DNA of 5,496 nucleotides from a virus (taxonomy: Duplodnaviria > Heunggongvirae > Uroviricota > Caudoviricetes). Location of the stretch: IMG/VR virus record IMGVR_UViG_2713897140_000005; one strand, written 5' to 3'. The notes under the pieces are model-generated. The model was not told the origin of the DNA and searched no databases. It saw nothing but the letters and a program-made list of their open reading frames with translations. The translations under genes and the position numbers were made by a program. Numbering within the stretch: the first letter of the stretch is position 1; every line of letters starts with the position of its first letter. Below, in pieces: positions 1 to 5,496 of the stretch.

Positions 1-333
1 AATTGCCGTACTCAACGCTTCCTGCGCCGCCAGTAATGCACGGCGTTCCAGGGTATCGAAGATGCAGAGTCGGTGACGCAGCTCGCGCGGAAGAATTGCC
101 AGAACCGCAGGGATCAGTTTCTGAATTTTTTCCCTTTGCGCTTTCGTTTCACCTTTTAACCAACGATGATAGATGTTCTGCTGATTATTCCAGTCCTTGC
201 CTGGTGTCAGAGACAATTCACCTCCCCCCTGGCGCAGATATTCTTCAGTAATTGCGTTAGCGACCCACGCCTGCCCTTTTTCGGCTGCCAGGGCTAACAA
301 CACTGATTCGATGTGCTCATGCCTGATTTTCAT
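1..333 (-). CDS. ydaT: YdaT-like prophage protein (toxin YdaT family); N-terminal 111 codons, 3' end outside the window
   Basis: Found by reading the - strand; absent from the ORF track because it has no stop inside the window. ATG at 333-331, open to position 1, translation MKIRHEHIESVLLALAAEKGQAWVANAITEEYLRQGGGELSLTPGKDWNNQQNIYHRWLKGETKAQREKIQKLIPAVLAILPRELRHRLCIFDTLERRALLAAQEALSTAI. Recognised from memory as the YdaT family of Rac-type prophages. Its start overlaps the stop of the upstream HTH gene (ATGA). Not verifiable without a homology search. Confidence 0.6.
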   Translation of the reverse strand, partial: MKIRHEHIESVLLALAAEKGQAWVANAITEEYLRQGGGELSLTPGKDWNNQQNIYHRWLKGETKAQREKIQKLIPAVLAILPRELRHRLCIFDTLERRALLAAQEALSTAI

Positions 334-572
334 GAATCAACCGCTCCTATGCTGTTTTCGCTATGCTTACCGTCTGGGGGGAATACATCGTCAAGTCCAC
401 AATGAGCGCCAAGCCGATTAAGGGTAGAAACAATTTTTCTGCACTCCTCTAGTCCAGGGGTACGAAAATTTGCTTCGTAATTTGCCAGTCGGCTTTGTAT
501 CCACCCTAACTGAACAGCAAGTTGTCTTTGAGACAGCCCAAGCTGTTTTCGATATGTTGAAATTTTGTTCAT
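330..572 (-). CDS. ydaS: Cro/YdaS-like helix-turn-helix (XRE-type) DNA-binding protein, 80 aa
   Basis: ORF track 330..572 (-). The N-terminal 45 aa (YRKQLGLSQRQLAVQLGWIQSRLANYE) is a typical XRE/Cro HTH. GGAGG Shine-Dalgarno 7 nt upstream of the ATG at 572. Stop TGA (332-330) overlaps the ATG of the YdaT-like gene. Symbol given by synteny (divergent from the repressor, immediately upstream of ydaT), not by sequence identity. Confidence 0.55.
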   Translation of the reverse strand: MNKISTYRKQLGLSQRQLAVQLGWIQSRLANYEANFRTPGLEECRKIVSTLNRLGAHCGLDDVFPPDGKHSENSIGAVDS

Positions 573-668
573 TGAAAACCTCCGATGACAATTTTAAACA
601 CACCTTGTGTTATATAGTCAAGCTGTTTTGTGTTTTATGTAAATCACGATTCGTGATACAAGGATGCA
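573..668. promoter_or_regulatory. Divergent promoter/operator region between the Cro-like (-) and repressor-like (+) genes
   Basis: 96-bp AT-rich spacer between divergent start codons. Palindrome AACAC-N5-GTGTT at 597-611; perfect 15-bp palindrome ATCACGA-T-TCGTGAT at 643-657; direct repeats TTGTGTT(A/T)TAT at 606-616 and 628-638. Candidate - strand promoter: -35 TTGACT (complement of 615-620) and -10 TTTAAA/TAAAAT (complement of about 592-598), with the 597-611 palindrome in its spacer. No convincing + strand -35/-10 pair could be placed. Confidence 0.5.
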
Positions 669-1088
669 ATGGAAAAAGAAAACGAAAAAATTGCCGCTAG
701 TAGGCTCAATGACAAAATTGCAATGCGTCTTAAAGAGCGCAGGCAGAAGCTTGGTTTATCTCAAGGAAAACTTGCTGAAATCTGCGGATGGACGCAATCG
801 CGTATAGGTAACTATGAGGCGGGCAGCAGAAATGTTGGAGTACATGACGCTGTCGTATTGGGAAAGGCACTTGGCATATCTCCTCCTGAGCTCCTCTTTG
901 GAGAACAGGAATCTTCTGAATTGTGGTTAAATGAATCCCAACGAAAACTTCTTGAGTTGTTTAACCAGCTACCGGGCTCAGAACAACAACGAATGATTGA
1001 GCTATTTGAAGTCCGGCTAAAAGAAATCGATGAGTATGTAGAAAAATATTTGAGAGGCAGGATTAAAGATAATCCCCCACCGGAATAA
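669..1088 (+). CDS. racR: XRE-family HTH transcriptional repressor (RacR-like prophage repressor), 139 aa
   Basis: ORF track 669..1088. HTH motif RRQKLGLSQGKLAEICGWTQSRIGNYEAG in the N-terminal half, with a C-terminal extension. AAGGA 5 nt upstream of the ATG. Divergent from the ydaS/ydaT-like pair, as racR is in Rac. Symbol assigned by synteny and family, not verified identity. An internal ATG at 720 is an alternative start. Confidence 0.6.
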   Translation: MEKENEKIAASRLNDKIAMRLKERRQKLGLSQGKLAEICGWTQSRIGNYEAGSRNVGVHDAVVLGKALGISPPELLFGEQESSELWLNESQRKLLELFNQLPGSEQQRMIELFEVRLKEIDEYVEKYLRGRIKDNPPPE

Positions 1089-1118
1089 TGATCTTGCTAT
1101 CACAGTAATATGCCAATC

Positions 1119-1142
1119 AGCCCGCTATCAGCGGGCTTTTTT
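1119..1142 (+). terminator. Rho-independent terminator downstream of the repressor gene
   Basis: Stem AGCCCGC (1119-1125) / GCGGGCT (1131-1137), 5-nt loop TATCA, followed by a T-run to 1142. Lies 30 nt after the repressor stop codon (1086-1088). Confidence 0.6.
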
Positions 1143-1184
1143 GTAGCATCATCATATGACACCCACCATAAAACACATTACGTG

Positions 1185-1213
1185 TTGACATAAGAAAACA
1201 AATTGTGTTTAAT
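1185..1213 (+). promoter_or_regulatory. Sigma70-like promoter (TTGACA-17-TTTAAT) overlapped by operator-like palindromes
   Basis: -35 TTGACA at 1185-1190, 17-bp spacer, -10 TTTAAT at 1208-1213. Imperfect palindromes AACAC-ATTAC-GTGTT (1172-1186) and AAACA-AATTG-TGTTT (1196-1210) overlap the -35 and -10 and resemble the 597-611 site. Confidence 0.4.
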
Positions 1214-1393
1214 AAGCATATCCAAACAACGCCCCACCAGAGAACGGCAGGACAATACCTCGAGTTATCCAGTCACTGAACAGGGCTAAGTAGCCAGCCT
1301 GAGGCATACGAACATGACGGCAGTTGTTGATTGATACAAAGCGCAGTAGATAAAACGTTCCGCCACCCGGCGTTAAGGGGAAATGGGGTCAAC

Positions 1394-1549
1394 ATGAATA
1401 CTATCGATCTTGGCAACAACGAATCTCTGGTATGTGGCGTGTTTCCCAATCAAGACGGCACATTCACCGCCATGACGTATACCAAAAGCAAAACGTTTAA
1501 AACCGAAGCTGGCGCACGTCGTTGGTTGGGAAGACATTCAGGTGAGTAA
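1394..1549 (+). CDS. Small prophage protein, 51 aa (positionally like the tiny ydaF/ydaG ORFs of Rac)
   Basis: The ORF track entry 1331..1549 begins at a TTG. The first ATG is at 1394 (MNTIDLGNNESLVCGVFPNQDGTFTAMTYTKSKTFKTEAGARRWLGRHSGE), with a G-rich stretch 5-9 nt upstream. Stop TAA at 1547-1549 lies 1 nt before the next ATG. Function unknown. Confidence 0.5.
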   Translation: MNTIDLGNNESLVCGVFPNQDGTFTAMTYTKSKTFKTEAGARRWLGRHSGE

Positions 1550-1550
1550 A

Positions 1551-1754
1551 ATGAACGAGACAGAATTAAAACACGTTATCGCTCTACTCCTAGAAGATGC
1601 AAAACGCCTCCAGCAACTGGAGCCAAATGCAGGCACTGGGGCACGCATCTGGCTGGCTAAAGAAGCGCTGGAATCTGGCGATTATGATAGCGAAGAAGCC
1701 TTCTACAAAGCAGAAGGCCGTGCAGGATATTCACCGGGTCTTGGCGGGGTATAA
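1551..1754 (+). CDS. Hypothetical small protein, 67 aa
   Basis: ORF track 1542..1754 starts at a GTG. ATG at 1551 is preceded by AGGTGAG (1540-1546), a good Shine-Dalgarno. Translation MNETELKHVIALLLEDAKRLQQLEPNAGTGARIWLAKEALESGDYDSEEAFYKAEGRAGYSPGLGGV. The 3' end overlaps the convergent 98-aa gene by 24 bp. Confidence 0.4.
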   Translation: MNETELKHVIALLLEDAKRLQQLEPNAGTGARIWLAKEALESGDYDSEEAFYKAEGRAGYSPGLGGV

Positions 1755-2027
1755 ATACCATGCGCATTGACTGAATTCGCAAACAAAAACAGACGCGCGA
1801 TACCCGGATAGTCGGTCTGCATAGTCAGATATCTGGCTGCGAATTTGATAAATATCACCGCCCTTTTCGAAAACATAAGTTCCGTCCGGGAGTTGATTAT
1901 ACGAACCATCTCCATGGGGGATCGTTCTCCTGAATCCTAGTGAGAGCATATATTTATGAAGCCCTTCGTAATCCTCTGGCTCAGCATTATATAGTTCTAC
2001 TCTGGCGAGATACGTTGGCATATTCAT
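1731..2027 (-). CDS. Hypothetical 98-aa protein in the sieB-equivalent position; weak pattern-level resemblance to VapD/Cas2-like small nucleases
   Basis: ORF track 1731..2027 (-), MNMPTYLARVELYNAEPEDYEGLHKYMLSLGF.... AAGGAA lies immediately upstream, so the third-codon ATG at 2021 may be the true start. It is transcribed against the flanking + strand genes. The VapD/Cas2 resemblance (strand YLARVEL, helix ending LSLGF, GDGSY, SVFVCEF) is by eye only. Confidence 0.55.
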   Translation of the reverse strand: MNMPTYLARVELYNAEPEDYEGLHKYMLSLGFRRTIPHGDGSYNQLPDGTYVFEKGGDIYQIRSQISDYADRLSGYRASVFVCEFSQCAWYLYPAKTR

Positions 2028-2215
2028 TTCCTTACTGGTTGTGTGAGAACTTCAGTAAAGATACCACCAAAGCCCGGAGGTGGTGAAATAAAACCGGGCA
2101 CAACACGAAGGCGCATTTCCGGTATTCATAAAGAGTCGGTCTTGTCTGTGAAATTTAAATGGTGGGAGTGCGCTTCCGGTTGTAAATAACGACATTGCTG
2201 TGTGAAGTACCAGTT

Positions 2216-2256
2216 GGCGGCATCGGTTTAATTGCTGGCTGATGTCCGCCCTTTTT
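2216..2256 (+). terminator. Candidate intrinsic terminator (+ strand)
   Basis: GC-rich stem GGCGGCATC (2216-2224) / GATG-t-CCGCC (2241-2250) with one bulged T and a 16-nt loop, followed by CTTTTT (2251-2256). The T-run is on the + strand only. Confidence 0.4.
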
Positions 2257-2257
2257 A

Positions 2258-2412
2258 AAGTGAATTTTGTGATGCGGTGAATGCGGCTAAGCGCACGCGG
2301 CACAGTTAAAAGTCATGTTAGTCCTTATTGTTTTGGGTGGGAAAGCCGACTGTAATTGTTAACTGGTTAACGTCACCTGGAGGCACCAGGCACCGCATCA
2401 CAAAATTCACTT
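2258..2412. repeat. Perfect 22-bp inverted repeat flanking a 111-bp spacer
   Basis: Left arm 2258-2279 AAGTGAATTTTGTGATGCGGTG; right arm 2391-2412 CACCGCATCACAAAATTCACTT is its exact reverse complement. The match stops on both sides (2257/2413 and 2280/2390 do not pair). The spacer contains GTTAAC-TG-GTTAAC (2358-2371) and a weak promoter-like TTGTTT-17-TGTAAT (2328-2356). Confidence 0.85.
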
Positions 2413-2533
2413 CGGTGATGAAAGGAAAGAGAAAATGTTGAATGTAGCTATTGAAAACCAGAACGGGTGGAATTATAGTGCACCTGCACCTCATAAAACG
2501 GGTGCCGGGATTAGCACCCCGAAAGTTACTCGA

Positions 2534-2567
2534 GCGCATAACCGCGCTGAAGCGGTTTTTTTATGCG
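2534..2567 (+). terminator. Candidate intrinsic terminator / attenuator hairpin in the leader upstream of the Rha-family gene
   Basis: Inner stem ACCGC (2541-2545) / GCGGT (2552-2556) with loop GCTGAA, followed by 7 T (2556-2562). Outer complementary arms CGCATAA (2535-2541) / TTATGCG (2561-2567). Confidence 0.45.
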
Positions 2568-2591
2568 TAATGCACAGCCACATTCAAATTA

Positions 2592-2669
2592 TGGTGAGGC
2601 GTGCGGGGCAGCCGCAAGGCTGGCCGGGTTCTCGAGTGACCGGTAGTGCTAACCCTGTGCGTCTCACCA
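2592..2669 (+). other. Structured RNA element (long branched hairpin) in the 5' leader of the Rha-family gene
   Basis: 17-bp stem 2592-2608 / 2653-2669 with 14 Watson-Crick pairs plus 3 G-U pairs that exist only in the + strand RNA (they would be C-A on the - strand). It encloses a CAGCC-GCAA-GGCTG hairpin (2609-2622, GNRA loop) and a CCGG...CCGG hairpin (2624-2643). CTCACC (2663-2668) can alternatively pair with GGTGAG at 2693-2698. Confidence 0.4.
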
Positions 2670-2728
2670 CCCATGAGATTAGCACCTCTGCTGGTGAGTT
2701 AATTAACTTATCACTTGAGGATGTCATT

Positions 2729-3274
2729 ATGGCTACTACCCTTTCTCACCCTGACGTAACCATCGAAAATGGTCGCGCCGTCACTACTTCTATTTCGATT
2801 GCTGAGTTTTTTGGCAAGCAGCATCACCATGTTGTTCAAAAAATAGAATCCCTCGAATGTTCTGAACTATTTTTAACCAGCAACTTTTCGCGGGTTAAAT
2901 TCGAACACCGCGGCAATTCTTATAACGCCTACCAAATCACCAAAAACGGCTTCGTTTTCCTGGTGATGGGCTTCACGGGCAAAAAAGCCGCCACATTCAA
3001 GGAAGCCTACATTGCTGAGTTCGACCGCATGGAGGCCGAACTGCGCCAGAATAACACCCCACCTGCTGACAAGATGATTCCGGGTGATGGTCGCACTCTG
3101 GTTGTTCACTTCGACAAATTCGGCAATGTCGAATTCACCGAAACCGTTCCTGATGGCGCACTGGTCTGTACCCTGGAGACTTTCCGGTTTTATCTGGAAA
3201 AACAGGGCTGGACTCTTGTAAACCGGGGCGCAATTAAAAACATGACCGTAGAGCAGTTGCTTTCCTTAAAATAA
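2729..3274 (+). CDS. Rha-family phage regulatory protein, 181 aa
   Basis: MATTLSHPDVTIENGRAVTTSISIAEFFGKQHHHVVQKIESLE... matches the Rha (Phage_pRha) N-terminal signature, and ...GFVFLVMGFTGKKAATFKEAYIAEFDRME is typical of the family. GAGGA lies 7 nt upstream of the ATG at 2729. The ORF track extends the frame to an ATG at 2435 (279 aa, with an AAGGAAAGAG Shine-Dalgarno), but that extension covers the terminator and hairpin above and is unlike a folded domain, so 2729 is preferred. Confidence 0.7.
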   Translation: MATTLSHPDVTIENGRAVTTSISIAEFFGKQHHHVVQKIESLECSELFLTSNFSRVKFEHRGNSYNAYQITKNGFVFLVMGFTGKKAATFKEAYIAEFDRMEAELRQNNTPPADKMIPGDGRTLVVHFDKFGNVEFTETVPDGALVCTLETFRFYLEKQGWTLVNRGAIKNMTVEQLLSLK

Positions 3275-3284
3275 AAATGGAGCT

Positions 3285-3572
3285 ATGGATATGAACCCCA
3301 TGCTTGATTATTGTTTTACACCTGCCCTCAGGCAGACCATCAGTCATACCGGGATTAAAAAATGGCTGTGGAGAATCAGAAAAATTCTCCAGCAAAAAGG
3401 TGACCTGGATTTAATACAATGTGATTACCATCTCTGCAATAAACAGTTTTTACCTGAAAAAGCTTTTACTGGCGAGCTTATTTATATGCATGGAAACATG
3501 ATTGCCAGAAAGAAACGAAAATATTGCAGTGCAGCTTGTGCCGAAAAAGACAAGATGGCACACGAACTTTAA
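3285..3572 (+). CDS. Cys-rich small protein, putative zinc-binding (C-x4-C ... C-x3-C), 95 aa
   Basis: ORF track 3285..3572. Cys pairs in QCDYHLC and YCSAAC, and a basic KKRK patch. GGAG at 3279-3282 is better spaced for the in-frame ATG at 3291, which may be the true start. Positionally equivalent to the small zinc-binding gene (ydaE) upstream of racC-recE in Rac; no sequence identity claimed. Confidence 0.55.
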   Translation: MDMNPMLDYCFTPALRQTISHTGIKKWLWRIRKILQQKGDLDLIQCDYHLCNKQFLPEKAFTGELIYMHGNMIARKKRKYCSAACAEKDKMAHEL

Positions 3573-3646
3573 TTAACTGAATATTCGAAACTGAATTTAT
3601 GCCAGCAATGGCAGGGATTCACTCAACCTTAAAAAAGGAAACAGCA

Positions 3647-3853
3647 ATGAGCATTATTGAATGTGAAATTGAACTTGATGTTATTAACGATTCTCTCGCC
3701 GAATTTAAATGTGGGAATACATTACATAGTTTCATTCAGATTTCCCAAAAAGAAAACGTCACGGTAATTATTGATGACGGTTACGTTCTGGGAACATTTG
3801 ATTGTTGTGTATGTGCCATTAAAGAAATTGCATTACTCACAGCTCGCATTTAA
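3647..3853 (+). CDS. Hypothetical small protein, 68 aa
   Basis: ORF track 3599..3853. The internal ATG at 3647 is preceded by AAGGAA 6 nt upstream, unlike the 3599 ATG. Translation MSIIECEIELDVINDSLAEFKCGNTLHSFIQISQKENVTVIIDDGYVLGTFDCCVCAIKEIALLTARI. No recognisable family. Confidence 0.5.
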   Translation: MSIIECEIELDVINDSLAEFKCGNTLHSFIQISQKENVTVIIDDGYVLGTFDCCVCAIKEIALLTARI

Positions 3854-3857
3854 GAGG

Positions 3858-3886
3858 CTGACAAGAAATACGGTATCAGTTATCAA
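3858..3886 (+). promoter_or_regulatory. Weak candidate promoter upstream of the RecE-like gene
   Basis: CTGACA (3858-3863), 17-bp spacer, TATCAA (3881-3886) in the 113-bp gap before the ATG at 3967. Hexamers are imperfect. Confidence 0.25.
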
Positions 3887-3966
3887 CGACTGAAAGAACT
3901 CTCTCATATCGCATCATCAGTTCGTTTCTTTTATGCAATCTGAATATGAGTTGAGGTTAAAAAACA

Positions 3967-5376
3967 ATGAGCACCGATAAACAAGTTTACCCACTGTATT
4001 ACGAAGCAAAAAATGACAAAGTAAGAAAACGCCTCGGTATTAAAGGCGGTTTTTACTGGGCTGAAGCGAAAAAATTATCCATTGCCATCTCCCGTGGTGC
4101 TGTTGCGATTGACGATGCTGGCTACGATGAAGATGACTTTAAAAAACCTGTTCGCGTCAATTTGCCCGTTGTTGATGACCTCCCACCAGAAGGCGTGTTT
4201 GATACGGAATTCTGCAACCGTTACGAAAAAGGCGGGGAAGATGGCATCACAATGGTATTTATCGCATCTTCTCCCTCTGTTCAGGACAAACCAGCCAGCA
4301 CTGACAATACCAACGTCAACGGCGAAGACATGACAGAAATTGAGGAGAACATGCTCCTGCCAGTTTCCGGTCAGGAACTGCCCATTCGTTGGCTTGCGCA
4401 ACACGGCAGCGAAAAACCGGTAACGCACGTTTCACGCGACGAACTCCAGGCATTACACATTGCTCGGGATGAAGAACTACCGGCTGTTACTGCTCTGGCT
4501 GTTTCGCATAAAACCAGTCTGCTCGACCCGCTGGAGATTCGCGACCTCCACAAACTCGTGCGTGATACTGACAAAGTTTTCCCTAATCCTGGCAATTCAA
4601 ATCTGGGACTGATGACTGCTTTTTTCGAAGCATATCTGGATGCCAACTACACCGATCGCGGTCTGCTGACAAAAGAGTGGATGAAAGGAAATCGTGTTTC
4701 GCGTATCACTCGCACGGCTTCCGGTGCTAATGCTGGCGGCGGGAACCTCACCGATCGCGGCGAAGGTTTCGTCCACGATCTGACGTCGCTGGCGCGCGAC
4801 GTAGCCACTGGCGTACTGGCCCGTTCAATGGACGTGGATATTTATAATCTTCATCCGGCACACGCTAAACGCATTGAGGAAATTATCACTGAAAATAAAC
4901 CGCCCTTTTCTGTTTTCCGCGACAAATTCATCACCATGCCTGGCGGGATGGATTATTCCCGCGCCATCGTGGTTGCGTCAGTGAAAGAAGCACCGATTGG
5001 TATCGAGGTCATCCCCGCGCACGTCACTGAATATCTGAACAAGGTACTGACTGAAACCGATCATGCCAACCCTGATCCGGAAATCGTGGATATTGCCTGC
5101 GGTCGCTCCTCTGCCCCGATGCCGCAGCGTGTAACAGAAGAAGGAAAACAGGATGATGAAGAAAAACCGCAGCCATCTGGCGCAATGGCAGATGAACAGG
5201 CAACGGCTGAAACAATGGAACCGGATGCAACTGAACATCATCAGAACACGCAGCCGCTGGATGCTCAGTCACAGGTAAATTCTGTTGATGGGGGCGGGTC
5301 AGTACTGCGGGTTCCTTGCCAACCGTGTGTGTGGAGAGAAGCTGCCACAGGTGTACCGAGCTCTGGGGATGGATAA
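3967..5376 (+). CDS. recE: RecE (exodeoxyribonuclease VIII) N-terminal-region homologue, 469-aa ORF; apparently truncated or chimeric, C-terminal nuclease domain not encoded in this frame
   Basis: ORF track 3967..5376, with GAGG 9 nt upstream. Segments such as [50 protein letters not shown] and the acidic [15 protein letters not shown] tract match my recollection of the non-catalytic N-terminal part of Rac RecE (866 aa in K-12). No Walker motif. The last about 28 codons ([28 protein letters not shown]) look like out-of-frame junk. Identity is from memory and needs alignment. Confidence 0.55.
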
Positions 5377-5496
5377 ACCGGAACCAGTGGCGAAGGTGTG
5401 CTATGCACAAATGGTGACGCAGCTCCTGAGTCGTGACCCGTTCGAATGCGTGCTGTGTGGCGGCCGGATGGTATACCGCCGGGCCATCGCGGGACT
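5369..5496 (+). CDS. Cys-rich (zinc-ribbon-like) protein, N-terminal fragment; continues beyond the window
   Basis: Frame is open from 5279 to the window end, so it is not in the ORF track. ATG at 5369 overlaps the RecE-like stop (ATGGATAA); an earlier in-frame ATG at 5288 gives [70 protein letters not shown]-x2-C and further Cys suggest a zinc ribbon. Identity unknown (transposase-like or HNH-like are guesses). Confidence 0.4.

Follow-up and report, generated by a model that had tools for sequence, protein, structure and literature searches.

Two dyads in a prophage repressor/cro intergenic region as probable outer sites of one lambda-style three-site operator

RESULTS

Genes of the control region

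In the window, by which we mean the whole 5,496-nt stretch of DNA that was analyzed, a repressor gene and a cro-like gene diverge from a 96-bp intergenic region (Table 1). The repressor has a 434/P22-type N-terminal helix-turn-helix domain followed by a short helical C-terminal domain and is without a peptidase domain. Its AlphaFold model (mean pLDDT 85.9) consists of an N-terminal bundle of short helices and then two helices, at residues 89–99 and 103–133. Foldseek matched this model to P22 c2, 434 and C.AhdI over the N-terminal helix-turn-helix domain alone, and returned nothing informative for the C-terminal helices. The protein does not have the makeup of a LexA/S24 self-cleaving repressor: Pfam recognizes helix-turn-helix families alone, and the C-terminal part is two helices. 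The helix-turn-helix regions of the repressor and the Cro-like protein are 45% identical, with recognition helices GWTQSRIGNYE and GWIQSRLANYE, respectively.

Table 1. Coordinates of genes, candidate operator sites and promoter elements in the window
Feature	Position	Strand	Sequence or product	Context and basis
ydaT, 5' part	1–333	minus	CII-like regulator	cut by window edge; immediately downstream of cro-like gene
YdaT box	323–340		CTGATT-ttcatg-AATCAA	spans ydaT start codon (333..331); 1 mismatch to TTGATT-N6-AATCAA
cro-like gene	330–572	minus	80 aa	ORF; Pfam HTH_3, E=6.7e-10
PR −10	593–598	minus	TTTAAA	read from sequence; lambda PR −10 register; paralogous to PL −10
OR1	597–611		AACAC-ACCTT-GTGTT	PR spacer and −10; candidate site, from sequence and conservation
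PR −35	616–621	minus	TTGACT (AGTCAA on plus)	read from sequence; position as lambda PR −35
OR2	620–634		AAGCT-GTTTT-GTGTT	right half consensus, left half degenerate; overlaps PR −35; centre −42 from repressor ATG
OR3	643–657		ATCAC-GATTC-GTGAT	overlaps −10 region of repressor promoter; centre −19 from ATG
PRM extended −10, putative	654–662	plus	TG-a-TACAAG	6 nt, then ATG 669
repressor gene	669–1088	plus	139 aa	Pfam HTH_3 only
intrinsic terminator	1119–1143	plus	8-bp stem, 6 GC pairs, then T run	after repressor gene
OL2	1172–1186		AACAC-ATTAC-GTGTT	right half overlaps PL −35
PL −35	1185–1190	plus	TTGACA	read from sequence; equivalent to lambda PL and Qin dicBp
OL1	1195–1209		AAAAC-AAATT-GTGTT	1 mismatch; PL spacer and −10; 23 bp from OL2
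PL −10	1208–1213	plus	TTTAAT	read from sequence; 17 nt after TTGACA

An earlier note on this DNA had called the two proteins RacR-like and YdaS-like. As statements of homology these labels are wrong, since neither protein has detectable similarity to RacR, YdaS or DicC; BLASTP of the repressor against RacR gave E=2.1, the Cro analogue gave no alignment with YdaS, and the two do not belong with the RacR/YdaS pair. On profile evidence the repressor is a distant homologue of DicA. The NCBIfam DicA model NF007257 matches residues 15–133 with 57.3 bits (E=1.4e-15), below the curated 101-bit cut-off, and by this measure the protein is a homologue outside the curated DicA subfamily.

The ydaT product matches Pfam YdaT_toxin (E=1e-10), shares 95% identity with the Rac YdaT protein of K-12 and is annotated as ydaT in NZ_CP119441.1. 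The YdaT box at its start codon has the same position as the boxes footprinted in CP-933P (PMC9986795) and Rac (PMC11879457), and it recurs in 63 out of 80 viral-contig loci that are close relatives; phage Evi has it too. It is probably the YdaT activation site for a PRE-like rightward promoter, and not part of the dyads described below. A literature search by the accessions of the module proteins found nothing, and the published work on DicA/DicC of O157:H7 (PMC6915034) concerns a different paralogue, judging by its primer sequences.

Candidate operator sites in the intergenic region

Two dyads had been noticed in the intergenic region, and both are where they were said to be. The first (OR1) fills the 17-nt spacer of the leftward promoter and touches its −10; the second (OR3), ATCACGA-T-TCGTGAT, is a 15-bp palindrome without mismatch that lies upstream of AAGGA (660–664), a possible repressor ribosome-binding site, and ends 11 nt 5' of the ATG. 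The flanking direct repeats are also present (TTGTGTTATAT at 605–615 and TTGTGTTTTAT at 628–638), but they had been placed 22 bp apart, whereas the distance is 23 bp from start to start, with 12 bp between them. These repeats are the right half-sites of OR1 and OR2.

OR1 and OR3 differ at one symmetric position (AACAC versus ATCAC) and have the CAC-N5-GTG core in common, with 8 of the 10 half-site bases equal. They are 46 bp apart, and a half-degenerate third site, OR2, lies exactly midway, so that the site starts at 597, 620 and 643 follow a 23-bp period. Three related dyad sites about two helical turns apart, as in a tripartite operator, are therefore present, OR1 and OR3 as perfect dyads and OR2 with its right half only. 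Compared base by base, the two dyads appear as variants of one 15-bp family, A(A/T)CAC-N5-GTG(T/A)T, not as two kinds of site. The left half of OR2 (AAGCT) is a poor match to the consensus, and occupancy of OR2 would therefore depend on cooperativity.

PR reads on the minus strand as TTGACT (621..616), a 17-nt spacer and TTTAAA (598..593), followed by GGAGG 6–7 nt upstream of the cro-like ATG at 572. The candidate PR hexamers overlap OR1 and OR2 and the putative PRM hexamer overlaps OR3, at positions like those in lambda. None of PR, PRM and PL was called by a scanner for consensus promoters, whose output was just two implausible minus-strand sites. It missed TTTAAA, TTTAAT and TACAAG because its rule demands a second hexamer with A as its second and T as its sixth base, and the promoters were therefore read by eye and by homology.

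The same type of site recurs downstream of the repressor gene

The operator type of the intergenic region is repeated at a second early promoter, PL, where OL2 and OL1 are arranged around TTGACA-17-TTTAAT. The two promoter modules, PR and PL, are paralogous and can be aligned ungapped with all elements in register, and PL aligns likewise with lambda PL; the sequence GTGTTGACATAA at OL2/PL is identical in lambda OL2/PL. The PL −10 is conserved as GTGTTTAAT in Salmonella relatives. A conserved leader between PL and ydfA was checked for structure and showed little covariation. The earlier note had missed the copies at 1172–1186 and 1195–1209, as well as the exact 23-bp period.

AACAC-N5-GTGTT, with at most one mismatch, is found three times in the window (597, 1172 and 1195) against 0.24 expected, and none of 200 shuffles reached three. 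In the 11.3-kb locus AWCAC-N5-GTGWT has four matches in total, namely OR1, OR3, OL2 and OL1, all of them inside the two control regions. The palindrome at 643–657 is the window's only 7-1-7 palindrome. The expectation of a perfect 15-bp palindrome in the 96-bp intergenic region is about 0.007.

Conservation of the sites

The close set of homologous loci comprised 35 distinct intergenic variants from 83 E. coli and Salmonella loci. Across these 35 variants none of the 25 OR half-site columns varies, compared with 31 of 54 other columns (p=1.6e-7); for OL the corresponding figures are 2 of 20 and 36 of 61 (p=1.8e-4). The half-sites of OR1 and OR3 and the right half of OR2 are invariant, while the central 5 bp of the sites and the spacers vary freely, the centre of OL2 showing all four bases. 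In a broader collection, CAC-N5-GTG is present at both OR1 and OR3 in 105 of 105 distinct intergenic regions, with the OR3 core always at −24 or −25 from the ATG, although many of these regions are kin by descent, so that there are fewer independent events than the counts suggest. The displayed homologous loci retain TTGAC at the PR −35 position, and the OR2 counterpart is a full AACAC-N5-GTTTT in L004 and AACAC-N5-GGGTT in L007. The dyads are thus conserved in related prophages, as the earlier note had proposed to check, and the pattern supports both as operator candidates under strong purifying selection.

A different assignment of the palindrome at 643–657 is that it serves a third regulator (YdaT, which is CII-like, or else a factor of the host) and stands outside the repressor/Cro operator set. 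The 95% identical YdaT of Rac binds the racR–ydaS intergenic region and lowers racR expression (PMC11879457), and AATCAC and GTGATA resemble the halves of a YdaT box, with a three-mismatch match to the box at 630–647. However, three-mismatch matches occur at chance level (7 versus 4.6 expected), the OR3 half-sites are oriented opposite to TGATT-N6-AATCA, a near-perfect box already occupies the expected place at 323–340, and both the position and the core of OR3 are kept in loci that gave no hit in the search for YdaT boxes. We consider a third regulator very unlikely, and rejected YdaT binding to the palindrome, for which the chance-level match was the sole candidate.

Co-variation of sites and recognition helices

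The outer bases of the half-sites change together with the recognition helices of the two proteins that would read them. Recognition helix GW(A/T/V)QSRIGNYE pairs with AACAC..GTGTT, GWS..SR.ANYE with TTCAC..GTGAA, and GWATASRVGNYE with G(A/T)CAC..GTG(T/A)C. The Cro helix and the OL sites change in step with the repressor helix, as in L006, where S is replaced by P in both proteins, and in those homologous loci that include the OL region, the OL sites are of the half-site type proper to the locus. A published rule makes the adenine of operator base pair 2 the partner of a Gln in the first position of the helix (PMC6649833), and the co-variation of helix and half-site seen among these loci fits it.

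The earlier note had taken the two dyads to suggest two kinds of operator, one per regulator. On such a model AACAC..GTGTT, for example, would be read by the repressor alone, and ATCAC..GTGAT by the Cro-like protein alone. In its favour, the A/T difference affects both half-sites symmetrically and is the same in all 35 variants, the ATCAC..GTGAT form occurs once whereas the AACAC form occurs at OR1, OL2 and OL1, and lambda Cro contacts base pair 3 (PMC6649833). It is difficult to reconcile with the nearly identical recognition helices of the two proteins, with the core, spacing and period that the sites have in common, with the AACAC form being present twice at the downstream early promoter, or with the joint change of both helices and all sites in other lineages. 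Moreover, both proteins bind all sites in lambda and in CP-933P (PMC8630535). We regard separate operator types as unlikely, and read the dyads as members of a single set.

The T at half-site position 2 of OR3 is nonetheless invariant within its clade, which shows that OR1 and OR3 differ in some aspect of their function. Sister lineages have the same left half in OR3 as in OR1 (AACAC or TTCAC), whereas the right half of OR3 is always GTG(G/A)T, as the overlapping −10 demands. Much of the distinctness of OR3 is therefore promoter constraint.

The repressor promoter

In the repressor promoter, the TG of an extended −10 appears to come from the right half of OR3. All 105 intergenic regions have a TA-initial hexamer whose first base is the final base of OR3, and between this hexamer and the ATG there are 6 nt (94 regions) or 7 nt (11 regions). 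A usable Shine-Dalgarno sequence precedes 3 of 29 repressor genes, compared with 24 of 27 cro genes. The same geometry is seen in lambda (TAGATT+TAACGT+ATG) and in the PaaR2 region of phage Evi (GATAAT+TACCAC+ATG). It is experimentally established that lambda cI mRNA is leaderless. In CP-933P, where the −10 hexamer is likewise followed by 6 nt and the ATG, 5'RACE mapped the PaaR2 start as leaderless (PMC8630535). Together these observations suggest that the repressor mRNA is leaderless, starting at the ATG. The hexamer TACAAG is without the usually critical −7 T, and in the lineage studied here AAGGA stands 4 nt ahead of the repressor ATG, so that a leadered mRNA is possible in this lineage.

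Two readings that assign the dyads no operator function can be weighed at this point. In one, the palindrome is an RNA hairpin in the repressor 5' leader that acts in translational control or as a terminator; a 5-bp stem can indeed form, but the fold is weak (−5.8 kcal/mol, z=−1.07, with 30 of 200 shuffles folding equally well or better), homologues do not preserve the complementarity of the central bases, and a leaderless mRNA made from the maintenance promoter would not include the palindrome. In the other, the dyads are chance occurrences in AT-rich intergenic DNA. One perfect 15-bp palindrome is expected about one time in three in 5.5 kb (P about 0.33), and the palindrome taken on its own is unremarkable; it is the conservation and the recurrence statistics that exclude chance. 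We judge this pair of readings extremely improbable, and proceed with the dyads as operator sites.

Comparison with known systems

A close parallel in DNA layout is lambda. In both systems the repressor and cro genes diverge about 100 bp apart and are separated by three sites with a 23–24-bp period; the centres of OR3, OR2 and OR1 are at −19, −42 and −66 from the cI ATG in lambda, as annotated, and at −19, −42 and −65 here. The PR −35 (AGTCAA) and −10 are in the same register, and in both cases OR3 abuts the −10 hexamer of PRM (putative here), with 6 nt between this hexamer and the ATG. Lambda also has the same outer half-site as the sites here, its consensus being ATCAC-N5-GTGAT and its OR2 being AACAC-N5-GTGTT. 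An ungapped, ATG-anchored alignment with lambda OR gives 38 identities in 75 positions (P about 5e-5 by a shuffle control). This comparison was used in place of a MAFFT alignment that slipped by one operator, the sites being repeats. Unlike lambda, the system has operator centres that are AT-rich and not CCGC, two recognizable OL sites and YdaT in the place of CII. Its Cro-like protein belongs to the HTH_3 family, is all-helical and is akin to the repressor of its own system, in contrast to the fold of lambda Cro, and its repressor is without an S24 peptidase domain, so that RecA-stimulated self-cleavage is not expected. The switch would work like that of lambda, yet its repressor is not of the cI/LexA type.

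The repressor PaaR2 of CP-933P, a prophage of E. coli O157:H7, is, like the one described here, short and non-cleavable and has the C-terminal motif LLxxFxxLPxxEQ (83.6% probability in a profile comparison). The CP-933P intergenic region is of similar length (97 bp), and a YdaT box lies at the cro/ydaT junction in both (PMC9986795). PaaR2 and YdaS give overlapping footprints in this region and bind the same sites with opposite preference, YdaS preferring the PRM side (PMC8630535). CP-933P differs in its DNA-binding domains, in its half-site (GTTTAGTAA), in having four reported repeats compared with three here, in using as its Cro analogue a member of the YdaS family, which is unrelated to the Cro-like protein, and in carrying a toxin–antitoxin pair after the repressor gene.

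DicA of the Qin prophage (E. coli K-12) is a full-length homologue of the repressor (29% identity, 98.9% profile-comparison probability), and the order of the cro analogue, repressor, terminator, early promoter and ydfA (DUF1391) is the same in both. DicA binds the Oc site and forms a bistable switch with DicC (PMC3441716, PMC10448788). Operator variants in Qin also differ by a symmetric single base, TTAGT-N4-ACTAA versus TTAGC-N4-GCTAA. However, DicC is unrelated to the Cro-like protein, and operator sequence and spacing differ, Oc being TTGTTAGTCATAACTAACAA (PMC3441716).

The repressors of mEp213 and VT1-Sakai belong to the same helix-turn-helix family (N-terminal domain identities of 59% with mEp213 cI and 49% with VT1-Sakai), and the Cro-like protein belongs to the same Cro family (62% identical to Cro of phage VT1-Sakai). 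The mEp213 intergenic region has three clear CAC-N5-GTG-type sites with a 23–24-bp period; sites of this type are also present in that of VT1-Sakai, whose record annotates three putative operators with a 24-bp period. In these two repressors the C-terminal domain is of the cleavable LexA type, whereas here a short DicA-like helical domain takes its place.

The prophage backbone is that of Rac, with YdaE and RecE family genes in the record annotation in addition to YdaT. Rac has the same divergent layout and the same YdaT box near the ydaT start, but RacR and YdaS are not detectably similar to the repressor and the Cro-like protein. This is a Rac-type prophage that has exchanged its RacR/YdaS immunity module.

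DISCUSSION

The simplest account of these observations, and one that we hold to be probably correct, is that the two dyads are OR1 and OR3 of one lambda-style three-site operator that serves a prophage repressor/Cro switch. The idea of a control region for a divergent repressor/Cro-type genetic switch holds, and both dyads are conserved operator candidates; what falls away is the division of the dyads between the two regulators. Sequence comparison covers the sites, their spacing and conservation, their co-variation with both proteins and the base-for-base match to lambda OR and PL, and from the known systems we infer binding order, activation, cooperativity and transcription starts.

By analogy with lambda and CP-933P, repressor dimers would fill OR1/OR2 and OL1/OL2 and so keep cro and the early genes off. 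Repressor bound at OR2, centred at −42, may also stimulate its own weak promoter, from which the mRNA probably starts at the repressor ATG. The Cro-like protein would read the same sites and act first at OR3 to turn the repressor gene off, and high levels of repressor could likewise turn it off. The PL module, downstream of the repressor terminator, would drive the rightward early operon from ydfA onwards. On this model the predicted transcription starts are A669 on the plus strand for the repressor, about 584–588 on the minus strand for PR and about 1220 for PL.

It is background to this model that in lambda one set of sites serves both repressor and Cro, whose preferences among these sites are opposite. 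Here, the near-identical helices and their joint co-variation with the sites provide indirect support for the view that the repressor and the Cro-like protein share a site specificity. The symmetric T-for-A change in OR3, at the equivalent of lambda base pair 3, probably tunes relative affinity and does not create a second specificity. It may well set the preference between repressor and Cro, in which case a weaker form of the earlier note's idea survives. A stronger version is that OR3 is specialized, the base-pair-3 code giving the Cro-like protein first call on it or a near-exclusive site while the right half doubles as the TG of a leaderless −10, a design that would be common to more than 100 enterobacterial prophage and phage loci with short non-cleavable repressors; we regard this as conceivable but rather doubtful.

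The system is a textbook switch, ordinary in kind if unusually clean, and introduces no new principle. About 150 complete E. coli genomes carry this immunity type, among them O157, O145, O121, O111 and O103 strains (Sakai and EDL933 are absent among the best 60 records listed), and it also occurs in Salmonella prophages. In the one annotated genome record examined the operator and promoter elements are unmarked, and the value of the analysis lies mainly in annotation, as it provides an operator code, promoters and a probable leaderless start for this immunity type. The combination of a DNA layout that matches lambda base for base with a short, non-cleavable relative of DicA as repressor predicts immunity relationships between co-resident prophages, and induction via an antirepressor and not via RecA-stimulated cleavage; a candidate for inactivating the repressor is the Rha-family protein encoded at 2732–3274, downstream of the C4/isrK RNA elements. 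It also predicts a simple system in which to study how one symmetric base change may divide two helix-turn-helix proteins, themselves nearly identical, between the sites that they share.

Gene content and origin of the locus

The source of the window is a Rac-type prophage, and bases 1–5290 are 100% identical to E. coli O121 NZ_CP119441.1. The encoded YdaT is 95% identical to YdaT of K-12 Rac, whereas no similarity to RacR, YdaS or DicC is detectable in the adjacent Cro-like protein and repressor. Compared with K-12 Rac, window 1–1100 thus reads as a mosaic immunity exchange, with a Rac-like YdaT beside Cro-like and repressor genes unrelated to YdaS/RacR; recombination must have joined the two parts close to where cro meets ydaT. 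The repressor is homologous to DicA over its full length, though distantly (29% identity, 98.9% profile-comparison probability), and scores 57 bits on the NCBIfam DicA model, under the 101-bit cut-off. In its predicted structure, two C-terminal helices follow a 434/P22-type helix-turn-helix domain and a peptidase domain is absent; over the N-terminal domain, identity to cI of phage mEp213, a cleavable repressor, is 59%. Between the Cro-like protein and VT1-Sakai Cro, identity is 62%. The last 206 bases (5291–5496, within a recE-like ORF) lie outside all best genome matches, which end at 5290, where recE is annotated as truncated in the closest record; the boundary is therefore a rearrangement joint.

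Features of the window, with lambda-style names for sites and promoters
Feature	Position	Strand	Remarks
ydaT	1-333	minus	
YdaT box	323-340		CTGATT-ttcatg-AATCAA, near-perfect; across ydaT start codon
Cro-like gene	330-572	minus	80 aa, HTH_3
Possible PRE-like -10	361-366	plus	TATGCT; putative promoter
PR -10 (candidate)	598..593	minus	TTTAAA
PR -35 (candidate)	621..616	minus	TTGACT
OR1	597-611		AACAC-ACCTT-GTGTT
OR2	620-634		AAGCT-GTTTT-GTGTT
OR3	643-657		ATCACGA-T-TCGTGAT
PRM -10 (candidate)	657-662	plus	TACAAG
Repressor gene	669-1088	plus	139 aa, HTH_3
Terminator	1119-1137		after repressor gene
OL2	1172-1186		perfect AACAC-N5-GTGTT
OL1	1195-1209		one mismatch
Untranslated leader	1236-1393		between PL and ydfA
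DicF, sub-threshold	2201-2251		28.6 bits (gathering score 48)
STnc100, sub-threshold	2263-2404		34.3 bits (gathering score 47)
isrK	2486-2562		68.5 bits
C4 antisense RNA	2587-2674		78.6 bits
Rha-family gene	2732-3274		
ydfA/DUF1391, ydaE, recE			further genes

One operator family with five sites

The earlier note had suggested that the dyads now called OR1 and OR3 serve two different regulators in a genetic switch. Both are present where it placed them. A 15-bp palindrome such as OR3 is not rare in the window as a whole (P ~0.33), but for the 96-bp intergenic region the expected number is only ~0.007. The OR1 pattern AACAC-N5-GTGTT recurs at OL2 and OL1, just past the repressor terminator, and three matches were reached in 0/200 shuffles. 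OR3 departs from this pattern solely in that A is replaced by T, symmetrically, at base two of both half-sites, and the merged pattern AWCAC-N5-GTGWT has four matches across the 11.3-kb locus, all inside the two control regions. Sites in each region start at a constant 23-bp spacing, with only the right half of OR2 being good. The direct repeats TTGTGTT(A/T)TAT (605–615 and 628–638), which do exist but are spaced 23 rather than 22 bp start to start, are therefore the right halves of OR1 and OR2. On sequence grounds, the two dyads are members of one operator family; the switch stands, as a further example of a well-known kind, but with five sites of one family in place of two site types. Separately, an exact 10-nt direct repeat, AAGCTGTTTT, occurs at 540–549 (inside the cro-like gene) and 620–629 (OR2 left half and centre); a rough estimate of the number expected for 161 bp is ~0.01, and conservation of the repeat across variants is not strong.

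OR1 does occupy the spacer (17 nt) of a plausible leftward promoter, which is followed by GGAGG and an ATG at 572 as plausible ribosome-binding site and start. Read on the minus strand, this module aligns without gaps to the rightward module (1166–1226), and in both the distal site covers the -35 (TTGAC) while the proximal site covers the spacer and -10. The layout is that of lambda: going upstream from the cI ATG, the centres of OR3, OR2 and OR1 are reached at 19, 42 and 66 bp there, and at 19, 42 and 65 bp from the repressor ATG here. As 15-mers, the lambda consensus operator (ATCAC-N5-GTGAT) and lambda OR2 (AACAC-N5-GTGTT) show the two outer forms found in the window. When the two regions are aligned without gaps from the repressor ATG, 38/75 positions are identical (shuffle mean 19.8, P ~5e-5), including AGTCAA (PR -35), GTGTT (OR2) and GTGATA (OR3), and GTGTTGACATAA is common to the window and lambda OL2/PL.

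Conservation and recognition of the sites

The dyads are conserved in related prophages, a check the earlier note had proposed. Among 83 closely related E. coli and Salmonella prophage loci, which yield 35 distinct intergenic sequences, 0/25 half-site columns vary compared with 31/54 other columns (Fisher p=1.6e-7), changes falling in the spacers and the 5-bp centres of OR1 and OR3. The OL values are 2/20 and 36/61 (p=1.8e-4). A wider set adds distant homologues (repressors 57–68% identical) from Citrobacter, Klebsiella, Serratia, Enterobacter, Kosakonia and viral contigs; here CAC-N5-GTG is found at the OR1 and OR3 positions in 105/105 distinct intergenic regions, and OR3 is always at -24 (94 regions) or -25 (11 regions) relative to the repressor ATG.

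The outer half-site bases follow the recognition helix: GW(A/T/V)QSRIGNYE accompanies AACAC..GTGTT, GWS..SR.ANYE accompanies TTCAC..GTGAA, and GWATASRVGNYE accompanies G(A/T)CAC..GTG(T/A)C, and the OL sites at each locus are of that locus's own type. Gln at helix position one goes with adenine at the outermost half-site base, in agreement with the published rule that Gln H1 pairs with Ade +2 (PMC6649833). Cro helices change in parallel with repressor helices and sites; one distant locus (L006) has Pro in both proteins where others carry Ser. For the pair encoded in the window, identity between the helix-turn-helix regions is 45%, and the recognition helices read GWTQSRIGNYE (repressor) and GWIQSRLANYE (Cro-like protein). 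Together, these observations argue that both proteins read one common set of sites. Strict specificity, with one dyad per regulator, is disfavoured, because the proteins share helices, the sites share core and period, and the overlapping -10 forces much of the distinctness of OR3. It is also unlikely that YdaT binds the OR3 palindrome: the match to its box within the intergenic region is at chance level, whereas a near-perfect box spans the ydaT start codon, at the position equivalent to that footprinted for YdaT of Rac and CP-933P. The possible PRE-like -10 lies ~41 bp from the centre of this box.

A second group of repressors (genome loci L010–L021) has in common with the window repressor only the C-terminal LLxLFxQLPxxEQ...RLKEIDxYV domain; the helix-turn-helix domain differs, Cro is YdaS-type and the dyads are GTAAAC-N5-GTTTAC. 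The layout of -10-like hexamer, 6 nt and ATG is kept in 8/11 displayed loci. Domain shuffling has taken place over a conserved operator scaffold.

A candidate repressor promoter

The right half of OR3, GTGAT, provides a TG two bases ahead of TACAAG, and 6 nt separate that hexamer from the repressor ATG; TG and TACAAG would form the -10 of the repressor's own promoter. In 105/105 intergenic regions, a TAnnnn hexamer begins at the last base of OR3, with 6 or 7 nt before the ATG. Lambda has TAGATT+TAACGT+ATG and the PaaR2 region of phage Evi GATAAT+TACCAC+ATG; PaaR2 mRNA is leaderless by 5'RACE and N-terminal sequencing (PMC8630535). A Shine-Dalgarno 4-mer at usable spacing is found in 3/29 representative repressor genes but 24/27 cro genes. 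Because the window repressor is among the three (AAGGA) and its hexamer lacks T at -7, we favour a leaderless start in its lineage only by a modest degree. The palindrome could instead act as an RNA hairpin, but this alternative is weak, as is the hairpin itself, which is not conserved. For mEp213 cI, the annotated start (L269 898–906; MRMNRTE...) probably lies two codons upstream of the true one; with the second ATG as start, OR3 is again separated from the ATG by 11 nt, with TATAAA as -10.

Proposed mechanism

In CP-933P, the footprints of both regulators overlap and YdaS favours the PRM side (PMC8630535), and in the bistable Qin switch DicA activates its own gene and represses dicC and dicBp (PMC3441716, PMC10448788). 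By analogy with these systems and lambda, repressor on OR1/OR2 and OL1/OL2 would silence cro-ydaT and the ydfA operon, and repressor bound at OR2 (centre -42) may also activate transcription from its own promoter. Binding of the Cro-like protein or excess repressor to OR3 would turn the repressor promoter off. Induction probably needs an antirepressor, since the repressor lacks a cleavage domain. Within 2473–2674, upstream of the Rha-family gene, Rfam detects isrK, C4 antisense RNA and a sub-threshold c4 a1b1 target. This region resembles P1 immI-type antirepressor control, which would fit a non-cleavable repressor.

The long leader upstream of ydfA has no Rfam match and a weakly supported consensus structure; it contains blocks (AGTAGC..GGCATACGAA, GCGCAG.AG and CGTTCCGCC..GGCG) conserved across distant loci (L002, L004, L006, L009 and L103). 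Downstream of the ydfA-like genes, the sub-threshold Rfam matches to DicF and STnc100 fall within untranslated sequence, which may represent a diverged DicF-like sRNA.

Follow-up and report, generated by a model that had tools for sequence, protein, structure and literature searches.

We have identified two 15-bp dyads downstream of the repressor gene of a lambdoid prophage of E. coli that, judged from sequence comparison, are very probably OL-type operators on a PL-type early-left promoter and are bound by the prophage's own 139-aa DicA-like repressor. The motif is AACAC-N5-GTGTT, and it recurs in the OR region on the other side of the repressor gene. We observed the sites themselves, their regular spacing, the selective conservation of their arms, their co-variation with the helix-turn-helix domain of the repressor, and the synteny of the locus with characterized prophages.

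The window (the whole stretch of DNA analyzed, 5,496 nucleotides) matches a segment of the E. coli O121 chromosome NZ_CP119441.1 at 100% identity and lies there within a degraded lambdoid prophage integrated beside yebY/copD. This defective E. coli prophage is of the Rac/Qin-like kind, and the window represents its immunity region, with the features listed in Table 1. In order, the window contains ydaT, the cro-like gene, OR, the DicA-like repressor gene, a terminator, a promoter, a leader, a DUF1391 gene, Rha, ydaE and recE; gam, excisionase and integrase genes lie beyond it in the source genome. The order cro, OR, cI, terminator, OL/PL, early-left genes and int is that of lambda and is common to the K-12 cryptic prophages Qin and Rac. 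An equivalent hairpin and T run is present on the 3' side of the repressor gene in relatives. The 67-aa ORF that follows the DUF1391 gene has no family match in Pfam or NCBIfam, and its 3' end is overlapped by a YmfI-like gene that converges on the operon and is without RefSeq annotation in the source genome. The recE reading frame (3967-5496) stops at 5376, and insertions of IS600, IS421, IS911 and IS1 occur in the same prophage outside the window.

Table 1. Features of the window, with positions counted from its first nucleotide
Feature	Position	Strand	Details
ydaT	1-333	-	Pfam YdaT_toxin; adjoins cro-like gene; RefSeq annotation
cro-like gene (YdaS position), 80-aa XRE helix-turn-helix	330-572	-	Pfam HTH_3, E 6.7e-10; RefSeq annotation
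OR spacer, 96 bp, three sites	573-668	.	between the diverging 80-aa and 139-aa XRE genes
PR-like promoter of the cro-like gene	593-621	-	-35 TTGACT 621->616; -10 TTTAAA 598->593 (17-nt spacer) or TAAAAT (19-nt)
OR site a	597-611	.	AACAC-ACCTT-GTGTT (AACACACCTTGTGTT); exact match; in spacer of leftward PR-like promoter and into its -10
OR site b	620-634	.	AAGCT-GTTTT-GTGTT; good right half, weak left half
OR site c	643-657	.	perfect palindrome ATCAC-GATTC-GTGAT; 2 mismatches; 12 nt upstream of repressor ATG
Repressor gene, 139 aa	669-1088	+	Pfam HTH_3, E 4.6e-13
Intrinsic terminator	1119-1144 (hairpin 1119-1137 and T run)	+	8-bp stem with 6 GC pairs; terminator scan
PL-like promoter region including operators	1172-1215	+	sequence and homology
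OL site a	1172-1186	.	AACAC-ATTAC-GTGTT (AACACATTACGTGTT); exact match; overlaps first two bases of -35
PL-like promoter	1185-1215	+	-35 TTGACA 1185-1190; -10 TTTAAT 1208-1213 (17-nt spacer) or TAATAA 1210-1215 (19-nt)
OL site b	1195-1209	.	AAAAC-AAATT-GTGTT; 1 mismatch; fills promoter spacer and overlaps -10
Leader, 180 nt	about 1216-1393	+	between PL-like promoter and DUF1391 gene
Type B leader element	1225-1328	+	outer helix 1225-1230 with 1323-1328
DUF1391 gene (YdfA/YdaF family), 51 aa	1394-1549	+	first in operon; Pfam DUF1391, E 5.8e-29; RefSeq
Second small ORF, 67 aa	1551-1754	+	ORF list; RefSeq partial hypothetical protein
YmfI-like gene, 98 aa	1731-2027	-	NCBIfam, E 2.4e-14, below cutoff
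Weak DicF-like element	2201-2251	+	Rfam 28.6 bits against a cutoff of 48; E 0.0033
isrK and C4 RNAs	2486-2674	+	isrK 2486-2562, 68.5 bits; C4 antisense RNA 2587-2674, 78.6 bits
Rha-family gene	2729-3274	+	likely true start 2729
ydaE	3285-3572	+	feature table of window
recE pseudogene	3967 onwards	+	RefSeq: incomplete pseudogene

The centres of the sites fall at 604, 627 and 650 in OR and at 1179 and 1202 at the PL-like promoter, with every neighbouring pair 23 bp apart; the operators of lambda are 23-24 bp apart, centre to centre. The exact motif occurs at 597-611, where the dyad is as an earlier note on this DNA had quoted it, and at 1172-1186, where the last two bases of the dyad are the first two of TTGACA, in agreement with the overlap with the -35 element that the note had described. 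These two exact copies compare with 0.02 expected from 200 dinucleotide shuffles of the window, none of which (0 of 200) contained two or more. When up to one mismatch was allowed, OL site b was the only addition, both in the window and across 26 kb of the source chromosome; with two mismatches the excess was modest, at seven matches in the window versus 2.8 expected. A genome-wide count of the motif is a weak test, as a 10-base palindrome is expected about five times by chance in 5 Mb, and it is clustering and conservation, not the genome-wide count, that carry weight for these sites. No third OL site was recognized 23 bp to either side, where positions 1149-1163 and 1218-1232 are unlike the motif.

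The second dyad of the promoter had been placed by the note at 1196-1210 (AAACAAATTGTGTTT). The dyad is present and does overlap TTTAAT, but its register was one base off, and it is corrected here to 1195-1209, which puts the dyad in line with the other sites, because AAAAC and GTGTT are fixed, with base 1200 being A, C or G, in six other E. coli alleles. Position 1200 would be an arm base in the former register, yet it is variable among alleles.

Either candidate -10 hexamer of the PL-like promoter (TTTAAT or TAATAA) overlaps or abuts OL site b. The promoter shares with its PR-like counterpart the layout TTGAC(A/T)-N4-(15-bp site)-TTTAA(A/T), in which the site begins 4 nt past the -35 element and enters the -10 element: the minus strand of OR reads TTGACT-ATAT-AACACAAGGTGTGTT-TAAAAT and the PL-like promoter reads TTGACA-TAAG-AAAACAAATTGTGTT-TAATAA. 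The arrangement of TTGAC(A/T), N4, operator and TTTAA is kept in relatives, and both TTGAC and GTGTTTAAT at the PL-like promoter are invariant in 8 of 8 alleles (alignment described below). A simple consensus promoter scan called neither the PL-like nor the PR-like promoter. The PL-like promoter was missed because position 2 of TTTAAT is not the conserved A, and it was retained despite the scan on the basis of homology and conservation; it is the positional homologue of dicBp of Qin, of PL933P, and of the mEp213 PL upstream of N.

In order to compare constraint across the sites, eight alleles were aligned: that of the window, six others from E. coli (93-98% identity), and one from a prophage of Salmonella with a repressor of 83% identity. 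With the five sites combined, variable columns numbered 2 of 50 in the arms and 12 of 25 in the central N5, compared with 82 of 215 in the rest of the intergenic sequence (Fisher p = 1.2e-5 for arms versus centres and 3.7e-7 for arms versus other intergenic columns), these statistics resting on few independent substitutions since the eight alleles are closely related. At OL site a, the arms are invariant in the eight alleles while the centre reads ATTAC, ACTTT, ATTTC or ATTTT. OL site b has a right arm fixed in all eight alleles, a left arm fixed in the seven E. coli alleles, and a highly variable centre; its left arm is imperfect and is weaker still in Salmonella (ATATC). In OR, the arms of site a are invariant with a varying centre, all 10 arm columns of site b are invariant, and site c has invariant arms around a centre of GATTC or GCATC, in each case over the eight alleles. 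Fixed arms with drifting centres form the pattern expected of a dimeric helix-turn-helix protein that would contact the outer bases.

Relatives of the repressor were gathered from other genera and from phages, and their OR and downstream promoter regions were compared. Sharing of 7-mers between OR and PL across loci was too noisy as a measure, many loci having the AACAC specificity in common, and it was replaced by 14-mer distances together with a tabulation of domain identity against operator type. In every relative examined, the dyad at the downstream promoter matches the prophage's own OR, and the type of dyad follows the N-terminal domain of the repressor. Citrobacter and related prophages, in which both the helix-turn-helix and the C-terminal domain are the same as in the window, carry AACAC-N5-GTGTT. 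The same helix-turn-helix is joined to a Qin-DicA-like C-terminal domain in Xenorhabdus and Photorhabdus and to an S24 peptidase in the cI of coliphage mEp213 (about 60% identical to the 139-aa repressor over the helix-turn-helix), and in these the operators are A(A/T)CAC-N5-GTG(A/T)T, with mEp213 having the motif at OR and also three times at PL, ahead of nutL and N. The ATCAC/GTGAT variant seen at OR site c also occurs in mEp213 and in the Xenorhabdus and Photorhabdus relatives, and the site equivalent to OL site a overlaps the -35 element in mEp213 and other relatives.

Two close variants with the same C-terminal domain and a slightly different helix-turn-helix carry GACAC-N5-GTGTC (L010) and CTCAC-N5-GTGAG (E. 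coli L092), altering the outer dyad bases only. Prophages L019, L020 and L024 combine the same C-terminal domain with unrelated helix-turn-helix domains and carry TAAACC..GCTTTA or TAAACA-N4-TGTTTA. Qin DicA, with a distant helix-turn-helix and the DicA C-terminal domain, is paired with TTAGT-N4-ACTAA; Rac RacR, not homologous at the N-terminus and different at the C-terminus, with TTAGGC-N4-GCCTAA; and a LexA-family repressor, with a different helix-turn-helix and an S24 peptidase, with GGTAAC-N4-GTTACC. The repressors are modular in both directions, as one N-terminal helix-turn-helix occurs with three C-terminal domains (DicA-like, Qin-like and S24) and, conversely, one C-terminal domain occurs with unrelated helix-turn-helix domains (among L014, L015, L019, L020, L024 and L083). 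These natural domain swaps provide a clean comparative argument that operator specificity lies in the N-terminal domain of the repressor. In about 300 E. coli genomes, the match to the window does not begin until about 1215-1223, which therefore marks an immunity-type joint just after the -10 element, with the operators travelling with the repressor gene.

The earlier note had attributed the sites to a RacR-like regulator, and this attribution did not hold. The 139-aa repressor has no homology to K-12 RacR (BLASTP E = 2.1) and is instead a distant DicA-type XRE protein, of which RacR is a positional analogue only. It consists of an N-terminal XRE helix-turn-helix and a DicA-like C-terminal helical domain, and no S24 peptidase (autocleavage) domain is present. 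The NCBIfam DicA subfamily NF007257 matches it over its full length (E 1.4e-15, 57 bits, cutoff 101), identity to K-12 DicA is 29% (E 2e-15), and the nearest solved domains include the DNA-binding domains of the 434, lambda and P22 repressors. The 80-aa cro-like protein is 45% identical to the repressor over 42 residues of the helix-turn-helix, and the recognition helix of each opens with Q-S-R; like Cro, the cro-like protein probably uses the repressor's sites too.

This kinship raises the possibility that the dyads serve mainly the cro-like protein and not the repressor, such that the promoter would be shut in lytic-type development and not in lysogeny. We consider this unlikely, even with the shared recognition-helix residues and the precedent of prophage CP-933P, in which PL933P is repressed to about the same extent by YdaS and by PaaR2. 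Lambda-type systems use the same operators for both proteins, so that binding by the cro-like protein would add to the main reading without replacing it. Across the domain swaps, a comparison made among the long repressors, the kind of operator goes with the N-terminal domain of these proteins. In Qin, dicBp lies between dicA and ydfA and has DicA operators; it is derepressed 22-fold without dicA, whereas deletion of dicC has no effect (PMC10448788).

It is far less probable that the resemblance between the sites is fortuitous or reflects shared promoter ancestry, with a duplicated A+T-rich promoter in which the 'operators' are protein-free spacer. The PL-like and PR-like promoters are indeed near-duplicates in layout, the sites are short and A+T-rich, and the excess of two-mismatch matches is modest, but exact matches are 100-fold over expectation, and 1172-1186, 620-634 and 643-657 lie outside promoter spacers. 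Kept arms with drifting centres are typical of sites for a dimeric DNA-binding protein and untypical of a promoter spacer, and the dyad changes in step with the repressor helix-turn-helix at both promoters of each prophage; this explanation is already disfavoured. Binding of the dyads by a RacR-type regulator or a host factor is scarcely credible, for although the repressor gene sits at the racR position in a Rac-like gene order, its product does not resemble RacR in sequence, the dyad found at OR and PL of Rac itself is of another kind (TTAGGC-N4-GCCTAA) and is absent from the window, and the motif follows the local repressor and not the host, being present in Salmonella, Citrobacter, Xenorhabdus and a coliphage.

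The reading of the two dyads as operators of the DicA-like repressor can be set against four known systems. With Qin, the window shares the order of cro-like gene, OR, short peptidase-less repressor, promoter and DUF1391 gene (ydfA), the placement of one operator upstream of or at the -35 element and one in the spacer into the -10 element, the DicA architecture of the repressor, and a weak DicF-like element downstream. Binding of DicA to the Oc operator has been demonstrated in vivo (PMC3441716). The operators of Qin, however, are TTAG(T/C)-N4-(A/G)CTAA and 35 bp apart, in contrast to AACAC-N5-GTGTT at 23 bp in the window, and no DicA-type operators (TTAGT-N4-ACTAA) were found in the window's OR or promoter region. 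The low identity of the window repressor to DicA and its score below the NCBIfam DicA cutoff are further differences, as are a longer leader of the Rac type and Rac-like downstream genes (ydaE and recE). The Qin operon contains ydfA, ydfB, ydfC, dicF and dicB, whereas the window has a ydfA-like DUF1391 gene and no dicB-like ORF was noticed there in the general survey of its ORFs.

CP-933P of E. coli O157:H7 (PaaR2-YdaS-YdaT) resembles the window in pairing a cro-like YdaS with YdaT, a CII analogue, and in its equally spaced palindromes, some of which have degenerate left halves. Its PL933P promoter has hexamers like those of PR and operators like those of OR, and PaaR2 and YdaS each repress it about 100-fold (PMC8630535). 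It differs in having PaaR2 as its repressor and GTTTAGTAA repeats in 18-bp palindromes as its operator consensus; the paaA2-parE2 toxin-antitoxin pair that follows its repressor is no part of the likeness.

Lambda and mEp213 share with the window multiple dyads at 23-24 bp centre spacing, positioned over the early-left -35 and -10 elements past the repressor gene and terminator, and mEp213 does so with the same motif family. Their repressors carry a RecA-sensitive S24 domain, unlike that of the window, and their PL is followed by nutL and gene N, where the window instead has a conserved structured leader. No N-like ORF was seen downstream of the PL-like promoter in the ORF list or by Pfam, the first gene being DUF1391.

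K-12 Rac has nearly the same leader and the order DUF1391, kilR or ydaE, and recE, and its racR-ydaG/ydaF promoter carries TTAGGC-N4-GCCTA dyads at the -35 element and in the spacer, although RacR is not homologous to the window repressor and the two operator sequences are unrelated. When RacR control is lost, expression of ydaG, ydaF, kilR, ydaE and racC rises 40-70-fold (PMC11014345).

We propose that during lysogeny, dimers of the 139-aa repressor would occupy the two 15-bp dyads of the PL-like promoter, with one helix-turn-helix on each 5-bp arm. Binding would probably be cooperative, given that the OL centres are 23 bp apart, as in lambda, and bound repressor would exclude RNA polymerase because the sites cover the -35 element, spacer and -10 element. 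The silenced operon would comprise the leader, DUF1391, the small ORFs, C4/isrK-Rha, ydaE and recE, and would extend towards xis and int, while the terminator at 1119-1144 would keep the repressor transcript out of it. The repressor would also occupy the three OR sites, repressing the promoter of the cro-like gene and ydaT and probably regulating its own gene. Upon loss or inactivation of the repressor, both promoters would fire. Since the repressor lacks an autocleavage domain, an antirepressor probably inactivates it; for DicA it has been argued that a repressor without S24 autocleavage needs an antirepressor or another route for induction (PMC10448788). After derepression, the cro-like protein, with its near-identical recognition helix, would probably take over the same sites. 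The note had further proposed that one prophage regulator governs both the switch region and this promoter and so links the downstream genes to the lysogenic state; conservation, co-variation and synteny favour this proposal, which matches what is established for dicBp of Qin and PL933P. Counting against the main reading, the -10 element is non-canonical and its promoter was missed by the consensus scan, the left arm of OL site b is imperfect, and two OL sites are recognizable in the window versus three in lambda and mEp213, and three are described for Qin and CP-933P. The immunity circuit may be partly decayed, since the prophage is defective, with IS interruptions and a recE pseudogene.

Further elements were noted within the PL-type operon. 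A module like the immI of P1/P7 spans 2473-3274, directly before and including the Rha-family gene, and has a weak c4 target-like sequence at 2473-2525; it may encode an antirepressor for a repressor without an autocleavage domain. The DicF-like sequence contains a terminator-like hairpin (2219-2246), is positioned as DicF is in Qin, and may be a diverged or decayed DicF. Just upstream of isrK/C4 lies a perfect 22-nt inverted repeat (2258-2279 and 2391-2412, arms 111 nt apart), which overlaps a sub-threshold STnc100 match (34.3 bits against a cutoff of 47).

A separate observation concerns the leader. Directly downstream of PL-type promoters, N-less Rac/Qin-like prophages carry a conserved structured RNA that occurs in two related forms. 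The window has type B, which is common to hetero-immune prophages, including Rac of K-12 (downstream of racR), and is present in more than 120 viral contigs of IMG/VR. Its outer helix covaries (AACAAC/GUUGUU, CAGCAAC/GUUGCUG, AACCC/GGGUU), and its inner hairpin shows compensatory changes around a conserved 15-nt loop. Type A, with which type B shares sequence blocks, is 64 nt long and, in many Enterobacterales prophages, is located 10-25 nt past such promoters; it too occurs in more than 120 viral contigs of IMG/VR, and examples are found at 3035-3100 of locus L003 and 3043-3120 of locus L024. Its sequence reads GUCAUC..GGCAGGACGCC..CACGAAGUAGCUG..CCGG-GGCAUACGAA-CCGG..GAUGAC. Its two main helices carry compensatory changes, with 91% of cells paired and nine double-change pairs, a level reached by 0 of 500 shuffles, and slid controls gave at most 46% of cells paired. 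A single consensus fold for both types was tried and abandoned, since RNAalifold on the mixed alignment gave -4.6 kcal/mol, which is almost nothing, and the types were therefore treated separately.

No Rfam family covers either type. Identity with the put of HK022 was considered and rejected: the HK022 PL-nun region (putL) has no blastn similarity to the leader, and a covariance model of type A found nothing in HK022, and likewise nothing in Qin, in mEp213 or in the window-type leader. The likeness to put is that of a structured RNA right after PL in an N-less lambdoid phage, an analogy of place only. By this analogy, it is conceivable, though on balance doubtful, that the leader represents a previously unrecognized type of antitermination or processivity element, cis-acting and factor-independent, that would resemble HK022 put in function while being unrelated to it in sequence. 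If true, transcripts from the PL-like promoter would continue past the internal terminators (DicF-like, isrK) and reach Rha, ydaE, recE, xis and int.

Of 5,426 complete E. coli genomes, about 150 carry a repressor of the type described here, O157:H7, O145, O55:H7 and O121 strains among them, and the type also occurs in Salmonella. The logic of OL/PL control is already established; particular to this case is which operator goes with which repressor, a pairing for which no description was found in the literature searched. The operator finding itself changes little, and it is the conserved leader RNA from which a new question could arise. The pairing assigns a concrete operator, A-A/T-C-A-C-N5-G-T-G-A/T-T, to a widespread, unstudied type of DicA-like repressor, and it defines the promoter that gates the early-left genes of the prophage. 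It can be used in annotating hetero-immunity groups and in predicting which genes of cryptic prophages switch on together.

Follow-up and report, generated by a model that had tools for sequence, protein, structure and literature searches.

Why do two intrinsic terminators stand in the path of rightward transcription towards the Rha and recE-like genes of a lambdoid prophage? We examined this in a 5,496-nucleotide stretch of DNA from a virus of the Caudoviricetes (the window). A sequence-only reading had noticed two terminator-like hairpins with T-runs on the + strand, had placed both between the immunity genes and a Rha-recE operon, and had proposed that they hold this operon silent. Both hairpins were found, fold as described, and are conserved in relatives. 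That rightward terminators precede the Rha and recE-like genes, and that expression beyond them is conditional, was correct. The location holds for hairpin 1; hairpin 2 lies inside the Rha ORF that RefSeq annotates. We propose, with fair confidence, that the hairpins are the ends of a KilS/DicF-like and an IsrK/seqA-like small RNA gene, and that a known type of RNA immunity switch stands here before an antirepressor-like gene.

Taken as a whole, positions 2160-2730 are probably a stack of known RNA elements that forms the leader of the early rightward operon in a decaying Rac-like prophage (Table 1). The window differs from an E. coli O121 chromosome at 2 of 5,290 positions, and its top protein match is from Shigella boydii. 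We considered a Qin origin (dicA-ydfABC) for the left part and dropped it: the gene order fits Qin and Rac alike, and the DNA is nearest to Rac. At least 80% of the 600-nt arrangement occurs as a single contiguous match in 385 of 5,426 complete E. coli genomes (~7%). The prophage is degraded, with an IS91-family fragment and a nonsense mutation, and the C4/IsrK circuit described below may no longer operate in it.

Table 1. Features of the window that bear on the two terminators
Feature	Positions	Strand	Basis
Candidate early rightward promoter, TTGACA-17-TTTAAT	1185..1213	+	read from sequence
KilS-homologous sRNA (DicF-class)	2162..2256	+	homology to K-12 kilS (b4833)
Long hairpin, probable RNase III site	2258..2412 (155 nt)	+	inverted repeat and homology
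Shine-Dalgarno AAGGA (2422-2426) and ATG 2435, start of the 'Ash' frame	2422..2437	+	sequence
ORF 'Rha family phage regulatory protein', 279 aa	2435..3274	+	RefSeq annotation
Candidate internal sigma-70-like promoter, TTGAAA-17-TATAGT	2451..2479	+	10/12 matches, the window's best promoter-like site
IsrK / P4-seqA-type RNA	2486..2562	+	Rfam RF01394
Outer helix, GCGCAT/ATGCGT	2534-2539 / 2563-2568	+	folds and between-clade covariation
C4 / P4-CI-type antisense RNA	2587..2674	+	Rfam RF01695
Downstream C4 targets and Rha start	2675..2731	+	duplexes, covariation
a2, ATTAGCAC	2678-2685	+	pairs with a'
b2, TCACTTGAG	2711-2719	+	pairs with b'

Hairpin 1, the KilS-like RNA and the long hairpin

We took as an intrinsic terminator a G+C-rich stem-loop followed within 0-2 nt by at least five T residues on the transcribed strand, and both hairpins have this anatomy on the + strand. 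In hairpin 1, a 5' arm (2216-2228) and a 3' arm (2237-2250) form 13 pairs with one bulge around an 8-nt loop, followed by C2251 and five T residues (2252-2256). The 56 nt that contain it (2201-2256) fold at -20.3 kcal/mol (z = -2.7 against shuffled sequences). A consensus scan returned 13 terminator-like sites in the window, both hairpins among them, against 6.8 +/- 2.8 in shuffled sequences; with a count so weakly above chance, conservation is the stronger evidence. At the position of hairpin 1, a hairpin with four to six T residues is present in 40 of 42 distinct relatives, with stem sequences that differ.

By its sequence and place, hairpin 1 is the putative 3' end of a homologue of KilS, the Rac small RNA of K-12 and a positional relative of DicF. 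The small RNA shares 85 of 103 aligned columns with K-12 kilS, and 45 of its first 47 nt are identical; it diverges from KilS over ~15 nt ahead of the stem and within the loop. It also occupies the same genomic place, after ydaF/ydaG-type genes and directly before a long hairpin, with collinear flanks and a terminator of the same type. KilS itself has been verified by Northern blot, and its annotated 3' end falls at the T-run (PMC8175672). The 5' end would lie at 2162, and the DNA upstream of that point is a poor sigma-70 match. Membership of the DicF family proper was rejected: the window RNA scores 28.6 bits with the Rfam DicF model (RF00039), below the gathering score of 48, as compared with 39.1 for K-12 KilS and 76.7 for genuine dicF, and its single-stranded part is unlike that of DicF.

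The long hairpin that follows is closed by a perfect 22-bp stem (2258-2279 with 2391-2412, an inverted repeat of 100% complementarity), carries a conserved apical hairpin (CCTGG-AGGCA-CCAGG) and has a minimum free energy of -62.1 kcal/mol (z = -5.0). It is identical at 149 of 159 positions to the element after kilS in Rac and at 130 of 170 to the element after dicF in Qin; in the K-12 annotation kilS and dicF each lie directly 5' of the homologous long hairpin. As described for Qin (PMC5069750), a 53-nt DicF ends at the terminator and a 72-nt form arises when RNase III cuts the full-length dicBF mRNA, which passes through that terminator; the longer form ends 19 nt past the terminator, that is, inside the long stem. 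Having a near-perfect stem of at least 20 bp that is homologous to the Qin element, the long hairpin of the window is a probable RNase III processing site by analogy. Its score with the Rfam STnc100 model is 34.3 bits, below the gathering score of 47, and the Qin and Rac elements also fall under the threshold; we therefore call it related to STnc100 and not a member. As the DicF and STnc100 scores are both below gathering, hairpin 1 and the long hairpin were placed by homology to the K-12 loci. The unit of small RNA, terminator and long hairpin was found at 124 related loci, where it precedes dicB in 82, kilR in 22 and an Ash-IsrK-C4-Rha module in 11. The cargo of the window also differs from that of Rac and Qin, the long hairpin being followed by Ash-IsrK-C4-Rha here and by kilR or dicB there.

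Hairpin 2 within an IsrK and C4 immunity module

Hairpin 2 ends a match to the IsrK family that covers model positions 1-77 of 77 (RF01394; score 68.5 bits, gathering score 50, E = 1.3e-13); an overlapping match to the Rfam c4-a1b1 model scores 23.8 bits. The RNA comprises a 5' hairpin, the a1 hairpin (loop 2510-2517), the b1 site (2525-2534) and the terminator (2540-2557). The stem of the latter, AACCGC/GCGGTT (2540-2545 with 2552-2557), has six pairs around a 6-nt loop, runs into seven T residues at 2556-2562 and folds in its 31-nt context at -11.1 kcal/mol (z = -2.6). The inner stem is paired in 100% of cells across 21 distinct sequences, with compensatory changes at 2 of 5 pairs, and the hairpin is present between b1 and C4 in all of 62 module configurations. 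To judge from sequence and family, hairpin 2 is the predicted terminator of an IsrK/P4-seqA-type RNA. Around it an outer helix can form in read-through RNA only, since it encloses the terminator and the U-tract. This helix covaries between clades (CAT/ATG, CAC/GTG, GACATA/TATGTC, GATACA/TGTATC), and a formal count of its pairs, with 71% of cells paired, is weaker and informative in part only, the clades aligning out of register.

The internal promoter-like site would put the start of this RNA near 2486, and it ends 7 nt before isrK model position 1. Its -10 element, TATA(G/T)T, aligns across Gifsy-1, P4 and O157, which makes the site a candidate analogue of PisrK and of P4 PLE.

Beyond hairpin 2 lies a second full-length family match, to the C4 antisense RNA, which covers model positions 1-87 of 87 (RF01695; score 78.6 bits, gathering score 45, E = 8.8e-15). 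This RNA has a minimum free energy of -46.9 kcal/mol (z = -4.15) and loop cores b' (2631-2640) and a' (2646-2652). Mature C4 of P1 and P4 is cut from a longer precursor by RNase P. The loops of the window C4 are complementary to two pairs of sites. Upstream, within IsrK, a' pairs with a1 at -16.8 kcal/mol and b' with b1 at -17.7 kcal/mol, as expected of an IsrK RNA adjacent to C4. Downstream, a' pairs with a2 at -11.2 kcal/mol and b' with b2 at -16.7 kcal/mol, and b2 overlaps the Shine-Dalgarno sequence GAGGA (2717-2721), which stands 7 nt before ATG 2729, so that the ribosome-binding site is itself a C4 target. Across 54 distinct modules with many loop specificities, a1/a'/a2 and b1/b'/b2 show three-way covariation, and a loop paired with its cognate target is 5-8 kcal/mol more stable than one paired with a non-cognate target (mean for b' with b2, -17.3 against -9.2 kcal/mol; for b' with b1, -14.0 against -7.4 kcal/mol). 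The sampled modules comprise at least 18 a-type and ~30 b-type specificities, combined in many different pairings.

One close characterized counterpart is IsrK-orf45-AnrP of Gifsy-1 in Salmonella, where the elements come in the same order; Gifsy-1, P4 and O157 are alignable throughout. The shared order runs from the -10 element through IsrK with a1 and b1, a Rho-independent terminator, an AUG at the 5' edge of a C4-like RNA, and a2 and b2 over a Shine-Dalgarno sequence to an antirepressor-like gene. In Gifsy-1 some IsrK transcripts read through the terminator and yield an isrK-orf45-anrP mRNA, from which the C4-like RNA (STnc1160) is processed and on which orf45 is translated (PMC4825925). The Gifsy-1 module differs in lying in the late region, after the antiterminator gene antQ, and not in an early-left operon, and its specificity loops are unlike those of the window. 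Its orf45 and anrP overlap by ATGA, whereas the window frame continues in phase into Rha and extends back, still open, to an ATG that precedes the IsrK promoter.

The immunity region of P4 (PLE, seqA, CI RNA, seqC, eta/kil) likewise gives isrK and C4 matches in the same order and spacing. These matches lie under one long ORF, the old 'cI ORF', which is modelled by Pfam Phage_ASH; the promoter is internal to that ORF and in-frame starts are nested within it. According to the summary in PMC10111431, the P4 transcript from the internal promoter is terminated and processed to CI, and full-length translation of RNA from an upstream promoter prevents this termination. P4 differs in controlling replication genes, in using a Rho-dependent site (timm) and in an insertion of ~80 nt within the 5' part of CI, whereas the window element is a lambdoid Rac-like prophage with Rha as the C-terminal domain. 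The immI region of P1 and P7 (a1 b1 - c4 - a2 b2 - icd - ant) shares a C4-family RNA with two loops and site pairs on both sides, the downstream pair lying over the ribosome-binding site of the first gene before the antirepressor. There, loop changes set the specificity of P1/P7 heteroimmunity (Citron & Schuster 1990, as cited in PMC8198154). In the window, in contrast, icd is absent, the target ribosome-binding site is that of the Rha-type protein itself, and an intrinsic terminator stands between b1 and C4.

A reading frame open across the RNA genes

RefSeq annotates one CDS over this module and no ncRNA. The frame that begins at ATG 2435 runs in phase through the IsrK and C4 genes into Rha: an Ash-frame leader (aa 1-98) overlies the two RNA genes and the Rha domain follows, with Pfam matches to Phage_ASH at aa 14-105 and to Phage_pRha at aa 117-200. 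Further in-frame ATGs are nested at 2570, 2591 and 2729, of which ATG 2591 takes the position of the first AUG of Gifsy-1 orf45. A single frame thus spans IsrK, terminator and C4 from a start upstream of the internal promoter, as in the nested genes of the P4 eta type. One paper equates Pfam Ash (PF10554) with P4 epsilon (PMC8628076); we did not adopt this, since PF10554 matches the old P4 'cI ORF' and a direct Pfam scan assigns P4 epsilon to PF25738.

We advance, tentatively and with the balance slightly against it, the reading that the 'Rha family' gene of Rac-like lambdoid prophages is a dual-use gene, with 98 codons kept open solely so that ribosomes can override the internal promoter, the terminator and C4. 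Among 165 variants of the hypervariable loops the Ash frame has no stops, against 53 and 41 in the other two frames, and over all distinct stop contexts it has 2 against 79 and 80; the loop variants are phylogenetically non-independent, and some stops of the other frames lie in semi-conserved loop flanks. Such a stop-free frame suggests that translation across the RNA genes matters. The leader ORF also varies in length within the clade by multiples of three only (294, 297 or 300 nt), 66 of 75 modules have an in-frame ATG just upstream of the IsrK promoter region, 51-102 nt ahead of the 5' end of IsrK, and the Shine-Dalgarno sequence and ATG 2435 follow the long stem after ~22 nt, a spacing similar to that of the dicB and kilR starts.

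These observations weigh against an alternative that we consider unlikely though still worth serious attention: that the RNA elements are real and the 2435 frame is untranslated, with hairpin 2 leaky as in Gifsy-1, Rha made from 2729 (or 2591) under C4/IsrK control, and the long 'Rha' ORF and the Pfam Ash family both arising because conserved RNA genes were annotated as protein. The leader frame could be open merely through constraint on the RNA sequence, and several features agree with this. The leader is predicted to be unstructured, AlphaFold2 giving aa 1-106 a pLDDT of ~25 where the Rha domain, in the same run, has 70-84; the alignment was shallow (23 sequences, at least 76% identical), so the leader value is meaningful relative to the Rha domain only. 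Amino-acid variation in the leader falls exactly at the RNA specificity loops, and in the 181-aa product of the 2729 start the match to TIGR02681 (Rha) begins at residue 8. In P4 the 'cI ORF' is not known to be needed as a protein, and the immunity factor is an RNA. In the largest clade (51 modules), moreover, the Ash frame does not continue in phase into the downstream gene, which confines the in-frame fusion with Rha to the clade of the window. Against the untranslated frame, in addition to the stop, length and start patterns, Gifsy-1 translates orf45, which corresponds to part of it (PMC4825925), and for P4 eta translation across CI and seqA has been described (PMC10111431). The converse possibility, that 2435-3274 is an ordinary coding gene, the RNA-family matches are spurious and hairpin 2 is a chance structure, agrees with the single RefSeq CDS and with the Pfam and PHROGs protein families that cover the N-terminal part. 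We judge it very improbable in view of two full-length covariance-model matches well above their gathering scores, the three-way loop/target covariation, the compensatory change in the terminator, the N-terminal part without a predicted fold and homologues that have been characterized experimentally (PMC4825925).

The remaining alternative is the barrier first proposed from the sequence, in which two efficient terminators in series insulate the Rha and recE-like genes, and these stay silent, as recET does in K-12, until an sbcA-type rearrangement or a nut/put factor intervenes. Canonical terminator anatomy on the correct strand at both sites, the strength of hairpin 1 and the silence of the Rac early operon in lysogens all speak for it, and since both hairpins are conserved, termination has been selected at both sites. 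We nevertheless find it improbable, because each hairpin is already explained as the 3' end of a small RNA gene of a known family, and homologous terminators are documented to be leaky in characterized systems (PMC4825925; PMC5069750). When racR is lowered in K-12 Rac, kilR rises more than 70-fold and ydaF/ydaG ~40-fold, and these genes flank the KilS terminator on opposite sides (PMC6765115). Downstream of the early promoter, antitermination of the lambda N/nut kind would be marked by boxA followed by a boxB hairpin, and that of the HK022 kind by paired put stem-loops. A pattern search for nut-like sites gave a negative result: boxA (CGCTCTTA-like, at most one mismatch) has no match on the + strand after 1213, the whole window holds 2 boxA-like matches against 3.1 expected, which is not above chance, and no lambda N-like gene was recognised in the window by Pfam and PHROGs protein-family searches. 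Antitermination may apply here in one sense only, that translation from 2435 may suppress hairpin 2 in the manner of P4 eta. A silent yet functional recE is unlikely as well, because an IS91-family fragment truncates the recE-like ORF at 5290. We therefore return to the reading with which we began, in which the two terminators are most likely small-RNA-forming, leaky or conditional stops and not the primary off-switch.

Proposed control of the early operon and what it means

The chief off-switches that the sequence points to are a RacR/DicA-like repressor, whose operator/promoter repeat is duplicated, and the C4 antisense RNA, which would cover the ribosome-binding site of Rha. The candidate early promoter sits within the right arm of a 46-nt inverted repeat (1167-1212, from a repeat search) that mirrors the divergent promoter/operator region at 594-639, and by gene order its position matches that of the Qin promoter which, downstream of dicA, serves the ydfA-dicF-dicB operon; this placement would make it the promoter of the early rightward operon. 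Nearby, a match to Trp_leader (1058-1144) was set aside, since the model fits the terminator of the repressor gene by chance.

We propose that some transcripts, begun close by or at the early promoter under repressor control, would stop at hairpin 1 and yield the KilS-like small RNA. The remainder would continue into the long hairpin, where RNase III, to judge from the Qin homologue, would cut the 22-bp stem and part the small RNA from the downstream message. An IsrK-type RNA would be made from the promoter-like site within the annotated Rha ORF and end at hairpin 2, and transcripts that pass hairpin 2 would carry the C4/CI-type antisense RNA. Pairing of the C4 loops with a1 and b1 inside IsrK, and with a2 and b2 at the Shine-Dalgarno sequence of the 2729 start, would block translation of the antirepressor-like gene and hence probably transcription beyond it, following the logic of P1 immI, P4 and Gifsy-1. 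Transcripts that derive from upstream may instead be translated from ATG 2435 through IsrK, the terminator and C4 into Rha, and the translating ribosome would prevent both hairpin 2 and the C4 pairings. Once the operon was derepressed, immunity would then no longer affect its expression, which is the behaviour described for P4 eta. We infer this course of events, from the 5' and 3' ends of the transcripts and the efficiency of termination to RNase III cleavage and translational override, by analogy with the systems compared above.

Our analysis is chiefly a correction: an apparent pair of barrier terminators is better read as stacked known RNAs, namely a KilS/DicF-class RNA, an RNase III hairpin, an IsrK/seqA RNA and a C4/CI RNA, which are unannotated in RefSeq here and partly hidden within a CDS. 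For annotators, the point is that many 'Rha/Ash' proteins have an N-terminal 'Ash' part that lies over two RNA genes and is predicted to lack structure. For students of prophage induction, the covariation of C4 loops with their target pairs, in many combinations, offers a ready catalogue of immunity types, alongside a stop-free frame over RNA genes. If the dual-use reading is true, ribosomes arriving on transcripts begun at the derepressed early promoter would disable termination and RNA immunity alike, and the Pfam 'Ash domain' would be the footprint of this override device and not a folded domain. In that case lambdoid prophages would employ the logic of P4 eta/kil as a general device, diversified combinatorially.

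The two terminators and their RNA loci

The two terminator-like hairpins that were noted between the immunity genes and Rha are parts of already described RNA families or loci. That they are present on the + strand with T-runs, at the positions given by the sequence-only reading, is borne out by sequence, folds, and scan. The 56 nt containing the upstream hairpin (hairpin 1; 2201-2256) fold at -20.3 kcal/mol (z = -2.7), and a 31-nt context of the downstream one (hairpin 2) folds at -11.1 kcal/mol (z = -2.6). A consensus scan returned 13 terminator-like sites in the window versus 6.8 +/- 2.8 in shuffles, so the site count is weak evidence, and conservation rather than number of sites is the decisive test.

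Judged by homology, hairpin 1 is the 3' end of a KilS/DicF-class sRNA. In the K-12 annotation, the sRNA kilS (b4833) has sieB and kilR as its neighbours in Rac, and dicF is flanked in Qin by ydfC and dicB. Aligned over its full length with 2162-2256, KilS is identical in 85 of 103 columns, including 45 of the first 47 nt, and its annotated 3' end in K-12 is the T-run of the hairpin homologous to hairpin 1. KilS has been verified by Northern blot (PMC8175672). The Rfam DicF model scores 39.1 bits on KilS and 76.7 on true dicF at the K-12 loci; on 2201-2251 it scores 28.6 bits, under the threshold of 48, and we therefore reject DicF membership and do not file the window sRNA under that family. 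Relatives of hairpin 1 were collected from viral contigs, where a scan looked for the apex conserved in the long hairpin, a 155-nt element that follows hairpin 1. Of 42 distinct variants, 40 have a hairpin of -12 to -24 kcal/mol with T4-6 directly 5' of the conserved AAAGTGAATTTTGTG. The stems vary (GGCGG/CCGCC, GGTGG/CCACC, GGCGGG/CCCGCC, besides others that are shorter or longer), and the single-stranded parts 5' of the hairpin are of several different kinds.

The long hairpin itself has an MFE of -62.1 kcal/mol (z = -5.0) and matches the elements after kilS in Rac (149/159 identical) and after dicF in Qin (130/170). The 53-nt DicF ends at a Rho-independent terminator, and a 72-nt form is an RNase III product of full-length dicBF mRNA (PMC5069750); the additional 19 nt end within the 5' arm of the 22-bp stem. 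The Qin terminator is therefore read through and the stem is an RNase III site, and by analogy both read-through and cutting of the stem would be expected in the window. The gene or genes after the long hairpin, its cargo, lie at a similar distance in related loci and are dicB in 82, kilR in 22, and a window-type module in 11. The apex (2374-2389, CACCTGGAGGCACCAG), a CCTGG/CCAGG stem with an AGGCA loop, does not vary between loci with dicB, kilR, or Rha as cargo (L005-L124), whereas the element's middle part is exchanged completely from one type to another; at the apex position, Rfam STnc100, a model based on Salmonella, shows CCGGG/CCCGG. In one related contig (locus L042), about 80 nt past the long hairpin, the module stops just after the IsrK start, with N at the junction and unrelated sequence beyond, which looks like an insertion or assembly break.

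Features of the window and their strands
Feature	Position	Strand	Remark
ydaT gene tail	1-333	-	
Cro-like HTH gene	330-572	-	
RacR/DicA-like HTH repressor	669-1088	+	terminator 1119-1137
Candidate early rightward promoter	1185-1213	+	TTGACA-17-TTTAAT; inside right arm of 46-nt repeat
DUF1391 gene (ydaF/ydfA type)	1394-1549	+	
ydaG-like ORF	1551-1754	+	partial pseudogene per RefSeq
98-aa ORF, unannotated	1731-2027	-	in place of sieB of Rac K-12
RNA block	about 2160-2730	+	
Hairpin 1	2216-2228 / 2237-2250	+	then C and T5 (2252-2256)
Long hairpin, 155 nt	2258-2279 / 2391-2412 (closing stem)	+	perfect 22-bp stem; directly 3' of hairpin 1
Outer helix	2534-2539 / 2563-2568	+	around terminator and U-tract
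Hairpin 2	2540-2545 / 2552-2557	+	AACCGC / GCGGTT; seven T at 2556-2562
C4 a' loop core	2646-2652		complementary to a1 (2510-2517) and a2 (2678-2685)
C4 b' loop	2631-2640		complementary to b1 (2525-2534) and b2 (2711-2719)
Rha, YdaE-family gene, small ORF, RecE-family ORF	3' of RNA block	+	

An IsrK-C4 immunity module

Hairpin 2 forms the terminator of an RNA of IsrK/seqA type, and this RNA belongs to a C4 immunity module. Rfam isrK (2486-2562; 68.5 bits, threshold 50) and C4 (2587-2674; 78.6 bits, threshold 45) both match over their full length, and c4-a1b1 gives a weak match overlapping IsrK. The strongest promoter-like site in the window, TTGAAA-17-TATAGT (2451-2479), ends 7 nt ahead of the first position of the IsrK model. 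The C4 RNA loops a' and b' are each complementary to an upstream (a1, b1) and a downstream (a2, b2) target site, and the b2 site shares bases with GAGGA (2717-2721), the Shine-Dalgarno of ATG 2729.

A second scan yielded 75 distinct modules from several genomic contexts, whose a and b sites have many specificities and covary three ways. Across 54 distinct triples, cognate pairing was stronger than non-cognate for a' with a1 (-17.4 versus -11.0 kcal/mol) and a2 (-12.7 versus -8.1), and for b' with b1 (-14.0 versus -7.4) and b2 (-17.3 versus -9.2). The 75 modules (loci L125-L238, viral contigs), homologous to 2486-2730, hold 18 a1 and 39 b1 variants in many pairings. This variety suggests that RNA immunity comes in a large number of types, spread over several promoter and cargo contexts.

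In all configurations a terminator of the hairpin 2 type, with T5-7, stands between b1 and C4, and its stem changes are compensatory (CCGC/GCGG, GACGC/GCGTC, ACACGC/GCGTGT). Among 21 distinct sequences, Gifsy-1 and P4 included, 100% of inner-stem cells are paired, with double-sided changes at 2 of 5 pairs in 8 sequences each. The outer helix covaries between clades (CAT/ATG, CAC/GTG, GACATA/TATGTC) and can only form in read-through RNA. Through its overlap with the end of b1, this helix may couple C4 pairing to what becomes of the read-through transcript.

The window can be aligned throughout with the Gifsy-1 isrK locus and the P4 immunity region. In P4, isrK (seqA) and then C4 (CI) match in the same order as here. 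The third relative is P1/P7 immI (PMC8198154), a system reportedly described by Citron and Schuster (1990). In Gifsy-1, part of the transcripts pass the IsrK terminator to give the isrK-orf45-anrP mRNA, which is processed to a stable RNA, STnc1160, and orf45 is translated and coupled to the antirepressor-like AnrP (PMC4825925). STnc1160 is the homologue of C4, and the first AUG of orf45 corresponds to ATG 2591.

Decay of the prophage and probable repressor control

The sequence-only reading also suggested that both hairpins may act as a barrier that keeps Rha-recE off, in the manner of recET silence in K-12 and its activation by sbcA. The hairpins are confirmed and the interpretation is supported in part; this analogy is not supported, given the evidence on the repressor, nut sites, recE, and decay. 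When racR was lowered, RNA-seq recorded increases of more than 70-fold for kilR, ydaC, and ralA and of about 40-fold for ydaF, ydaG, ydaE, and racC (PMC6765115), so genes before and after the KilS terminator and the long hairpin respond together. From this joint response, the repressor is the likely switch. On either side of the repressor gene lies one arm of a 46-nt inverted repeat (594-639 / 1167-1212; 74% complementary), which, from its sequence, is probably an operator/promoter region in duplicate, serving divergent cro/repressor promoters and an early rightward promoter for which the site at 1185-1213 is the likely candidate. A search for a nut-like antitermination element, which that reading had called for, found no boxA/nut-like site 3' of the early promoter in the window.

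Over 1-5290 only two bases separate the window from a Rac-like prophage in E. coli O121 strain 201805972, and among protein hits for the Rha ORF the best comes from Shigella boydii. At 5290 a fragment of an IS91-family transposase begins and cuts the RecE-like ORF short; the reference O121 copy is likewise annotated incomplete. Relative to that reference, a G-to-T change at 3851 makes a TAA stop out of GAA in the small ORF ahead of recE. The prophage is decaying. With this stop, the ORF that RefSeq names 'DNA breaking-rejoining protein' has 84 aa instead of 114, and the other difference is at position 5245. The last 206 bases (5291-5496) are not Rac DNA and share 97% identity with a transposase gene of the IS91 family that is carried mostly by large plasmids. 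The 98-aa ORF is antisense to the early operon, its 3' end overlapping the ydaG-like ORF; it matches phrog_8894 (E = 1e-37) and, under the curated cut-off, NCBIfam YmfI_phage. In 385 of 5426 complete E. coli genomes a single contiguous match covers at least 80% of 2160-2760, so the arrangement is common.

An open frame across the RNA genes

For 2435-3274, RefSeq gives a single 279-aa Rha-family protein and lists no ncRNA. Its first 98 codons (2435-2728) overlie the IsrK-type and C4-type RNA genes, a region modelled in translation by Pfam Phage_ASH (PF10554) and several PHROGs. Within this ORF, Phage_pRha covers aa 117-200 and Phage_ASH aa 14-105, exactly over IsrK and C4. The P4 match of PF10554 is to the old 'cI ORF', which overlies the CI RNA, and the true epsilon protein belongs to another family. 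AlphaFold2 gives aa 1-106 a pLDDT of about 25 without secondary structure, and the Rha domain 70-84 (one run), which marks the Ash leader, in this model, as not a folded domain.

The Ash frame, which in the window starts at ATG 2435, stays open in 73 of 74 modules over a stretch that begins ahead of the IsrK 5' end and extends past C4. Distinct stop contexts number 2 in this frame versus 79 and 80 in the others (62 distinct sequences), and 165 variants of six hypervariable loops contain no stops in it versus 53 and 41. In the window's clade, the leader from ATG 2435 to the Rha ATG measures 294, 297, or 300 nt. Of 75 modules, 66 have an in-frame ATG 51-102 nt 5' of where IsrK begins; often this ATG has a Shine-Dalgarno or closely follows an upstream stop codon. 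In the largest clade the frame is out of phase with the downstream gene, and the Rha fusion is therefore specific to the window's clade.

The open frame and upstream start match the description of P4 eta. As summarized from Forti et al. 1999 in PMC10111431, transcripts from a promoter internal to eta undergo termination and processing to CI, and read-through yields Kil, a shorter nested product; full-length Eta is made, in that summary, only from an upstream promoter, and its translation prevents termination. We propose that transcripts from the derepressed early promoter would be translated from 2435, the ribosome overriding hairpin 2 and the C4 pairings, and that transcripts from the internal promoter would be untranslated and mostly end at hairpin 2. 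The evidence that the frame is kept open across the RNA genes in lambdoid prophages is the one point with some novelty.

Follow-up and report, generated by a model that had tools for sequence, protein, structure and literature searches.

The perfect 22-bp inverted repeat in the window (the whole stretch of DNA analysed, 5,496 nucleotides of the Caudoviricetes virus record IMGVR_UViG_2713897140_000005) forms the closing helix, P1, of a folded + strand RNA domain of about 155 nt. The repeat lies inside a + strand early-left operon of the dicB type, 3' of the terminator of a DicF-like sRNA, and the domain that it closes is recognizable by homology as a divergent copy of the core of the STnc100/PasD prophage sRNAs. 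The long P1 is probably cleaved by RNase III in read-through RNA, which would free the DicF-like RNA, the core, and the downstream mRNA.

The inverted repeat and its genomic setting

The two arms (2258-2279, AAGTGAATTTTGTGATGCGGTG, and 2391-2412) were reverse complements at 22 of 22 positions and stood 111 nt apart, as the original prediction had described them. It had also noted that the identity ends sharply on both sides, which agrees with the mismatch of A at 2257 opposite C at 2413, where the pairing ends outside the arms. A chance origin had been judged very unlikely, and this was confirmed: about 7e-7 perfect inverted repeats of at least 22 bp were expected in the 5.5-kb window (an analytic value based on the composition of the window), and a 22-bp inverted repeat was reached in 0 of 200 shuffles. 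The features of the window are as follows.

330-572 (- strand) and 669-1088 (+ strand): helix-turn-helix repressor pair, of dicC/dicA- or ydaS/racR-like layout
upstream of the DicF-like sRNA (+ strand): DUF1391 ydfA/ydaF-like gene and ydfB-like gene
about 2100-2188 (+ strand): conserved imperfect long hairpin of about 20 bp, 5' of the DicF-like RNA; counterpart in Qin at about 2665-2760 of sequence L004
2201-2256 (+ strand): DicF-like sRNA, terminator hairpin 2219-2246, U-tract to 2256, abutting the left arm
2258-2279 (+ strand): P1 5' strand, the left arm, of which the inner 9 nt, GAUGCGGUG, are the family-wide P1
2276-2282 (+ strand): GGUGAAU, the end of P1 and a 3-nt junction, invariant in all relatives of both alignments (50 of 50, 64 of 64)
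2283-2298 (+ strand): hairpin A, GCGGC-UAAGC-GC(A)CGC, 5 bp with a 1-nt bulge
2303-2309 (+ strand): helix A (P2) 5' strand, CAGUUAA, partner 2359-2365
2310-2350 (+ strand): insertion variable in length and sequence, where the alignment is gapped
2351-2357, 2359-2365 and 2366-2372 (+ strand): helix B 5' strand, helix A 3' strand and helix B 3' strand
2373-2390 (+ strand): invariant UCA and hairpin P3 (CCUGG-AGGCA-CCAGG), abutting the P1 3' strand
2391-2412 (+ strand): P1 3' strand, the right arm
2420-2437 (+ strand): Shine-Dalgarno (SD)-like AAAGGAAAGAG and ATG 2435, the ATG 23 nt after P1
2451-2479 (+ strand): promoter-like site, its predicted start at the 5' end of isrK
2486-2562 (+ strand): isrK (Rfam, 68.5 bits)
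2587-2674 (+ strand): C4 antisense RNA (Rfam, 78.6 bits)
from 2729, the probable start (+ strand): rha, a Rha-domain gene, after C4

In E. coli FDAARGOS_944, a Rac-type prophage integrated beside ttcA matched the window at 100% identity. The dicB-type operon has its promoter near 1175-1210, followed by the ydfA-like and ydfB-like genes and the DicF-like sRNA. The repeat had previously been placed between two divergent transcription units; it lies instead within the + strand operon, and the 98-aa gene named as its neighbour on one side is an antisense insert. The + strand terminator that had been seen directly before the repeat was found there, as a terminator-like hairpin (2219-2246) with Ts to 2256. 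The repressor pair carries two related operator regions in the form of a 46-nt inverted repeat (594-639/1167-1212, 74% complementary), one copy in the repressor/cro-like intergenic region and the other in the early-left promoter region, where there is a TTGACA at about 1186; these are most likely two operator sets of a DicA/RacR-like repressor. A weak Rfam match to Trp_leader (1058-1144) was merely the terminator after the repressor gene.

The DicF-like sRNA scored 28.6 bits in its Rfam alignment (2201-2251) against a gathering score of 48, could be aligned with Qin dicF and with the copy in Rac, and has a predicted terminator-like site. Its seed (5') region differs from that of K-12 DicF. A similar unannotated DicF-like hairpin occurs upstream of kilR in K-12 Rac. 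The 98-aa ORF (1731-2027, - strand), antisense to the early-left operon, had no Pfam match, occupies the position of sieB in K-12 Rac, and is unannotated by PGAP in FDAARGOS_944.

Downstream of the repeat, PGAP calls a 279-aa "Rha family" protein from ORF 2435-3274, starting at 2435, so that the annotated CDS runs across two RNA genes. Residues 14-105 of this protein match Phage_ASH (PF10554, 61 bits), the Rha domain starts at residue 117, and there is a good SD and ATG at 2729. About 280 bp (2435-2728) are in this way claimed by one protein family and by two RNA families, isrK and C4; the stretch is either dual-coding or an RNA region whose translation yields Ash. Elsewhere the Ash-like ORF is a separate product of 152-153 aa. 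A second module of isrK, c4-a1b1 and C4 is present in the same prophage (L001 1305-1506, - strand), upstream of an ORF6N-domain gene near a tRNA cluster, and the prophage therefore has two C4-type antisense immunity modules.

A conserved RNA domain of the STnc100/PasD type

The 111-nt interior of the repeat had been overlooked as a conserved structured RNA of the STnc100/PasD type. The predicted fold of the element had an energy of -62 kcal/mol (z = -5.1). Fifty non-redundant relatives were aligned with MAFFT, the alignment being gapped over 2310-2350, and RNAalifold recovered from it the closing helix and the hairpin CCNGG-AGGCA-CCNGG. Over the 13 pairs of P1 and P3, 94.8% of cells were paired versus 84.9% in shuffles, and the covariation score was 0.288 versus 0.126 (reached in 0 of 500 shuffles), with all slid registers far lower. 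A second set was a gapless, register-consistent pseudo-alignment of 64 distinct sequences parsed by invariant anchors, and anchor parsing of every copy added three helices: hairpin A, helix A, and helix B. The five helices together were paired in 94.8% of cells versus 72.4% in shuffles, and they had a covariation score of 0.600 versus 0.195 (0 of 500 shuffles), slid registers reaching at most 0.112; for helices A and B the paired percentage is inflated, as their registers come from a pairing-maximising search.

Each of the inner helices showed changes on both sides. Hairpin A, for which 99.4% of cells were paired, had double changes at 4 of 5 pairs and covaried in other subfamilies to CCCCC/GG(N)GGG and CUUUC/GAAAG. 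Helix A changed on both sides at 6 of 6 pairs (97.9% paired) and helix B doubly at 4 of 5 (96.9% paired). In P3, paired in 100% of cells, the middle pair was U-A in 24 and G-C in 40 of the 64 sequences, and the hairpin aligned with the same hairpin of the Rfam STnc100 model. The insertion between the strands of helix A and helix B ranged from 19 to 53 nt among relatives. The 3' strand of helix A sits within the loop closed by helix B, and the two helices are therefore either a pseudoknot or two alternative folds.

Across all helices and relatives there were 122 G.U pairs and 10 A.C. This asymmetry fits + strand RNA alone and excludes both an explanation at the DNA level and a minus-strand RNA, although the minus strand folds about as well. 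The arms in Qin follow the same pattern, with U.G and G.U at sites where the window has C-G and G-C. The variation among relatives thus demonstrates a conserved, covarying helix and the strand on which it forms.

The window copy itself has a mismatched helix B (UGUAAUU/GUUAACG, 5 of 7 pairs), because of which its core may be partly degenerate. The 5' strand of this helix is of the Rac type, which pairs with GUUGCAG, and the 3' strand of the Qin type, which pairs with CGUUAAU; the right arm likewise mixes the Qin-type and another sequence type. Because of these mixtures the window copy looks like a recombinant.

The Rfam STnc100 model (RF02076) aligned at 2263-2404 at a relaxed threshold (34.3 bits, E = 8e-5), over model positions 21-154 of 206, with its outer 8-bp helix coming to lie on the inner portion of the arms. 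The model accommodates P1, hairpin A, helix B, and P3 of the window, which also carries the STnc100 invariants GGUGAAU and GUCACCNGGAGGCAC..GGCAC, and covariation across subfamilies extends to all helices; by homology the interior can be assigned to the structured domain at the 5' end of the prophage sRNAs STnc100, PasD, and EcOnc27. The window copy was below the gathering score of 47 bits, as were all leader-type copies (34.3 bits for the window, 34.4 for Qin, 43.0 for P7), and the 155-bp stretch is therefore left unannotated. Stand-alone relatives with a short P1, taken from the alignment of relatives described above, scored 57-81 bits and are bona fide STnc100.

The spread of the element was searched with 167 nt against 5,426 complete E. 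coli genomes. It was found in 4,642 of them (about 85%), in 10,433 places (median 2 and maximum 9 per genome), as well as in 39 phage records. In K-12 Qin the element fills the spacer between dicF and dicB; in K-12 Rac it separates sieB from kilR, the start of which comes 19 nt after the element; and in the P1-like phages P7 and D6 the core is found upstream of terB. A motif scan of IMG/VR and of one genome per species with the invariant hairpin gave more than 120 further copies, in Escherichia, Shigella, Citrobacter, Enterobacter, Leclercia, Pantoea, and Erwinia. Exact matches to the core motif were also present in metagenome-assembled genomes labelled Veillonella parvula and Candidatus Nanosynbacter (L142, L145), which are most likely mis-binned enterobacterial prophage contigs.

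The copies were found in two kinds of setting. Sixty-five of 95 distinct contexts had an SD and a start codon at a fixed distance of 33-45 nt, the helix ending 7-20 nt before the SD, and what follows is the gene for DicB, KilR, TerB, or a YdaE-like protein or, in the window, the ORF from 2435. The layout of SD and ATG after P1 in the window is the same as in the copies preceding dicB, kilR, and terB. Between 14 and 17 of the 95 contexts had a promoter of their own, a linker, and an intrinsic terminator. Bona fide STnc100 genes often form head-to-tail arrays, in which 3-5 copies with a spacing of about 250 bp stand next to phage tRNA genes and isrI (L099 3800-5227 and 12723-12906; L050 4349-5513 and 8357-8555; L015 342-1038), and the P7 copy is likewise within an operon that contains tRNAs. 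In other words, the dicF-dicB spacer, the kilR leader, and the rha leader are one widespread unannotated RNA domain, a leader-embedded, STnc100/PasD-related form that current annotation misses and that gene callers leave as 155 blank bp.

Two other identities were considered for the element and rejected. Its resemblance to tRNA is limited to a cloverleaf-like topology; ARAGORN found no tRNA, and no match to the Rfam tRNA clan was obtained at E ≤ 1 in the window. Sequestration of the SD was rejected since no conserved start codon comes after the GGAGG in the loop of P3, and the real SD is outside P1.

The long closing helix and RNase III

The length of P1 was compared by folding the 26-nt flanks of each copy as a duplex. 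The dicB-, kilR- and rha-type copies formed 20-22 bp in all 15 distinct arm combinations (dG -26 to -36 kcal/mol), and all other family members had 4-9 contiguous P1 pairs (dG -6 to -17 kcal/mol). The window P1, with 22 contiguous Watson-Crick pairs and a duplex dG of -35.9 kcal/mol, is the longest and the only perfect version in the family. The differences among DicF-linked arms were G.U wobbles, 1-nt bulges, and double compensatory changes, of which there are two in L044. A DicF-type terminator was directly upstream of 39 of 39 distinct long-P1 copies but of 0 of 33 short-P1 copies, demonstrating an exclusive link between the long helix and DicF. The extension that makes the difference is the outer 13 nt of the left arm in the window, which are confined to copies following DicF.

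A reported end of DicF maps into this helix in Qin. According to passages in PMC5069750 and PMC9438474, which cite Faubladier 1990, the full-length dicBF RNA is processed by RNase III to a 72-nt DicF, the terminated form being 53 nt. The annotated Qin DicF ends at L004 2935, so that the 19 additional nucleotides lead to L004 2954, the middle of the 19-bp Qin helix (2945-2963/3074-3092); this position depends on the true end of the 53-nt form, with an uncertainty of about 5 nt, and is inside the arm if the U-tail is included. The left arm of the window is identical to Qin at the relevant position, from AAAGUGAAUUUUGUGAUG onward, and L004 2954 corresponds to window 2270. RNase III leaves a 2-nt 3' overhang and has a binding valley that fits about 22 bp, and in vivo at least one G-C pair is expected between its cuts (PMC6212723).

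The events may be pictured as follows. RNA polymerase would read through the DicF-like terminator, giving a + strand RNA that contains the domain, in which P1, extended from the family-wide 6-9 bp to 20-22 bp after DicF, would offer one RNase III binding length. A staggered double cut in the middle of P1 is predicted at about 2270|2271, because the end of the 72-nt Qin DicF can be transferred by way of the arm identity, and at about 2401|2402, because of the 2-nt 3' overhang rule; these cuts would enclose one G-C and one U-A pair, in agreement with the G-C rule. Three products would result: a DicF-like sRNA lengthened at its 3' end by about 19 nt; a core of 131 nt (2271-2401), retaining 9 bp of P1 as a stub, which matches the P1 length elsewhere in the family; and a downstream mRNA with a new 5' end about 33 nt before ATG 2435. 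The cut in the window copy and its exact coordinates are predicted by analogy with Qin.

The window element can be regarded, from its sequence and position, as an orthologue of the processing site already described for K-12 Qin. It is directly 3' of a DicF-type terminator, the arm starting at 2258, with the repressor pair and DUF1391 upstream; it would form about two turns of double-stranded RNA (20-22 bp, here 22 bp); and it is homologous in sequence to the Qin helix at the mapped cleavage position.

The imperfect hairpin 5' of the DicF-like RNA is probably a second RNase III site. RNase III is reported to generate the 5' end of a 190-nt DicF species (Ragunathan 2023), and this end maps to the 3' strand of the upstream hairpin in Qin, at L004 about 2746-2751 (GUGCGC|UUCCGG). 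DicF appears, we infer, to be bracketed by two RNase III helices, which would reconcile both published accounts. Between the upstream hairpin and dicF, Qin carries about 105 nt of additional sequence that is absent from the window and from Rac. The dicB/kilR locus is unmentioned in the main text of published transcriptome-wide RNase III maps, a silence that is uninformative because the operon is normally repressed, and the kilR/OxyS paper contained no transcript mapping of the kilR leader.

The original prediction had offered three roles for the repeat, namely an invertible switch, an RNA duplex processed by RNase III in a leader, and a miniature inverted-repeat element (MITE) or cruciform site. 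The evidence favours the second. The duplex was supported indirectly, by the 72-nt DicF end in the middle of the Qin helix, but the leader was not the expected one: the substrate would be read-through RNA of the dicB type, and the isrK promoter (2451-2479) starts downstream of the repeat.

Processing at P1 would give a structural basis for the alternative 3' end of DicF described in 1990, as the helix joins the sequence after the dicF terminator to the sequence before the next gene. DicF, DicB, and KilR are inhibitors of cell division that need tight limits, and DicF also affects the virulence of EHEC. A processing module that apportions DicF, core RNA, and toxin mRNA from one transcript would be a testable control point.

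It is also possible, and is put forward tentatively, that the core of about 131 nt is itself a functional RNA: a pseudoknotted five-helix domain, delivered either as the 5' domain of STnc100/PasD or by RNase III excision beside DicF, which may present a conserved surface that binds a host or phage factor or may act as a switch between helices A and B. The core, with its invariant junction and loop nucleotides, is conserved across Enterobacterales prophages. If this is true, some 85% of E. coli genomes would have a second and previously unrecognised mode of delivery of the core, K-12 with Rac and Qin among them.

Much less likely than processing by RNase III is that the long P1 serves only to force or insulate folding of the core within a polycistronic RNA, or to protect or tune the downstream mRNA (ash, dicB, kilR), cleavage by RNase III being incidental or absent. 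P1 closes the domain in every family member, the end of the helix 7-20 nt before the SD and the fixed 33-45 nt to the start codon in 65 of 95 contexts would suit such a role, and the downstream dicB and kilR are toxic and need tight control, kilR being kept silent by NusG- and Rho-dependent control (PMC5793797). However, a purely structural role does not explain why 20-22 bp are confined to copies that follow DicF, when the P7 terB leader needs a P1 of only 9 bp, nor the RNase III-dependent 3' end of DicF that the passages cited above place inside the homologous helix. A structural role of P1 is possible alongside cleavage by RNase III, and the two are not exclusive.

A repeat acting as DNA, whether a MITE, a cruciform site, or a pair of protein-binding sites, is very improbable. 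The element is indeed multi-copy in E. coli (median 2, up to 9 places per genome), and the core occurs in varied phage contexts, including the dicB, kilR, rha, and terB leaders and sRNAs at moron sites. However, the copies lie at syntenic prophage positions and share, in every case, the transcribed strand with the gene that follows; upstream of the left arm the DicF-like RNA is homologous as well, so that the arms are not the ends of an element; and the asymmetry between G.U and A.C, with the compensatory changes, indicates selection on RNA. The search for other copies of the 22-mer that had been proposed found none beyond the two arms in the 24.8-kb surrounding prophage with up to 3 mismatches allowed, which speaks against a MITE, as does the absence of a visible target-site duplication at the arm flanks. 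The suggestion of a MITE or cruciform was thus not borne out, the arms being of 4-22 bp, syntenic, in fixed orientation, and free of such a duplication.

An invertible switch, in which a site-specific recombinase would flip the 111-bp segment and alter flanking expression, can practically be dismissed even though the layout, a short segment between transcription units with a perfect inverted repeat around it, would suit one: comparison of both orientations among genomes found only the native one in the 4,642 E. coli genomes (0 of 10,434 places flipped), the flipped sequence, searched as a synthetic query in 5,426 E. coli genomes, gave only read-through alignments with full coverage at about 72% identity, in records with a native match of 98.7-100%, and the variation in arm length from 4 to 22 bp among relatives, with compensatory, strand-specific G.U changes, is unlike that of DNA recombination sites and is of an RNA type. 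The earlier statements that the window holds no recombinase and no visible target-site duplication were upheld; no invertase was found in the window or its 24.8-kb context, where the only enzymes of this kind are the prophage integrase IntR and an excisionase about 7 kb away, and no promoter-like site was predicted in 2280-2390.

Comparison with known systems

The put-type antiterminator of HK022 was considered as an identity for the element and rejected, since its published architecture differs; no similarity to put was found, as judged from that architecture. Like put, the window element is a cis-acting structured RNA of a lambdoid early operon with no dedicated phage protein. The put element is about 70 nt, with two stem-loops in a V, and binds the zinc-binding domain of the RNA polymerase beta' subunit (PMC9378689), whereas the window element, of 125-155 nt, forms a closed junction of several helices and lies about 1 kb from the promoter.

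With STnc100, PasD, and EcOnc27, which are sRNAs of lambdoid prophages (association with Hfq and a trans-acting seed have been reported for EcOnc27 and PasD), the window copy shares the core fold, GGUGAAU, the hairpin A loop C-UNNGC-G, and GUCACCNGGAGGCACNNGGCACC. In the stand-alone genes a dedicated promoter directly precedes P1, which is short (4-9 bp), and a linker that is single-stranded leads to an intrinsic terminator 30-40 nt beyond the helix. The window copy, in contrast, is embedded in an operon, has a P1 of 22 bp followed by an SD and an ATG, and has a sub-threshold Rfam score. It is without the module of linker and terminator, and signs of a stand-alone gene were not found at it: prediction gave no promoter of its own, the DicF terminator being in the place of a promoter-like site, and the SD and ATG are in the place of a 3' terminator.

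The closest likeness is to the 3' RNase III site of dicF in Qin. Both sites directly follow a DicF-type terminator in an early operon controlled by dicA/dicC, and they share the left-arm sequence AAAGUGAAUUUUGUGAUG and a helix across a core of about 110-130 nt that ends just before the next SD. They differ in the helix, which in Qin is of 19-21 bp with two G.U pairs and in the window is a perfect 22 bp, and in the next gene, which is dicB in Qin and in the window is the Ash-like/Rha ORF with an isrK-C4-rha module that has its own promoter. The host element also differs, the window being from a Rac-type prophage at ttcA, and the cut is reported for Qin only and is predicted here.

RNase III sites in phage early operons include the lambda N-leader site, sib, and the early intercistronic sites R1-R5 of T7. 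These are helices of about two turns that lie between functional units and are cut by host RNase III, which separates the RNAs and sets their ends, and the 5' or 3' ends so made govern stability or translation. The window helix has no sequence relationship to the lambda and T7 sites. They are simple irregular hairpins, whereas the window helix encloses a conserved domain of several covarying helices, which occurs as an independent sRNA module as well.

Follow-up and report, generated by a model that had tools for sequence, protein, structure and literature searches.

A probable IsrK–C4 RNA immunity module ahead of the Rha gene in a Rac-like Escherichia coli prophage

The immunity factor of the satellite phage P4 is an RNA. 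As reported by Forti et al. 1999, the start of the P4 gene eta (197–199 aa) precedes the promoter PLE, and eta is translated only on messages from an upstream promoter, PLL; kil (65 aa) is said to be the first gene translated from PLE and to stand under immunity control, and translation of the region reportedly prevents termination at the Rho-dependent terminator timm. The literature places P4 seqA and the CI RNA where two Rfam families, isrK and C4, match (PMC3632133; PMC4825925). In phage P1 the C4 RNA controls Ant (PMC8201110), and the P1/P7 C4 precursor is named as a substrate of RNase P in the title of one paper. IsrK–C4 immunity systems of lambdoid prophages were described in 2013 (PMC3632133).

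For the Salmonella prophage Gifsy-1, PMC4825925 places the orf45 start at position +107 of the isrK transcript and reports that anrP, although its operon is transcribed, stays untranslated unless the upstream ORF is translated, and that IsrK expressed from a plasmid activates anrP in trans more than 100-fold, dependent on orf45 translation. It further reports two conformers of the long transcript and a stable processed RNA, STnc1160, downstream of IsrK. The paper compares the Gifsy-1 region with P4 CI and does not appear to call it a C4-family RNA.

Here we analyze a stretch of 5,496 nucleotides (the window; IMG/VR record IMGVR_UViG_2713897140_000005) that is 100% identical to NZ_CP065613 and comes from a Rac-like prophage of E. 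coli, of which it forms the early-left region. Its genes are, in order, two helix-turn-helix regulators, a DUF1391/YdfA-like gene, a structured stretch, Rha, YdaE, a truncated RecE and an IS element. The original prediction took the structured stretch before Rha for a small RNA or for a leader that controls Rha as a riboregulator or attenuator. The analysis supports it: both RNA parts match Rfam families at or above curated thresholds and their helices covary strongly among relatives, which places the features far beyond chance, and each of the elements described was found where it had been placed, save for the number of wobble pairs in one stem. For the whole leader (2435–2740) the folding z-score is −5.06, a stability that none of 100 shuffled sequences attains. 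All three elements inferred earlier exist: an IsrK/SeqA-type small RNA that ends at a terminator, a C4/CI-type antisense RNA, and a long ORF that runs through both. What the earlier reading missed was the family to which these belong, the P1 c4 / P4 cI / Gifsy-1 isrK system, and a predicted promoter inside the stretch. We conclude that the stretch is very probably an RNA phage immunity module of the P4 / P1 / Gifsy-1 type (“IsrK–C4”) in the early-left operon of the prophage. Its features are as follows.

2423..2437, + strand: Shine-Dalgarno-like AGGA (2423–2426) and ATG 2435, the start of the 279-aa ORF.
2435–3274, + strand: long ORF of 279 aa, through the RNA module into Rha; counterpart of P4 eta.
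2451..2479, + strand: predicted sigma-70 promoter-like site, TTGAAA-17-TATAGT; counterpart of Gifsy-1 PisrK and P4 PLE.
2486..2562, + strand: IsrK/SeqA-like small RNA (Rfam RF01394 match, fold and terminator scan).
2486–2505, + strand: IsrK hairpin 1; 97% paired, double changes in 6 of 6 pairs (61-sequence alignment).
2506–2521, + strand: IsrK hairpin 2; 98.6% paired, its loop displaying target a1 (2511–2517).
2511–2517, + strand: target a1, in the loop of IsrK hairpin 2.
2526–2534, + strand: target b1, within IsrK.
2540–2562, + strand: IsrK intrinsic terminator, stem 2540–2557 and U7 at 2556–2562 (terminator scan).
2591..2593, + strand: conserved AUG, at the base of the C4 outer stem on its 5′ side; equivalent of the Gifsy-1 orf45 start.
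2592..2672, + strand: C4/CI-like antisense RNA (Rfam RF01695, three-way fold).
2592–2608 with 2653–2669, + strand: C4 outer stem of 17 bp, from the fold.
2609–2622, + strand: C4 hairpin 1, with a GCAA tetraloop at 2614–2617.
2623–2644, + strand: C4 hairpin 2, with the 12-nt recognition loop b′ at 2628–2639.
2645–2652, + strand: C4 single-stranded recognition segment a′, from the fold.
2663..2698, + strand: alternative hairpin, in which the C4 stem 3′ strand and tail (2663–2671) pair with 2690–2698 and a2 lies in the loop.
2669–2671, + strand: conserved C4 3′ tail A2669-C2670-C2671, resembling the RCCA end of tRNA.
2679–2685, + strand: target a2, TTAGCAC, followed by CCUC (2685–2688), which can pair with the Rha Shine-Dalgarno.
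2711–2722, + strand: target b2, TCACTTGAGGAT, overlapping the Rha Shine-Dalgarno GAGGA (2717–2721).
2729–2731, + strand: conserved Rha start ATG, with GAGGA 7 nt before it.

The limits of the unit can be read from its diverged copies. In E. coli genomes and phages their similarity starts at window position 2484–2486 and ends near 2736–2743, so that the conserved unit begins where IsrK does and ends just past the start of the downstream gene, leaving out the initial 50 nt of the proposed protein extension. A related copy is present in about half of complete E. coli genomes (2605/5426), and the genome that holds this prophage has six copies of the module.

A scan against all of Rfam returned both RNA families over their full length. 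The isrK family (RF01394) matches at 2486–2562 with 68.5 bits against a cut-off of 50 (model positions 1–77 of 77) and the C4 family (RF01695) at 2587–2674 on the + strand with 78.6 bits against a cut-off of 45 (model positions 1–87 of 87). The a1/b1 family (RF03163) scores 23.8 bits in the window, below its threshold of 46.7, because the IsrK model covers the region better. Beyond its score, the isrK match has the two 5′ hairpins and the intrinsic terminator of its family: the hairpin followed by a run of T that had been called a terminator is present (stem 2534/2540–2557/2567, seven T at 2556–2562) and constitutes the 3′ end of IsrK. By alignment column the terminator helix is 62% paired, a figure that we distrust owing to the same misregistration that affects the b2–b′ pairing discussed below. 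The family feature of an own promoter directly upstream is present as a sequence prediction, the promoter-like site at 2451–2479 ending 7 nt before isrK model position 1, with a transcript start predicted near 2486. In 46 distinct upstream regions a −35 (TTGnnn) and −10 (TAnnnT) pair is found with this same spacing to isrK position 1.

The branched 78-nt hairpin, 2592–2669, folds exactly as originally described, and is the C4 RNA. The asymmetry between its strands is real: the + strand folds with −46.9 kcal/mol (z = −4.15) and the − strand with −30.4 kcal/mol (z = −0.82). The claim that the non-Watson-Crick positions are all G-U on the + strand stands, with a correction to their number: the outer stem has four, not three (2599–2662, 2602–2659, 2603–2658 and 2605–2656), each of which would read as an A-C mismatch on the − strand. 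Viral contigs scanned for a pattern of the C4 fold core yielded 120 loci. Among 65 distinct sequences 99.3% of pair positions hold a standard pair and 16 of 27 pairs show compensatory double changes, which establishes the three-way fold of the C4 family; none of 500 shuffles paired as well, and sliding the partner strand reduced pairing to 33–48%. The invariance of C4 hairpin 2 is an artefact of the search pattern, which fixed that hairpin.

The ends of the C4 fold are also conserved. The unpaired C residues that follow the stem are at least 90% conserved and a U precedes the stem; the window reads ACCC, not the canonical RCCA. Together the tRNA-like stem and the conserved CC tail suggest excision, and by analogy with P1/P7 the C4-like RNA is probably released by RNase P. 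At the 5′ foot, C4 positions A5, T6, G7 and G8 are invariant in the 65 sequences.

Two other classes of structured RNA were considered and rejected. ARAGORN found no tRNA or tmRNA gene, and the Rfam matches at E ≤ 1 include no aptamer family of the kind that a riboswitch or other ligand-sensing leader would carry.

Each of the two segments exposed by the C4 fold, a′ and b′, has a target upstream, in IsrK, and a second target downstream, before Rha. In the whole-module alignment of 61 sequences 98.4% of cells are paired between a1 and a′, where 6 of 7 pairs show double changes, and 96.7% between b1 and b′, where all 9 do. For a2 and a′ the figure is 85–88% (double changes in 5 of 5 pairs). By alignment column b2 and b′ pair in only 49.7% of cells, a low value that we attribute to misregistration of the variable b2 segment by MAFFT; a per-locus complementarity search is the better test. 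In the window b2 matches loop b′ over 12 bp. In nearly every specificity class the complement of the class's own loop b′ overlaps GGAGG/AGAGG, 6–9 nt before the conserved ATGGCTAC start. The loops occur in 48 distinct combinations, or specificity types, across which cognate loop–target pairs have median scores of 10.5, 8.5, 12.25 and 8.5 in the four comparisons, whereas non-cognate pairs score 6.5, 6, 6.5 and 6, and no more than 3% of them attain the cognate median. As in the C4 family, then, two exposed segments have a target pair upstream and a target pair downstream, with the last target over a ribosome-binding site. These are the features that define P1 c4: an antisense RNA made from the transcript of its own target, a pair of targets on each side, and the last of these over the ribosome-binding site.

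Co-variation of this kind fits pairing of loops and targets in cis, as in structure A of the Gifsy-1 paper, as well as pairing in trans. Where modules stand in tandem within one phage their loop specificities differ, as expected of orthogonal regulators.

The region between the C4 RNA and Rha adds a second fold. It had been noted that CTCACC (2663–2668) can pair with either of two GGTGAG motifs, 2593–2598 or 2693–2698. All three motifs are there, and the second GGTGAG is no coincidence: across the 61 sequences the helix 2663–2671/2690–2698 is 93.2% paired with double changes in 6 of 9 pairs, none of 500 shuffles reached that value, and slid controls gave 35–72%. This helix and the base of the C4 outer stem are mutually exclusive. 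In a free downstream fragment another partner is open to GGTGAG 2693–2698, namely the 5′ portion of b2. The predicted pairing of CCUC (2685–2688) with the Shine-Dalgarno occurs in 62 of 72 distinct downstream fragments, and over the distinct fragments the predicted mean unpaired probability of the Shine-Dalgarno is 0.21.

The loop of the alternative hairpin contains a2, much as the loop of IsrK hairpin 2 contains a1.

P4 has, between cI and timm, a terminator t4, for which the alternative hairpin, followed by a U-rich stretch, is a candidate counterpart. That the two act as a t4-like terminator is conjecture by analogy.

Alternative folds of this sort raise the question of whether the leader acts in cis only, as an attenuator or translational switch that involves no small RNA in trans. 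The conservation of mutually exclusive helices, the intrinsic terminator within the leader, the predicted sequestration of the Shine-Dalgarno by CCUC in 62 of 72 fragments and the inability of co-variation to tell cis from trans pairing are all compatible with such a switch, as are the two conformers of the Gifsy-1 long transcript (PMC4825925). We nonetheless consider a purely cis-acting leader improbable. In Gifsy-1, IsrK supplied from a plasmid activates anrP and STnc1160 is a stable processed RNA (PMC4825925), and the C4 RNA of P1 and the CI RNA of P4 act in trans (PMC3632133; PMC8201110; PMC4825925). Moreover, the tRNA-like stem with its conserved CC tail suggests an RNA that is cut out, and the differing specificities of tandem modules are those expected of orthogonal regulators.

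The stretch is also an open reading frame. The frame from ATG 2435 had been reported as stop-free and in phase with the Rha ATG at 2729, with a Shine-Dalgarno before it; we find the same, AGGA at 2423–2426 being a possible Shine-Dalgarno. PGAP annotates an extended “Rha” of 279–284 aa from an ATG 2435-type start in all seven Rac-like loci, and at more distant copies “ash family” or “Icd-like” proteins across the RNA module. From the IsrK start to the downstream start the leader frame is free of stops in 75 of 87 distinct modules, as against 17 and 2 for the other frames. At variable columns it shows 26 stops where 128.8 are expected from the composition of the alignment columns, a ratio of 0.20; in the other two frames the ratios are 0.93 and 1.07. 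Avoidance of stop codons in the leader frame is thus general across the family and not a peculiarity of P4.

Such a frame might encode a genuine N-terminal “Ash” domain of a 279-aa Rha protein, with the RNA structures incidental or secondary. The translated leader matches Pfam PF10554 (Phage_ASH) over residues 14–105 with 61.1 bits (cut-off 26), and the PGAP annotations and the avoidance of stops at variable sites, the frame being open in 75 of 87 modules, point the same way. The pattern of substitution does not. Since the heterogeneous downstream genes make a poor coding control, the seven Rac-like loci with homologous Rha were used instead: dN/dS is 0.4–1.5 in the leader; the Rha domain encoded by these same genes gives 0.09–0.36 and has the higher synonymous divergence. 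Third codon positions in the leader show no excess of variation, being no more variable than first and second positions. Compensatory changes in the stems and swaps of loop specificity freely rewrite the leader peptide, and a conserved promoter lies inside the ORF. The purifying selection on amino acids expected of a folded Ash domain is thus missing from the leader. The Pfam match itself speaks against a domain, in that PF10554 also matches the obsolete P4 “cI gene product” ORF, which overlies the CI RNA, P4 immunity being the work of an RNA. On the substitution pattern and this family match we reject a true Ash protein domain, and regard the protein-domain reading of the stretch as highly improbable.

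The leader amino acids, then, are weakly constrained although the frame is kept open, so that selection acts on the RNA and on its translatability, and not on a protein domain. The “Ash” family of Pfam and NCBIfam, and the extended Rha proteins of RefSeq, are translations of the RNA module. The original prediction had named as its counter-case a set of homologous Rha proteins carrying a conserved N-terminal extension whose synonymous variation breaks the stems. In relatives the extension is indeed present as an open frame; their variation, however, preserves the stems by compensatory changes (99.3% of pair positions are paired), and the leader has no protein-like substitution pattern. The arrangement found is the nested one of P4, with an ORF that starts upstream of an internal promoter, crosses both RNAs and has the first gene in frame. 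Because the promoter at 2451–2479 lies inside the ORF, transcripts from it cannot encode the 279-aa form.

P4 epsilon was considered as the source of “Ash” and rejected: epsilon has no match to PF10554 and belongs to PF25738.

We propose that the preferred reading, an IsrK–C4 immunity module, would work as follows. Transcription would begin near 2486 from the internal promoter (2451–2479), and the intrinsic terminator (2540–2562) would halt most transcripts to give an IsrK/SeqA-like RNA of ∼77 nt that carries a1 and b1. Transcripts that read through would contain the tRNA-like, three-way C4/CI-like RNA (about 2593–2672), with release by RNase P probable. Its loop b′ and segment a′ would then pair with the leader targets a2 and b2, and because b2 covers the Rha Shine-Dalgarno, Rha would not be translated. 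By analogy with P1 and P4, early termination of transcription, presumably Rho-dependent, would follow, and Rha and the genes downstream would be silent in the lysogen. The same C4 loops may pair with a1 and b1 of IsrK, in which case IsrK would titrate C4, or C4 would strengthen the IsrK terminator; titration would be the role seen when Gifsy-1 IsrK is supplied in trans. Translation of the 279-aa ORF would require a transcript begun farther upstream, at a de-repressed prophage promoter, and ribosomes crossing the leader would open its structures and so bypass the RNA block. For action in trans, processing by RNase P, Rho-dependent termination and ribosome bypass alike, we infer from homologous systems.

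The sign of this regulation is uncertain, since in Gifsy-1 IsrK activates and ribosomes translate the C4-like region as orf45. The logic of Gifsy-1 might in fact dominate here: the long transcript would be silent, IsrK acting in trans would free AUG 2591, the orf45 equivalent, and ribosomes would read from it into Rha, leaving the C4-like fold mainly as mRNA structure and not as a repressor RNA. AUG 2591 is in frame with Rha with no intervening stop and is invariant in enteric members, and the Shine-Dalgarno of Rha is predicted to be buried. In Gifsy-1 the anrP transcript is made and not translated, and IsrK in trans activates more than 100-fold by way of orf45 translation (PMC4825925); by analogy, a transcribed but untranslated anrP would fit the buried Shine-Dalgarno and open frame seen here. 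Several observations weigh on the other side: 2591 has no evident Shine-Dalgarno before it, the frame is open upstream of 2591 as well, through IsrK and the promoter, which a model based on orf45 alone does not need, and the ATG is absent from more distant members of the C4 family. We consider dominance of the Gifsy-1 logic rather unlikely, while noting that it and the repressor model are not exclusive.

To a further, tentative suggestion we would give slightly better odds though still short of even: translation through the small-RNA gene may be a selected and general feature of IsrK–C4 modules in lambdoid prophages, with ribosomes from 2435 melting IsrK and C4 once the early promoter of the prophage fires. 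If so, immunity would be bypassed and the long Rha isoform made only during induction, and the “Ash domain” would be a translated spacer selected only to lack stops.

The biological gain from this analysis is small and its practical value lies in annotation. The first 98 codons of the 279-aa RefSeq “Rha family” protein are the RNA module, and at least one published survey has taken PF10554 as a marker of P4 epsilon, which PF10554 does not match. Placing Rha behind an RNA switch also predicts how a Rac-like prophage silences its early-left genes, and cross-talk is predicted among co-resident prophages that share loop sequences.

The element itself is already known: it is a member of families that Rfam detects and an ordinary copy of a well-studied phage RNA immunity switch. 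With the immI operon of P1/P7 (c4, icd, ant; RF01695, RF03163), compared here by description only, it shares an antisense RNA that is transcribed together with its target and has two recognition segments, target pairs upstream (a1/b1) and downstream (a2/b2), of which the last target covers the first gene's ribosome-binding site, and control of an antirepressor-type function. The controlled genes differ, being icd-ant there and Rha here.

With isrK-orf45-anrP of Gifsy-1 it has in common the small RNA IsrK, whose terminator is leaky, a downstream structured region (the source, in Gifsy-1, of the stable RNA STnc1160), an AUG at about +107, and control of a Rha/antirepressor-type gene in a lambdoid prophage (for Gifsy-1, PMC4825925). 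In Gifsy-1 orf45 stops near the start of anrP and the two are translationally coupled, whereas here the equivalent frame enters Rha without a stop.

In layout the module resembles the immunity region of P4, with which it is co-linear (PLE, seqA, CI RNA, seqC, kil). The P4 region gives the same Rfam matches in the same order (C4 74.9 bits, isrK 60.8 bits), has a promoter, TTGCCT-18-TATAGT, 7 nt before its isrK match, and forms the same alternative helix downstream of the CI RNA from a different sequence (GCUAUCGCC/GGCGAUAGC). The start of a P4 ORF, 8168–8812, precedes the PLE-like promoter, and the ORF extends across seqA and CI. Three consecutive ATG codons within it would give products of 199, 198 and 197 aa, and its last 65 codons begin MATTLTPSHP; these lengths (197–199 and 65 aa) partly corroborate, at the level of sequence, the published account of eta and kil. 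The ORF of the window aligns co-linearly with the P4 ORF (E = 5e-11), and the first downstream gene, kil in P4 and Rha here, starts at the same conserved ATGGCTAC and encodes MATTL..SHP, Rha beginning MATTLSHP at the position of P4 kil. The layout is therefore that of P4 with a Rha-domain regulator fused in Kil's place. The differences are these: in place of the 65-aa Kil the controlled gene encodes a Rha-domain regulator of 181 aa, joined in frame to the long ORF, about 24 nt separate the IsrK terminator from C4 where P4 has about 100 nt, the recognition sequences differ, and the host element is a Rac-like lambdoid prophage, whereas P4 is a satellite.

RefSeq/PGAP annotates Rha as a protein of 279-284 aa in every Rac-like locus examined (the window and the related loci L125-L130), with a start that lies upstream of the internal promoter, the predicted sigma-70-like site at 2451-2479. 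The elements that bear on translation of the Rha domain are as follows:

2435-3274: extended Rha ORF, as annotated by RefSeq/PGAP
2717-2731: conserved Shine-Dalgarno sequence and ATG of the Rha domain
2685-2688 with 2717-2720: predicted pairing between CCUC and the Shine-Dalgarno sequence

Immediately 3′ of a2, one of the downstream targets of the C4 loops, is a CCUC(C) motif; among 72 distinct related fragments, 62 have a predicted pairing of this motif with the Shine-Dalgarno sequence that precedes the downstream gene. Because of this predicted pairing, the ribosome-binding site of the downstream gene would be buried even when the antisense RNA is absent.

In some viral contigs, complete IsrK-C4 modules occur as tandem pairs or triplets, ~656 nt apart:

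L025 9634-11216, minus strand: tandem modules (likewise in L014 and L112)

Both loop and target sequences differ from one module to the next, and a separate ORF of ~500 nt follows each module; the arrangement resembles a series of RNA switches that are orthogonal to one another. Within NZ_CP065613, the host genome of the window, there are six places similar to the stretch 2435-2760; several IsrK-C4 modules therefore coexist there, and cross-talk between them is possible if loop specificity is common to them.

The remainder of the window contains a further element upstream of the module, with matches to DicF (2201-2251; 28.6 bits) and STnc100 (2263-2404; 34.3 bits) that fall below the respective Rfam thresholds of 48 and 47 bits. 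In one related locus PGAP annotates the counterpart of window ~2326-2400 as a DicB pseudogene fragment. Together the two matched stretches are probably a degraded dicF-dicB segment. Two features belong to this region:

2219-2246: terminator-like hairpin of the DicF-like match
1731-2027, minus strand: 98-aa ORF flanked by the YdfA-like genes and the DicF-like element, with neither a Pfam match nor a RefSeq annotation

Downstream, at 3967-5496, the annotation shows a truncated RecE-family gene and, after it, an IS4-like ISEc60 transposase; the character of ORF 3967-5376 shifts near 5290.

The profile PF10554 ("Phage_ASH") and the NCBI name "ash family protein" correspond to the IsrK and C4 RNA module in translation, both here and in satellite phage P4:

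window 2474-2749 and P4 8168-8584: translated module carrying the Ash family
window 2729-2745 and P4 8346-8365: N-terminal segment shared by Rha and P4 Kil

One published survey (PMC8628076) took PF10554 as the epsilon profile. Comparison of Pfam profiles shows that P4 epsilon has no match to PF10554 and is PF25738, and that in P4 PF10554 matches an obsolete ORF, the "cI gene product". The conserved RNA module extends at its 3′ edge into coding sequence. Rha and Kil, the 65-aa product of the first gene downstream of the P4 CI RNA, are otherwise unrelated proteins, but their N-termini match: MATTLSHP in Rha, MATTLTPSHP in P4 Kil.

Follow-up and report, generated by a model that had tools for sequence, protein, structure and literature searches.

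Gene content of the window

The window, by which we mean the whole stretch of DNA analyzed (5,496 nt), is an entire draft contig (JTCN01000219.1, 5496 bp) of assembly GCA_000805815.1, from the enteroinvasive Escherichia coli (EIEC) strain M4163. The draft genome of M4163 (JTCN00000000) is that of an EIEC O124:H30 containing a pINV invasion plasmid; it was obtained from paired 250-nt MiSeq reads, assembled into 294 contigs with CLC Genomics Workbench 7.0.4 (PMC4319576). Positions 1-5290 of the window correspond to a Rac-like prophage, with the Rac-like gene order ydaT, two HTH regulators, DUF1391, a Rha/C4 module, ydaE, and recE, and align ungapped with the chromosome of EIEC O121 201805972, the closest complete genome, at 99.96% identity (2 mismatches). 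The recE frame then runs into foreign DNA 206 nt before the end of the contig, hence within the final stretch of a short-read contig. The features of this region are the following.

3967..5289, + strand: native N-terminal 441 codons of recE (exonuclease VIII family), assigned from PF06630, identity to O121, and the annotation in relatives
5288..5290, + strand: fortuitous ATG in frame +2 (gttgATG), made entirely of recE bases, with the join directly after it
5290..5291, no strand: breakpoint, with the last recE base at 5290 and the first IS base at 5291, placed from BLAST ends, a five-way alignment, and the native sequences
5290..5376, + strand: continuation of the recE frame into IS DNA, out of frame there, with 28 meaningless codons and a TAA stop at 5374-5376
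5291..5301, + strand: last 11 nt of the IS629 right inverted repeat (GGGGCGGTTCA in IS629, GGGGCGGGTCA in the window, 10/11)
5302..5302, + strand: single g between the IS629 end and ISSbo1, the same as on pINV plasmids (position 3012 of copy L001, described below)
5303..5496, + strand: 3' fragment of the tnpA gene of ISSbo1 (IS91 family), codons 318-381 plus 2 nt, in frame +2 and running off the contig end
5298..5423, + strand: six differences from the pINV copy found by alignment (T5298G, T5307G, A5395G, A5418C, A5419G, T5423C)

Truncation of recE

The recE-type ORF (3967-5376) has 469 codons, comprising 441 native residues, up to ...QSQVNSVD at 5289, and 28 unrelated ones, exactly at the coordinates given by the original prediction, which had described a RecE-like frame ending in 28 poor residues and a stop. 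The native part matches the Exonuc_VIII family (PF06630) over residues 52-189 (E = 8e-37), and its counterpart in relatives is annotated as a RecE-family exodeoxyribonuclease. The exact 469-residue product has a single public occurrence, JTCN01000219.1 itself.

In the alignment with O121 201805972, recE homology ends exactly at 5290, after codon 441. The original prediction had allowed that RecE homology might continue colinearly in one frame past this point; no such continuation is found in the comparison with relatives, the in-register identity to native recE beyond 5290 being 65/206 bases, i.e., at the random level. Native recE reads GATG[A/C]GAAATATCAG[G/A]AACTGCGG... in O121 and four other genomes, which translates to ...VD(E/A)KYQ(E/K)LRAEL.... 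In relatives, the sequence after the breakpoint is ...VDEKYQELRAEL..., also read as GAGAAATATCAGGAACTG... (EKYQEL...), and the bases that follow ...GTTGATG at 5290 are GAGAAATATCAGG or AGAAATATCAGG.

These native sequences bear directly on one earlier explanation, namely that a frameshift or a homopolymer sequencing error in the G-run GGGGGCGGG (5290-5298) fuses the N-terminal part of RecE to a genuine zinc-ribbon C-terminal part. The G-run is where it was said to be, and nothing beyond it speaks for a frameshift. The run is absent from native recE after 5290 in the five relatives compared, no frame of the window after 5290 resembles RecE, and the downstream protein sequence is 94% identical to an IS91-family transposase, and this explanation is refuted.

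The absence of the C-terminal nuclease domain, also part of the original prediction, is confirmed by comparison with a full-length homologue. The RecE homologue of strain STEC309 has 1048 residues, about 600 of them beyond ...QVNSVD. As a positive control, it gives a match to the solved RecE nuclease (PDB 3H4R) over residues 897-1028, whereas the 469-residue product of the window has no match in the PDB and misses the C-terminal nuclease domain. Compared with the RecE of Rac-type prophages, the window thus retains a typical enterobacterial N-terminal region in a Rac-like gene order, but everything past codon 441 is missing from it, and with it the nuclease domain on which the function of RecE depends. 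In STEC309, recT is the next gene downstream of recE; the M4163 contig, which stops at 5496, contains no recT. As written, the contig encodes a predicted 469-residue N-terminal RecE stub that, if made, would have no nuclease domain.

Origin of the sequence beyond the breakpoint

Positions 5291-5496 match features annotated as "IS91 family transposase" on thousands of plasmids from enterobacteria. DNA identity is highest with pINV-type plasmids of EIEC, at 97.1%, a value shared by all of the EIEC pINV copies listed, and a BLAST search from the breakpoint onward, proposed by the original prediction as a way to detect an IS or a phage gene, thus returns the end of IS629 followed by an ISSbo1 transposase. 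On these plasmids, IS629 is inserted in ISSbo1 and the canonical joint, located beside senB, reads GGGGCGGTTCAGTACTTCGGG. In plasmid pCFSAN029787_01 (positions 201625-204135, our copy L001), positions 3001-3011 of the copy form the right end of a 1306-bp element whose boundaries were taken from its other copies; with 99.3% identity to records carrying the annotation "IS3 family IS629", the element is IS629. The joint of the window agrees with that of the plasmids at every base outside the private differences. The 11-nt remnant of IS629, whose terminal inverted repeat reads ...CCCGGGGCGGTTCA, was identified through this colinearity and not on its own sequence (10/11). Intact ISSbo1 reads ...aagatggtgaga upstream of codon 318, at the place where the pINV joint has the IS629 end and the g. 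Since aagatggtgaga, and not GGGGCGG, precedes codon 318 in the intact element, the G-run comes from IS629 rather than from ISSbo1 or recE. On the pINV plasmids, IS629 is complete (1306 bp) and ISSbo1 retains its 5' part, whereas in the window the transposase body of IS629 (orfA/orfB) is absent and the 11-nt remnant abuts recE.

The remainder of the tail (5303-5496) follows the tnpA gene of ISSbo1 (402 codons) colinearly over codons 318-381; the gene reads TAC TTC GGG... from codon 318 onward. At the protein level, 61 of 65 residues (94%) are identical to residues 317-381 of ISSbo1 TnpA (WP_046891828-type), and at the DNA level the tail is 97.1% identical to the pCFSAN029787_01 copy and 95.9% identical to intact ISSbo1. 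Of the ISSbo1 transposase, the window retains nothing but the non-catalytic C-terminal tail, with substitutions at conserved residues, and it has no terIS and no orf upstream; judged from the pCFSAN029787_01 and intact copies, the oriIS end would lie about 450 nt past the contig end. It is close to certain that the left side of the join consists of the first 441 codons of recE from a Rac-type prophage and the right side of a copy of the nested-IS relic of pINV plasmids, made of 11 nt of IS629, the g, and ISSbo1 from codon 318 onward.

These assignments change the meaning of the cysteine-rich frame, which the original prediction took for a new ORF starting at the junction and possibly a zinc ribbon. 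Frame +2 is indeed open from 5279 through the end of the window and has an ATG at 5288-5290, as reported, but the junction does not run through this ATG, which consists of three recE-side bases. ORFs read through the IS629/ISSbo1 joint in other assemblies as well, and on pINV the frame is open without this ATG; the open frame is therefore an inherited one, to which the join added the ATG by chance. In intact ISSbo1 TnpA, the zinc-binding domain (PF14319) spans residues 19-109 and the Y2_Tnp domain (PF04986) residues 147-327. The fragment of the window starts at residue 318, so that it is missing the zinc-binding domain and nearly all of Y2_Tnp, and it matches no Pfam family; one of its cysteines (codon 5306-5308) is owed solely to a private T-to-G difference. 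We conclude from these comparisons that the cysteine-rich frame is not a gene but a transposase C-terminal remnant, predicted to be inert, with neither a catalytic or zinc-binding domain nor an IS end.

The join at the base level

The abrupt junction noted earlier is real in the deposited sequence and much sharper than chance could explain, the O121 alignment ending at 5290 and the IS match starting at 5291. No base is common to both sides at the join, i.e., there is no microhomology, and a PCR or replication template switch at a microhomology was rejected on this ground. Of the proposed mosaic or insertion breakpoint, one part stands, since this is a true breakpoint that truncates recE and has IS-derived DNA to its right. 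The usual insertion does not stand: the join coincides with the end of neither IS, and no target duplication or terIS-like motif is present at the breakpoint. Simple insertion of an IS, which would leave a 3-bp target duplication for IS629 or lie at a GAAC/CAAG target for the IS91 family, was rejected because the junction is at no IS terminus, and looking for a target-site duplication and for the other end of an inserted element, as first suggested, does not apply here for the same reason. Direct transposition of IS629 was rejected as well, as the target should adjoin the outermost bases of the element (TGAACCGCC... or ...GGCGGTTCA), only 11 nt of an end are found, and the body of the IS would have to sit where recE is.

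The presence of an IS91-family fragment raises a further mechanism, one-ended rolling-circle transposition, which would have started at oriIS, proceeded back through the 3' part of tnpA, stopped aberrantly just inside IS629, and given a product that inserted into recE. One-ended transposition occurs in the IS91 family at a frequency of 1-14%, when terIS is missed (PMC13181058), and the polarity of the fragment fits, with oriIS beyond the window end. We defined the ends of ISSbo1-type elements from four copies in different contexts, in agreement with the family rules (PMC13181058): the elements begin with |GAACCACGGCAGCC... (terIS) and end with ...TTCCTATACGT|GAAC (oriIS and target). Nothing like the terIS left end (|GAAC with the palindrome CACGGCAGCC..GGCTGC) is found at or near 5291. 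The variable end, |GGGGCGG, is associated with neither a GAAC-type cleavage tetranucleotide nor an adjacent palindrome, and the native target, which reads gat|gaga at the breakpoint, is not GAAC/CAAG on the side meant to abut oriIS. We therefore consider this mechanism highly improbable.

Base differences in the tail

All six differences between the tail and the pINV copy are changes from A/T to G/C, and five of the six occur in no other copy compared; 5423C is common to one other type of copy. Their density (6/206, 3%) is far higher than that of the mismatches in the prophage part (2/5290, 0.04%; Fisher p = 7e-8), and the final 73 nt of the tail have none. Two of the resulting replacements, F to C and K to T, hit the motifs RYFGFLAN and KQFL, which are conserved in 30/30 family fragments read, and the altered motifs YCGFL or VTQLL are found in none of the 36 fragment sequences read out of 106 protein matches. 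The variant stretch GACGCAGCTC was not found in the search made for it elsewhere. Another natural IS91-family variant was rejected as the source of the tail, as DNA identity does not rise above 97.1% for any of the roughly 4,000 copies from E. coli genomes or plasmids. This pattern is more in keeping with poorly supported base calls than with a single-copy locus sequenced at about 200x.

One could also take the join for the real scar of an imprecise excision of the transposase or IEE type, with the loss of IS629 except for 11 nt and of the 3' part of recE, and the A/T-to-G/C changes clustered in the next 130 nt for a tract of error-prone repair synthesis. On this reading, which we consider improbable, mutagenic repair after IS excision would have occurred naturally in an EIEC chromosome.

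Two paralogous Rac-like loci

EIEC chromosomes have two paralogous Rac-like loci. In O121 201805972, copies A and B differ by about 4% (130-odd positions) up to the equivalent of window position 5291. Past 5291 the two copies are 100% identical over 883 nt, and then over stretches of 105 and 1020 nt beyond IS insertions. An exact two-copy repeat therefore begins 1 nt away from the breakpoint of the window, and short-read contigs necessarily end at such a boundary. In a related strain, a draft contig of 5316 bp also runs out in this region, its partial RecE running off in native sequence 15 codons past the breakpoint. The left end of the M4163 contig falls in a region that is single-copy in O121 and is not a repeat boundary there, which indicates that the architecture of M4163 is not simply that of O121. 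In all of the EIEC relatives examined, recE is truncated at a different point, with IS911, IS629, IS600, or ISEc60 nearby.

At 5291, O121 keeps the A-type base, which is missing in M4163, and this allele is present in other native recE genes. The possibility that break-induced repair of an ancestral M4163-like junction created the mosaic boundary of O121 is disfavored.

Origin of the join

We propose that the join is most likely absent from the M4163 chromosome and is a chimera formed at a contig end rather than a genomic rearrangement, with a probability of about 0.6. The unique prophage part of the contig would end where the two Rac-like loci become identical, and one or a few poorly supported reads linking recE to pINV DNA would presumably have been threaded on by CLC as a 206-nt tail. 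Such a weak chimeric branch would survive only where the true path turns ambiguous. In the actual genome of M4163, recE would go on in the manner of relatives, forming a pseudogene of 1773 nt with gam behind it, and a putative B copy would lie elsewhere.

Several observations agree with this proposal. Weak reads threaded onto a contig would produce a tail shorter than one read with an excess of odd base differences; the tail is indeed shorter than one read (206 nt), reaches the contig end, and bears six mismatches of a single type, some at conserved residues, against 2 in the 5290 nt that precede it. A breakpoint 1 nt from the start of a two-copy repeat is expected for a chimera, and the related contig of 5316 bp, which gives out 15 codons further in native RecE, behaves likewise. 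The join itself shows neither microhomology nor a transposition signature. A search for the same join in 5,426 complete E. coli genomes, GTDB representative genomes, and JGI metagenomes gave no match, and a protein search with the junction peptide returned native RecE fragments only, in a database that covers only representatives of 90% clusters. On the other hand, the breakpoint on the donor side is 11 nt inside the right end of IS629, where a chimera produced by random ligation or by sequencing would seldom have its junction, as we estimate that roughly 0.1-0.4% of the genome is that close inside an IS end. The single-copy left end of the contig, which points to differing architectures, and the 73 nt without differences at the end of the tail also count against a chimera.

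The main alternative, possible though clearly less probable, is a real rearrangement in M4163. An IS629::ISSbo1 relic of the pINV type would have come to lie beside recE, e.g., via IS629-IS629 recombination with the plasmid, and an imprecise excision of IS629 or an adjacent deletion would then have removed all of IS629 except 11 nt, together with the 3' part of recE, leaving a stub fused to IS debris. Deletions of this kind occur alongside copy-out-paste-in transposition, and the IEE PrimPol stimulates them. This alternative is chiefly supported by the position of the donor breakpoint, which leaves 11 nt of the right inverted repeat of IS629, as is typical of imprecise IS excision or deletion. 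EIEC genomes are also rich in IS relics and rearranged Rac-like loci. Besides, an assembler usually follows the strong path, so that native sequence missing from a contig is most simply missing from the genome.

The comparison with known excision events is mixed. Imprecise excisions or deletions at copy-out-paste-in elements, such as IS629 with IEE or the loss of ISApl1 from Tn6330, also have an endpoint a few bases inside the IS end, and deletion joints of IS629/IEE and ISApl1 sometimes intrude into the IS (bioRxiv 10.1101/2023.06.07.543989). The published joints, however, have 2-4 bp of microhomology and a deletion of about one IS length (bioRxiv 10.1101/2023.06.07.543989), whereas the join of the window has no microhomology and its other endpoint is in an unrelated gene. 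In addition, a private divergence of 3% in the tail is hard to explain at a single-copy locus sequenced at about 200x, and the coincidence with the repeat boundary to within 1 nt would be about a 1-in-1000 accident. The scenario is also a multi-step one, and the join occurs in no other genome. Our preference for the contig-end chimera comes from weighing the evidence for it against the coincidence with an IS end and the prior that contig sequence is real.

Implications for annotation

All of the components found here have been described, namely Rac-type recE, IS629, ISSbo1, and their nesting on pINV, and nothing is new in kind. The decay of prophage genes driven by insertion sequences is the expected state of EIEC and Shigella genomes. 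The junction is an ordinary one and quite possibly an assembly artefact. If the join is true, it adds one more recE pseudogene and a loss of RecET function from a Rac-like prophage. The case calls for caution, as a protein-like, cysteine-rich ORF with an ATG at the breakpoint proved to be a dead transposase tail. Because the breakpoint lies within one read of the end of a draft contig and next to a repeat boundary, neither the annotation of a RecE fusion nor the claim of a rearrangement is warranted without read support.

Similarity to native recE near the join

In the window, a stretch resembling native recE in register (TCAG.ACT.CGGG) lies 9-21 nt from the join, with 7 of 8 bases in agreement at 5304-5311 (ACTGCGGG). 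A match as good is found in 5 of 1442 random registers, which is suggestive but unexplained. The in-register likeness stops at 5311, that is 5290 + 21. For about 1.1 Gb of reads, CLC would automatically choose a word size of 22, which would make 21 equal to k-1, a coincidence from which we draw no conclusion. The private G at 5307 is identical to the native recE base.

Sequence immediately past the recE junction

The recE reading frame (3967-5289) is interrupted after position 5290, and a short stretch of bases beyond this breakpoint, ACTGCGGG at 5304-5311, is again in register with native recE. Within it, the G at 5307, which departs from ISSbo1 by a T-to-G change, is the native recE base, and the similarity to recE stops 21 nt past the breakpoint. 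This match may have arisen by chance, one as good occurring at 5 of 1442 registers, or it may be a vestige of the process that formed the join, either in vivo or in the assembler.

The arrangement of IS629 within ISSbo1 on the pINV plasmids is itself not a clean insertion. In pCFSAN029787_01 (L001 1700-1706 and 3011-3020), IS629 lies between aagatgg and gtacttc, while the corresponding site of an intact ISSbo1 reads aagatggtgagatacttc, so that a single g stands for five ISSbo1 bases (tgaga). Comparison of these flanks with the intact ISSbo1 showed no 3-bp target duplication around IS629. Given this replacement and the absent duplication, the two ISSbo1 halves may have originated in separate events, or a small deletion may have occurred.

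A further lone remnant of an IS629 end, agtctccaggattcccggggcg-ttca, is found at 3077-3107 of L003, a S. dysenteriae plasmid, a few hundred bases 3' of its intact ISSbo1. This solitary remnant shows that IS-end scraps are frequent around ISSbo1.

Paired Rac-like loci

Enteroinvasive E. coli chromosomes carry two Rac-like loci, which we compared as paralogues in O121 201805972 (L002 with L014) and in CFSAN029787 (L011 with L012). In both loci, recE is cut at the identical 1773-nt point and is followed by gam and then by an AAA ATPase gene. The copies within one genome are about 96% identical up to the equivalent of window position 5291 and 100% identical beyond it, a switch that points to gene conversion or duplication between the prophages in the recent past. 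In O121, the IS element that breaks the shared segment differs between the copies: it is IS911 in copy A but IS629 in copy B.

Other features of the prophage segment

Two RNA matches, which together form an immunity RNA module of the P1/P7 type, were found in the window:

2486-2562, plus strand, isrK (Rfam match, 68.5 bits, above the gathering score)
2587-2674, plus strand, C4 antisense RNA (Rfam match, 78.6 bits, above the gathering score)

Both lie within the 5' third of ORF 2435-3274, for which relatives carry the annotation 'Rha family phage regulatory protein' (279 aa). The true start of this ORF is probably downstream of the annotated one, the genuine Rha/antirepressor frame likely beginning 3' of the two RNAs.

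Position 3851 is one of just two mismatches to O121 201805972 across 5290 nt. This G-to-T change converts GAA into a TAA stop, and the 'DNA breaking-rejoining protein' ORF is therefore cut to 84 aa (3599-3853), compared to 114 aa in O121 (window-equivalent 3599-3943).

The left end of the contig falls inside ydaT (1-333, minus strand), which is native from base 1, with no foreign or repeat bases in 1-333. Since the flank is single-copy in O121 201805972, ydaT of strain M4163 probably holds an IS insertion or rearrangement outside the visible contig.
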